A DNA stretch of 64,000 nt from NCBI RefSeq assembly GCF_044324875.1, contig NZ_CP172185.1; one strand, given 5' to 3'. The position numbers and the translations under genes were made by a program. This stretch comes from Escherichia coli (GTDB lineage Bacteria; Pseudomonadota; Gammaproteobacteria; Enterobacterales; Enterobacteriaceae). The notes under the pieces were generated by a model, which saw only the letters and a program-made list of their open reading frames with translations, was not told the DNA's origin and did no database searches. Positions 1 through 64,000 of the stretch are shown here, in pieces (positions within the stretch are counted from its first letter, which is position 1; every line of letters starts with the position of its first letter).

Positions 1-35
1 CACCAAAAAGCTGGGTATATATACAGATTTGTTGA

Positions 36-752
36 TTATATCAGCGAGGTCAGAGATGCCAACCGGGAAATTTCCAGATGCGGCAGTAAACGGCTATCCC
101 AGGTTTGCATCAGATCGCCATTTTCCGGTCTGATCCAACAGGCCTGCATTCCGCTGCGAATTGCCCCACCCACGTCAGTGGTGAGATCGTCCCCAACATG
201 TAAGATCTGGCCGATCGGCACGTTGAGTTTTTCCGCAGCCAAAAAGTACATATCGCTGAACGGTTTTGAGCGCCCGTGCGGGCCAGCGCGCAGCACAAAC
301 TCAAAATAATCCCCCAAACCAAACAGTTCCGGCTGGGCGTTACCGTTGGTGATAGCCACCAGCGGCCATTTCTTCGCCAGCTGTTTTAAGGTGTCGTGGG
401 TTTGCTGCGGGACATCGATTCGGCTGCGCCATTTGGCAAAGTTGATCATTGCCGCGTGTGCGCCTGCACTGGCTTCTTCGGCACTCAGCCCGGCGTCGAG
501 CATCGCTTGTTCAATCGAACGAAAACGCCAGCGCGTCACGTCGTGATAAATCTCGGGTTCCGCTTCCCGTACCGCCTGGCGCAGGCGTTGCAGATCTTCA
601 TTCTGGAAGCTGCGCAGCGCCGGATGGTAATTTTGCACAAAGGTAAGCGCCTCTCGCTCGGTGCGCAAAATCACCGGACGGTTATCGTAAAGGGTATCAT
701 CCAGGTCAAAGGTGAGCGCCGAGATGCGCCCCAAAGGCCGGTAAAAACGCAT
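36..752 (-). CDS. yigB: HAD-family phosphatase YigB
   Basis: 238-aa ORF with N-terminal HAD motif FDLDDTL; matches remembered YigB; start overlaps xerC stop. Confidence 0.9.
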
Positions 753-1648
753 TATTTCCCCCGTTTGGCGCGTGGATGCGCCGCATCGTACACCGAGGCA
801 AGGTGTTGAAAATCAAGATGAGTATAGATTTGCGTGGTGGAGAGGTTGGCATGACCCAGCAGCTCCTGCACACCACGAAGATCGCCGCTCGACTCCAGCA
901 TATGCGTAGCGAACGAGTGACGTAATTTATGCGGGTGAACGTGATTATTCAGCCCTTGTTTTATGCCCCATTCGGCAAAGCGTTTCTGCACATTACGCGC
1001 GGAGATACGCTTGCCCAGTTTCGACAGAAAAAGCGCGTCGTCTTCGCTACCAAACAGGTCGCGCAAATCAAGCCAGTGCTCAATCCACGCCACAGCGTTG
1101 CGACCAATCGGCAGGCGGCGCTCTTTGCTGCCTTTCCCCATCACCCACACTTCGCCGGATTCCAGGTCGAGGTGTTTGATATCGAGCCCCACCAGTTCGG
1201 AAAGACGCAGACCCGCGCCGTACATCACTTCCAGCATTGCCCGATCGCGCACGGCGAGGGGATCGTTGATATCAATATCCAGCAGCCGATTCATATCATC
1301 GACGTCGATGTTTTTCGGCAGATGACGCGGCGCTTTCGGTGCCGAAACACCTTTCGCCGGGTTGGCTTTGAGTTCGTTCTGGCTGACCAGCCAGTCAAAA
1401 AAGCTACGTAGCGCAGAAAGCCGTAACGCCAGACTTGCAGCTCCCAGCCCTTTACGGCGACTGCGTACAGCGAAATTGCGCACCATCGTCACATCACATT
1501 GCTGCCAGCTTTGCAGGCCGTTTTCACTGGCAAAATTGATGATCGCCTCAAGCTGACGCTGATAGTTAAGCAGGGTTATCGGGCTAAGCTGACGCTCCAC
1601 GCTCAGATAACGTAGGTAGCGTTCTACATCGGTGTGTAAATCGGTCAT
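752..1648 (-). CDS. xerC: Tyrosine site-specific recombinase XerC
   Basis: 298-aa ORF; C-terminal catalytic region RHSFATHML...[15 protein letters not shown] typical of XerC/XerD; conserved dapF-yigA-xerC-yigB operon order. Confidence 0.95.
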
Positions 1649-2352
1649 ACGCGTTCAATCCAACGCTCCAGAAGCTCCGGCAACATCAGCGCAATTTCAT
1701 GAAGTAACTGCGTTCCCTGCCCTTGTTGATAGTGACTGGCATCGCGACTGGTAAACAGCACAACACCCAAATCAGCATCGCTTCCCAGCATCGACATCGC
1801 CACCGATCCCACCGCTTTCGCTTCCGGTAGCACCACCAGAAGCTCCGGTCCGTTAAGCGGCCCCAGATAGTGCTGTTCCTGCCCCAGACGCTGAATACGC
1901 AGCGGTTCGAAAGACTGACGGCTTAATGCCAGATGAGTGTGGTTCGACGGCGCACCTAAGCGCCAGCGATCTGGAAACAGGCGCAAACTCGCCCCTGCCA
2001 GGCCGAGATCGCGCGCCCAGCGGTGAAAGCGCATCAGCATATCATCGAGACTGCTGGCGGCGGTGAGACTACGCTGCAAGTAGAGTAAGCGATAAAACAG
2101 GCCTTCGTTGGCAATAGCCTGTTCCATCAACAGCGCCATGTTCTCTTCCAGAACATGAATATGATTACGTGCGCGGGCCATGTGCCATTCGACCAACGAA
2201 ACGGTGCCGCGTACCGGATGCGGCACACGTATCGCTTCAACTGCGCGCGCATTGCGGATAAAAAACTCAGGATTTTTAATCAGATAATCGACAACCGCCC
2301 GGTCATCAAGCTCCGTGAGTGTTTCCTGCAGTTCTTCCCCTGGTTGCTTCAT
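1645..2352 (-). CDS. yigA: DUF484-family protein YigA
   Basis: 235-aa ORF between dapF and xerC with 4-bp overlaps typical of this operon. Confidence 0.85.
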
Positions 2353-3173
2353 AGATGAATAAATCCGTCGTAGACATGTACCGCCGGGCCAGTCATATAT
2401 AACGGGTGACCCGGACCTTTCCAGGCGATATCAAGACGACCGCCGGGGAGTTCCACGCGTACTTCTTCGGCCAGCAAACCTTGCTGAATCCCTACCGCCA
2501 CCGCCGCACATGCGCCGCTGCCGCAGGCCTGGGTTTCTCCTGCCCCACGCTCATAAACGCGTAAACGAATATGCTCGCGCTTAACCACTTGCATAAAACC
2601 GATATTGGCGCGCTCCGGAAAACGCTCATGGCTTTCCAGAACAGGACCAAGCGTTTCTACCGCCGCGGTATCGACATCATCGACCTGAATCACGCAGTGC
2701 GGATTTCCCATCGACACCACGCCACATAAGATTGTCTGCTCGGCGGCGCGCATAATATAGGTCTTTTCCGCTTTGTTAGCGCGAAACGGCACAGCGGAAG
2801 GTTCGAAGTTGGGCTCGCCCATGTTTACGCGAACCAGATCATCATCGGTGACGGTCAGAACCATCCGCCCGTTGGCGGTGCTGACGCGGATATCGCGCTT
2901 ATTGGTCAGCCCTTTCAGACGCACAAAACGGGCAAAGCAGCGCGCGCCGTTGCCGCACTGCGCCACTTCACTGCCATCGGCATTGAAAATGCGATAGTGA
3001 AAATCCAGTTCAGGATCATACGGTGGCTCAACCACCAGCAGTTGGTCAAACCCTACCCCCAGGTGCCGATCCGCCAGGCGACGAATCAGCTCCGGTGAAA
3101 AAAAGACATTCTGCGTTACCGCGTCGACGACCATAAAATCGTTGCCAAGGCCATGCATTTTCGAGAACTGCAT
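2349..3173 (-). CDS. dapF: Diaminopimelate epimerase
   Basis: ORF translation matches DapF ([17 protein letters not shown]...); 274 aa from the second Met; catalytic Cys motifs GNGARC and ACGSGA present. Confidence 0.95.
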
Positions 3174-3209
3174 CATTTACTCCAATCACGCGGGTACAGA
3201 AACTGACTT

Positions 3210-3413
3210 TTAGTAATTCACCTGGGATGGACCATCGCCAGTGGCGCGGTCGTTTTTATCCGGCACTGTGGATTGCGTTTGCGTCTCTACCGGTTTGGTC
3301 GGCGGTGGTGCGTTTTTATCTGCAGGCGGGAAATAGAGCGGACCTTTCAGACCGCAGCCCGTCAGGCTGAAGAGAGTAAGTAATACAGTGAGTGCCTTAA
3401 ACACGTTTTTCAT
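3210..3413 (-). CDS. yifL: Small lipoprotein YifL (LptM)
   Basis: 67-aa ORF with lipobox LTGC and Pro-rich tail; immediately upstream of dapF as in E. coli. Confidence 0.9.
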   Translation of the reverse strand: MKNVFKALTVLLTLFSLTGCGLKGPLYFPPADKNAPPPTKPVETQTQSTVPDKNDRATGDGPSQVNY

Positions 3414-3490
3414 TATGGATTGCCTGTAAAGTTCATCGCTTTCTGCTTTCTATCATCGCAGGAGAAGGCGTAAAAGCAAGCGTTTAGCGA

Positions 3491-3670
3491 CTCTTTATGA
3501 AGTCTGAAAAGTGAGGAAATGCTGCGAGTATAACGCTTACACGTGGCGATTTATGTTTTGCTGGTAGTTTCGTGATCAACACCTCGTGCCAGGATGGCTT
3601 TATGCACTATCGCAATGTGGTTTGTTTGTTGTCTTGTTCGTTGTTTTTATCGTCGGCATGGGGCTTTTAA
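3491..3670 (+). repeat. Copy 1 of conserved 5' leader module of the islet paralogs (decayed)
   Basis: About 175 bp alignable by eye to 4579-4760 and in part to 7455-7565; contains AGGA RBS and ATG. Confidence 0.7.
3602..3670 (+). pseudogene. Truncated signal-peptide remnant of an islet paralog
   Basis: 22-codon frame MHYRNVVCLLSCSLFLSSAWGF-stop; same signal peptide as the ORFs at 4688 and 7498 but the Cys after AWG is replaced by Phe and followed by TAA. Confidence 0.5.
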
Positions 3671-3761
3671 AAGAGTGGCGCACCATGCAATTTCGTTGTC
3701 TGACCTTAGTCGCCAGTGACATACAGCTTTGCCAACCTGGTGATAAGAGGGAAAAAATCTG

Positions 3762-4316
3762 ATGGGGCTATTTACCCAACTGGAAAAATTTGACCAAAAG
3801 CTTACGCGCGGTTATGCCCGCTGGGGGCGCTGGGTATGGCGGACGTTAATTGTCGTTCCAATACTGGTCGTATTGTGGAATATAGGGCAGGCAGTATGGG
3901 GAGGACCAAGAGGTGGAGTGATTCTGGAAATCCACAGTGAAATTGACCGCCCGATACTGGGATTCAGTGTTAACGGCGTGGCGGGCGCGAATGCTTTTGC
4001 GAATGGTGGCGGTTCAATCACCTGTTGCGGTGATGTCAGTGGGGATACGGCAGAGGTTATCTGGACATTAAGTACTACTCGTACACAGTATAATGCTGGA
4101 ATGCGTCTGGAGAAACGCAATATGACGTTACCTCTCCCAAAAAGAGAATGGGGAGAAAATTATCTGCACGTGCATTTTATGCCTGGCGATAAAGTGTTGC
4201 TGGGGTGGAGTAAAGATTCTTTTTCTCCGTATGAAGATCTTCACAACGGGGGGTACAAGACCCGCGTTCGGCAGGATGTGAAAGATAAACTTTATGGCAC
4301 AGGAAAAATGAATTGA
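3762..4316 (+). CDS. Hypothetical membrane-anchored protein (184 aa)
   Basis: ORF with purine-rich RBS upstream; N-terminal hydrophobic segment TLIVVPILVVLWNIGQAVW; Gly-rich region and CC dipeptide; no recognised family. Confidence 0.55.
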   Translation: MGLFTQLEKFDQKLTRGYARWGRWVWRTLIVVPILVVLWNIGQAVWGGPRGGVILEIHSEIDRPILGFSVNGVAGANAFANGGGSITCCGDVSGDTAEVIWTLSTTRTQYNAGMRLEKRNMTLPLPKREWGENYLHVHFMPGDKVLLGWSKDSFSPYEDLHNGGYKTRVRQDVKDKLYGTGKMN

Positions 4317-4578
4317 TAGATTTCTATAAAAATCACGTTCGGCAGAAAGCGTAATAATGTGGCGAATGTTAGATACCCGTGGTGGAACCTGGGTACAACT
4401 CGTGAAAGACAATAAAGAAGGCAACGGGGGGCGGAATCCCACCTTGCCTCCCTTCCAGGGGTCAATCCGGAATATTTTTATGCTATTAGCCGTACTATGG
4501 GGCAGTTCCGGGATTGTATTTATATCGTGAATGAAAACATCACCTTTATTCCAGCAACTATCAGAAAATAGCGATGAC

Positions 4579-4760
4579 CTTTATGGATTCTGAAAAGTGA
4601 CGATTTGCTGCGAGAGTTACGCTTACTTGTGAGGATTTATGTTCTGCTGGTAGTTTCGTGATCGGCACCTCACGCCAGGATGGCTTTATGCACTTTCGCA
4701 ATGTGGTTTGTTTGTTGTCTTGTTCGTTGTTCTTATCGCCTGCCTGGGGATGTAAGCTTT
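4579..4760 (+). repeat. Copy 2 of conserved 5' leader module
   Basis: Near-identical to 3491-3670; spans upstream leader, RBS and signal-peptide codons of the ORF starting at 4688. Confidence 0.7.
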
Positions 4761-6130
4761 CATCTGTGGATCCCAATGAGTATCAGCAACAGGGAAAAGG
4801 CGTGGTGTACCTGCGCCCTAATCAAAACACCAATCTTTCGCTACCGAACGTGAATTACAAGCGCCTGCGTCGGTTGGCGAATTTGTTAATTGACCCAGCG
4901 ACACTGGAAGATTGGGAGGAAATACCGCCGTTAACCGATCTGTCTACTGATTATGATGTGAGGGGCGCAAATGCCTGGTATCCTCATTACTCCTGGCATA
5001 GCGATGGTCGCTATATTATTTACGCTGGCAAGATAGTGCAAAATCCTGCGGGTGCACCGCCGGTTGACGTCACGTCATTCAAGGCTTGGGGCGATTTTGC
5101 CGCTGATAAAAATAGCCTCTATTTCAGAGGCGAACGCACGGATGACAATGGTGGTGACAAGCCTTTAGATAGCAAAACACTGCATCAGATGAATTTACCG
5201 CCGCCATGGGAACCTGACGTCCTCGGGCTGATATTGCGTGATGCTAACTTCCTGTATATCAACGGGCATCGTATTGCTGAGACCAATAGTTTCCGCGTGC
5301 TGGCGCAAAAGTCCTGGGATAAGCACGGAAAATTTTCCATGAAGTTTAGCTGCATTCGCAAACCATTCGGCCCCTGGGATACGCTGGCTCGTACACAGAC
5401 GAAGATTATGCTCAACGGCGAACAACTGGATGCCGACCCGGATACCTTCACCGTTGTGCGCTGGATACCTGAAGCATTAATAAGCTGGCGAGATAAAAAC
5501 GGCTTTCACCGAAAGGTACTGGATCAATATGCCCTGGACAGCAATGAGGAATATAGCTGCGGTAGTTTCAATGTAAAGGAACACCGCGTCACCTGGCGTA
5601 GTAGCTTCCCGGGTAAGGGAGCAGAATGCCAACAAGAAGAGATTCCCGGCCTCGATCCTGAACAGTTTCACCCAATTAGCGATGCTGTCGCGCAATATCA
5701 GGACAAGCTGTACGTCATCGAAACAACGCCATTTGACGAGCTCAAGCTGAATATTGTTACGCTTGATGACCCGAAACTGATTATTAATAAGCGCTTCAAC
5801 GCCGGGAAGCGTCACGGTTACTTGCTCACAAGAAAGGGAGACGAGTTTGGGGATTCTGGTTTACAGGTGTTTGAATCCGCCGGGCCGCTCATTTTATTTG
5901 ATAACCACATCCCCAGCGAACGGGAAGCGCATCAGGTTAGCAGCAACCCTTATATCCAAAAATGGTTAGCCCGCGACGACAAATATGTTTATCGCTTCGA
6001 TGGCATGCAGCTCTGGCGCTATCACACCGCAGATCCCCGAGCCGTGCGCGTCGTGAACGATCAACTCGATGACAAAATTAACGGTGATGGCGAGTTTATA
6101 CCCACTCCGCGCGATGAGGCTAAAAAATGA
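4688..6130 (+). CDS. Secreted or lipoprotein-like repeat protein, paralog 1 (DKNYY-like repeats)
   Basis: Track ORF 4658-6130 (GTG); the conserved ATG at 4688 with AGGA RBS is preferred; signal peptide MHFRNVVCLLSCSLFLSPAWG-C; repeated units with D-x-x-[ST]-F and D-[KDN]-x-[YL]-[VL]-Y motifs. Confidence 0.75.
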   Translation: MHFRNVVCLLSCSLFLSPAWGCKLSSVDPNEYQQQGKGVVYLRPNQNTNLSLPNVNYKRLRRLANLLIDPATLEDWEEIPPLTDLSTDYDVRGANAWYPHYSWHSDGRYIIYAGKIVQNPAGAPPVDVTSFKAWGDFAADKNSLYFRGERTDDNGGDKPLDSKTLHQMNLPPPWEPDVLGLILRDANFLYINGHRIAETNSFRVLAQKSWDKHGKFSMKFSCIRKPFGPWDTLARTQTKIMLNGEQLDADPDTFTVVRWIPEALISWRDKNGFHRKVLDQYALDSNEEYSCGSFNVKEHRVTWRSSFPGKGAECQQEEIPGLDPEQFHPISDAVAQYQDKLYVIETTPFDELKLNIVTLDDPKLIINKRFNAGKRHGYLLTRKGDEFGDSGLQVFESAGPLILFDNHIPSEREAHQVSSNPYIQKWLARDDKYVYRFDGMQLWRYHTADPRAVRVVNDQLDDKINGDGEFIPTPRDEAKK

Positions 6131-7437
6131 AAGTGATGAAAAAAAGTATCTCACTGGCGCTCATCCTGTTGGGGTACACGGTGGCAATTCCGGCCGTCCA
6201 GGCTGAAGGGTACGAATACTACTCTAACCAGGGAGCCCTGGTTTACGGTTCAAACTTCGGGGGACAAAAGAAAATCATTGCCAAGTTTACGGGAATTAAC
6301 AGACGCGATTTGTACCCTGTGGAAAATATCTCTGGCGAGCAGGAACGATATATTATCGAAGATGAAGTCACCACAATTAAAGAGGAGTACCACTGGATAA
6401 CGGACGGTCACGTCATTCTCTGGCGAGGGAAAATCGTGAGTAATCCTCCCGGTACGCCAATGGTCGATGTTGCCAGCTTTAAGGCTCTGGGCCGCTTCGC
6501 CGTCGATAAATACAGTCTCTATTTTGACGGTCAGCGCACCGAAAGCAATAGCGGTGCTTCGAAGGTGGACCTGGCAACCCTAAAAGCTATCGAAGATAAC
6601 AGCAGCACGCTGGTTGACCGACATAACCTTTATTTATTGGGACGCAGGCAGGCCAGTAGCGACGATTTCAGCGTACTACAAAGTAAATTGTGGGGGGATA
6701 TCGAGCGGTTCCGCCCACGCAATGAAGGGGCTACCTCCCGCGACCTGCTTATTCGTCATCGCCAGGATGTGTTTCTCAATGGTCAGCGCATTGCAGACGT
6801 TGATGCTGACACCTTTCACATCATTCGATGGATCCCCAATTCATTATTGGTCTACCGCGACAAACATGGTGAGCACCGTTACGCCTATGGCAACCCGGCC
6901 GGAAAAATGGCAACGACCGATGATGCGAATTCGTTTGAAATCGGTGAAAAAACCGTCCGCTGGCGCAGGCAACTCGCGCGGGATGACGCCTGGCCCACGC
7001 AACTCTCGTGGGATGTCATATGGGGGGCCTGGCAGGATATTCCCAATGTTGATCCGGAACAGTTCCATCTGATCACTGACCGCATCGCGCAGTATCAGGA
7101 TCGTCTGTATATCATCAAACTGTCGCCAGTTGGCGAAGACCAGCTTAACGTTATCACCCTGGATACCCCTGATTTAGTGGTTGATCACGTCTTCAATGGT
7201 GGGAAAAAGCACATTTATATTATCAAGGACAGAGCGTGGGTGCAGGATGTTCATGTGATTGCTACCCACGGTCCACTCACCATGGCTGAGAGTTTCGCCT
7301 GGGACGATCGCTATGTATATGCCTGGCGGGGCCAGCGACCTTCCAGAACTGAATCGCCATGTCCGGAGCAAACCGTTGAGCAGGATGATGGCATAGTCAT
7401 TAAGACCGAAGCATCAGAGTGCCACCGCACGCCGTAA
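6127..7437 (+). CDS. Secreted repeat protein, paralog 2 (DKNYY-like repeats)
   Basis: 436-aa ORF; start ATG overlaps the stop of the upstream paralog (ATGA); classical Sec signal MKVMKKSISLALILLGYTVAIPAVQA; repeat motifs VDVASF, DKYSLYF, DDRYVY; Cys-containing C-terminal tail. Confidence 0.75.
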   Translation: MKVMKKSISLALILLGYTVAIPAVQAEGYEYYSNQGALVYGSNFGGQKKIIAKFTGINRRDLYPVENISGEQERYIIEDEVTTIKEEYHWITDGHVILWRGKIVSNPPGTPMVDVASFKALGRFAVDKYSLYFDGQRTESNSGASKVDLATLKAIEDNSSTLVDRHNLYLLGRRQASSDDFSVLQSKLWGDIERFRPRNEGATSRDLLIRHRQDVFLNGQRIADVDADTFHIIRWIPNSLLVYRDKHGEHRYAYGNPAGKMATTDDANSFEIGEKTVRWRRQLARDDAWPTQLSWDVIWGAWQDIPNVDPEQFHLITDRIAQYQDRLYIIKLSPVGEDQLNVITLDTPDLVVDHVFNGGKKHIYIIKDRAWVQDVHVIATHGPLTMAESFAWDDRYVYAWRGQRPSRTESPCPEQTVEQDDGIVIKTEASECHRTP

Positions 7438-7454
7438 AATGGGTCATTATTTTT

Positions 7455-7565
7455 AACGGGTAGTTTCATGATCAACACCTCGCGCCAGGATGGCTTTATG
7501 CACTATCGCAATGTGGTTTGTTTGTTGTCTTGTTCATTGTTTTTATCGTCGGCATGGGGATGTCG
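7455..7565 (+). repeat. Copy 3 of conserved 5' leader module
   Basis: About 110 bp matching the 3' part of copies 1 and 2 (RBS plus signal-peptide codons). Confidence 0.7.
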
Positions 7566-9525
7566 GCTTTCCGCGCCTGAACATAATATTTACCAGAAAC
7601 AGGGAAAAGGCGTGGTATACCTGCGCCCTTATAAAGAAACAAATCTTTCTCTTCCTGACGTGAATTACAAAAGTTTGCGCCGTTTACCCAATTTATTAAT
7701 AGACCCGACAACACTAGACGAATGGGATAAAGAACCGCCTCTGACTGATTTGACAACCGACTACCTCTATGAGGGCGCACAGGCCTGGTATCCTCATTAT
7801 TCCTGGCATAGCGATGGTCGCAATATCCTCTACGCGGGTGAAGTTGTGCAAAACCCTCCCGGCACACCTCCCGTCGATGTCGCCTCGTTCAAGGCATGGG
7901 GTGATTTTGCCGCAGATAAACACAGTCTCTATTTTGAAGGCAAGCGCACCGATGACAATGGCGGAGAAAATAGTCTAGATATCAAAACGCTGCATCAGGT
8001 GAAATTCCGTTCCCCCTGGAAACCTGACTTACTGGGGCTGATATTACGTGACGCTAATTTCTTGTATATCAATGGGCATCGCCTCGCTGACCCCGAGAGT
8101 TTCCGTGTGCTGGCGCAAAAGTCCTGGGATCGGCGAGGAAAGTTTTCCGCCGAGTTTAACCCCTGCGTTGCCGTACCATTTGGCCCCTGGGATACGTTAG
8201 CCCGTACACGGACCAAAATCATAATCAATGGCGAACAGCTTACAGCCGACCCAGAGACATTTACTGTCGTGCGCTGGATGCCCAGTTCGTTATTAACCTG
8301 GCGTGATAAAAACGGGCTGCAGCGTAAAGTGCTGAATCAGGGAAATCTGGACAAAGATAGGGCAAATAGCTGTGCAACGTTCAATTTACAGGAACACTTT
8401 GTTTCATGGCGCAAAGGGCCAGAATGTCAGCAAGAAGTCCTACCCGGCCTCGATCCAGAACAATTTCACCCTCTTAGTAATACCGTTGCTCAGTATCAGG
8501 ACAAGCTGTACACCATCAAAAAAACGGAATTTGGCGAAAATAGGCTAGATATCGTCACACTGGATAATCCTGGTTTGGTGATAGATAAACGCTTTAACGC
8601 GGGAAGAACTCACGGCTATTTATTGACCAAATTACCAGCTGATGGTGAAGAAGAAGATGGCCTCCAGGTATTCGAGTCTTCCGGGCCGCTTATCCTGATG
8701 GATTATCGTGTTCCTGACGAGCATGAGGCTCACCTTAGCGATAGCCCCCATTACAAGAAATGGTATGCACACGACGATCGTTATGTTTACGCATTCGATG
8801 GCTCACAGCTTTGGCGCTACCCAACTCCCAATACCAAAGCCGTGCGGGTGAAATGGAAAACCAAAGATTCAGGATATGGCTATTGGGCAAACTACCGTAG
8901 TGGTGAGCTTGACGGCAGACTTCTTGAGGATGGTGCGTTTATTCCAACGGGAATCCCCTATAACTCATCCGTTAACATTGCTCAATATTCTGATGGCGAA
9001 GGCTCTTTTCTCGTCGGCGAAACCGATGTTAGCTGGCGTAAGCTTCGCTCTACAGACCAGCAATGGAGTCAATGGGAGAAACTCCCCGATATTGACCCGA
9101 AAGCATTTCATCCCATCACCGATCGTGTCGCGCAGTACAAAAATCATCTGTACATTGCGAAATTGTCTCCTTTTGGTGAAGACACCCTGGAGATAATAAC
9201 GCTCGACTCTTCTGCACCTTTCCTGAAACAACGAATTAACGCCGGGAAAGGCCATGGTTACTTTATGCGCTCTTCCCGTTTACGCGATGATATTCAAATT
9301 TTTGCTATTGATGGACCATTGAAAACCACCGAACGTTTCGCTTATGACAATCGCTATGTTTATACCTGGATCGGTAGCCAACTTTATCGAACCGCATCGC
9401 CCTGTCCGGCCAGGACACGTAATCTGGATCAGAACATGTTTTCATCCAATGATGACATCATCATCCTGAAGACGGAGGAAGAGTGCCACAAAACACCAGA
9501 CATTGAGCAAACTTTGAAGCCCTGA
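7498..9525 (+). CDS. Secreted or lipoprotein-like repeat protein, paralog 3 (long mosaic form)
   Basis: Track ORF 7468-9525; conserved ATG at 7498; N-terminal two thirds closely similar to paralog 1 at DNA level; C-terminal third resembles the C-terminus of paralog 2 including the SPCP...ECH[KR]TP tail. Confidence 0.75.
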   Translation: MHYRNVVCLLSCSLFLSSAWGCRLSAPEHNIYQKQGKGVVYLRPYKETNLSLPDVNYKSLRRLPNLLIDPTTLDEWDKEPPLTDLTTDYLYEGAQAWYPHYSWHSDGRNILYAGEVVQNPPGTPPVDVASFKAWGDFAADKHSLYFEGKRTDDNGGENSLDIKTLHQVKFRSPWKPDLLGLILRDANFLYINGHRLADPESFRVLAQKSWDRRGKFSAEFNPCVAVPFGPWDTLARTRTKIIINGEQLTADPETFTVVRWMPSSLLTWRDKNGLQRKVLNQGNLDKDRANSCATFNLQEHFVSWRKGPECQQEVLPGLDPEQFHPLSNTVAQYQDKLYTIKKTEFGENRLDIVTLDNPGLVIDKRFNAGRTHGYLLTKLPADGEEEDGLQVFESSGPLILMDYRVPDEHEAHLSDSPHYKKWYAHDDRYVYAFDGSQLWRYPTPNTKAVRVKWKTKDSGYGYWANYRSGELDGRLLEDGAFIPTGIPYNSSVNIAQYSDGEGSFLVGETDVSWRKLRSTDQQWSQWEKLPDIDPKAFHPITDRVAQYKNHLYIAKLSPFGEDTLEIITLDSSAPFLKQRINAGKGHGYFMRSSRLRDDIQIFAIDGPLKTTERFAYDNRYVYTWIGSQLYRTASPCPARTRNLDQNMFSSNDDIIILKTEEECHKTPDIEQTLKP

Positions 9526-9572
9526 CCCCATGCCGCTATACTGCCGCCATCACTTAAAAACAGGATACAACA

Positions 9573-9893
9573 ATGAACGACAGTGAATTTCATCGCCTGG
9601 CTGATCAACTGTGGCTGACCATTGAAGAGCGTCTGGACGACTGGGATGGCGATAGCGATATCGACTGCGAAATCAACGGCGGTGTACTGACCATTACCTT
9701 TGAAAACGGGAGCAAAATCATTATCAACCGTCAGGAACCGCTGCACCAGGTGTGGCTGGCAACCAAACAGGGCGGCTACCATTTTGATATGAAAGGCGAT
9801 GAGTGGATTTGCGATCGTAGCGGCGAAACCTTCTGGGATTTGCTGGAACAGGCGGCGACGCAGCAGGCGGGTGAAACAGTCAGTTTCCGCTAA
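9573..9893 (+). CDS. cyaY: Frataxin homolog CyaY
   Basis: 106-aa translation matches remembered E. coli CyaY ([14 protein letters not shown]...). Confidence 0.95.
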
Positions 9894-9900
9894 GATTGCA

Positions 9901-9926
9901 TGCCGGATAAGCCTCGCTTTCCGGCA
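9901..9926. terminator. Hairpin between convergent cyaY and cyaA
   Basis: Inverted repeat tgccgga...tccggca between the two stop codons. Confidence 0.5.
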
Positions 9927-9932
9927 CGCTCA

Positions 9933-12479
9933 TCACGAAAAATACTGCTGTAATAGCGGCGTGTCGTGATCCTGATTGGCAGGCGGCATGTTGCCGATAG
10001 ATTTGGTGCGGAACGGAATCACCTGTTCACGACCATCAACCTTCACAATCTGATAGAACTGCGGCAGGTTGAAGTTGATGAAGCTTGAGCCGTAGGTAAA
10101 ACGGTCGTGCGATGACGAGTAGAAGCGACTGACGTCACGCACCAGCTCCTCTTTGCTGCCTTCGCAGTGGTGATACACCTCAACCCGGTTGCTTTCGTCG
10201 AGAATGTAGATATTAAAGCCATTCTCGTCTTGCGTTTCTTCGAAAAAGAACTGGATGATCCCTTCGCTGGCAAAGCCGTCCACCACCGCCGGTAATTTGA
10301 CGTGATTGGTTTCAACCTGCACTGACAGGCCGTGCAGTTTGTTATGCGAAATAGCGCCATAAAACTCGATGGCATTTTCTAGTTTCTGTACCGATACATT
10401 CAGGCGTTCGAAGAATAAGCCCCAGGTTTGACCAGAAACGCGCAGCGCCTTGAAGCGCCCGGTTTCCTGGCGGGTGCTGGAAAGACGCAGTTCAATGCAC
10501 TCAGAAACCAGTTGCTGTACACGAGTACGGATTAATCCGCGCAGATGCTGGCTGTAGCAGAAGACTTCCACGCTATCTGGCGGTGCGGCGTCCTGATGCA
10601 TTTTGCCGAGAATAGTTTTCAGGGCTTCGATCATCGACTGCTCGCCGTTGAAGTGCAGCGTACGCACTTCGTTCCACGAGTTGCGGTACAGCAGGTCAAC
10701 GCTACCTACCAGGCAATTTTGATTCTCGCCAAAGCTGAAGACATCCAGCTTACGGAAATCAAAATGCACCACCTGATTGCGGAACGCAGCTGTCGGGTCA
10801 TATTCCAGGTTAACGATAATCGCCAGATGGCGGATCTCACACGGGCTGTAGAGCGCCTTCGGTGTCGGTGCAGGTAAGCGCAGCGGGAAATGGTGCGACA
10901 CGTCGGCGACCATCTCCTGCAACTTAGGCAAATCGACAATGCCGTTACCTTTAATATACAAACGGGTGCGCGAGGTCAGCAGGCCGTTAAACCACGCCCA
11001 GGCCACTAGCTTATTAAGATAACGGTTATATTCCAGCGGCTGATGGCTGATGATCGACTCAATATTTGGCGCGCGGTTATACAGATACCAACCTGAACGG
11101 TTAGCCCGGCCCGGCGGCACATAAATAAAGGTCAGATTCGGTTCCGAGAGATCGGGCGAAATCTGCGGGTTTACCAGCGTCACTTTACCTGGCAATGCTT
11201 CAAACGCGGCATACAGTTTACGCGTCAGTACGCCGATATCCTGCGGACTGGCGGAGACGCTAAGGTTATTGCGACGCGCAAAGCGGATCAGATTACGGTA
11301 GCTCTGCATCATTGCGTCGAGCAGCTCGTTGTGCGCCTCACGCACCTGATCAATCTTCCAGTTAGCGCGGTTATCGAGCATTGCCAGACGAGCATCGTCC
11401 CATTCCCACTCTTTCACTAACTGGGTTAGCACTTCACGACGCCAGCCTACGCAAGCGCGTTCACGGCTGAGTTTTTCGCACACTTTTAAATAGAAGCAGC
11501 GGCGTACTAAATCCAGACGGGTGAAATCTTCAATCGCCGTCAGGTACTCAGTAACACGCTCCAGCATCATGCAGTAAGGATCGAGGCCAAACGATACAAT
11601 CTCGCCGTCGTGCAAACGCTGTTTGATATCTTTCGCCAGCAGTCGTGGGTTGGGGTATTCCCAGGAATAGGCTTCCAGTAGCAGTGTTTTCAGCACCGCT
11701 TTGTATGGGGAATCGATACTCTTATAGAGCTGCCAAAGGCTGGCACCAAAGTACTCTTCGGCAGAAAGTGAGCTTAAGCCGCCGAGATCCAGCCATTCAT
11801 TTGGCGTCAGCACGCCCTGCGCGTAAAGCGTCATCACATAGTCATCGTAATGCTCTTCTTCGTCGCACGGCACCATATTCCACAGAATACGCTTACCGGC
11901 GAGACGCACGGCGGTACGATAAAATTCGTCAAGCAGCAGTATATGCTGGGTGGAGCCACAATCTTCGCCCCCCAGGCTGCCGCTTTCATTATGACGGAAG
12001 CGATTTTCATCAATCAGGAAGAAGCTAACTTCCACGCCCAGCGAGGCGGCCCAGCTTTCCAGCAGGCTGCATTTACGTTGTAGTAACTGGCGCTCTTCGC
12101 TATCAAGCCAGGATTGATGACAGACCCAGATATCCAAGTCAGAGGAACAACTTTGCCCTACGGACGAGGTGCTGCCCATGGTGTATACACCAGTAATTGG
12201 AAGCTCACCTTTCGGCGGGTCCTGTACTGACATTCCACGATACAGTTCAAGCTCGTTCAGGTAGTGGCGTTGAGTTTCATCAGGCGTGTAAAGGCAAATG
12301 CCTTTGGGAACGTTACCATCAAGGTAACCCGGCATTAGCGGATGGTGATAGTGCAACAATGTCGGCAGTAGACTGTAGACCTGTTGGAATGCAGGCCCCA
12401 TAGCAGCAAGCGCGCGATCCACACGCAATTGATTTATGGCATCCAGTCTCTGTTTCAGAGTCTCAATATAGAGGTACAA
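9933..12479 (-). CDS. cyaA: Adenylate cyclase
   Basis: 848-aa ORF starting with TTG (known UUG start of cyaA); translation matches CyaA. Confidence 0.95.
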
Positions 12480-12632
12480 GACGTATCGCCTGATTTGCTA
12501 CCCGTCATGACTGTGATTCCGCCAACATCAACGGTAACACGCGGCATTCGGGATATTTCGTATGTCAAAGGTAACCGTTACCACTTTTCGCGCCTGGTTT
12601 TTTTAGTTTCACGACGAAAAAATGGTCTAAAA

Positions 12633-12650
12633 CGTGATCAATTTAACACC
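12633..12650. promoter_or_regulatory. Candidate CRP-like site in cyaA-hemC divergent region
   Basis: cGTGAtcaattTAACAc resembles TGTGA-N6-TCACA; cyaA is known to be CRP-regulated; position not verified. Confidence 0.3.
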
Positions 12651-12865
12651 TTGCTGATTGACCGTAAAGAAAGATGCGCTACATACAAGTGTAGCACCGT
12701 TTATTCTCTGTAAATTCCTTATTACGACGGCGTGAAACGCCTGTCAGGATCCACTGCCAGACCTCATTTTACGGTTTGCGCAGGCGTCTACGTTTCACCA
12801 CAACACTGACATCGCTCTGGCAAGGATGTTAGGATGGACCACGGATGATAATGACGGTAACAAGC

Positions 12866-13807
12866 ATGTTAGACAATGTTTTAAGAATTGCCACACGCCA
12901 AAGCCCACTTGCACTCTGGCAGGCACACTATGTCAAAGACAAGTTGATGGCGAGCCATCCGGGCCTGGTCGTTGAACTGGTACCGATGGTGACGCGCGGC
13001 GATGTGATTCTTGATACGCCGCTGGCGAAAGTAGGCGGAAAAGGCTTATTTGTAAAAGAGCTGGAAGTCGCGCTCCTCGAAAATCGCGCCGATATCGCCG
13101 TACATTCAATGAAAGATGTGCCGGTTGAATTCCCGCAAGGTCTGGGACTGGTCACTATTTGTGAGCGTGAAGATCCTCGCGATGCCTTTGTGTCCAATAA
13201 CTATGACAGTCTGGATGCGTTACCGGCAGGCAGTATCGTCGGGACGTCCAGTTTACGTCGCCAGTGCCAACTGGCTGAACGCCGCCCGGATCTGATTATC
13301 CGCTCCCTGCGCGGCAACGTCGGCACTCGCCTGAGCAAACTGGATAACGGCGAATACGATGCCATCATTCTTGCCGTAGCCGGACTAAAACGTTTAGGTC
13401 TGGAGTCACGCATTCGCGCCGCGTTGCCACCCGAGATTTCTCTTCCGGCGGTAGGACAAGGTGCGGTGGGCATTGAATGCCGCCTTGATGATACACGCAC
13501 TCGCGAGCTGCTTGCCGCGCTGAATCACCACGAAACTGCACTGCGCGTTACCGCAGAACGCGCCATGAATACCCGTCTCGAAGGCGGATGTCAGGTACCA
13601 ATTGGTAGCTACGCCGAGCTTATTGATGGCGAAATCTGGCTGCGTGCGCTGGTCGGCGCGCCGGACGGTTCGCAGATTATTCGCGGTGAACGCCGCGGTG
13701 CGCCGCAAGATGCCGAACAAATGGGGATTTCGCTGGCAGAAGAGCTACTGAATAACGGCGCGCGCGAGATCCTTGCTGAAGTCTATAACGGAGACGCCCC
13801 GGCATGA
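12866..13807 (+). CDS. hemC: Porphobilinogen deaminase
   Basis: Translation matches HemC from [20 protein letters not shown]; track ORF starts 21 nt upstream at 12845. Confidence 0.9.
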
Positions 13808-14544
13808 GTATCCTGGTCACCCGCCCGTCTCCCGCTGGAGAAGAGTTAGTGAGCCGTCTGCGCACACTGGGGCAGGTGGCCTGGCATTTTCCGCTGATTG
13901 AGTTTTCTCCGGGTCGACAATTACCGCAACTTGCTGATCAACTTGCAGCGCTGGGGGAGAGGGATCTGTTGTTTGCCCTCTCGCAACACGCGGTTGCTTT
14001 TGCCCAATCACAGCTGCATCAGCAAGATCGTAAATGGCCCCGACTACCTGATTATTTCGCCATTGGACGCACCACCGCACTGGCGCTACATACCGTAAGC
14101 GGACAGAAGATTCTCTACCCGCAGGATCGGGAAATCAGCGAAGTCTTGCTACAATTACCTGAATTACAAAATATTGCGGGCAAACGTGCGCTGATATTAC
14201 GTGGCAATGGCGGTCGTGAGCTAATTGGGGATACCCTGACGGCGCGCGGTGCTGAGGTCACTTTTTGTGAATGTTATCAACGATGCGCAATCCATTACGA
14301 TGGTGCAGAAGAAGCGATGCGCTGGCAATCCCGCGAGGTGACGACGGTCGTTGTTACCAGCGGTGAAATGTTGCAGCAACTCTGGTCGCTGATCCCACAA
14401 TGGTATCGTGAGCACTGGTTACTACACTGTCGACTATTGGTCGTCAGTGAGCGTTTGGCGAAACTCGCCCGGGAACTGGGCTGGCAAGACATTAAGGTCG
14501 CCGATAACGCTGACAACGATGCGCTTTTACGGGCATTACAATAA
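13804..14544 (+). CDS. hemD: Uroporphyrinogen-III synthase
   Basis: 246-aa ORF overlapping hemC stop; conserved hemCDXY order. Confidence 0.9.
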
Positions 14545-14565
14545 CTCTCATAACAGGAAGCCATA

Positions 14566-15765
14566 ATGACGGAACAAGAAAAAACCTCCGCCGTGGTTGA
14601 AGAGACCAGGGAGGCCGTGGACACCACGTCACAACCTGTCGCAACAGAAAAAAAGAGTAAGAACAATACCGCATTGATTCTCAGCGCGGTGGCTATTGCT
14701 ATTGCTCTGGCGGCGGGCGTCGGTTTGTATGGCTGGGGTAAACAACAGGCCGTCAATCAGACTGCCACCAGCGATGCCCTGGCTAATCAACTGACGGCAC
14801 TGCAAAAAGCCCAGGAGAGCCAAAAAGCTGAGCTGGAAGGCATTATCAAGCAACAAGCTGTACAGCTTGAGCAGGCGAATCGTCAGCAAGAAACGCTGGC
14901 AAAACAGTTGGATGAAGTCCAACAAAAGGTCGCCACCATTTCCGGCAGCGATGCTAAAACCTGGCTGCTGGCTCAGGCCGATTTTCTGGTGAAACTCGCA
15001 GGACGGAAGCTGTGGAGCGATCAAGACGTCACGACCGCTGCAGCGTTGCTGAAAAGTGCAGATGCCAGCCTGGCGGATATGAATGACCCGAGTCTGATTA
15101 CCGTTCGTCGGGCAATTACCGATGATATCGCCAGCCTTTCTGCGGTATCGCAGGTGGATTATGACGGCATCATCCTGAAGCTCAATCAGCTTTCAAATCA
15201 GGTAGATAACCTGCGTCTGGCCGATAATGACAGCGATGGTTCGCCGATGGATTCCGACGGTGAAGAGCTTTCCAGTTCCATCAGCGAATGGCGTATCAAT
15301 CTGCAAAAAAGCTGGCAGAATTTTATGGACAACTTCATTACGATTTGCCGTCGTGATGACACCGCCGTACCGCTGTTAGCGCCAAATCAGGATATCTATC
15401 TGCGCGAAAATATTCGCTCTCGCCTGCTGGTCGCGGCACAAGCCGTACCGCGTCATCAGGAAGAGACTTATCGCCAGGCGCTGGAGAACGTCTCCACCTG
15501 GGTACGTGCTTACTACGATACTGATGATGCCACCACCAAAGCGTTCCTCGACGAGGTGGACCAGTTAAGCCAGCAAAATATCTCGATGGATCTCCCGGAA
15601 ACCCTGCAAAGCCAGGCGATGCTGGAAAAACTGATGCAGACTCGCGTGCGTAACCTGTTGGCACAACCGGCAGCGGGGACAACGGAAGCTAAACCTGCAC
15701 CTGCACCTGCACCTGCACCTGCACCGCAAGCTGATACTCCGGCAGCCGCGCCGCAAGGAGAATAA
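14566..15765 (+). CDS. hemX: HemX membrane protein
   Basis: 399-aa ORF with N-terminal TM segment, coiled-coil Q/A-rich region and Pro-Ala-rich C-terminus. Confidence 0.9.
15694..15723 (+). repeat. Hexanucleotide tandem repeat (cctgca x5) inside hemX
   Basis: Five perfect in-frame copies encoding [10 protein letters not shown]. Confidence 0.9.
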
Positions 15766-15767
15766 CC

Positions 15768-16964
15768 ATGCTAAAAGTGTTATTGCTCTTTGTTTTGCTG
15801 ATTGCGGGGATAGTGGTTGGCCCGATGATTGCCGGACACCAGGGTTACGTGCTGATCCAGACCGACAACTACAATATTGAAACCAGCGTCACTGGCCTGG
15901 CGATTATTTTGATTCTGGCAATGGTAGTGCTGTTTGCCATTGAGTGGCTACTGCGGCGGATCTTCCGCACAGGCACACACACCCGTGGGTGGTTTGTCGG
16001 ACGTAAGCGTCGCCGTGCCCGTAAGCAGACCGAACAGGCGCTGCTGAAACTGGCGGAAGGCGATTATCAGCAAGTTGAAAAGCTGATGGCGAAAAATGCC
16101 GATCACGCTGAACAACCGGTGGTGAACTATCTGCTGGCTGCCGAAGCCGCGCAACAACGCGGTGATGAAGCACGCGCCAACCAACATCTGGAACGCGCAG
16201 CGGAGCTGGCCGGCAACGACACAATTCCGGTAGAAATCACCCGTGTACGTCTGCAACTGGCCCGTAATGAAAACCATGCAGCACGTCACGGCGTTGATAA
16301 GCTGCTGGAAGTTACGCCACGCCATCCGGAAGTATTACGTCTGGCGGAACAGGCGTATATCCGCACTGGTGCATGGAGTTCGCTGCTGGATATCATCCCA
16401 TCAATGGCAAAAGCCCACGTTGGCGATGAAGAGCATCGTGCAATGCTGGAACAACAGGCATGGATTGGCCTGATGGATCAGGCGCGTGCCGATAACGGTA
16501 GCGAAGGTTTGCGTAACTGGTGGAAAAACCAAAGCCGGAAAACGCGTCATCAGGTGGCGTTACAGGTGGCAATGGCGGAACATCTTATTGAATGTGACGA
16601 TCATGATACTGCCCAGCAAATTATCATCGACGGCCTGAAACGCCAGTATGACGATCGCCTGCTGCTGCCGATCCCGCGTCTGAAAACCAATAACCCGGAA
16701 CAGCTGGAAAAAGTGCTGCGCCAACAGATCAAAAACGTGGGCGATCGCCCGTTGTTGTGGAGCACACTGGGTCAGTCGCTGATGAAGCACGGCGAATGGC
16801 AGGAAGCATCGCTCGCCTTCCGCGCGGCGCTGAAACAACGTCCGGACGCCTACGATTACGCATGGCTTGCCGACGCGCTGGACAGACTGCACAAGCCGGA
16901 AGAAGCCGCAGCGATGCGTCGCGATGGCTTGATGTTAACGTTGCAGAACAACCCGCCACAGTAA
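15768..16964 (+). CDS. hemY: HemY, TPR-containing heme biosynthesis-associated membrane protein
   Basis: 398-aa ORF with N-terminal TM helices; last gene of hemCDXY. Confidence 0.9.
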   Translation: MLKVLLLFVLLIAGIVVGPMIAGHQGYVLIQTDNYNIETSVTGLAIILILAMVVLFAIEWLLRRIFRTGTHTRGWFVGRKRRRARKQTEQALLKLAEGDYQQVEKLMAKNADHAEQPVVNYLLAAEAAQQRGDEARANQHLERAAELAGNDTIPVEITRVRLQLARNENHAARHGVDKLLEVTPRHPEVLRLAEQAYIRTGAWSSLLDIIPSMAKAHVGDEEHRAMLEQQAWIGLMDQARADNGSEGLRNWWKNQSRKTRHQVALQVAMAEHLIECDDHDTAQQIIIDGLKRQYDDRLLLPIPRLKTNNPEQLEKVLRQQIKNVGDRPLLWSTLGQSLMKHGEWQEASLAFRAALKQRPDAYDYAWLADALDRLHKPEEAAAMRRDGLMLTLQNNPPQ

Positions 16965-16970
16965 TCTATA

Positions 16971-17000
16971 TCGCCTCGTTCAGAGGCGATATTTTTTTAC
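16971..17000 (+). terminator. Intrinsic terminator after hemY
   Basis: Hairpin atcgcctcgttcagaggcgat followed by a T-run. Confidence 0.75.
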
Positions 17001-17004
17001 CAGG

Positions 17005-17604
17005 ATGTCAAAATTGCGCACGCCGTCCCGCTATCTTTTTCGCTTGCCATCGCATGAAATTACTCCTTTTCGGGCAACGCTCTTTTTAATCTTGTTGATA
17101 TGTGCCGCTCTGGCTGGCGTAAGTTGGCTGATTATTTCCTTTGTGCGTACGGGCAATACATTCATCTTCTGGTTAACACTTTTTATTGGGTATCTGATAG
17201 CTGCGGCGAAGCAGGAAAAAATCAAGCTCCTCAAGAAGTACCGAATCATGGCAGATAAACGTCGGGGACGCTCCATTTGCCAGTTCGCCCGCGAATTTGA
17301 CACCTACACCGTAGATACATGGGTGATTCGTGCGGTGTGGGATACCTTGCAAGGAAACGGTTATATCGATTACCCACTGCCACTGAAAGCCGATGATATA
17401 CTGGACGATGATCTGGATTTGGTGAGCGACGCAGTCGAGTTAGAAGAGCTGGTTGAAGATACCGCTGCTCGTTGCGGGCGCGATCTATGCGGAATAGAAG
17501 AGAATCCGTTTCTTCCCATCGTCACGGTAGGCTCTCTTGTAAGAGTGTTAAACGCGCAACCGATGACCCAGGAGCGACGTAACCAGTTCTTTATCCGGTC
17601 ATAA
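17005..17604 (+). CDS. Hypothetical protein (199 aa), predicted membrane-anchored with acidic C-terminal region
   Basis: Uninterrupted ORF with coding-like composition; hydrophobic N-terminal segments; acidic stretch DDILDDDLDLVSDAVELEELVED; weak RBS at 17005; stop abuts the glmZ terminator. Confidence 0.4.
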   Translation: MSKLRTPSRYLFRLPSHEITPFRATLFLILLICAALAGVSWLIISFVRTGNTFIFWLTLFIGYLIAAAKQEKIKLLKKYRIMADKRRGRSICQFAREFDTYTVDTWVIRAVWDTLQGNGYIDYPLPLKADDILDDDLDLVSDAVELEELVEDTAARCGRDLCGIEENPFLPIVTVGSLVRVLNAQPMTQERRNQFFIRS

Positions 17605-17809
17605 AAAAACGCCTGCTCTTATTACGGAGCAGGCGTTAAAACAGGTCTGTATGACAACAAGTGGGTGCTTCACTCAACGTTGTGTCCATGGTGTCTGATG
17701 AGGCATAAGCGACATCTGTCAGTGGACGATAAGCACCGTAAACGGCTCTGCGTCATTCCGGAGTTTATGAGGCACTAAGGCGAACATAAGAGATGGAATG
17801 AGCATCTAC
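17603..17809 (-). ncRNA. glmZ: GlmZ small regulatory RNA
   Basis: Minus-strand sequence matches remembered GlmZ from 5' GTAGATGCTCATTCCATCTC through the terminator GCCTGCTCCGTAATAAGAGCAGGCGTTTTTTT; lies between hemY and aslA. Confidence 0.8.
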
Positions 17810-18233
17810 TCGTTTATTATGCCACAGAGAACCGGGAAATAACATCCCTTAACACTTGTTATGAGATAATTCTGTAATCCTCTTTGCTTCCTGAGTAATA
17901 ACTTCCTGAGTGAATATTTCTCCTGCGCACGATTCTACACATATATATAATGAATAATAAAAGTCATTCAATTAATAACATATATATTAATTGCCGTTAA
18001 AACTAAAAACAGCATCAATAATCAACGCGATATAACATCACCGCCTTACATATCACCTGCGCCAGAGGTAGGATTGAAAACGCTCTCCTGATTTTCCAAT
18101 TCATTTTCTGGATAAATAAATAATTTATTTTTATCACTATTATTTATGCAATCATCCTGTCAGGGAGAGGGATCTCAATTATCAATGCTTAATTACGTCA
18201 TCATTTTGACGACATGAAACCGGAGCATTTTGC

Positions 18234-19889
18234 ATGGAATTTTCGTTTTCACCCAAACTTCTTGTTGTAGCTGTCGCCGCCGCTCTTCCTCTCATGGCCA
18301 GCGCAGCAGATACCCCGTCAACCGCCACCGCACGCAAAGGCTTTGCCGGATACGATCACCCAAACCAGTATCTGGTTAAACCGGCGACCACTATTGCCGA
18401 CAACATGATGCCGGTGATGCAGCATCCTGCACAAGACAAAGAAACCCAGCAGAAGCTGGCAGAACTTGAGAAAAAAACCGGTAAGAAACCGAACGTGGTT
18501 GTTTTCTTGCTGGATGATGTGGGCTGGATGGATGTTGGCTTTAACGGCGGTGGCGTGGCGGTGGGTAACCCTACACCAGATATCGACGCCGTTGCCAGCC
18601 AGGGGCTGATTTTAACTTCGGCGTATTCTCAACCGAGTTCTTCCCCAACCCGCGCCACGATTCTTACCGGACAATACTCCATCCACCACGGCATTCTGAT
18701 GCCGCCAATGTACGGGCAACCGGGCGGTCTGCAAGGGTTAACCACTCTGCCGCAGTTGCTGCACGATCAGGGCTACGTCACTCAGGCCATCGGGAAATGG
18801 CATATGGGGGAAAACAAAGAGTCGCAGCCGCAGAACGTTGGCTTTGATGATTTCCGCGGTTTTAACTCGGTATCCGATATGTATACCGAATGGCGTGATG
18901 TTCACGTCAACCCGGAAGTCGCCCTGAGCCCGGATCGTTCTGAATACATCCAAAAACTGCCGTTCAGCAAAGATGACGTTCATGCCGTGCGCGGCGGTGA
19001 ACAGGAAGCCATTGCCGACATTACGCCGAAATATATGGAAGACCTGGATCAACGCTGGATGGAATATGGCGTTAAGTTCCTCGACAAGATGGCGAAGAGC
19101 GATAAGCCTTTCTTCCTCTACTACGGCACTCGCGGCTGTCACTTCGATAACTACCCTAATGCGAAATATGCGGGTAGCTCTCCGGCGCGCACCTCTTACG
19201 GCGACTGCATGGTGGAGATGAACGATATCTTCGCCAATCTGTATAAAGCACTGGAGAAAAACGGTCAGCTTGATAACACGCTGATTGTGTTCACCTCTGA
19301 TAACGGTCCGGAAGCCGAAGTTCCGCCGCACGGTCGCACACCGTTCCGCGGTGCGAAAGGTTCTACATGGGAAGGCGGCGTTCGTGTGCCAACCTTCGTT
19401 TACTGGAAAGGCATGATCCAACCGCGTAAATCTGACGGCATTGTCGATCTGGCGGATCTCTTCCCTACGGCGCTGGATCTGGCGGGGCATCCTGGGGCGA
19501 AAGTAGCGAATTTAGTACCGAAAACCACCTTTATCGATGGTGTGGACCAGACATCTTTCTTCCTGGGAACAAATGGTCAGTCTAACCGTAAGGCCGAGCA
19601 CTACTTCCTCAACGGTAAACTTTCTGCTGTGCGTATGGATGAGTTCAAGTATCACGTCCTGATCCAGCAACCGTACGCGTATACCCAGAGCGGGTATCAG
19701 GGTGGATTCACCGGCACAGTAATGCAAACGGCGGGATCGTCGGTGTTTAACCTGTACACCGATCCGCAGGAAAGCGACTCTATCGGCGTGCGCCATATCC
19801 CAATGGGTGTACCGCTACAGACCGAAATGCATGCGTATATGGAGATCCTGAAAAAATATCCACCACGCGCGCAGATTAAATCTGATTAA
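18234..19889 (+). CDS. aslA: Arylsulfatase-family protein AslA
   Basis: 551-aa ORF with signal peptide and sulfatase motifs ([11 protein letters not shown] region). Confidence 0.9.
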
Positions 19890-19917
19890 GCCGGCGCTAT
19901 CGCTGAGATCAACCTTT

Positions 19918-19943
19918 GCCGGATGCGATGCTGACGCATCCGA
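19918..19943. repeat. REP-like palindromic element
   Basis: gccggatgcgatgctgacgcatccg palindrome between convergent aslA and aslB; same 23-mer at 41438. Confidence 0.6.
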
Positions 19944-19979
19944 CAATCAACCGCAGGCGGCCACAAAATGGCTGCTATT

Positions 19980-21215
19980 TTACTTATTCACCACCAGCAA
20001 ATGCGCCTGCATAATGTCGCTGGCCGGACGACCGTGCGCCAGCAAATCAACCATTGCTTTAAGATATGGCGGTAGATGGCGGAAATAACGCTGATACCCG
20101 GCACACAAATAATTCAGCCCGGGTTTGCCGCTGGCATCGAGCATAAAGCGGTGTTTCGGGCAGCCTCCCCAGCACGCTTTTAACACGTTGCAACTGCGAC
20201 ACTGTGCCGGTAACTGCTTGAATTTATCTTCACCAAATGCCTGCTGTTGCGGGGAATCAATCATTTCTGCAATTGTCTGCTGAAGCATATTCCCCAGTCG
20301 ATATTGCGGATAAACATAGTGATCGCAGGCGTAAACGTCGCCGTTGTGTTCAACAATCACCGAGCGCCCACAGGTTGGCTGATGATGGCAAACCGCTCCT
20401 GGCGCACCGACAAAATTGGCAAACGCCCATTCGATATTCATCACGAAAATATTGCCGACGTCGCGTTTGATCCAGTGGTCGAATATCGCCACCAAAAATT
20501 CACCGAACTCCTCGGGGTGTACCGACCATTCCGTCAGTTCGCCCTGAATATCGCCGGGACCATGTAGCTTAAGTCCAGCATGAACAGCCGTTTCATCAGC
20601 CAGGCGTTCGACCACAGGAATAAACTGGATAAACTCAACGCCTGCATCACACAGAAAATCATAGATTTGCAAAGGTTGTAACGCACTGGTGCGATTTACG
20701 CAGACCAGCGCGTTATAGTCGACATGATGTTTTTGCAGGAGCGTCAGGGCACGCATCACCAGCTTATGCGTTGGTCTGCCGCCTTTGGTCACGCGATATT
20801 GATTGTGGATCTCAGCCGGACCATCCAGCGATAACCCAACAAGGAAATGATTTTCTGCCAGAAATGCACACCATTCGTCATCAAGCAGAACGCCGTTAGT
20901 CTGGAAGCTGTTACTTATCTTCCTGCCAGCACCATATTTCGCCTGTAGCGCCACGGCACGGCGGTAAAAATCCAGCCCGAGTAACGTTGGTTCGCCGCCC
21001 TGCCAGGTAAAAGCCACTTCGTTTTGGGTTTCGCTGGCAGCGATATAGTGACGGACATACGCTTCCAGCGTGTCATCGTCCATATGCGTGACTGGCTTTT
21101 CGCGGTAAAGGGATTGTTTTTCGAGATAAAAACAGTAGTCACAGTTCAGATTACAATCGGAACCGCTCGGTTTCGCCATCACATGAAAAGCACGCGTTGG
21201 AACCTGTTGCAGCAT
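19980..21215 (-). CDS. aslB: Anaerobic sulfatase-maturating enzyme homolog (radical SAM)
   Basis: Translation from MLQQVPTRAFHVMAKPSGSDCNLNCDYCFY with the CxxxCxxC radical SAM motif; track ORF extends 10 codons upstream. Confidence 0.85.
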   Translation of the reverse strand: MLQQVPTRAFHVMAKPSGSDCNLNCDYCFYLEKQSLYREKPVTHMDDDTLEAYVRHYIAASETQNEVAFTWQGGEPTLLGLDFYRRAVALQAKYGAGRKISNSFQTNGVLLDDEWCAFLAENHFLVGLSLDGPAEIHNQYRVTKGGRPTHKLVMRALTLLQKHHVDYNALVCVNRTSALQPLQIYDFLCDAGVEFIQFIPVVERLADETAVHAGLKLHGPGDIQGELTEWSVHPEEFGEFLVAIFDHWIKRDVGNIFVMNIEWAFANFVGAPGAVCHHQPTCGRSVIVEHNGDVYACDHYVYPQYRLGNMLQQTIAEMIDSPQQQAFGEDKFKQLPAQCRSCNVLKACWGGCPKHRFMLDASGKPGLNYLCAGYQRYFRHLPPYLKAMVDLLAHGRPASDIMQAHLLVVNK

Positions 21216-21361
21216 GGTCGCTCCTTGCCTGAAGTCATCCTTCAATAAGTTAAGGGCGAAATCATACCGTGGCGCAATGAGTTATTACGGGCGTTTATTG
21301 CGAAGGGAGAGTGACGAAATGCACAGAAAACAAAAAACCCCGCCGAAGCGGGGTTCAAAAT

Positions 21362-21438
21362 TGGTCGGCGAGAGAGGATTCGAACCTCCGACCCACTGGT
21401 CCCAAACCAGTTGCGCTACCAAGCTGCGCTACTCGCCG
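21362..21438 (-). tRNA. proM: tRNA-Pro (anticodon UGG)
   Basis: Reverse complement gives CGGCGAGTAGCGCAGC...anticodon loop with TGG...TTCGAATCC...CCA. Confidence 0.9.
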
Positions 21439-21480
21439 AAATACTGCTTTTTGAATTTTTAGTTCAATTCTTTAAAGTCG

Positions 21481-21567
21481 TGGTGCGAGGGGGGGGACTT
21501 GAACCCCCACGTCCGTAAGGACACTAACACCTGAAGCTAGCGCGTCTACCAATTCCGCCACCTTCGC
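21481..21567 (-). tRNA. leuT: tRNA-Leu (anticodon CAG)
   Basis: 87-nt class II tRNA GCGAAGGTGGCGGAATTGGTAGACGCG...long variable arm...CCA. Confidence 0.9.
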
Positions 21568-21587
21568 ATTGTCACAACTTCTAATAA

Positions 21588-21664
21588 TGGGGTGGCTAAT
21601 GGGATTCGAACCCACGACAACTGGAATCACAATCCAGGGCTCTACCAACTGAGCTATAGCCACC
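21588..21664 (-). tRNA. hisR: tRNA-His (anticodon GUG)
   Basis: GGTGGCTATAGCTCAGTTGGTAGAGC...GTG anticodon...CCA with the extra 5' G. Confidence 0.9.
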
Positions 21665-21721
21665 ACTACAAATCTTGTTACGCGGTATTACTACCACCGC
21701 AGCTCAAGCGCCGGGACTAAA

Positions 21722-21798
<77 letters not shown>

Positions 21799-21900
21799 TT
21801 AGCGCCGTTGCGGGGGTGGATAATACGGACTTCCCACCCCTCTGTCTAGTCCCTTTTTAAATAAATTGCGCGTTTGGTTACGGTTTGTGCGTTTTGCTGC

Positions 21901-23286
21901 TTATTCCTCCAGTTTATGCGCTTTTCCGTGGCGATTAAGCCCAAAAACTTTATAAATCGCCGTCACAGCCAGCATAAAGATGATGCCGACAAACAGCGAC
22001 ATACGCGTATCTTCATTAAAGTACATGCCGATCAAAACGCAAATCAGGAATGCCATTGTTACGTAGTTGGCCCACGGGAACAGGATTGAGCGGAACGGAT
22101 GGCTGGCAATCGCCGCTTTATGCGCACGACGAAAACGCAGCTGGCTTATCAATATCACAAACCATGGCACCATCCCCGGAAGCACGCTGGCACTGTAGAC
22201 GTAGACAAACACACGCTGCGGATTGGGAATGATGTAGTTCAGGCATGAGCCAATTAACAGGATAGCAATAGATACTGCCACACCCGCAACCGGTACGCCG
22301 TGACGGGAAACTTTCGCCATCGCCGTCGGTAACTGACGGTTTTTCGCCAGTGCGTAGAGCATACGTCCGCAACTGTACATGCCGCTGTTACAGCCAGAGA
22401 GCGCAGCCGTCAGCACCACAAAGTTGATAATGCCCGCCGCTGCGGTAATGCCGATTTTGGCGAAAGTCAGTACGAACGGGCTACCGTTGCTGCCTATTTC
22501 ATTCCACGGGAAGATGGTGACGATAACGAAAATCGCGCCTACGTAGAAAATCAGGATACGCCACAGCACTTTGCCTACGGCACTGCGCAGCGTCACCTGC
22601 GGATTCTTCGCTTCACCGGCAGTAATGCCAATCAGCTCCACGCCCTGGTAGGACGCCACCACAATACACAATGCGGTCAGGAACCCTTTCCAGCCACCCG
22701 CAAAGAAACCGCCATGCTCTGTGAGGTTGCTAAAACCAATCGACTGCCCGCCATTGCCAAAGCCAAAGAAAATCACGCCCAGGCCAATGACAATCATCAC
22801 GATAATCGTGGTGACTTTGATCATCGCGAACCAGAACTCGATTTCGCCGTACAACCGCACCGCCGCCAGATTCGCCAACGCCACCAGCGCCACCGCGATC
22901 AATGCGGGTATCCACTGCGCCATCTCCGGGAACCAGAACTGGACATAAACGCCAATGGCGGTGATTTCTGAGATCCCCACCGCCATCCACATAAACCAGT
23001 AAGACCAGGCGGTGAGATAGCCAAAAAACGGGCTCATATAACGATGCGCATAAACGGCGAACGAACCGGTAACCGGTTCGAGGAACAACATTTCGCCCAT
23101 TGAACGCATGATGAAAAAGACGAACAGCCCGGCGATGATATAGGCCAACAATACGGATGGCCCGGCCCATTTCAGGGTACTGGCGGCCCCCATAAACAGG
23201 CCGACGCCAATGGTGCCCCCCAGGGCGATGAGTTCGATATGTCGAGCTTCCAGCCCACGCTGTAGCTCTGGTTTGTTATCTGCCAT
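21901..23286 (-). CDS. yifK: Amino acid permease (APC family) YifK
   Basis: 461-aa polytopic membrane ORF; conserved position between the tRNA operon and the wec cluster. Confidence 0.9.
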
Positions 23287-23433
23287 AAATCCTCGTGTTG
23301 TGTTTGCATGCTTTCCGGTGTTACCGGTTATCGTTATGGGTACATCGAGTGTTGCGAATGTTTTCGTAATTCAGGAGAAATGGCAAATAAAGCATTAAAA
23401 ATTTGAATGCTTTGTGTAATAAAAAAGCAGACA

Positions 23434-23457
23434 GGCGACGGAGTGACCACTCCGTCG
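23434..23457 (-). terminator. Putative terminator hairpin downstream of the wec operon
   Basis: Perfect palindrome gcgacggagtgaccactccgtcgc; the U-tract is not immediately adjacent, so weakly supported. Confidence 0.45.
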
Positions 23458-23476
23458 CTTTACAAAGAGAGGAAAA

Positions 23477-24217
23477 TCAGAGGTTGCCGGTGTAGTGCCA
23501 GCGTAAATAACGCAGCAAACGAAGCTGACGCTTAATGCGGCTCGGCTGCGAAAGCAGGCGGTAGAGCCACTCCAGCCCCAGCGTTTGCCAGATTTTCGGT
23601 GCGCGTTTTACGTGACCGGTGAAAACATCGTAAGTCCCGCCAACGCCCATATACAGCGCATCCGGATGCACCAGACGGCAGTCGCGCATGAAGATCTCCT
23701 GCTTTGGCGATCCCATCGCAACGGTGACGATTTGCGCTCCGCTGGCATGAATGCGTTCAAACAGCATCTGACGCTGCTCGGGTTTAAAATAACCATCCTG
23801 ACTGCCAACGATATTCACATTCCACTGGTTGCGTAGTTTAGCTTCAGTTTGCGCCAGCACTTCAGGTTTACCGCCCACCAGAAATACCGGCGTCCCTTCT
23901 TTGCCTGCGCGCGCCATCAGCTCTTCCCAGAGATCGGCCCCGGCAACGCGGGAAACCTGCGCCTGCGGGTACTTTTTACGTACTGAACGTACAACGCTGA
24001 TACCATCCGCATATTTAAATTCGGCAGCGTTAATTAACTCCCTGACCTCGGCGTTATCTTCAATGGTCAGCATTTTTTCAGCATTAATGGCAACCAGCGT
24101 TCCCTGCTTAAGCTGCCCGTCAGCGAACAGATAATCGAGGGCGTGCTGCATATCACGCCAACCGATCAACTGTAAGCCACGCAGCGTATAGGTCGGTGCC
24201 GTGGTGTTGTTATTCAT
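23477..24217 (-). CDS. wecG: UDP-N-acetyl-D-mannosaminuronic acid transferase
   Basis: 246-aa ORF, last gene of the wec operon; matches WecG/RffM. Confidence 0.9.
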
Positions 24218-24219
24218 TG

Positions 24220-25572
24220 TTATCCTTCAACCTGCGTCCGGAGCGATGATTTTGTTCGTTTATGAATGAGTCCGGCGCTTTCAAAAAGCCAGTACAACAG
24301 TTTTGCGATCATCAGACATGCGCCGAAGACCACGATAAAAAAGACTACGCGTGAGACAAACGAATCCAGCCCTTCACGTGCCAGCACGATCATATTGAAG
24401 ATCGCCCCGAAGCAGAAACTGTGCAATATCGCAGCCTTATAGCGATTAGTCTCGCGGTTGCCCAGCTCATACAGCCAGTCGAACCATTTGATGATCAGGC
24501 CAACCACAATCGCCCCGAGCGGGATGAACAACGCGCCGCCCATCACCACCAGTGAGCCTATAAGCGTAGGCGAGATCGCCAGCCCGGAGTGGTTATTCAG
24601 CACTTCCCACGTAAAGTAGTTGGCGGAGTTCAGTACCATACTCGGGCGACCCGGCCACAGCCAGGAAGGGATAAAGACATAGAAATCGCGGACAATGGGA
24701 GCCAGCCCCTGGAAGTCGATGTTGTCGTAGTTCTGCAACAGCAATGCCAGATTCTCCCACGGCGAAAAGGTATCGCGGGTGAGATAGAGAAACGTATAGA
24801 ACGCTTCATCACCGCTCACATTCATTCCATAGCGTTTTAGCGCCAGCCAGAACATGCCCACAATCCCCAGCACGCCCGCCGCCGCCAGCATCCACAACGA
24901 AATCCAGCCGCGAATAATGCCAATAAACAGGAAGATAGCGAATGCGATGATGATATTGGCGCGAGTGCCGCCGACAATCATATAAGTCAGCAAGCCAAAA
25001 GCGACCGTGCTGACGAGGAAAAACAGCCACGCTTTGCTGTCCTGGCGCAGAAAGTAGACCACCAGCATCGCCGGGATGAAAAAGTAAAAGAAGCGTTTTA
25101 ACGCCACGCCAGAGACTTCACTGGAGAAGATCTGACTGTAGGAGTTAAGCCGGAACAGCAAAAAGCCGTTGTGCATGAAGAAGATGCCGACGCTTACCAG
25201 CGCAATGCCCATCAGGATCACCCACGTGAGATTGGTCTCCACGCGGTTCATGGTAAACAGCGGACGGCGCGGTACATCAGCAACGCGTTTGCGTAGGCGG
25301 GTTTTGTAGGTGACGTAGTAAACCGCGTAGAAGCAGCCCGCAGAAAGCAACGCCTGCAACAAGATTTCTGGCGGCGCGACACCAACATCAAAGCGAAATA
25401 CCAGCACGCTGGTCAGCGGGAAGCCGAAGAAAAAGGTGAGCAAAAACAGCAATGAAAAGAAGACATTGAAGTTAAAACGCACACGGCGAAACTCAAACCA
25501 GGTCAGCGTGGCAATAAACAGCGTGCAGAGCAGCCAGACAATAAACAGGCCACTGAATTGCAGCAGACTCAT
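24220..25572 (-). CDS. wzyE: ECA polysaccharide polymerase
   Basis: 450-aa polytopic membrane ORF in the conserved wec order. Confidence 0.9.
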
Positions 25573-26648
25573 GCAACCTCCCCGGCGGCAATAGCCAACG
25601 CCCGCTGCCAGCCTTGCAGATAGTTCGGGCTAAAGAAGGCAATGGTGTTTTTATCCACCGACGCCAACTGGCGCTGCGCTTCACGCACAATATCCTCGTT
25701 GAGATCGTCGGTAGTAAACAGCACCGGCAAATGCTGTTCCGTCATATCCTGCCAGAACGGATTTTCCCGGTTAAGCACACAAGGAATGCCCGCCTGAATC
25801 AGTAAGCACAGCGTACCAATGCCCTGCTGGCGGGCAAAAATAAAGTAACCAAGATCGCACTGACGAAGTAGCGTCAGATAGGCGTCAAATTCCAGTTTTT
25901 CGCTCAGAACTTGCAGATTTTCTTCGCTGAATAACTCCAGCCCCGCCTGACGAACTTCCTCGATGTACGCTTCGTTATTAGGCGGATATCCCATCGGCAC
26001 CACCACTTTTACCGTATCGCCAAATTGCTGATGAACGGCGCGCAAGGCAGCAATATGCTCATTGCTGCGGTCGCCGGAGTTGCCCACCAGAATGGTCATT
26101 TTCCCTTCACGTTGCCGATCGTTCGCCATCGTATTGAGAGAAGGGTCCATCCGCGTCGGGAAGTACAGCAGTTCGCCCCGCACCTTTGGGTGCGTTTTGG
26201 CAAAAAAGCTCAAATCGCCGCGGGTGGCAAACACACAGCCGACTCGCTTTTGCGCCAGGCGACGTAGCGGGTAAAAAAGCTTATATCTCAAGCCACTGGA
26301 AAGCTCATACAGATCTGCTCCCCAGATATGCCAGTAAAACTGGCTGGGCTTAATGCCACCACTCAGCAGAGCCAGCCACAGTGTGGGATTGAACTGACCG
26401 TGGAAGAAAAATCGCTGCTGACGGTTAGCTTTTGCTTTCGCGATGACCGCTTCCGCCAGCGATTTTTTCCCAGGGAAAAATTGCACAGAAAGCGCCGGAC
26501 AGCTATCACTTAAGCCGTCGTCCTTGCCAACAACCATAAACTCGCGCGCGTGCTCGCTCGTCGCGGCCAGCGCGTCGTTGAAAAACCGCAAAACGGTTCG
26601 GTTATGGTGAGGGATATCCGATCCCAGTACGTGAATCAGTACAGTCAT
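25569..26648 (-). CDS. wecF: TDP-Fuc4NAc:lipid II Fuc4NAc transferase
   Basis: 359-aa ORF; conserved position in the wec operon. Confidence 0.9.
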
Positions 26649-27895
26649 GCCCGCCTACGCCAGAGTAAAAACACGCCACAACAAAGAGAAAAATAGACGA
26701 TATAGGTTGCCATATAGGCCTGCGCCGCGCCCAGTGCGCCATGCGCAGGGATTAGCCAGTGGGCAAATACCATCAATAAAGTGAACTGGCTGACTTCCGC
26801 CAGAATATAAAACCGCAGTGACGCTTTGGCGATCACCAGATAACCAAAGACATAAGCGCCCACTTTTAACACATCACCCACCAACTGCCAGGCAAAGAGA
26901 TCGCGCATAGCGGTAAATTTATTCGACAACAGCAGCCAGATAGCAAAATCACGCAGCAACCAGACGGTAAAACTCGCCGCCGCCACTGCCGGTAAGACGA
27001 ATTTCAGCGATTTAACTACTTCCCGGGTGATATCGCGCTTTTCCGTTAGCCGCGACAACGTGGGCAGCAAATATACGCTGAACGATGCCGTAATAAATTG
27101 CAGGTAGGCATCGGAAATACTGCTCACCCCTTGCCAGATCCCCACTTCATCCCAGCTATACTGCGCCGCCAGCAGTTTACGCATCATGATGTAAGCAACA
27201 GGCAAGGTCACCGACGTAATCAACGCCATGAGCGTAAATTTGCTCAACTGCCCTGCCAGACCGTTATCCCAGCTGGGTTTCAGATAGCTTAACGGGATGA
27301 CACCTCGTTTGATCAACATGATGGCGGCAGGAATCACCACCAGCGCGGGAATCAGCGCCAGACCCAGCAACGCCCCTTCATAACCGCCCAAACGGTAACT
27401 GACGTAGTACGCGAGAACGCCAATCAAGCTGCCGACAATCAGCGATAACGCATTACCTGCGGCATCGCGAAAGCCTTTCATCAGCGCCAGTAACAGGTTG
27501 CCCCAGGCGATCCCCATTTGCACCAGCGCCACTAAACGCACCAGCCCCTGATAGTCGGTATTACCAAACAATCCCTGGCTGATTGGCGCAGCTGCCAGCA
27601 CAAAAACCAGCGCCATCAGCGTAGAGAAGCCAAGTACCATCGCTGATGAAGTGCCGACCACGCGGCGCAGCTGTTGCGGATTATCATGGTACTGGGCAAC
27701 GTATTTAGTTACGCCGTTAAAGATGCCAGCCCCGGCAAGCACGCCGAGCACGGTAATCAACTGGCGGAAATTTGCCGCCAGCCCAAGCCCCGCCGGACCA
27801 AATGACACCGCCAGCAACTTACCGACCAGTAACCCGGCACCAATCTTGACCAGTGTACTGGCCGCCGTCCACAAGGACGCTTTTGCCAACGACAT
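26645..27895 (-). CDS. wzxE: ECA lipid III flippase
   Basis: 416-aa multi-TM ORF; conserved position. Confidence 0.9.
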
Positions 27896-27896
27896 A

Positions 27897-29027
27897 TCAG
27901 GAGAAGTAGTTCAACAAAGTCGCAATTACCGTACGCTGATTGACGGGCGACAGGTTGTAGAACAGCGGCAGGCGCAGCAGGCGCTCGCTCTCTTTGGTGG
28001 TGTAGCGATCTTCACCGTGGAACTCACCAAAGCGTTCCCCCGCAGGGCAACCGTGCAGCGGAATGTAATGGAACACCGCCATGATTTCCGCTTCTTTCAG
28101 AAAGTTAATCAACGCGCTCCGGTCATCAATATCCCGCAGTTTAATGTAGAACATATGCGCGTTCTGCACGCAGCCATCGGGAATCGACGGCAGCTCGATA
28201 CGCCCGGCTTTCGCCAGAGGTGCTAACGCATCGTAGTAGTTTTGCCACAGCGCCAGACGTTGCTGATTGATACGATCCGCTGCTTCCAGTTGCGCCCACA
28301 GGTACGCAGCTTGCAGATCGGACATCAAATAGCTGGAGCCAATATCGCGCCAGGTATATTTATCGACCTGACCACGGAAGAACTGGCTGCGGTTAGTGCC
28401 TTTTTCACGGATGATCTCGGCGCGTTCGATTAACGCTTTATCGTTAATCAGCGTCGCGCCGCCTTCACCGCCCGCCGTGTAGTTTTTGGTTTCATGGAAG
28501 CTAAAGCAGCCAATATGACCAATGGTTCCCAGCGCACGCCCTTTGTAAGTGGACATCACGCCCTGAGCGGCATCTTCCACCACAAACAGATTATGCTTTT
28601 TCGCCAACGCCATAATGGTGTCCATTTCGCAGGCCACACCCGCGTAATGGACCGGCACGATAACGCGCGTTTTGTCGGTGATCGCTGCTTCAATCAACGT
28701 TTCGTCGATGTTCATGGTGTCCGGGCGAACATCCACAAAAACGATTTTTGCGCCACGCAGCACAAAGGCATTGGCGGTGGAGACAAAGGTGTAGCTCGGC
28801 ATGATCACTTCATCGCCAGGCTGGATATCGAGCAGCAGCGCCGCCATCTCCAGCGAAGCGGTGCAGGATGGCGTCAGTAACACTTTGGCGCTGCCAAAAC
28901 GTTGCTCCAGCCACTGCTGGCAGCGACGGGTAAAACCGCCATCGCCACACAGTTTGCCACTACCCATTGCCGACTGCATATAGTCGAGTTCGGTTCCCAC
29001 CACCGGCGGTGCGTTAAATGGAATCAT
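27897..29027 (-). CDS. wecE: dTDP-4-amino-4,6-dideoxygalactose transaminase
   Basis: 376-aa DegT/aminotransferase-like ORF. Confidence 0.9.
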   Translation of the reverse strand: MIPFNAPPVVGTELDYMQSAMGSGKLCGDGGFTRRCQQWLEQRFGSAKVLLTPSCTASLEMAALLLDIQPGDEVIMPSYTFVSTANAFVLRGAKIVFVDVRPDTMNIDETLIEAAITDKTRVIVPVHYAGVACEMDTIMALAKKHNLFVVEDAAQGVMSTYKGRALGTIGHIGCFSFHETKNYTAGGEGGATLINDKALIERAEIIREKGTNRSQFFRGQVDKYTWRDIGSSYLMSDLQAAYLWAQLEAADRINQQRLALWQNYYDALAPLAKAGRIELPSIPDGCVQNAHMFYIKLRDIDDRSALINFLKEAEIMAVFHYIPLHGCPAGERFGEFHGEDRYTTKESERLLRLPLFYNLSPVNQRTVIATLLNYFS

Positions 29028-29031
29028 GTGA

Positions 29032-29706
29032 TCACCTGTATAACCAGTACGCGGTGCTTTCTACATTCGCACCACTTTGTATGTATCGTTTTAGCGCGGC
29101 GGTGTTGCCCATTTGGGTCGCCACCCGCAAAGTTGTTTTACCGCGAGCATACGCCCAGTTTAGCGCCGTTTGCATCAGCTCAGCACCTGCACCTCGTCCA
29201 GCCAGCAGGCCAATTCGCGCATCTGTCGCATTGAGTTCCCGTAAAGAGACATAGCCGCGAATATCGCCGGACGCCGCACGTAAAATCAGACATTGATGAT
29301 CAAAGGTGCCGCGCACGGCATTTTCAATCCACTGTGCATAAAAGCGTCCGCTGGCGTCAGGCGCATACCACGGCGCACGAAAACGGCTTTGCGCAAATGC
29401 GGCGCTGGCTAACTGACGTAATGCGGGAATATCGGTCTCTTGTGCCACTACAGCACCACTATCACTGACATTGTTCACGGGTAGCGCCAAATCAACTTCA
29501 CCTTCTACCAGGGAGAATCCCAGCTGTTGCAGGGCATCCAGTTCACCCGTATTTGATGCCGCAATTTTGGCCTGTACCCGTGACCACGGCGCTAAGGCGT
29601 CTGACGTCAGGAGCGGTGCTTCAGGCGTGATGCGCACGATGGCGCTGTTAACACCAAAGAAGGCGTTTTCCCAGGTTAGTGGCTCAATACTGGCGCGGAC
29701 GGGCAC
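29032..29706 (-). CDS. wecD: dTDP-fucosamine acetyltransferase
   Basis: 224-aa GNAT-like ORF; start overlaps the end of rffH. Confidence 0.85.
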
Positions 29707-30565
29707 GGAGTAACTCCAGCAGATATTGGCCGTAGCCAGTTTTCGCTAATGAACTGGCAGCACGCTTCACACCCTCGTCATCGAGCCAGCCGTTACGCCA
29801 GGCGATCTCTTCCAGGCAGGCAATCTTAAAGCCCTGGCGTTTTTCCACCGTCTGTACAAAGGTGCTGGCTTCAATCAGGCTGTCGTGAGTGCCAGTGTCC
29901 AGCCAGGCAAATCCGCGCCCGAGCAGTTCAACGGTCAGGTTGCCCGCCTCGAGGTACATCTGGTTGATGGAGGTAATCTCCAGTTCACCACGCTCCGACG
30001 GCTTCACCTGCTTTGCGTACTCCACGACTTTACTGTCGTAGAAATAAAGTCCGGTCACCGCCCAGTTTGACTTCGGCTGTTTTGGCTTTTCTTCCAGCGA
30101 GATCGCACGGAAATTGTCGTCAAACTCCACCACGCCAAAGCGTTCCGGATCCATTACCTGATAGCCAAATACCGTCGCCCCTTCCGTGCGCGCCGCAACA
30201 TGACGCAGCTTCGGACTGAAGCCCTGACCGAAGAAAATGTTATCGCCCAGCACCAGACAAGAAGGTTCACCGTTGAGGAAGGTTTCACCGATGATAAAGG
30301 CCTGCGCCAGACCGTCCGGGCTGGGCTGTTCGGCATATTCCAGCTGGATACCGAACTCACTACCATCGCCCAGCAGGCGCTGGAAATAACCTTTATCTTC
30401 CGGCGTAGTGATGATGAGAATTTCGCGGATACCGGCCAGCATCAGCACCGACAGCGGATAGTAAATCATTGGCTTATCGTAAATCGGCAACAGTTGCTTC
30501 GATACGCCGCGCGTAATCGGATGCAATCGGGTGCCGGAACCGCCCGCCAGGATAATACCTTTCAT
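29684..30565 (-). CDS. rffH: Glucose-1-phosphate thymidylyltransferase
   Basis: 293-aa ORF beginning [14 protein letters not shown] (nucleotidyltransferase motif). Confidence 0.9.
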
Positions 30566-30583
30566 GTTTGCCTCCGCTGAAAA

Positions 30584-31651
30584 TTAGCCTTTCAGACCTA
30601 AACGCTCGCCCTGATAGCTGCCGTCCTGCACCTGCTTCCACCAGCTTTCATTAGCCAGATACCACTGCACCGTTTTACGCATTCCACTTTCAAAGGTTTC
30701 CTGCGGCAGCCAGCCAAGTTCATGGGCAATTTTCGAAGCATCAATGGCATAACGCAGATCATGCCCCGGACGGTCAGCGACAAAGGTGATCAGGTCATGA
30801 TAGTGCGCCACGCCGTGCGGCTTGTTTGGAGCCAGTTCTTCCAGCAGCTCGCAAATGGTTTCCACAACATCGAGATTCTTACGCTCGTTGTGACCACCAA
30901 TATTATAGGTTTCACCGACTTTCCCGGTGGTCGCCACGCAATACAGCGCGCGGGCGTGATCTTCCACATACAGCCAGTCACGGATTTGCTGCCCGTTGCC
31001 ATATACCGGCAGCGGTTTACCCGCCAGCGCGTTGAGGATCATCAGCGGGATCAGTTTTTCCGGAAAGTGGTAAGGACCGTAGTTATTCGAGCAGTTGGTG
31101 ATAAGCGTCGGCAGACCATAGGTCCGCAGCCAGGCGCGCACCAGGTGGTCGCTGCTGGCTTTTGAAGCGGAATAGGGGCTGCTCGGCGCATACGGCGTGG
31201 TTTCGGTGAAGAAATCATCCGTCGAGTGCAGGTCACCATATACTTCGTCAGTGGAGATGTGATGAAAACGGAACGCTGATTTTTTATCTTCCGTCAGCGC
31301 ATTCCAGTAAGCCCGCGCCGCTTCAAGCAATGTATAAGTCCCGACAATGTTGGTTTCAATAAACGCTGCCGGGCCGTCAATAGAACGGTCAACATGGCTT
31401 TCGGCTGCCAGATGCATGACACAGTCTGGCTGATGCTCAGTGAATACGCGCGCCAGTTCTGCCCGATCGCAGATATCAACTTTCTCAAAGGCAAAGCGCT
31501 CGCTTTGCGCGACCGGTGCCAGCGACATCAGATTTCCGGCGTAGGTCAGCTTATCGACCACTACCACCGCGTCGCTCGTTTCGTTGATGATATAACGCAC
31601 CAGCGCCGAGCCAATAAACCCGGCACCACCTGTTATCAGAATCTTTCTCAT
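30584..31651 (-). CDS. rffG: dTDP-glucose 4,6-dehydratase
   Basis: Translation from [15 protein letters not shown] (Rossmann motif); ATGA overlap with wecC. Confidence 0.9.
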
Positions 31652-32913
31652 CAGCGCCAAACTCCTTTGGCATCGACGACATACTGCTGATGGACATTGT
31701 CGCCATTGATAACTTTGAACTGACTATGATCGACCAACATCACCAGCACATCTGCCGTTGCCAGCGCCTCGTCAAGCTGCGCCAGAGTACAAAGCCCGGT
31801 CAGTTTCTTCGGCAACTGGTGGATGTTAGGCTCAACAACCAGCGTTTCGCCGCTGTGCCACTGGGCGATCAGTTCAGCGATTTCCATCGCCGGGCTTTCG
31901 CGCAGGTCATCAATATTCGGTTTAAACGCCAGACCAAAGCAGGCGATTTTCAGTTCGCTGGCGCGTTTATCGGTAGCCGCCAGGCAATCAGCCACCGCCG
32001 CTTTCACCTGATCGATAACCCAGAACGGTTTGTGATCGTTCACTTCGCGCGCGGTGCGGATAAGCCGCGCCTGCTGCGGGTTCTGTGCCACAATAAACCA
32101 CGGATCAACAGCGATGCAGTGACCGCCCACGCCAGGGCCAGGCTGAAGAATATTGACGCGAGGGTGACGATTCGCCAGGCGAATCAGTTCCCAGACGTTA
32201 ATCCCCTGATCGGCACAAATCAGCGACAATTCATTAGCAAAAGCGATATTCACATCGCGGAAGCTGTTTTCGGTGAGCTTACACATTTCCGCCGTCCGCG
32301 AGTTAGTGACGACACACTCACCTTCGAGGAAAATCTTGTACAGTTCGCTGGCGCGGGCCGAGCAAACCGGCGTCATGCCGCCAATCACGCGATCGTTTTT
32401 AATCAGCTCGACCATAACCTGGCCCGGTAACACGCGTTCCGGGCAGTATGCAATGTTGACGTCCGCCAACTCGCCCACCTGCTGTGGGAAAGTGAGATCT
32501 GGACGCATCTCTGCTAACCATTCTGCCATCTTCTCGGTTGACCCCACCGGCGAGGTGGATTCAAGGATCACCAGCGCGCCTTTTTTCAGCACTGGCGCAA
32601 TGGAGCGAGCAGCCGATTCAACGTAGGTCATATCTGGCTCATGATCGCCTTTAAACGGCGTGGGTACAGCAATCAGCCAGGCATCCGCTTCAACTGGCGT
32701 CGTGCTCGCTCGTAAAAAACCGCCTTCTACGGCAGTTTTTACTACGCTCGCCAAATCAGGTTCGACGATATGGATTTCGCCACGATTGATGGTATCAACC
32801 GCATGTTGGTTGATATCGACACCAATCACCTGTTTTTGCCGAGAGGCAAACGCAGCTGCTGTAGGCAGCCCGATGTAACCCAGTCCGATAACAGAAATGG
32901 TCGCAAAACTCAT
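31651..32913 (-). CDS. wecC: UDP-N-acetyl-D-mannosamine dehydrogenase
   Basis: 420-aa ORF beginning [20 protein letters not shown]. Confidence 0.9.
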
Positions 32914-34040
32914 AGTGATATCCGATTATTTTTTAACGCTTCCAGAATGCGAGAGCATGCCTGACCATCACCATACGGGTTATGGGCGCGGCTCATAGCT
33001 TGATATTCGTTTTCGTCTTTTAAAAGACGCGTCACTTCCTCGACAATTCGCTGCTTATCCGTGCCTACCAGACGCACCGTACCCGCCGTCACCGCTTCCG
33101 GACGCTCAGTGGTATCGCGCATTACCAGCACCGGTTTCCCCAGCGAAGGCGCTTCTTCCTGAATGCCGCCTGAGTCGGTCAAAATCAGCCAGGCGTGGTT
33201 CATCAGCCAGACAAACGGTAAATACTCCTGGGGATCGATCAGAATGACATTTTTCACGTGCCCCAGAATGCGATTGACCGGCTCTCTGACGTTCGGGTTG
33301 AGATGCACTGGATAGACAATCTGGATGTCCTGGTGCGTGGTGGCGATGTCTGCCAGCGCATGGCAGATTTCTTCAAAGCCACGACCGAAGCTCTCACGCC
33401 TGTGACCGGTCACCAGAATCATTTTTTTATTGGGGTCGATAAACGGGTAATTTGCCGCCAGTTCTGAACGCAGCGTATCGCTGCTCATCACCTGGTCACG
33501 CACCCATAACAGTGCATCAATAACTGTATTACCGGTAATGAAGATTCGGCTGTCAGCAACATTTTCACGCAGCAAGTTTTGCCGGGAAGTTTCGGTTGGA
33601 GAGAAGTGATACATCGCCAGATGCCCGGTCAATGTACGGTTAGCCTCTTCCGGCCACGGCGAATAGAGATCGCCCGTGCGCAGACCAGCCTCAACGTGAC
33701 CAACAGGAATACGCTGATAAAACGCCGCCAGGCTGGTTGCCAGCGTCGTCGTAGTATCGCCGTGAACCAGCACGACGTCTGGTTTGAACTCGGCAAGAAT
33801 TGGTTTTAGCCCTTCCAGAATCCGACAGGTTATCTCTGTCAGGCCCTGTCCTGGCTGCATTATGTTGAGATCGTAGTCAGGTACAATGGAAAAGAGTTTC
33901 AGCACCTGATCGAGCATCTCCCGATGCTGCGCAGTGACGCAAACTTTAGCCTCAAAAAAAGGATCTTTTGCCAACGCATGCACCAACGGAGCCATCTTGA
34001 TGGCTTCCGGGCGCGTACCAAATACAGTCAGTACTTTCAC
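32910..34040 (-). CDS. wecB: UDP-N-acetylglucosamine 2-epimerase
   Basis: Translation matches WecB from (V/M)[19 protein letters not shown] with a GTG start; track ORF extends 14 codons upstream. Confidence 0.9.
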
Positions 34041-34095
34041 ATCGATTCTCTTCGAATAAGCGGCGAGCGCCTTTGCGCTCACCGCAGCAGTGTTG

Positions 34096-35142
34096 CTATT
34101 TCGAGCAACGGCGGGTTAATGCGACACCAGCCCCAATCAGCCCCCCGACAATGCCCCACATAATCATCAGGAAGGCACGACGTGGGCTATCGCGTTTTAC
34201 CGGTTCTTCCGGCGTACGCAAATAGCGATAGGTCTGAAAACGCGGATCCAGGGTTGGACCAACATTCAGGGTGTTTAACATGGCCCGATTCTGATCATAG
34301 TCGAGATCAAAGGCCGGACCGACGGCCTGTAAATTTTCCAGTCGAGCCTGGAGCATTGGACGCCCAAGCAGGAACATTTCTGAATCAGGTAATTCCTCGG
34401 CAGGCACATCTGTCGCACTGCGCGAAATATTATGCTGCTCAGCAATTTTCAGCGCCTGTTCAATACTGTTCATCCGGCGGTCGTAGATAGCTTTCGCCAC
34501 CTCTTCCTGACGCTTCACCTGAGCTTTCATCTGGATGGTGCGTGCCGCCCATGCACCTTTCAGCTCATCATTCAGATGGCTGGCTGCACGCTGGCTGGCA
34601 AAAGCAACATACTGACGTAACAGGTTATTAGCGTCAGGCGCGGTTTCGGCAATCAGCTTCACGCTGTCATTGACCGCGCGGGTAAAGTCTCCGGGGATAA
34701 ACTGGATGTTGTTAATCATTTCATCCAGCAACGCCGCATCGGCTTTGCTGTTGCCCACCATCCGCTGCTTGTAATAGTCGGTTTGCAGCCAGAACTCTCT
34801 GCGGGTATCCCACGAGGCCAGTTGCATAACAAACTCTTTATAGGCTTCGTCCATGACCGATGGTTGGTCGGCAGAAGCCATGTTTGAACGGACATCCAGG
34901 TTACGCAAAAATTGCTGCTGTGAGTAATATCCCCCCAGCATATTCACCGTTGGACGATCGGTAATCGCCGTCGAGCTCCACTCCTGACGAGCAAAAAAAG
35001 TATACGCCAGCGCGATTAACGCAAACGCCAGCCCCATGCCAATAATCCATAGCTTCCCAGCCCACAAGGTACGAAACAACCCACGAATATCCAGTTCATT
35101 TTCAGCGTCTTCGGCCGGTTTCCCAGGCATTGGTTGTGTCAT
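34096..35142 (-). CDS. wzzE: ECA chain-length modulator
   Basis: 348-aa ORF with N- and C-terminal TM segments flanking a periplasmic coiled-coil domain. Confidence 0.9.
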
Positions 35143-35153
35143 CACATCCTCAT

Positions 35154-36257
35154 TTATTTGGTTAAATTGGGGCTGCCACCACGATTTCTACGCAGTCTGC
35201 GTTTTACGCGCTTAATAAAGCGAGCAACTTTCCAGGCACGCTTAATGCAATATCCATAGAGGAAGAATGCTAGCAAAAAGAGCACCAGCATGACCCACTC
35301 CGGGACAAAATGAGAATATTCTGCCAGCACCCCAATGGAGGCGAGCAGAGCTGCGGCAAGGGTAATCAGCACAAACGCCTGGCGGGAAGTAAACCCGGCA
35401 CGCATGATCAAATGGTGAATATGCTGGCGATCAGGAGAGAACGGACTCATGCCTTTACGCAGGCGACGGTACATAATCGCCACCATATCCATTAGCGGAA
35501 TGGCGATTATCCACAAAGCGGTAACCGGGCTGATGGGATGGGTTTTGCCCTGGGTCGTTTCGAGCAGGATCCAGATAACGGTAAAACCAATCAGCGTACT
35601 GCCCGCATCACCCATAAAGACTTTGTAGCGGCGACCCAGGATACCAAGGTTAAGCATGATGTATGGCAGGATGGCGGCGATCATCGCAAAACACCAGATT
35701 GCAAGGCTGGTTTGCCCGTCGAACCACAAAATCATACCGATTGCTGCAAACGAGACGCAGGACAACCCGCCCAGCAAGCCATCAATGCCATCAACCATGT
35801 TGAACGCATTAATGGCCGCCCAGACGGCAAATAGCGTCAGGAAGTAACCAAACGGTCCGAGCACCATCTCCCAGGAGCCAAAGATATAACCCAGGCTACT
35901 GAGATAAAGGTTGCCAAACACCATCATAACAATGCCAACAGCAGCCTGTATGGTGGCACGGATTTTTACGCTGATATCAAAACGGTCATCCAGCGCACCG
36001 ATAAACACCAGTACACCGGCACAAGCGAGATAGAGAGATGCATGCGGAATATAGTAATCGACAATTCCGAACGTGAAGCAAATCCCTGCGTAAACCGAAA
36101 TACCCCCAACGAGTGGTATCAACCCCTGGTGACGTTTGCGGAAGTTAGGTTTATCCACTAAACCGACTTTTTTTGCCACCTTACGGGCAAAAAACAGAAA
36201 CAGTGTCGTGAATAAAAAAATACTGATGAGATCAGTACTCACTGTCAGTAAATTCAC
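35154..36257 (-). CDS. wecA: UDP-GlcNAc:undecaprenyl-phosphate GlcNAc-1-phosphate transferase
   Basis: 367-aa polytopic ORF, first gene of the wec cluster, just downstream of rho. Confidence 0.9.
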   Translation of the reverse strand: MNLLTVSTDLISIFLFTTLFLFFARKVAKKVGLVDKPNFRKRHQGLIPLVGGISVYAGICFTFGIVDYYIPHASLYLACAGVLVFIGALDDRFDISVKIRATIQAAVGIVMMVFGNLYLSSLGYIFGSWEMVLGPFGYFLTLFAVWAAINAFNMVDGIDGLLGGLSCVSFAAIGMILWFDGQTSLAIWCFAMIAAILPYIMLNLGILGRRYKVFMGDAGSTLIGFTVIWILLETTQGKTHPISPVTALWIIAIPLMDMVAIMYRRLRKGMSPFSPDRQHIHHLIMRAGFTSRQAFVLITLAAALLASIGVLAEYSHFVPEWVMLVLFLLAFFLYGYCIKRAWKVARFIKRVKRRLRRNRGGSPNLTK

Positions 36258-36452
36258 AATGCATGCTCTCAGAGAAAATTATTAGCAGAAGTATAACCAC
36301 GAAGACCTTTATTCAGAAGGGAAAGTCCGTTCCGAACCCACCAGTCCTGTGCAAAAATTAACCATTTGATATGCAAATTGCATAACACACCAGCAAAATC
36401 CAGGAATTTTCCTAACATTGCCAGCGCGGCATTAAGATTACAGATATAAAAG

Positions 36453-36482
36453 CAAAACGCCACGTAAACACGTGGCGTTTTT
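36453..36482 (-). terminator. Intrinsic terminator after rho
   Basis: Palindrome aaaacgccacgtaaacacgtggcgtttt with flanking T-tracts on both strands. Confidence 0.8.
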
Positions 36483-36496
36483 GGCATAAGACAAAT

Positions 36497-37756
36497 TTAT
36501 GAGCGTTTCATCATTTCGAAGAAATCGTCATTGGTCTTGGTCATTGCCAGTTTATTAATGAGGAATTCCATTGCATCGATTTCGCCCATCGGGTGAATGA
36601 TTTTGCGCAGGATCCACATTTTCTGCAGTTCTTCCTGAGTAGTGAGCAGCTCTTCTTTACGGGTACCGGAACGGTTGTAGTCGATTGCCGGGAAGACGCG
36701 TTTTTCAGCGATCTTACGAGAGAGGTGCAGTTCCATGTTGCCTGTACCTTTAAACTCTTCGTAGATAACTTCGTCCATCTTGGAACCGGTATCGATAAGC
36801 GCGGTAGCGATGATGGTCAGGCTGCCGCCCTCTTCCACGTTACGCGCCGCACCGAAGAAGCGTTTCGGACGATGCAGGGCGTTGGCATCCACACCACCGG
36901 TCAGCACTTTACCTGACGCCGGAACAACGGTGTTGTAAGCGCGCGCCAGACGAGTGATGGAGTCGAGCAGGATGATAACGTCTTTCTTGTGCTCAACCAG
37001 GCGTTTCGCCTTCTCGATCACCATTTCCGCAACCTGAACGTGGCGAGATGCTGGTTCGTCAAAGGTAGAAGCAACAACTTCACCTTTTACCAGACGCTGC
37101 ATCTCGGTTACTTCTTCCGGACGTTCGTCGATCAGCAGAACCATCAGCACACAATCCGGGTGGTTGTAAGCAATGCTCTGAGCAATGTTCTGCAGCAGCA
37201 TGGTTTTACCGGCTTTCGGCGGTGCCACAATCAGACCTCGCTGACCACGACCGATAGGTGATGCCAGATCCAGTACGCGAGCGGTTAAATCTTCAGTAGA
37301 ACCGTTACCACGTTCCATACGCAGACGAGAGTTTGCGTGCAGCGGGGTTAAGTTCTCAAAGAGGATTTTGTTGCGGGCGTTTTCAGGTTTGTCGAAGTTA
37401 ACTTCGTTAACTTTCAGCAGCGCAAAATAGCGTTCACCTTCTTTCGGCGGGCGAATCTTACCAGAGATGGTATCACCAGTACGGAGGTTGAAACGGCGGA
37501 TTTGGCTAGGGGAAACGTAGATGTCATCAGGACCGGCGAGGTAGGAGCTGTCTGCGGAACGGAGGAAACCAAATCCATCCTGCAATATCTCCAGTACACC
37601 ATCACCAAAGATATCTTCGCCACTCTTTGCGTGCTGCTTCAGGATGGCAAAAATAATGTCCTGCTTACGCATACGAGCCAGGTTTTCCAGCCCCATATTT
37701 TCGCCGAGAGTGATCAGCTCAGAAACCGGCGTATTCTTTAATTCGGTAAGATTCAT
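36497..37756 (-). CDS. rho: Transcription termination factor Rho
   Basis: Translation matches Rho from [25 protein letters not shown] (419 aa); track ORF extends upstream into the leader. Confidence 0.97.
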
Positions 37757-37840
37757 AGTGGTGTGAGTTCTTAAACTTGGGGTAAATCTCGAACTTAATG
37801 TTGTGAATGGTATGGCAGGATCATCCATGCCTGTTTACGG

Positions 37841-37942
37841 TCATCGACTCATGTCTTTTCGCTGTCTGGTCACAGGAGAGTACGCAGAACTGAAACGACA
37901 AGACGGATTGAGTGACGAGCCAGAAATCTGTTCACTTCGCAT
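37841..37942 (-). CDS. rhoL: rho operon leader peptide
   Basis: 33-codon frame MRSEQISGSSLNPSCRFSSAYSPVTRQRKDMSR matching remembered RhoL, just upstream of rho. Confidence 0.75.
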   Translation of the reverse strand: MRSEQISGSSLNPSCRFSSAYSPVTRQRKDMSR

Positions 37943-38082
37943 TTAAGATAAAACGGGAAGCGTTGGAAATTACAAGATTCAAACTTAATAAGGTATGTTT
38001 AATACGAAGTCAACACTAAGTTAGCATGACTCACGCCGGGCGTCCAGTTTTTAGCGACGGGGCACCCGAACATGAAATTCCC

Positions 38083-38412
38083 TTACGCCAGGTTAGCGTC
38101 GAGGAACTCTTTCAACTGACCTTTAGACAGTGCGCCCACTTTGGTTGCCGCCACTTCACCGTTTTTGAACAGCAGCAGAGTCGGGATACCACGGATACCA
38201 TATTTCGGCGCAGTGCCAGGGTTTTGATCGATGTTCAGTTTTGCAACGGTCAGTTTGCCCTGATATTCGTCAGCGATTTCATCCAGAATCGGGGCGATCA
38301 TTTTGCACGGACCGCACCACTCTGCCCAGAAATCGACGAGGATCGCCCCGTCCGCTTTGAGTACATCCGTGTCAAAACTGTCGTCAGTCAGGTGAATAAT
38401 TTTATCGCTCAT
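38083..38412 (-). CDS. trxA: Thioredoxin 1
   Basis: Translation [18 protein letters not shown]...WCGPC... (109 aa) matches TrxA. Confidence 0.97.
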
Positions 38413-38542
38413 ATATAACTCCACAGGAATAAGCCTGGCGTGTTGGTTTCGTTGTTGGTGTAACATTAACCAACTAAAGGTTGACTTTATTTCACCGGAT
38501 ACGCTTTCGTAAAGCAATAGTAAGCTGATATTCTACCACACT

Positions 38543-39808
38543 ATGAGCAAAACACATTTAACAGAACAGAAGTTTTCCGACTTCGCCCTGCATCCGAAGG
38601 TTGTAGAAGCCCTTGAAAAAAAAGGGTTTCATAACTGTACGCCCATTCAGGCACTGGCCCTTCCGCTGACGCTGGCGGGTCGTGACGTAGCCGGGCAGGC
38701 GCAAACCGGTACCGGGAAAACGATGGCGTTTCTTACGTCAACGTTTCATTATCTTCTCTCTCATCCCGCGATTGCCGATCGCAAGGTGAATCAACCGCGT
38801 GCCTTAATTATGGCACCGACGCGTGAACTTGCCGTGCAGATCCACGCCGACGCGGAACCGCTGGCGGAAGCTACCGGCCTGAAGCTGGGTCTGGCTTACG
38901 GTGGTGATGGCTACGACAAACAGCTGAAAGTGCTGGAAAGCGGCGTTGACATTCTGATTGGCACCACGGGGCGTTTAATTGACTACGCCAAGCAGAACCA
39001 CATTAACCTCGGTGCCATTCAGGTAGTTGTACTGGACGAAGCCGATCGCATGTACGATCTGGGCTTTATTAAAGATATCCGCTGGCTGTTCCGCCGTATG
39101 CCGCCTGCAAACCAGCGCCTCAACATGCTGTTCTCCGCCACGCTTTCGTACCGGGTACGTGAACTGGCGTTCGAGCAGATGAACAATGCCGAATATATTG
39201 AAGTGGAACCGGAACAGAAAACGGGCCACCGTATTAAAGAAGAGCTTTTCTACCCTTCTAACGAAGAAAAAATGCGTTTGCTGCAAACGCTGATCGAAGA
39301 AGAGTGGCCAGACAGAGCGATTATTTTCGCCAACACCAAACACCGTTGTGAAGAGATCTGGGGCCACCTGGCGGCAGATGGTCATCGTGTCGGTTTGTTG
39401 ACAGGCGATGTCGCGCAGAAAAAACGTCTGCGTATTCTTGATGAATTTACCCGTGGGGATCTGGATATTCTGGTTGCCACCGACGTTGCCGCGCGTGGCC
39501 TGCATATCCCGGCTGTGACGCACGTCTTTAACTACGATTTACCCGATGACTGTGAAGATTACGTTCACCGTATTGGTCGTACAGGTCGTGCAGGCGCAAG
39601 CGGTCACTCTATTAGTCTGGCGTGTGAAGAGTATGCATTGAATTTGCCTGCTATTGAGACCTATATTGGTCACTCAATTCCGGTAAGCAAATACAATCCG
39701 GACGCATTGATGACCGATCTGCCAAAACCGCTGCGCCTCACGCGCCCGCGCACAGGCAATGGTCCGCGTCGTACTGGCGCTCCGCGTAATCGTCGTCGTT
39801 CAGGTTAA
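38543..39808 (+). CDS. rhlB: ATP-dependent RNA helicase RhlB (DEAD-box)
   Basis: 421-aa ORF with GTGKT, DEAD and SAT motifs and Arg-rich C-terminus. Confidence 0.95.
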
Positions 39809-39943
39809 ATAAAAAATGTCATACTCAAAATCATTCAAACTGGATCAAGATGGCAAGAGAATGAATCCCGATGCGCATGCTGTAGTAAGTGATTTGGGTG
39901 AAAGAACGCAGCCAACGCAGAGACAGATTGAAGGATGAAGAGT

Positions 39944-41428
39944 ATGGGTTCCACCTCGTCGCTGTATGCAGCCATTGATCTCGGTTCGAATAGTTTTCAT
40001 ATGCTGGTTGTGCGCGAGGTGGCTGGAAGCATCCAGACGCTGACGCGAATTAAACGCAAAGTGCGTCTGGCTGCTGGCCTGAACAGCGAAAATGCCCTCT
40101 CTAATGAAGCAATGGAGCGCGGTTGGCAATGTTTGCGCCTGTTTGCTGAACGTCTGCAAGATATCCCTCCCTCGCAAATTCGCGTTGTCGCTACGGCGAC
40201 ATTACGACTAGCCGTCAATGCGGGTGATTTTATCGCCAAAGCACAGGAAATCCTTGGCTGCCCGGTACAAGTCATCAGCGGTGAAGAAGAAGCCCGCCTG
40301 ATTTATCAGGGGGTGGCCCACACAACAGGCGGTGCCGATCAGCGCCTGGTGGTGGATATAGGCGGTGCCAGTACTGAACTGGTAACCGGCACGGGTGCAC
40401 AAACCACCTCGTTGTTCAGCCTGTCGATGGGCTGCGTCACCTGGCTGGAACGCTATTTTGCCGATCGTAATCTGGCGCAGGAAAATTTTGATGCTGCAGA
40501 AAAAGCGGCACGCGAAGTGTTACGTCCGGTTGCCGATGAATTACGGTATCACGGCTGGAAAGTGTGCGTTGGCGCTTCCGGCACCGTGCAGGCGTTACAG
40601 GAAATCATGATGGCACAGGGGATGGATGAACGCATTACCCTGGAAAAGTTGCAGCAACTGAAACAGCGAGCCATTCATTGCGGTCGGCTGGAGGAACTGG
40701 AGATTGACGGGCTGACGCTGGAACGTGCGTTAGTGTTCCCGAGTGGTCTGGCAATCCTGATAGCCATTTTTACCGAACTGAATATTCAGTGTATGACCCT
40801 GGCAGGTGGTGCGCTGCGTGAAGGCCTGGTCTACGGCATGTTGCATCTGACCGTCGAGCAGGATATTCGCAGCCGTACGCTGCGTAATATTCAGCGCCGC
40901 TTTATGATCGATATTGATCAGGCACAGCGCGTAGCCAAAGTTGCGGCTAACTTCTTCGATCAGGTGAAAAACGAATGGCATCTTGAAGCAATAAGCCGCG
41001 ATTTGCTCATCAGCGCCTGCCAGCTTCATGAAATCGGCCTGAGCGTTGACTTCAAACAAGCGCCGCAACACGCTGCTTATCTGGTACGTAATCTGGATCT
41101 TCCCGGTTTTACCCCCGCACAGAAAAAACTGCTGGCGACGCTACTGCTCAACCAGACTAACCCGGTCGATCTCTCATCGCTGCATCAGCAAAATGCCGTA
41201 CCGCCGCGCGTCGCAGAACAACTCTGCCGTTTACTACGCCTGGCCATCATTTTTGCCAGCCGTCGTCGTGACGATCTCGTGCCAGAGATGACATTACAGG
41301 CTAACCATGAACTGTTGACCTTGACGCTTCCGCAAGGTTGGCTAACCCAACATCCGCTGGGTAAAGAGATTATTGATCAGGAAAGCCAGTGGCAGAGCTA
41401 TGTCCACTGGCCGCTGGAAGTGCATTAA
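39944..41428 (+). CDS. gppA: Guanosine pentaphosphate phosphohydrolase
   Basis: Translation from [22 protein letters not shown] (Ppx/GppA family), 494 aa. Confidence 0.95.
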
Positions 41429-41437
41429 TGAGTAAGT

Positions 41438-41470
41438 GCCGGATGCGATGCTGACGCATCTTTTCCGGCC
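41438..41470 (+). terminator. REP-like hairpin, probable gppA terminator
   Basis: gccggatgcgatgctgacgcatc followed by tttt; same 23-mer as 19918-19940. Confidence 0.6.
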
Positions 41471-41474
41471 TTGA

Positions 41475-43496
41475 TTATTTCCCTCGTTTTGCCGCCATCA
41501 TCGCTTTCAGATTCGCCAGATGGCTTTGCCCTTTCTGCATCCGTTCTTCGGCGCTGACCACTTTGCGCTCCTGTTCCCAAATCAGATCATCCTGCGGCAG
41601 CTCCAGCAGGAAGCGGCTCGGCTCCGGGCGCACCAGTTCGCCGTACTGACGGCGTTCTTTACACAGCGTAAAGGTCAATTCCTTCTGGGCGCGGGTAATG
41701 CCGACATAGGCCAGCCGCCGCTCCTCATCGATATTATCTTCATCGATGCTGCTTTGGTGCGGCAAAAAACCTTCTTCCATACCGACCATGTAGACATAAG
41801 GAAACTCCAGCCCTTTCGACGCGTGGAGAGTCATCAGTTGCACCTGATCCAGCTCTTCTTCACTCTCACCACGCTCCATCATGTCGCGCAAAGTAAAGCG
41901 CGTCACCACCTGGGTGAGCGTCATCGGCTCATCCAGTTCGCTGCCCTCCAGCATCTCCGTCATCCAGCTAAACAGTTGGTTGACGTTCTTCATGCGCATT
42001 TCGGCGGCTTTCGGGCTGGGCGATGTTTCGTACAGCCAGGATTCATAATCCATGCCGTGGATCAGATCGCGCACCGCGGCAATCGGCTCCCGCTCCGCCA
42101 GACGCTGGATTTCTGCCAACCAGTGAGTGAAGCGGGTCAATGCTTCATAACCACGTCCGCTAAGCGTCTGACTCAGGCCCATATCAAAGCTGGCGGTAAA
42201 CATGCTTTTATTGCGCGTCATCGCCCACTCACCCAGCTTTTTCAGCGTCGCCGGGCCAATCTCTCGCTTCGGCGTGTTAACGATACGCAGAAATGCGCTG
42301 TCATCGTCCGGGTTAGTCAGCACGCGCAGATAAGCCAGCAAATCCTTGATTTCAGGACGAGAGAAAAACGACGTACCACCGGATATTTTGTACGGGATGC
42401 GGTTTTGCATCAGGAATTTTTCAAACACCCGCGACTGATGGTTGCCGCGATAAAGAATGGCGTAATCTTTGTACTGCGTTTTATTGACGAAGTGATGCGC
42501 GATCAGCTCGCCGGTAACTCTCTCGGCTTCATGTTCTTCGTTATTCGCGCTTAAAACTTTTAGCTCCGCGCCATAGCCCAGTTCGGAGAACAGACGCTTT
42601 TCAAAGACGTGCGGGTTATTGGCGATCAGGATGTTCGCCGCTTTCAGAATACGTCCGGAAGAGCGGTAGTTCTGCTCAAGCTTAATCACCTTCAGTGCCG
42701 GGAAATCCTGACTCAACAGCACCAGGTTTTGCGGACGTGCACCGCGCCAGGAGTAGATCGACTGATCGTCATCGCCAACTACGGTAAAGCGCGCGCAGCT
42801 GCCCACCAGCAGTTTCACCAGTTCATACTGGCTGGTGTTGGTGTCCTGATACTCATCCACCAGCAGGTAGCGAATTTTGTTCTGCCAGCGTTCACGAACT
42901 TCTTCATTGCGTTGCAACAGTAACGTCGGCAATAAAATCAGATCATCGAAGTCGAGAACGTTACAGGCTTTCAGGTGTGCATCATACAGCCCATAACAAT
43001 GGGCAAAAATACGGTCCCGCTCGCCCTTTGCCTCTGCCGCCGCCTGCGCCGGAGTTTTGAGATCGTTCTTCCAGTTGGAGATGGTCGAAATCAGCTGTTG
43101 CAGGAGAACTTTGTCATCTTCAATCAGCCCCTCGGTCAGCTCTTTAAGCAAAGCAAGCTGATCGGTATCGTCAAACAACGAGAAGTTTGCTTTCATCCCA
43201 AGCGCCGCATACTCGCGTTTGATGATATCCAGCCCCAGTGTGTGGAAGGTGGAGATCATCAGCCCACGCGCCTCTTTGCGACCCAACGTCTGCCCGACAC
43301 GCTCTTTCATCTCGCGCGCCGCCTTATTGGTAAAGGTCACCGCCGCGATATGTCGCGCCTGATAACCGCAACCGCGGATCAGATGGGCGATTTTATTGGT
43401 GATGACACGAGTTTTACCGGAACCCGCGCCTGCCAGCACCAGGCAGGGGCCGGTAACGAATTCGACAGCTTGTTGTTGGCCGGGGTTTAGACGCAT
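41475..43496 (-). CDS. rep: ATP-dependent DNA helicase Rep
   Basis: Translation from [31 protein letters not shown] (673 aa), UvrD/Rep superfamily I helicase. Confidence 0.95.
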
Positions 43497-43713
43497 AGGT
43501 ATATTGCTCAATCTTCGAACGGGGGGGAGGATTGTAGCAGAATCGCATTTGAATGTGACCGAGTGAAAACCGCTAACCGGATGGCTGCGGATGTTTAAAT
43601 CAGAGAGGGAAGGCCGAAACCGGAGTTCATCATGAATCCATTAGACTTAGAAAATATTGGGTCGTAACGTTGTGTTATTACTTTTTCAGAGTTTACTAAG
43701 GAGAGGTTTACTC

Positions 43714-44163
43714 GTGGCGATTAATTTCAGCCCCAAGGTTGGTGAAATACTGGAATGCAACTTTGGTAACTATCCTGTTAGCCAGAATGGACAGATCAGT
43801 ACGGCGTATTACGATGGCCGCATTCCACCTGAGATGATAAAAAATAGGTTGGTTGTCGTGCTCAACGGAAAAATTAATGGCAACGCATGTATCGTCGTTC
43901 CATTATCAACCACTCGCGACCATGACAAGTTAAATCGTGGAATGCATGTTGAAATAGCCAGTAATGTTATCAATGACCTGCAATTCTTTGATCATCAGAT
44001 ACGTTGGGCTAAAGCCGACCTGGTACAACAAGTCAGTCGAAACCGATTAAACAGAGCAAGGACTTATCGGGGGTATCTTAATCAATGTTTGCCACATGAG
44101 TTGGTTGCAGACATACAGAGGGCAGTCATCAAGTCAATCAATGCCATATCGCTCATAAATTGA
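43714..44163 (+). CDS. yifN: PemK/MazF-like toxin-fold protein (yifN-like), apparently intact
   Basis: GTG start at 43714 after AAGGAGAG RBS; 149 aa; MazF-like pattern GEILECNF...RLVVVLNGK...CIVVPLSTT...HVEI...WAKADLVQQVSRNRL; syntenic between rep and ppiC. Confidence 0.6.
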   Translation: MAINFSPKVGEILECNFGNYPVSQNGQISTAYYDGRIPPEMIKNRLVVVLNGKINGNACIVVPLSTTRDHDKLNRGMHVEIASNVINDLQFFDHQIRWAKADLVQQVSRNRLNRARTYRGYLNQCLPHELVADIQRAVIKSINAISLIN

Positions 44164-44291
44164 CAATAAAATCACCATCCCTGATAATGACTCTGTAGCC
44201 CATAGAGGCCCTAAGTTTTCTCCCCTTGAGGGACCTGCGAAGCCCGGATTTTCCGGGCTTTTGCCATATATGTCCCCCCCTCCCTGACTGA

Positions 44292-44597
<306 letters not shown>

Positions 44598-44601
44598 CAG
44601 C

Positions 44602-44626
44602 AAGGCCTTCTTCAGGAGAAGGCCTT
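44602..44626. terminator. Bidirectional terminator hairpin between ppiC and ilvC
   Basis: Perfect palindrome aaggccttcttcaggagaaggcctt between convergent stop codons. Confidence 0.7.
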
Positions 44627-44642
44627 GAACTCTGAATCGCTA

Positions 44643-57075: not shown

Positions 57076-57083
57076 AATTAGGG

Positions 57084-57160
57084 TGGCGGAACGGACGGGA
57101 CTCGAACCCGCGACCCCCTGCGTGACAGGCAGGTATTCTAACCGACTGAACTACCGCTCC
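57084..57160 (-). tRNA. aspT: tRNA-Asp (anticodon GUC)
   Basis: GGAGCGGTAGTTCAGTCGGTTAGAATACCTGCCTGTCACGCAGG...CCGCCA. Confidence 0.9.
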
Positions 57161-57212
57161 ACCGAATTCTTTTACAACCACCGGTTTTATGACCGGCTTA
57201 CTGCTTAATTTG

Positions 57213-57332
57213 ATGCCTGGCAGTTCCCTACTCTCGCATGGGGAGACCCCACACTACCATCGGCGCTACGGCGTTTCACTTCTGAGTTCGGCATGGGGTC
57301 AGGTGGGACCACCGCGCTACGGCCGCCAGGCA
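57213..57332 (-). rRNA. rrfC: 5S ribosomal RNA
   Basis: 120-nt match to E. coli 5S rRNA (TGCCTGGCGGCCGTAGCGCGGTGG...GGAACTGCCAGGCAT). Confidence 0.95.
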
Positions 57333-57424
57333 AATTCTGTTTATCAGACCGCTTCTGCGTTCTGATTTAATCTGTATCAGGCTGAAAATCTTTCTCTCAT
57401 CCGCCAAAACATCTTCGGCGTTGT

Positions 57425-60329
<2,905 letters not shown>

Positions 60330-60513
60330 TCACAACCCGAAGATGTTTCACTTCAGAGTTGCGAAAATTTGAGAGACTCACGAACAACTTTCGTTGTTCA
60401 GTGTTTCAATTTTCAGCTTGATCCAGATTTTTAAAGAGCAAATATCTCAAACAAGACTTAACAGTCTGTTTTGAGATATTGAGGTCGGCGACTTTCACTC
60501 ACAAACCAGCAAG

Positions 60514-60589
60514 TGGCGTCCCCTAGGGGATTCGAACCCCTGTTACCGCCGTGAAAGGGCGGTGTCCTGGGCCTCTAGACGAAGGGGAC
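60514..60589 (-). tRNA. gltU: tRNA-Glu (anticodon UUC), 16S-23S spacer tRNA
   Basis: GTCCCCTTCGTCTAGAGGCCCAGGACACCGCCCTTTCACGGCGGTAACAGGGG...CGCCA. Confidence 0.9.
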
Positions 60590-60674
60590 GTATCAGTCTG
60601 CTTCGCAAGACGCCTTGCTTTTCACTTTCTATCAGACAATCTGTGTGAGCACTGCAAAGTACGCTTCTTTAAGG

Positions 60675-62216
<1,542 letters not shown>

Positions 62217-62389
62217 AAAAGTTTGATGCTCAAAGAATTAAACTTCGTAATGAATTACGTGTTCACTCTTGAGACTTGGTATTCATTTTTCGTCTTGCGA
62301 CGTTAAGAATCCGTATCTTCGAGTGCCCACACAGATTGTCTGATAAATTGTTAAAGAGCAGTGCCGCTTCGCTTTTTCTCAGCGGCGCG

Positions 62390-62436
62390 GGGTGTGCATA
62401 ATACGCTTTCCCGCTACAGAGTCAAGCATTTATTTT
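62390..62436 (-). promoter_or_regulatory. rrn P2 promoter
   Basis: Minus-strand TTGACT-N17-TATTAT upstream of the 16S leader. Confidence 0.7.
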
Positions 62437-62507
62437 TGCTTTCTCTGCCGGAATTCTCAGGAGAACCCCGCTGACCCGGCGGCGTGTTTGCCGTTGTTCC
62501 GTGTCAG

Positions 62508-62545
62508 TGGTGGCGCATTATAGGGAGTTATTCCGGCCTGACAAG
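62508..62545 (-). promoter_or_regulatory. rrn P1 promoter
   Basis: Minus-strand TTGTCA-N16-TATAAT followed by GC-rich discriminator GCGCCACC; AT-rich UP-element-like sequence upstream. Confidence 0.8.
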
Positions 62546-62696
62546 AGGAAATTTAAAATAATTTTCCGACCGCGCATTTTTTCAGCAAAACCCCCGTTAA
62601 TGTGCCATAAAACAAGCAATTTGCCGTTTTTGCAACCGTAATCACACTTCCTGGTGGCATACTAAGGAGGAATAAAAAGAAAAAGGAAGATTAGTA

Positions 62697-63389
62697 ATGC
62701 CTTTAAGCGCACAACAGTTAGCTGCACAGAAAAACCTTTCGTATGTTCTGGCTGAGAAGCTGGCGCAACGGATCTTAAAAGGTGAATATGAACCCGGCAC
62801 CATTTTGCCTGGTGAGATTGAGCTGGGCGAGCAATTTGGAGTGAGTCGTACAGCGGTACGCGAAGCGGTCAAAACGTTAACGGCAAAAGGGATGGTTTTA
62901 CCGCGACCGCGAATTGGTACCCGGGTCATGCCACAATCAAACTGGAATTTTCTTGATCAGGAATTGCTTACCTGGTGGATGACAGAAGAGAACTTTCATC
63001 AGGTCATCGATCACTTTCTGGTTATGCGTATCTGTCTGGAGCCGCAAGCTTGCCTACTGGCTGCAACGGTTGGCACCGCGGAACAGAAGGCGCATCTCAA
63101 TACGTTAATGGCCGAAATGGTGGCATTAAAAGAGAACTTTCGCCGTGAACGCTGGATTGAGGTCGATATGGCCTGGCATGAGCATATCTATGAAATGAGC
63201 GCCAATCCGTTTTTGACCTCATTCGCCTCGCTATTCCATTCGGTTTATCACACTTACTTCACCTCAATTACCAGCGACACAGTGATAAAGCTGGATCTGC
63301 ATCAGGCGATTGTCGATGCGATTATCCAAAGCGATGGCGACGCGGCATTTAAAGCTTGTCAGGCGCTGCTACGCTCACCTGATAAGTGA
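62697..63389 (+). CDS. yieP: GntR/FadR-family transcriptional regulator YieP
   Basis: 230-aa ORF with N-terminal wHTH (GEQFGVSRTAVREAVKTLTAKG) and FadR-like C-domain; RBS AAGGAGG upstream. Confidence 0.9.
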   Translation: MPLSAQQLAAQKNLSYVLAEKLAQRILKGEYEPGTILPGEIELGEQFGVSRTAVREAVKTLTAKGMVLPRPRIGTRVMPQSNWNFLDQELLTWWMTEENFHQVIDHFLVMRICLEPQACLLAATVGTAEQKAHLNTLMAEMVALKENFRRERWIEVDMAWHEHIYEMSANPFLTSFASLFHSVYHTYFTSITSDTVIKLDLHQAIVDAIIQSDGDAAFKACQALLRSPDK

Positions 63390-63410
63390 TAACCCGATAA
63401 CAGGACATTG

Positions 63411-64000
63411 AATGAGCGATAAAAAGAAGCGCAGTATGGCGGGTTTGCCGTGGATCGCGGCGATGGCCTTCTTCATGCAGGCACTTGATGCCACTATTCT
63501 GAATACCGCCTTACCCGCAATCGCTCATAGCCTTAATCGTTCTCCTCTCGCGATGCAATCAGCCATCATCAGTTATACGCTGACGGTGGCGATGCTTATT
63601 CCTGTAAGCGGATGGCTAGCCGATCGCTTCGGTACGCGTCGCATATTTACCCTTGCCGTGAGTCTGTTCACGTTGGGTTCTCTGGCCTGCGCACTTTCTA
63701 ACTCGCTACCACAGCTGGTTGTCTTCCGAGTTATTCAGGGGATAGGCGGCGCAATGATGATGCCTGTTGCTCGGCTGGCCTTACTGCGCGCTTATCCTCG
63801 TAATGAGCTTCTTCCTGTATTGAATTTTGTCGCCATGCCGGGTCTGGTGGGGCCAATTTTAGGCCCCGTTCTTGGCGGCGTGCTGGTCACCTGGGCAACC
63901 TGGCACTGGATATTTTTAATCAATATCCCCATAGGTATTGCGGGCCTTCTTTACGCGCGCAAACATATGCCCAATTTCACCACCGCACGACGCAGATTCG
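63411..64000 (+). CDS. hsrA: MFS-type efflux transporter HsrA (YieO), 5' part only
   Basis: [38 protein letters not shown]... with MFS TM helices; runs off the window end. Confidence 0.85.

Follow-up and report, generated by a model that had tools for sequence, protein, structure and literature searches.

The glmZ–aslA spacer of Escherichia coli is an AT-rich, H-NS-occupied divergent intergenic region containing a predicted aslA promoter

The small RNA gene glmZ and the sulfatase gene aslA are divergently oriented in a 64-kb window of Escherichia coli DNA (the whole stretch that was analysed) and are separated by a 424-bp AT-rich spacer (positions 17810–18233). The left boundary of the spacer is formed by glmZ (17603–17809, minus strand), which was identified by a full-length match to the Rfam family RF00083 (218 bits). 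The glmZ transcription start (+1) lies at position 17809 on the minus strand, and a terminator scan places the glmZ terminator hairpin at 17608–17637. The right boundary is formed by aslA (18234–19889, plus strand), which encodes a 551-residue sulfatase (Pfam PF00884, E-value of 4e-71) and is annotated as 'arylsulfatase AslA' in RefSeq. On the far side of glmZ, hemY (15768–16964, plus strand) has hemD and hemX to its left in the same neighbourhood and is followed by a hypothetical open reading frame (ORF; 17005–17604, plus strand; RefSeq start at 17014). On the far side of aslA, aslB (approximately 19981–21216, minus strand; RefSeq annotation) encodes a protein with radical SAM and SPASM domains, and a tRNA cluster lies beyond aslB.

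The spacer is 100% identical to that of E. coli 042 (NC_017626.1), a genome in which hemY, aslA and aslB are annotated, and a search of 5426 complete E. coli genomes recovered it in 5406 of them at a coverage of at least 80%. E. coli K-12 has the same gene arrangement and the same 424-bp spacer with a sequence identity of 94.8% and zero indels, and K-12 glmZ (b4456) is 100% identical. Given the equal length and the absence of indels, experiments performed on the K-12 spacer can be mapped onto the present sequence base for base. The first-pass annotation had placed an AT-rich tract upstream of aslA and divergent to glmZ, and this placement is supported by the Rfam match of glmZ, the RefSeq annotation of aslA and the comparison with K-12. 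The limits that it gave, 17830–18233, enclose AT-rich DNA, but position 17830 is already located within the glmZ core promoter, and the true limits of the feature are those of the whole intergenic spacer. Two minus-strand ORFs of 40 residues each (17849–17971 and 18015–18137) were not treated as genes because they lie in the least conserved part of the spacer, which also carries indels.

The tract (17830–18233) exhibits a GC content of 0.334, which is 4.8 standard deviations below the window mean of 0.521 (standard deviation of 0.039, the spread of GC content among 404-bp windows in the 64 kb). An equally low GC content is observed in just 0.13% of the 404-bp windows, every one of which is located at this locus, and the minimum of the 64 kb is 0.327 at 17804–18207. 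Thus, the earlier description of a markedly AT-rich stretch of about 400 bp before aslA holds. Two 100-bp troughs with GC contents of 0.27–0.28 (17900–18049 and 18100–18199) are separated by a less AT-rich island with a GC content of 0.41 (18000–18099). The tract is unusual even among intergenic DNA, since GC contents of 0.40–0.57 are seen in the remaining non-coding gaps of the window that measure 100 bp or more. TpA steps are 2.3 times as dense as in the window on average (99.8th percentile), and the 64 kb has its longest run consisting only of A and T (23 bp) at 18112–18134. The ATATAT and AATAA runs to which the first reading had drawn attention are present; the string that it quoted is located at 17936–17993, where (AT)n-like runs are observed at 17941–17951 and 17980–17992 and the sequence ACATATATAT occurs twice (17939–17948 and 17978–17987). 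Elsewhere in the window, a GC content as low as 0.38 over 404 bp is reached only at 36168–36571 and 53681–54084, both of which coincide with non-coding gaps (36258–36496 and 53473–54032).

The low GC content of the spacer is not accompanied by the features of acquired DNA. Unlike H-NS-silenced xenogeneic islands, the locus has flanking genes of normal GC content (0.51–0.52 for those next to the glmZ–aslA spacer) and is core to the species, and it is therefore not regarded as a xenogeneic island. The GC content of aslA across enterobacterial loci (0.50–0.54) likewise resembles that of the rest of the locus. An origin from a mobile element or repeat was also rejected, as the tract is core to the species and its repeats are short and probably due to chance, with the exception of a single 15-bp tandem duplication (CTTCCTGAGTAATAA and CTTCCTGAGTGAATA, 17887–17916). 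This duplication is shared by 042 and K-12 and is apparently single-copy in the other Escherichia species.

Intrinsic curvature was predicted with a wedge model, whose script was validated on phased (A6) and unphased A-tracts. The mean predicted curvature of the tract is 7.1–7.7° per turn compared with window means of 6.2–6.8° per turn, which corresponds to the 86th percentile of the 424-bp windows. The global intrinsic curvature of the tract is consequently not exceptional. The predicted curvature peaks locally at two sites, at approximately 11–14° per turn near position 18000 and at 17–20° per turn around the aslA start codon (18220–18232), and both peaks belong to the top 0.1–0.5% of positions. 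The earlier description of the tract as curved DNA is therefore plausible only locally, at these two predicted peaks.

At the left edge of the spacer, the glmZ core σ70 promoter (17810–17849, minus strand) contains an extended −10 element, TGgCATAAT (17816–17824, minus strand), and a weak −35 element, ATGTTA (17840–17845, minus strand), with an 18-bp spacer between the −35 and −10 elements. The core promoter differs between 042 and K-12 by one nucleotide. In K-12, glmZ is transcribed from one constitutive σ70 promoter in which σ54 plays no role, and mutations in the −35 and −10 elements lower or abolish the promoter activity (Gopel et al. 2011, PMC3045617). Deletion to position −40 leaves the full activity, making all sequence further upstream dispensable for glmZ, and GlrR does not bind a K-12 fragment spanning −424 to +32, which covers the whole spacer (PMC3045617). 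In the tract itself, no GlrR box (TGTCN10GACA) is present even with two mismatches allowed, the sole match to a σ54 −24/−12 element lacks an intact GG, and a search for the exact IHF consensus yielded no site. Because 40 bp suffice, GlrR does not bind and GlrR, σ54 and IHF motifs are lacking, approximately 385 of the 424 bp have no detectable function for glmZ.

The spacer occupies the same position relative to glmZ as the upstream regions of the group I and II Enterobacteriaceae, which use σ54, GlrR and IHF, whereas E. coli glmZ belongs to group III with its single σ70 promoter (Gopel et al. 2011). The tract could accordingly be read as a degenerate relic of the upstream region through which σ54, GlrR and IHF activate glmZ in Yersinia and Salmonella, given that many Enterobacteriaceae have three GlrR sites and IHF sites before glmZ and that these were lost in Escherichia (PMC3045617). 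However, the E. coli spacer is devoid of every site that defines these regions, the K-12 binding and truncation experiments exclude them, and the IHF ChIP data contain no peak near the locus (Myers 2013, K-12). Moreover, an AT-rich tract also precedes aslA in genomes where glmZ is absent from the locus, as described below. The relic reading is largely refuted.

H-NS occupancy of the spacer has been catalogued in two genome-wide studies of K-12, and the finding is in this respect already known. In the first study, the spacer is listed at 85.83 min as the divergent spacer 'aslA < HNS > glmZ' (Shimada 2014, PMC3946193, Table 1). It binds the RpoD holoenzyme in vitro and holds one of the 987 H-NS sites obtained by genomic SELEX with K-12 DNA (PMC3946193). 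Among the type-A (divergent) spacers of that study, it is one of 63 listed with both RpoD and H-NS marks. In the second study, H-NS-bound regions were mapped by ChIP-chip in MG1655 grown in glucose minimal medium (Myers 2013, PMC3688515, Table S3). The coordinates of that study refer to NC_000913.2, with an offset of 1977 from NC_000913.3 that was fixed by the 'glmZ/hemY' label at 3984609, and the tract corresponds to 3984031–3984454. The K-12 tract is located entirely inside a 1281-bp aerobic H-NS region (3983614–3984895) and is overlapped from each side by two anaerobic regions (3983553–3984164 and 3984258–3985271). The H-NS occupancy suggested earlier from composition is thus documented for the orthologous K-12 spacer both in vitro and in vivo, and the occupancy presumably carries over to 042.

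The anaerobic H-NS regions leave a gap of 94 bp that corresponds to 18006–18100, that is, to the less AT-rich island containing the predicted aslA core promoter. Given the coarse resolution of ChIP-chip, this gap is only a hint. H-NS regions longer than 1 kb, termed 'extended', make up half of the 722–782 regions found genome-wide and were interpreted as filaments that correlate negatively with RNA polymerase occupancy (PMC3688515). H-NS marks are common, being found on 36% of the divergent spacers with RpoD sites (PMC3946193) and in the hundreds of ChIP-chip regions just mentioned, and binding alone is therefore no proof of regulation. The aslA gene is absent from Table S11 and from the searched text of the supplements of Myers 2013, and it is not listed in Table S2 of Higashi 2016, in which aslB and hemY are scored as not bound. 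Literature searches on the aslA promoter returned nothing. The only FNR peak at the locus lies inside glmZ at approximately 17655 (NC_000913.2 position 3984609), was detected by ChIP-seq only and is labelled '5' of glmZ/hemY'; no FNR-dependent expression change accompanies it (Myers 2013).

The tract resembles known H-NS-bound AT-rich promoters in its very low GC content, its richness in TpA steps and its long A/T runs around a σ70 promoter, as well as in being bound both in vitro (SELEX) and in vivo (ChIP-chip regions of 1.0–1.3 kb in K-12). At proU and bgl, bridging is made possible by AT-rich DNA on both sides of the core promoter, and the tract is laid out alike. A high-affinity H-NS nucleation motif, tCGATAAATT, was reportedly defined by Lang et al. 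in 2007. No site in the tract matches this 10-bp motif with one mismatch or fewer, and one site matches with two mismatches (18109, TGGATAAATA). The motif is not enriched, as 77% of the composition-matched shuffles equal the tract and the shuffles contain a mean of 1.5 sites. Thus, the tract differs from H-NS-silenced promoters in lacking a good match to the nucleation motif, and silencing is here a plausible extension of the binding data. It also differs from known H-NS-bound promoters in that an active, constitutive promoter, that of glmZ, is positioned at the edge of the bound region.

On the aslA side, a σ70-type promoter is predicted from a −35 element, CTTACA (18045–18050, plus strand), and a −10 element, TAGGAT (18069–18074, plus strand), with an 18-bp spacer. 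This promoter predicts an aslA transcription start near position 18081 (approximately 3,986,160 in K-12 NC_000913.3) and a leader of 153 nucleotides. With the criteria used, a scan of the 450 bp preceding aslA in 042 gave CTTACA-18-TAGGAT as its sole σ70-like match. Apart from the Shine-Dalgarno sequence and the ATG codon, the only sequence that aligns across genera is (C/T)TTACA-18 bp-TA(G/A/C)(G/T/A)AT. It occurs at −131 to −189 relative to the ATG and keeps the 18-bp spacer in Escherichia, Pseudocitrobacter, Kluyvera, Superficieibacter and MGYG-HGUT-00110. The counterpart in Salmonella enterica subsp. arizonae is TTTACA-16-TATAGT, and no such promoter match was found upstream of aslA in Citrobacter sp. 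wls619. Overall, promoter hexamers separated by 16–18 bp and conserved in the orthologous regions are present in most of the enterobacterial taxa scanned. A different aslA promoter, TTAACA-18-TGTAAT at 17849–17878, was proposed previously as a best match to the consensus (Shimada 2014, PMC3946193, Table 1), but it is degraded in other Escherichia species. The cross-genus comparison favours CTTACA-18-TAGGAT as the putative aslA promoter.

Upstream of the predicted promoter, a conserved A/T-rich element (AAAAACAGCATCAATAATCAA, 18005–18025, plus strand) lies between approximately −77 and −57 relative to the predicted start of aslA transcription and coincides with the local peak of predicted curvature near position 18000. 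The element is present in all Escherichia species, is recognisable in Pseudocitrobacter and is a candidate UP element or activator site. Its position raises the alternative that the tract is an activator platform, in which a UP element and sites for positive regulators would control aslA in response to signals such as sulfur limitation, anaerobiosis or envelope stress, with H-NS as a secondary or counter-silenced partner. The −35 and −10 elements, which each match the consensus at four of six positions and are separated by 18 bp, constitute a promoter of a type that usually depends on assistance, and the aslA mRNA level of E. coli K1 changes with rpoE and LL-37, although this change was reported as an indirect effect. 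Nevertheless, the tract contains no acceptable FNR, CRP or IHF consensus, no IHF ChIP peak lies near the locus, the lone FNR peak is inside glmZ and is not associated with an expression change, the 18005–18025 block is not kept beyond Escherichia and Pseudocitrobacter, and no regulator is known. An activator platform is thus improbable as an account of the tract.

The predicted aslA leader (18081–18233, plus strand; 153 nucleotides) has a GC content of 0.33 and contains the 23-bp A/T-only run (18112–18134) and a Shine-Dalgarno sequence, GGAG (18222–18225, plus strand). Two complementary GC-rich blocks (GCTCTCCTGA at 18082–18091 and TCAGGGAGAG at 18160–18169) and a near-palindrome (GTCATCA-TTT-TGACGAC, 18197–18213) are observed in the leader. 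These elements would allow the leader to act as a cis-regulatory RNA, in which a stem (18082–18092 with 18159–18169) encloses the A/T run, while the ribosome-binding site is adjoined by a hairpin or an anti-Shine-Dalgarno pairing. In an alignment of seven Escherichia sequences, the 10 pairs and one bulge between the GC-rich islands are paired in 97% of cells, one A-to-G change converts a U-A pair to a U-G pair with pairing kept, and the hairpin at 18197–18213 carries one compensatory double change in E. albertii. However, the minimum free energy of the leader is no better than that of shuffled sequences (z = −0.76), and its covariation is matched by 74 of 500 shuffles when assessed by RNAalifold and pair counting on the seven sequences. 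For the 5′-proximal long-range stem, 11 of 13 taxa failed to reach significance in a cross-genus shuffle test, the other two reaching only a nominal P < 0.05, and an Rfam search with E-values up to 5 returned nothing but glmZ. A structured leader RNA was rejected as unsupported and is highly improbable.

The evolutionary behaviour of the spacer was analysed in 77 AslA loci collected by a scan of species-representative genomes. The glmZ–aslA arrangement is also found in five further Escherichia lineages, Pseudocitrobacter, Kluyvera, Superficieibacter and MGYG-HGUT-00110. In the 13 glmZ-linked taxa, the GC content of the spacer is 0.30–0.36, and the spacer length is 402–436 bp with outliers of 303 and 496 bp. 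In S. enterica subsp. arizonae and Citrobacter sp. wls619, aslA-aslB is located downstream of a gene for a 759-residue malic-enzyme/PTA (maeB-like) protein, and no glmZ gene is found near aslA-aslB at these two loci. The 424 bp before aslA in these genomes have a GC content of approximately 0.31, with 100-bp windows down to 0.17–0.24, and the AT-rich region extends over approximately 450–600 bp. Since the low GC content recurs before aslA in the two genomes that have no glmZ neighbour, it is tied to aslA rather than to glmZ. The comparison suggests that aslA-aslB moved together with its control region.

Within Escherichia, conservation is unevenly distributed along the spacer. The conserved segments are the glmZ promoter to approximately −70, the A/T-rich element at 18005–18025, the GC-richer island at 18067–18093 and the bulk of the 170 bp that precede the ATG, and this proximal part is the best conserved of the spacer. 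The fast-evolving distal AT-rich spacer (17850–18004, no strand assigned), which contains the tandem repeat and the (AT)n-like runs and is dispensable for glmZ in K-12, carries most of the differences between 042 and K-12 and most of the between-species variation. Positions 17880–17990 are poorly conserved, and the central ∼150 bp evolve almost neutrally. Between Escherichia species, the spacer is 76–82% identical, compared with 70–74% for the third-codon positions of aslA and 89–90% for the whole gene.

The main rival reading is suggested by these values. The tract would be a passive spacer, in which weakly constrained DNA under AT-biased mutation is combined with the usual AT-richness of promoters; H-NS would be incidental without a meaningful effect on aslA, and aslA expression would be low through a weak promoter or a missing activator. 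The interspecies identity of the spacer is near that of third-codon positions and far under that of the whole aslA gene, and the spacer was unalignable between genera by blastn. In the laboratory, reporter constructs are integrated into the chromosome at this spacer (PMC13069688). In E. coli FLI21 (locus L080, positions 2733–3500), an IS1 element replaces 149 bp (17953–18101) that hold both the AT-rich core and the predicted aslA promoter, and aslA is directly preceded by IS1 and the final 132 bp of the leader. H-NS marks are, in addition, frequent throughout the genome. On the other hand, the GC content of 0.30–0.36 is 5–15 points under that of the other intergenic gaps in the window, the low GC content and a length of approximately 400–436 bp are maintained in most taxa of several genera, and the low GC content persists in the different genomic context of S. 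arizonae and Citrobacter. Furthermore, clear conservation is seen in the proximal 170 bp and in the promoter element. A passive spacer is considered unlikely. The same observations bear on the earlier characterisation of the tract as a dense regulatory region, which was overstated in view of the 40 bp needed by glmZ, the lack of GlrR binding, the poorly conserved central ∼150 bp and the IS1 replacement in FLI21. In all, the tract is disrupted in approximately 16 of 5422 genomes.

The reading preferred here, with a probability of roughly 0.6, is that H-NS, bound to the AT-rich DNA on either side of a weak, conserved aslA promoter, keeps aslA expression low and that the glmZ promoter at the edge is constitutive. 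The left 40 bp are the constitutive extended −10 σ70 promoter of glmZ, and the remainder would functionally belong to aslA, comprising ∼155 bp of weakly constrained AT-rich DNA, the conserved A/T element, the σ70-type promoter and an AT-rich leader of ∼150 nucleotides. It is proposed that H-NS occupies the tract because it is very AT-rich and TpA-rich. H-NS would bind the AT-rich segments that flank the aslA core promoter and oligomerise or bridge across it, and aslA expression would stay low and basal unless a particular condition or factor relieved the effect of H-NS, with the glmZ promoter at the edge remaining active. A more far-reaching version, which is quite unlikely, holds that aslA-aslB carries its own AT-rich control region everywhere and that H-NS flanks rather than covers the core promoter, as the 94-bp gap in the anaerobic K-12 regions hints, yielding a poised, counter-silenceable sulfatase switch. 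The control region may then consist of the conserved σ70 promoter with its fixed 18-bp spacer and the AT-rich leader of ∼150 nucleotides. If true, the poised switch would serve a sulfatase that is implicated in the invasion of brain endothelium by E. coli K1.

In summary, a simple composition scan singled out a genuine but ordinary AT-rich divergent spacer that is occupied by H-NS and matters little beyond annotation. New with respect to the published catalogues are the association of the low GC content with aslA rather than glmZ and the predicted CTTACA-18 bp-TAGGAT promoter, which is kept in most of the enterobacterial taxa scanned. As by-products, the analysis provides a predicted location of the aslA promoter and leader that can be tested, and it shows an AT-rich region upstream of aslA that is kept across genomic contexts. 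Detection of the AslA sulfatase in laboratory E. coli is difficult. Silencing of aslA by H-NS, if it occurs, would help to explain this poor detectability and would suggest conditions under which expression could be sought in pathogens such as K1 and 042.

Beyond the spacer, the segment between hemY and the 3′ end of glmZ (16965–17604) contains in 042 a hypothetical gene of 196–199 residues, whose stop codon abuts the glmZ terminator. Searches of Pfam, NCBIfam and PADLOC with this gene gave no match. K-12 has only 47 bp at this position. Among 5426 complete E. coli genomes, 690 carry the segment, in one of two allele classes (at least 95% identity in 105 genomes and 80–90% identity in 585 genomes). 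The surrounding region (13800–21250) is rather divergent between 042 and K-12, with identities of 93.5% for aslB, 94.3% for aslA, 95.6% for hemY and 96.5% for hemX, and is more alike at hemD (98.8%) and glmZ (100%). For aslB, a comparatively high dS of 0.18 has been reported (Higashi et al. 2016).

Follow-up and report, generated by a model that had tools for sequence, protein, structure and literature searches.

Repetitive extragenic palindromes (REPs) of Escherichia coli are assigned by length to the y (35 nt), z1 (29 nt), and z2 (37 nt) types, and about 60% of them lie between convergent genes, according to the literature. There they are described as partial Rho-dependent terminators and as stabilizers of mRNA, usually without a poly-U tract, and convergent gene pairs with REPs are reported to show higher expression genome-wide. 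The RAYT transposase (TnpA_REP) needs the GTAG motif for binding and cleavage, as well as a mismatch in the stem (PMC3333891; PMC8266576), and cleaves CC|TAC in vitro; an in vivo system for observing its activity was still to be developed when Ton-Hoang et al. (2012) wrote. The insertion sequence IS1397 inserts specifically into REPs (PMC1525189), and polymorphism of bacterial interspersed mosaic elements (BIMEs) among E. coli strains was described by Bachellier et al. (1997), as cited in PMC3333891. Most recently, the supplement of Harris et al. (bioRxiv 2026 preprint) catalogued individual K-12 REPs, including REP286 at 3962701-3962736 (listed as 'Convergent', rep|gpp).

The DNA analysed here, hereafter the window, is a 64-kb stretch of an E. 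coli-like chromosome that is 98-99% identical to most E. coli genomes. A search of the whole window returned exactly two copies of the 23-mer GCCGGATGCGATGCTGACGCATC, both on the + strand (19918-19940 and 41438-41460), and no further copies at up to three mismatches. Chance similarity of the two copies was rejected, as 100 dinucleotide-preserving shuffles gave 0 matches. The maximal exact repeat measures 24 nt (19917-19940 and 41437-41460), the identity extending by one base (T) on the left and by none on the right. As the first-pass annotation had proposed, each copy sits at a convergent-gene junction: one between aslA (+, ending at 19889) and aslB (-, ending at 19980), and the other between gppA (+, ending at 41428) and rep (-, encoding DNA helicase Rep, ending at 41475), both gene pairs being identified from open reading frame lists and annotated E. 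coli genomes. Its description of these sites as REP elements is borne out by a 37-nt z2 architecture and by a match of the gppA/rep copy to REP286, and both copies are extragenic, as REPs are; 'typical', however, describes neither, because both are without GTAG/CTAC and the aslA/aslB copy is a chimeric remnant of a deletion. The two copies very probably belong to a single low-copy REP sub-family of z2 architecture that has long been fixed in convergent gaps and is immobile, the aslA/aslB member being a collapsed BIME. No Rfam family was matched at either copy at the gathering threshold, and the RefSeq K-12 tables hold no repeat features in either gap.

Elsewhere in the window, Rfam matches at the gathering threshold comprise the GlmZ sRNA (17603-17809), a cluster of four tRNAs (21365-21798), the TrxA 5'-UTR thermometer (38383-38482), the family 'Rev39 5'UTR' (53492-53781), and an rrn operon (16S, tRNA, StyR-44, 23S, 5S) followed by two tRNAs (57003-62216). 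A further hairpin with a REP-like foot, GCCGGATAAGCCTCGCTTTCCGGC, lies in the convergent gap between cyaY and cyaA (9902-9925), and it appears, not labelled as a REP, in row 315 (cyaY:cyaA) of the bidirectional terminators in the supplement of Harris et al.

The gppA/rep site carries a complete element. Here the 23-mer (41438-41460, +) supplies the 5' arm, the inner stem, and the loop of a REP hairpin, TGCCGGATGCGATGCTGACGCATCTTTTCCGGCCTT(G), which spans 41437-41472, with the 37-nt unit reaching 41473. The hairpin takes up 36 of the 46 bp between the two stop codons, its first stem base lying 9 nt downstream of the gppA stop (41426-41428, +) and its last stem base 5 nt from the rep stop (41475-41477, -), and the whole 46-bp gap is identical in K-12 MG1655. 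On either strand the element folds in two tiers, with an outer stem (41438-41443 with 41464-41469, GCCGGA/UCCGGC) and an inner stem (41447-41451 with 41456-41460, GAUGC/GCAUC) separated by a 3x3 internal loop and closed by the apical loop UGAC (TGAC, 41452-41455); the predicted energies are -21.5 kcal/mol (z -5.1) on the + strand and -21.6 kcal/mol (z -6.8) on the - strand. The K-12 range of REP286 maps onto window positions 41437-41472, and the label is used here in the sense of that catalogue: both the kind of element and its location were already on record.

A classification against known REP families, which had been proposed as a check, placed the gppA/rep copy among the z2 REPs. In an ungapped 37-nt alignment with the z2 units of the BIMEs that flank rayT in K-12, the length and the pairing scheme (12 pairs) are equal, 23 columns are invariant, and the differences fall in two compensatory pairs and in the loop; pair 5-30 is G-C in the gppA/rep REP and U-A in K-12 z2, and pair 13-22 is U-A rather than C-G. 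Paired cells make up 96.7% of this alignment, as against about 28-42% when the partners are slid. The gppA/rep element (41437-41473) is thus, like z2 REPs and REP286, an imperfect palindrome of 30-40 nt, 37 nt long with a 7+5 bp stem interrupted by an internal mismatch and a 4-nt loop. It departs from the K-12 z2 sequence in its foot (GCCGGAT/ATCCGGC for GCCTGAT/ATCAGGC) and its inner stem (GATGC/GCATC for GACGC/GCGTC), both changes being compensatory, in the replacement of TTAT by TTTT, at the cost of one stem pair, and in the GTAG-equivalent position (41470-41473, - strand), which reads CAAG (CTTG on the + strand), two substitutions away from GTAG. Judged from sequence, the foot of the sub-family, GCCGGAT/ATCCGGC, is y-like, on a 37-nt z2 architecture.

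An independent mark of identity comes from E. coli MS 16-3, in which IS1397 sits exactly in the apical loop of the gppA/rep REP, with the 4-bp target TGAC duplicated on both sides. This insertion, by an insertion sequence specific to REPs, supports the assignment of the gppA/rep element as a REP. The MS 16-3 copy of IS1397, a member of the IS3 family, has its transposase gene annotated as frameshifted.

Across strains, 5417 of 5426 E. coli genomes carry the gppA/rep REP, with 99% identity or more over 101 nt in 4248 of those 5417, and two genomes from outside E. coli (Escherichia sp. E1V33 and MOD1-EC7003) have it in identical form. With the same 101-nt query, about 21% of genomes show 95-99% identity. 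The B2/ST131 allele, a common one found in JJ1887, reads GACACATTTTTTCC; two substitutions in the inner stem (at the equivalent of window positions 41456-41460) weaken the predicted fold to -16.2 kcal/mol, as against -21.5 kcal/mol, and extend the T-run to six bases. Such weakening of the stem points to only weak constraint on the gppA/rep REP. If the E. coli representative in the species collection carries the B2 allele, the missing exact match at gppA/rep in that genome would be explained.

The aslA/aslB copy has a different history, which an alignment of the window, K-12, O157, and a third allele makes legible. In K-12 and O157 this gap holds a two-REP BIME composed of an inverted z2-type REP (TGCCGGATGCGATGCTGACGCATCTTATCCAGCCTAC), a 34-nt L-type linker, and a y REP (GTAGGCCGGATAAGGCGTTTACGCCGCATCCGGCA), which together fold into a single long hairpin of -68.7 kcal/mol. 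The window differs from this intact BIME by the absence of 77 bp bounded by CGCATC direct repeats, and a deletion between these repeats, simulated in the O157 allele, reproduces the length of the window allele exactly (131 nt), leaving seven point differences. Since the simulated deletion recovers that length, the right end of the 23-mer is best read as a deletion junction, and the alignment and the simulation place the 6-nt CGCATC microhomology at 19935-19940 (+). Parsimony and the presence of intact BIMEs in E. whittamii and E. coli E69 argue that the 77-bp difference arose by deletion; insertion of a BIME into a pre-existing palindrome was rejected as the less parsimonious direction.

What remains at aslA/aslB in the window would accordingly be two REP ends: the 24-nt 5' part of the inverted z2-type REP (19917-19940, +), the rest of that REP, the linker, and most of its partner having been deleted, and the 3' end of the former y-type REP (19935-19947, +; CGCATCCGACAAT in the window and CGCATCCGGCAAT in K-12). 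Lost are the 3' part of the first REP, its CTAC, the L linker with its IHF-like site, the GTAG, and most of the y REP. The 77-bp deletion from CGCATC to CGCATC would have left the 5' part of one REP joined directly to the 3' end of its partner, giving a near-perfect hairpin, stripped of the GTAG motifs and of the IHF-type linker, whose arms derive from two different REPs (CGGATGCG-ATGCTGA-CGCATCCG, 19920-19942, -13.7 kcal/mol). Where a REP has a palindrome with an internal mismatch, the copy at 19917-19945 therefore shows a chimeric 8-bp hairpin that is almost perfect; the position of GTAG disappeared with the deletion, and CTAC stands there in the intact aslA/aslB alleles and in a copy between lspA and fkpB.

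Comparison with BIMEs that carry an L-type linker (BIME-1, RIP-like, or 'atypical' BIMEs, as at K-12 aslA/aslB and yaaX/yaaA) likewise marks the window hairpin as derived, given that its flanks and both retained REP ends align while 77 bp are missing and a single hairpin is left. The linker of the yaaX/yaaA BIME resembles that of K-12 aslA/aslB (25 of 35 aligned positions identical), and the latter contains the IHF-like motif ATTCAATAAATTG with one mismatch, a match of which 0.63 would be expected by chance and which, though not significant alone, agrees with an L-type linker. The parent BIME was itself atypical rather than a canonical BIME-1 (definitions in PMC3333891), its first unit being of z2 rather than z1 length. 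Taken at the two sites, the window contains one hairpin each and no BIME, whereas the BIME is present at aslA/aslB in K-12, O157, WL297, E69, and E. whittamii. A separate terminator-like hairpin lies closer to aslB (19956-19986, +; GGCGGCCACAAAATGGCTGCT followed by ATTTTACTTA), and this hairpin with its T-run is probably the more plausible aslA terminator in the gap. The terminator-like hairpin on the aslB side is polymorphic, reading GGCGGCCGCCGATTTC in K-12, 9 nt shorter, and GGCG(G/A)CCACAAAATGGC(T/C)GCT in the window and O157.

The window-type collapse is one of several aslA/aslB alleles, and the gap is a hot-spot of rearrangement. It occurs in roughly 12-18% of complete E. coli genomes (5/40 and 7/40 in two sets of evenly spaced rows), among them an ST131 strain. 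A second haplotype, seen in WL297, E69, and E. whittamii, carries the BIME in the opposite orientation relative to its flanks, which, apart from point differences, fits an inversion between the 11-bp terminal inverted repeats TGCCGGATGCG and CGCATCCGGCA. The flank on the aslA side also differs between the two orientations (ACATCGGGCCACACTGACC versus GAGATCTGCCTT), a difference for which the inversion does not account. Within the inverted haplotype, E. coli WP5-S18-ESBL-07 shows a second, independent collapse to a single REP; removing 73 bp between ATCCGGC direct repeats from the WL297-type allele yields this form, save for a few point differences. Lastly, in about 30% of complete E. coli genomes (12/40 evenly spaced rows), aslA is deleted from approximately codon 46 through the first REP, so that only the linker and the y REP are left; in E. 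coli strain 81 the junction joins window position 18372 to the K-12 linker (...ccagtatc|cacagaacgctgc), a few bases from the CTAC end of the inverted REP and close to the CC|TAC position cut by TnpA_REP in vitro, but with no clean C|T joining. That the REP hairpins themselves drive rearrangement at this natural hot-spot, through either the RAYT nuclease or hairpin-promoted slippage, is a speculative reading that we regard as improbable; if the transposase were responsible for these junctions, they would record RAYT activity in vivo as natural footprints.

The lineage of the window itself is rare. Among 5,426 complete E. coli genomes, one genome per 1-kb test reached at least 99% identity (strain N3 for the test at gppA/rep and NZ_OZ547136 for that at aslA/aslB), and the remaining genomes lie mostly at 95-99%, with about a quarter at 90-95% in the aslA/aslB test. 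In the window, a non-B2 gppA/rep REP allele occurs together with the collapsed form of aslA/aslB, the latter found also in ST131.

The age and mobility of the sub-family bear on the first-pass suggestion that exact identity reflects a recent common origin. Its abundance was bracketed by three BLAST settings and one scan of a collection of species genomes. Per E. coli genome, the median is at least 35 places for relatives of z2 type (E<=10), the high copy number characteristic of REPs; 16 for relatives within the sub-family, which differ by no more than about three mismatches over the first 30 nt; and 3 (also 3 in MG1655) for places with a 28-nt exact word of the 37-mer consensus, a count that leaves out the gppA/rep copy, with just 26 nt in common. 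The perfect 37-mer is found, in the K-12 lineage, between lspA and fkpB. The scan of 100,044 species-representative genomes gave only 8 stretches with the exact 23-mer, all from Escherichia, at 1-3 copies per genome: at gppA/rep in Escherichia sp. E1V33 and MOD1-EC7003, at aslA/aslB in E. coli strain E69 and E. whittamii, at gsk/ybaL in three genomes, and at one further site elsewhere.

A recent duplication, in which the RAYT transposase (TnpA_REP) spread a still active mobile REP or REPIN (a REP doublet that it mobilizes) to both sites, might be argued from the exact 24-nt identity, from the low copy number of the variant (about 3-4 near-perfect copies per genome), and from the fact that E. 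coli encodes rayT, which is flanked by y/z2 BIMEs of the same sequence family as the window copies. Nevertheless, this account is highly improbable: the same sequence stands orthologously in place at both sites in K-12 and O157, occupancy is shared by E. whittamii and E69 at aslA/aslB and by E1V33 and MOD1-EC7003 at gppA/rep, and the right end of the identity is a deletion junction and not an element boundary. Because both sites are occupied in K-12, O157, and other Escherichia species, the shared origin is old; on these comparisons the copies are older than the diversification of the genus and stem from a common sub-family rather than from a recent duplication, and the suggestion of recent origin does not hold. 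Mobility meets a similar objection, in that the gppA/rep copy has CAAG in place of GTAG, the aslA/aslB copy has neither GTAG nor the stem mismatch, both of them requirements of TnpA_REP, and neither copy has the inverted partner of a REPIN. In view of the published requirements of the transposase, both window copies are predicted to be inert to it and to persist as immobile relics.

The tttt that the first-pass annotation noted after the gppA copy is present (41461-41464, +), but its proposed role as the gppA terminator is not upheld: the T's lie in the internal loop, save the last, which opens the 3' outer arm, and the consensus terminator scan made no call at 41438-41470. A Rho-independent terminator formed by the 23-mer hairpin and TTTT would resemble intrinsic terminators in having a GC-rich hairpin directly after the stop codon and some T's beyond the inner stem, and the folding of successively longer gppA transcripts does predict a weak, transient 7-bp hairpin (GGAUGCG-AUGCUGA-CGCAUCU, -8.7 kcal/mol), with UUU behind it, for as long as the REP lacks its 3' arm; the T-run is also longer, TTTTTT, in the B2 allele. 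However, once CCGGC has been transcribed, the RNA is predicted to refold into the full REP (-18 to -21 kcal/mol), which engulfs the U's, so that the GC-rich hairpin lacks the immediate free U tract of an intrinsic terminator. There are, moreover, just four U's at this site, the first of them in a G-U pair, and at aslA/aslB the 23-mer has no T-run at all. Harris et al. name a few coincidental intrinsic terminators ('REPt'), REP286 not being among the names, and the gppA/rep hairpin is absent from the listed rows of the bidirectional-terminator table in their supplement; nor did its sequence turn up among the supplementary-table entries listed by Harris et al. or by the RepRanger paper. Among the entries listed in the supplements of Adams et al. 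(2021), no mapped 3' ends fall at 39627xx or at 39844xx/39845xx, a weak negative. Intrinsic termination at gppA/rep is therefore unlikely. Rho may offer another route: the supplement of Harris et al. lists an in vitro Rho-binding region at K-12 3962712-3962817 (+, the rep-sense strand) that overlaps REP286 by 24 nt.

By analogy with REPs in general, REP286 may act on the RNA emerging from either side. Transcribed from gppA or from rep, it would form a stable two-tier hairpin at the 3' end of the respective mRNA; as a 3'-UTR hairpin it could block 3'-to-5' exonucleases, and by pausing RNA polymerase it could favour partial, Rho-assisted termination, which would reduce read-through into the antisense of the convergent partner. 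With its start 9 nt past the gppA stop and 5 nt past the rep stop, it could also hinder ribosomes that are terminating: REPs less than 16 nt from a stop codon can lower translation (Liang, Rudd and Deutscher, 2015, as related in PMC12306157), and the gppA/rep copy lies within that distance of both stops, although the effect is here only predicted from spacing, whereas the aslA/aslB copy lies 27-30 nt from the aslA stop. Selection on these elements is likely to be weak, given that the stem of the B2 allele is weakened and that the aslA/aslB gap tolerates several very different alleles.

Weak selection might shade into none. The possibility that both copies are neutral relics of REP spread, decaying slowly in permissive 3' convergent gaps with no present selected function, is a tenable if less likely one: besides the stem-weakening substitutions of the B2 allele, it draws on the IS1397 insertion tolerated at gppA/rep, on at least five structurally different alleles at aslA/aslB (including full loss of the first REP), and on the statement, in the legend to Fig. 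4G-H of Harris et al., that terminal REPs have no general effect on mRNA half-life. Set against it are the retention of the gppA/rep REP in nearly every E. coli genome and its identity in two other Escherichia genomes, the in vitro Rho-binding region that overlaps REP286, and the higher genome-wide expression of convergent pairs with REPs. A role at the level of DNA rather than of RNA hairpins, through binding of gyrase, IHF, or DNA polymerase I or through structuring of the nucleoid, appears decidedly remote. Gyrase, Pol I, and IHF are known to bind REPs and BIMEs (PMC1525189; PMC3333891), and the K-12 aslA/aslB linker is of the L type shared with the yaaX/yaaA BIME and carries the IHF-like motif; yet the window allele has lost that linker, the motif is not significant alone, the gppA/rep element is a single REP with no linker, and Harris et al. 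report neither REP-REP chromosomal contacts nor a nucleoid effect for their model REP. The reading as old, immobile members of one sub-family, with a possible RNA-level role for REP286, thus remains preferred.

For annotation, the hairpin at gppA/rep is best recorded as a REP (REP286) and not as an intrinsic terminator, and that at aslA/aslB as a collapsed BIME. More generally, an 'exact repeat' may stop where a deletion has joined two sequences, and not where an element ends. REP and BIME sites are well known to vary between strains, and a clear example is the aslA/aslB gap, which might find use as a typing marker or as a test system for REP-mediated rearrangement.

Follow-up and report, generated by a model that had tools for sequence, protein, structure and literature searches.

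The locus described here lies within a 64,000-nucleotide stretch of an Escherichia coli genome (hereafter the window), in which the gene order is gppA, rep (minus strand), yifN (plus strand), ppiC (plus strand), ilvC (minus strand) and ilvY. The initial annotation, made from the letters of the sequence, had placed an intact reading frame of 149 aa with a GTG start and a good ribosome-binding site between rep and ppiC, and all of this is borne out: the frame is preceded by a Shine-Dalgarno element at a spacing of 10 nt, ends in a TGA stop codon (44161-44163) and is flanked by rep and ppiC in the orientations just given (Table 1). The GTG start fits the N-termini of the homologues in a 37-sequence family alignment, in which the diverse full-length members begin at a common position with the pattern M-[AP]-I-x-[FY]. 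Because the frame has a Pfam match (described below) and 147 homologues at E<=1e-3, those aligned sharing a start position, and because dN/dS against the Superficieibacter orthologue is 0.05, sequence comparison indicates that yifN is a real gene under strong purifying selection and no chance ORF. An alternative start has been suggested by Ribo-RET, which is reported to place a yifN initiation site upstream in BW25113 and BL21 (10.1101/520783); this site may correspond to the in-frame TTG codon at 43657. Thousands of E. coli genomes have this ORF annotated by PGAP under the product name 'type II toxin-antitoxin system PemK/MazF family toxin', and the JGI family name reads 'uncharacterized protein YifN (PemK superfamily)'. 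The reading frame and its family assignment are ordinary and annotated already; the value of the locus lies in its partner RNA.

Table 1. Annotated and predicted features of the yifN locus; positions count from the first letter of the window.
Feature	Position	Strand	Basis and remarks
Candidate in-frame N-terminal extension, TTG 43657	43657..43713	+	168-aa ORF; use uncertain
yifN Shine-Dalgarno AAGGAG	43698..43703	+	10 nt before GTG; read from sequence
yifN CDS	43714..44163	+	GTG start, 149 aa, MazF/PemK fold; E40, R45, S65 at MazF E24, R29, T52 positions
His70 codon	43921..43923	+	third base T43923 deleted in K-12
sigma70-type promoter of the sRNA	44160..44188	+	TTGACA-17-GATAAT, 11 of 12; best match of promoter scan
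Predicted yifN-associated sRNA, ~68-72 nt	44195..44266	+	5' end inferred from promoter; 3' end = K-12 Term-seq end
Hairpin 1 GCC-CAUAGA-GGC	44198..44209	+	conserved position and stem variants among loci
Hairpin 2 UCCC-CUUGA-GGGA	44221..44233	+	RNAalifold, compensatory variants
Intrinsic terminator AAGCCCGG-AUUUU-CCGGGCUU then UU	44240..44262	+	covariation (5 of 8 pairs), Term-seq 3' end

The expectation that K-12 carries a disrupted copy of the gene proved correct. The MG1655 yifN (b3777) is a pseudogene of 449 bp, and its alignment with the window assigns the lesion to the loss of a single T, corresponding to T43923, which is the only length difference between the two copies; the frameshifted product ends ...TTRD-QTS-stop after 72 aa, as against the full-length protein encoded here. 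This exact one-T-deletion allele is found in at least 1228 of 5426 complete E. coli genomes, and 363 were found to have the intact version present in O157:H7. The locus as a whole is subject to a presence/absence polymorphism, being carried by 4011 genomes and replaced between rep and ppiC by an unrelated 86-bp spacer in ~1414 (about 26%). Other truncated forms of YifN exist among the homologues.

The PemK/MazF-like character of the protein, read initially from the motifs RLVVVLNGK, CIVVPLSTT and WAKADLVQQVSRNRL, all of which are found in YifN, is upheld by sequence and structure searches alike. The search against Pfam PF02452 (PemK_toxin), which had been recommended as a check, returned a significant match (E 2.7e-11) of residues 26-141 to model positions 3-108 of 109, and precomputed annotation places the PemK_toxin domain on nearly all full-length YifN homologues. 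The two results that would have overturned the initial annotation, a missing PemK/MazF profile match and a K-12 yifN of equal, intact length, did not materialise. An AF2 model computed from a 37-sequence alignment (pLDDT 77, pTM 0.73) predicts the MazF/CcdB-type beta-barrel with its C-terminal helix, and the best 50 Foldseek matches of this model in the PDB are all MazF proteins, with probability 1.00, E down to 9e-6 and target TM-scores mostly of 0.64-0.79; the top structural matches are M. tuberculosis MazF-mt1, mt3 and mt9, S. aureus MazF and B. subtilis MazF/EndoA. Only the fold search was informative in the PDB, where sequence searches with the single YifN protein and with the family profile returned nothing useful. 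NCBIfam holds no family and PADLOC no model for YifN, and its PHROG match is to a function-unknown family and hence uninformative. The YifN clade is small and discrete, amounting to 491 clusters at E<=1e-3 among 1.84 billion representatives.

Seventeen columns are invariant among 37 diverse family members, including G10, C15, P39, E40, K43, R45, N51, P63, S65, H78, K100 and R111. A MAFFT alignment that includes E. coli MazF, B. subtilis EndoA and Kid places E40, R45 and S65 of YifN on E24, R29 and T52 of MazF, on E20, R25 and T48 of EndoA and also on the corresponding positions of Kid, and it shows three insertions in YifN relative to canonical MazF. Independently of MAFFT, hhalign pairs VVPLS65 of YifN with CVPCT52 of MazF. 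Equivalents of the catalytic arginine and threonine/serine of MazF (R29/T52) and of its glutamate (E24) are thus present and, in these 37 sequences, invariant. With these residues conserved on a MazF fold, YifN looks like an active RNase and no dead homologue, and it is predicted to be a sequence-specific endoribonuclease toxin.

The genomic settings of yifN are diverse. In E. coli and Superficieibacter the gene occupies the rep-ppiC interval, in Serratia it lies between a lipoprotein gene and merR, in Pseudomonas within a small-ORF island that is found on IncP plasmids and in integrated elements, and in Roseateles after a WYL regulator and a 349-aa ORF. Homologues are also carried by ETEC-type IncF/IncX plasmids and by a mobile element, where its neighbours in a defence-island-like region include a UvrD-like helicase and a PDC-S32/AbiJ-like gene. 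In Glaesserella, 6-kb plasmids carry yifN directly behind the primase/rep gene, and on one 6.3-kb plasmid it is accompanied only by rep, mob and lnuC genes. A DNA-binding protein gene lies directly upstream of yifN in some lineages, namely a wHTH-like ORF in Herbaspirillum and a CI/LexA-like one in Vibrio. A link between yifN and UvrD-type helicases, suggested by the divergent arrangement with rep in E. coli and with a 660-aa helicase on the mobile element, was dismissed as coincidence, because the latter helicase shares no more with Rep than the superfamily motifs and helicases are absent from most of the contexts.

Directly downstream of yifN in the window lies a predicted small RNA gene. 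The -35 hexamer of its sigma70-type promoter (TTGACA, 44160-44165) overlaps the yifN stop codon and is separated by a 17-bp spacer from the -10 hexamer (GATAAT, 44183-44188); the predicted RNA folds into two hairpins and ends in an intrinsic terminator which serves the sRNA and presumably yifN as well. A simple terminator scan missed this element because its T-run comprises only 4 T, and it was recognised from sequence, covariation and Term-seq. In MG1655, Term-seq has recorded an 'orphan' 3' end at 3,959,909 on the minus strand, with about 40,000 reads in two conditions (PMC7815308). This end falls 3 nt beyond the U-run of the sRNA terminator, and it could instead belong to the yifN mRNA. When the E. 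coli RNA is folded by itself, its 5' half pairs differently in the minimum free energy structure. Two short ORFs of 21 and 27 aa with TTG starts overlap the RNA region and run through the terminator; they are unlikely to be conserved genes, because other species show indels in the hairpin loop and the terminator loop. Searches with Rfam 15 gave no relevant match at E<=1 in the window and none reaching the gathering score in 20 homologous loci, and ARAGORN found no tRNA or tmRNA at the RNA. TRF detected no tandem repeat in 43300-44500, and the other direct and inverted repeats of the locus are short, chance-level matches; ToxI-like tandem repeats, considered as a candidate, were not found at the locus.

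Evidence that this element is a gene in its own right comes from comparative analysis. When yifN flanks from four unrelated contexts are aligned, the segment of ~100 nt that runs from the promoter to the hairpin and T-run is conserved more strongly than the 3'-terminal part of yifN itself. The arrangement of a -35 hexamer, a spacer of 16-18 bp, a -10 hexamer, a further 6-7 nt and an RNA beginning with G follows yifN in the majority of the 44 species-level loci that a genome-collection scan supplied and in a further set of loci; represented among them are Photorhabdus, Xenorhabdus, Pantoea, Serratia, Chimaeribacter, Pseudomonas, Intestinirhabdus, a Legionellaceae MAG, Roseateles, Rubrivivax, Herbaspirillum and Xanthomonas. 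Most homologous loci retain the promoter hexamers at this spacing around a spacer of varying sequence, and the hexamers match the consensus more weakly in some genera, for example Photorhabdus and Roseateles. A covariance model of the RNA, built from 24 sequences, finds one strong match in the 64-kb window, namely the sRNA (79.3 bits, E 3e-18), the other match being the reverse strand of the same terminator with an E of about 1. With a cutoff of E<1e-3 the model matches beside yifN in 47 of the 57 sources searched, and it finds nothing in two controls that lack yifN, a yifN-less E. coli locus and the aberrant HH97 locus.

The predicted structure is likewise conserved. In an alignment of 41 sequences, fitted to the model, 95.8% of the cells are paired and compensatory changes occur in 9 of the 15 pairs; none of 500 shuffles of this alignment reaches the observed structure scores, which collapse in slid controls, and a MAFFT alignment of the RNA shows covariation in the same direction. 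RNAalifold independently predicts hairpin 2 and the terminator but does not predict hairpin 1, which with its 3 bp is too short. Hairpin 1 recurs at one and the same position in each of the 27 RNAs inspected, with a loop of the form C(A/U)U(N)GA and a stem that is GCC/GGC in most loci, GGC/GCC in two (L055 and L057), CGG/CCG in the Pasteurellaceae and GCC/GGU in Herbaspirillum. The compensatory stem variants of hairpin 2 are UUCC/GGAA, GUCC/GGAC and GCC/GGC. The two hairpins have similar C(A/U)U(N)GA loops and are identical in the Pasteurellaceae, and two Burkholderiales have three hairpins. The RNA core remains 74-98% identical where the synonymous sites of yifN are saturated (pS 0.68-0.97), and between the window and K-12 all 72 nucleotides of the RNA are identical, although all of the neighbouring genes differ by about 4%.

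The position of the RNA gene relative to yifN is not fixed. In Shewanella the two genes are convergent, and in Herbaspirillum (two copies) and Massilia the RNA gene is upstream of yifN on the opposite strand; judging from orientation and position in these three genera, the RNA gene appears to be independent of yifN transcription. The linkage was also approached from the RNA side: a degenerate RNA pattern run over metagenome contigs returned 120 loci, of which the covariance model validated 10. Most of the 120 pattern matches are due to chance and only the validated ones were used; each of these 10 has a yifN ORF, intact or K-12-like, immediately upstream. We are confident that the RNA gene exists and that it is linked to yifN. 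By comparative sequence criteria, a promoter-driven structured small RNA gene accompanies yifN in Gamma- and Betaproteobacteria, on plasmids and on mobile elements. Full-text literature searches, which mostly covered sources other than subscription journals, returned no functional study of yifN and no mention of the RNA.

A more distant clade of homologues, 28-34% identical, occurs in Alphaproteobacteria, in a gammaproteobacterial and a planctomycete MAG and in Vinavirales phage-like elements of Vibrio. In each of these groups a TTGACA-type promoter overlaps or abuts the end of the gene and is followed by a longer RNA that starts with GUU and continues with a 5' hairpin and a YU(N)AAGAC motif. 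The covariance model detected no RNA beside the distant homologues; the arrangement suggests that these longer RNAs are homologous to the E. coli-type RNA.

What might such an RNA do? On balance we lean towards the view that yifN and the ~70-nt RNA gene form an undescribed type III-like toxin-RNA antitoxin module, the function of the RNA being deduced from comparative data. In this module YifN would be a sequence-specific endoribonuclease toxin and the RNA its antitoxin, acting by direct binding, a role for which the case is nearly even with at most a slight tilt in favour. Each of the two hairpins would occupy one RNA-binding groove of a YifN dimer in the manner of a pseudo-substrate; the near-equivalence of the two hairpins, identical in the Pasteurellaceae and extended to three in two Burkholderiales, points to one binding site per subunit. 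With a promoter so close to consensus, the RNA would outnumber a toxin that is weakly expressed, and the 3' end of the yifN mRNA would carry the RNA sequence too. Once transcription stops, whether through phage-induced shut-off or through loss of the element, a labile RNA would decay and free the RNase, which would lead to abortive infection or post-segregational killing. K-12 would represent a decayed copy, in which the toxin is frameshifted and the harmless RNA gene retained. Some homologues of yifN are plasmid-borne, and others lie in a defence-island-like region or beside a prophage repressor; these settings, together with the patchy distribution and the combination of a frameshifted toxin with an unchanged RNA, fit toxin-antitoxin biology.

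In its broadest form the proposal is that the YifN clade, whose members are present in most E. coli genomes and also on IncF/IncX and IncP plasmids and in phage-like elements of Vibrio, constitutes a widespread but unrecognised type III-like class, in which a single-copy, promoter-driven sRNA with two hairpins neutralises a dimeric RNase as a pseudo-substrate. The 'orphan' PemK/MazF proteins of the clade would then be mislabelled as type II, and K-12 would hold a silent remnant from which the antitoxin RNA is still expressed. For this wider claim we see the balance as level.

The most serious competitor is a ribonucleoprotein that does not involve neutralisation of a toxin: the RNA may be a substrate which YifN processes to an active form, or a cofactor or guide for the RNase, for instance in defence against foreign RNA. 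The co-inheritance of RNA and yifN speaks for such a complex just as it does for an antitoxin, the conserved RNA loops could be cleavage sites, the homologues in defence-island-like and prophage contexts are compatible with it, and ToxN too processes its own RNA partner. Yet the RNA is short, its sequence is highly conserved and it lacks a variable segment of the kind expected of a guide, and in K-12-type strains the protein has been lost while the RNA is unchanged, which is a better fit to a harmless antidote than to a useless cofactor, albeit not decisive. We regard the ribonucleoprotein as unlikely.

Regulation at the level of the toxin mRNA is improbable. The RNA would here be a trans-acting antisense regulator, type I-like, that pairs with the yifN mRNA and blocks its translation or stability; RalR/RalA and SymE/SymR are precedents for the control of non-peptide toxins by an sRNA. 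The CU-rich segment UCUCCCCUU could indeed pair with the Shine-Dalgarno region AAGGAGAG with 7 matches in 8 positions, but this segment is sequestered in hairpin 2, and RNAduplex predictions for the RNA core against positions -60 to +60 of yifN in 10 species reveal no consistent site, the z-scores being mostly between -2 and +1. Moreover, the sequence and loop motifs of the RNA are conserved from Enterobacterales to Burkholderiales, whereas the 5' regions of yifN cannot be aligned.

Very improbable, in our estimate, is a classical type II system whose protein antitoxin has escaped recognition by being encoded elsewhere, very small or lineage-specific. The PGAP product name speaks for it, as do the upstream genes for DNA-binding proteins in Herbaspirillum and Vibrio, which could encode a protein antitoxin there, and an 83-aa upstream ORF in some of the Pseudomonas copies; against it stands the absence of this ORF from loci L005 and L006. 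The initial annotation had seen no small antitoxin ORF upstream of yifN, and the scan of the rep-yifN gap agrees: no ORF of >=20 aa lies wholly inside it, and those that overlap it (two that emerge from the start of rep, the TTG-initiated in-frame extension of yifN and an antisense ORF of 24 aa) are not conserved in other yifN contexts, so that an upstream small antitoxin ORF was rejected. Neither is there a conserved adjacent small ORF among the contexts in E. coli, Superficieibacter, Serratia, Pseudomonas and Roseateles, on the mobile elements and on the small plasmids; the gaps beside yifN on the mobile element (144 bp), in Serratia (155 bp) and in E. coli hold no conserved ORF. The definition of a type II system does not apply, because no adjacent small ORF is common to the unrelated contexts, and on the 6.3-kb plasmid yifN is joined by rep, mob and lnuC alone. 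The suggestion in the initial annotation that YifN is an orphan or inactive toxin homologue, in which case the downstream element would amount to the yifN 3' UTR and terminator plus a fortuitous promoter-like sequence, accords with the decay of the gene in many E. coli genomes, the lack of a known antitoxin and a Term-seq end compatible with a plain mRNA terminator, but it is highly improbable given the invariance of E40, R45 and S65 in 37 sequences, the dN/dS of 0.05 and the conserved partner sRNA (promoter to 3' end, 44160-44266), whose hexamers and 17-bp spacing persist while the spacers have diverged, whose strand or placement with respect to yifN is altered in Shewanella, Herbaspirillum and Massilia, and in which both hairpins before the terminator show compensatory changes and conserved loops.

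Returning to the preferred toxin-RNA antitoxin module, its two components resemble different classes of known systems. With the type II toxins MazF, PemK (Kid) and EndoA, YifN has in common the fold, Pfam PF02452, the Glu-x4-Arg and Thr/Ser positions and the C-terminal helix. It differs from them in that no MazE/PemI-type antitoxin gene occurs in the contexts examined, in its linked small RNA gene and in its length, which exceeds theirs by ~35 residues, a 16-residue insertion in the beta1-beta2 region being one of three; the adjacent, co-transcribed protein antitoxin gene of a type II system was not encountered at the yifN loci examined. A type I system is also a poor match, since the yifN RNA is encoded on the same strand without overlap with the mRNA, and YifN is a soluble 149-aa protein of MazF fold rather than a small hydrophobic toxin.

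The likeness to the type III systems ToxIN, CptIN and TenpIN (with AbiQ) lies in the pairing of a protein endoribonuclease, an activity that is inferred for YifN, with an adjacent non-coding RNA gene, and it extends to the plasmid and phage-defence contexts and to the similar RNA units that are repeated, here as two or three hairpins. ToxN is structurally related to Kid/MazF. The anatomy is different: ToxI consists of tandem repeats of 34-45 nt upstream of the toxin gene with a terminator between the two, while the yifN RNA is a single unit of ~70 nt without tandem repeats, encoded downstream and driven by its own sigma70 promoter. In contrast to ToxN/AbiQ, CptN and TenpN, the Pfam match of YifN is to PemK_toxin only, and its listed structural neighbours are all MazF. 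A precedent for a single, non-repeat sRNA antitoxin exists in the type III system AvcID, where it inhibits a protein toxin that is released upon phage-induced transcription shut-off (PMC10511110). AvcD differs from YifN in being a deoxycytidylate deaminase and no RNase, and AvcID has no sequence relation to the yifN module. AvcI is encoded upstream of avcD and overlaps it. A structured RNA associated with pemK-family genes is known as well, the pemK RNA motif of Rfam, which occurs in the 5' UTRs of pemK operons in Firmicutes; Rfam 15 gives no match to it at the yifN RNA, in the window or in the 20 homologous loci. The module shares the logic of type III systems and differs from every described type III anatomy.

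That homologues are carried by ETEC and IncP plasmids, by a defence-island-like region and by DNA beside a prophage repressor suggests a role in plasmid maintenance or abortive infection. If the proposed reading is true, YifN would be the first member of the MazF family to be controlled by an RNA instead of a protein antitoxin, and the module would form a bridge between type II (MazF) and type III (ToxN) systems, the toxins of which are suspected to share a common ancestry. The 'type II' label, a systematic error of annotation where a protein partner is lacking, would be corrected, and the compact pair of an RNase and its inhibitor RNA may be of use as a tool. E. coli K-12, in which Term-seq shows an abundant 'orphan' 3' end, would gain a new RNA family, and a long-standing 'orphan toxin' or pseudogene entry of E. 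coli would turn out to be a complete and testable toxin-antitoxin or defence module.

The module formed by yifN and the sRNA directly 3' of it is polymorphic in E. coli, being carried by 4011 of 5426 complete genomes. Where it is missing, an unrelated 86-bp spacer stands in place of the entire rep–ppiC intergenic region, and since the DNA upstream of rep is thereby also exchanged in full, rep must use different upstream sequences in each genome type. Every gene across window 39935-47158 is about 3-4.5% divergent from K-12 (rep 96.4%, ilvC 95.8% and ppiC 96.8% identical), which places the window in a lineage of E. coli remote from that of K-12; the nearest complete genome over this interval is that of an O158:H23 strain (99.8%).

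One aberrant locus was encountered in E. coli HH97, where the rep–ppiC gap lacks yifN and the sRNA and is occupied by a low-complexity, G-rich sequence of about 700 bp. This stretch resembles a G-'hypermutated' ghost of the module, its 3' part being alignable by eye; the gap has neither annotated genes nor a match to the sRNA covariance model R1. It is probably an artefact of assembly or base-calling.

An in-frame TTG at window 43657 would lengthen YifN by 19 residues. A Ribo-RET preprint reports initiation in BW25113 and BL21 at the annotated yifN start and at an upstream site (10.1101/520783), and the 5' end of the frameshifted K-12 gene is thus still translated. At the other end of the module, Adams et al. 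2021 (PMC7815308, supplementary files 1 and 3) recorded by Term-seq an 'orphan' 3' end at MG1655 3,959,909 (-), with about 39,000-41,000 reads, which they classed by its distance of 96 nt from the downstream gene ppiC. This end matches the position of the sRNA/yifN terminator. A C-to-T change reported from a long-term evolved MG1655, located 78 nt past yifN, falls at the base of this terminator (PMC5460176). Between the terminator and ppiC, K-12-type genomes have 46 bp that are absent from the window, and this segment looks like a local duplication because it repeats the motif CCCTGACTGACAATT.

Coordinates of the loci and features discussed (L numbers denote compared loci; A1, alignment)
Feature	Locus	Coordinates	Remarks
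Spacer of module-less E. coli	L015	1098-1183	compared with window 43500-44300
G-rich DNA, HH97 (NZ_CP116409)	L014	5110-5800	
TTG extension of yifN	window	43657-43713	
Term-seq 3' end	window	44266	L001 (MG1655) 2910
Site of K-12-type insert	window	44277-44278	A1 columns 647-692
Region of yifN copy on mobile element	L022	1239-5468	
UvrD-like helicase, 660 aa, divergent	L022		one flank of yifN; PADLOC 'Helicase' PDLC03002; with 212-aa ORF
PDC-S32/AbiJ-like gene, convergent	L022		opposite flank of yifN
Herbaspirillum sRNA copies, winged-helix-like ORF and yifN	L056	1484-1719 (-), 1959-3145 (+)	
Glaesserella and Haemophilus paracuniculus yifN-like loci	L017; L061	1914-2460; 2501-3050	
Loci of distant PemK-like relatives and their RNAs	L191; L063 and L065-L069	401-1070; about 2850-3060	

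A yifN copy of 72% identity, accompanied by its own sRNA, lies on a mobile element bearing ParA, an integrase and Tn3, and its surroundings look like a defence island. The UvrD-like helicase beside it echoes the adjacency of yifN to rep, itself of the UvrD family, in E. coli, which is probably a coincidence. In Herbaspirillum the sRNA gene is present as a tandem pair, which lies upstream of yifN and on the other strand; its YifN is extended C-terminally to 214 aa and is preceded, 12 bp upstream, by a winged-helix-like ORF of 176 aa. In Massilia (L053) the RNA is likewise upstream and on the opposite strand.

On small Glaesserella plasmids a yifN-like gene begins 3 bp after the end of the primase/rep gene, and a comparable copy is present in Haemophilus paracuniculus. 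The RNA 3' of the gene has hairpins with CGG/CCG stems in either case: two identical hairpins (CGG-CUUAGA-CCG) in Haemophilus, and loops of CUUAGA and CAUAGA in Glaesserella. The search with model R1 did not find these RNAs.

PemK-like relatives at a greater distance (27-34% identity) are encoded in phage-like elements of Vibrio (Vinavirales), where a CI/LexA-like repressor gene directly precedes them, in Alphaproteobacteria, and in one gammaproteobacterial and one planctomycete MAG. On the 3' side of each lie a promoter resembling the consensus and a longer RNA with the pattern GUUCCC...YU(N)AAGAC...terminator, and these RNAs may constitute a second, related RNA family.
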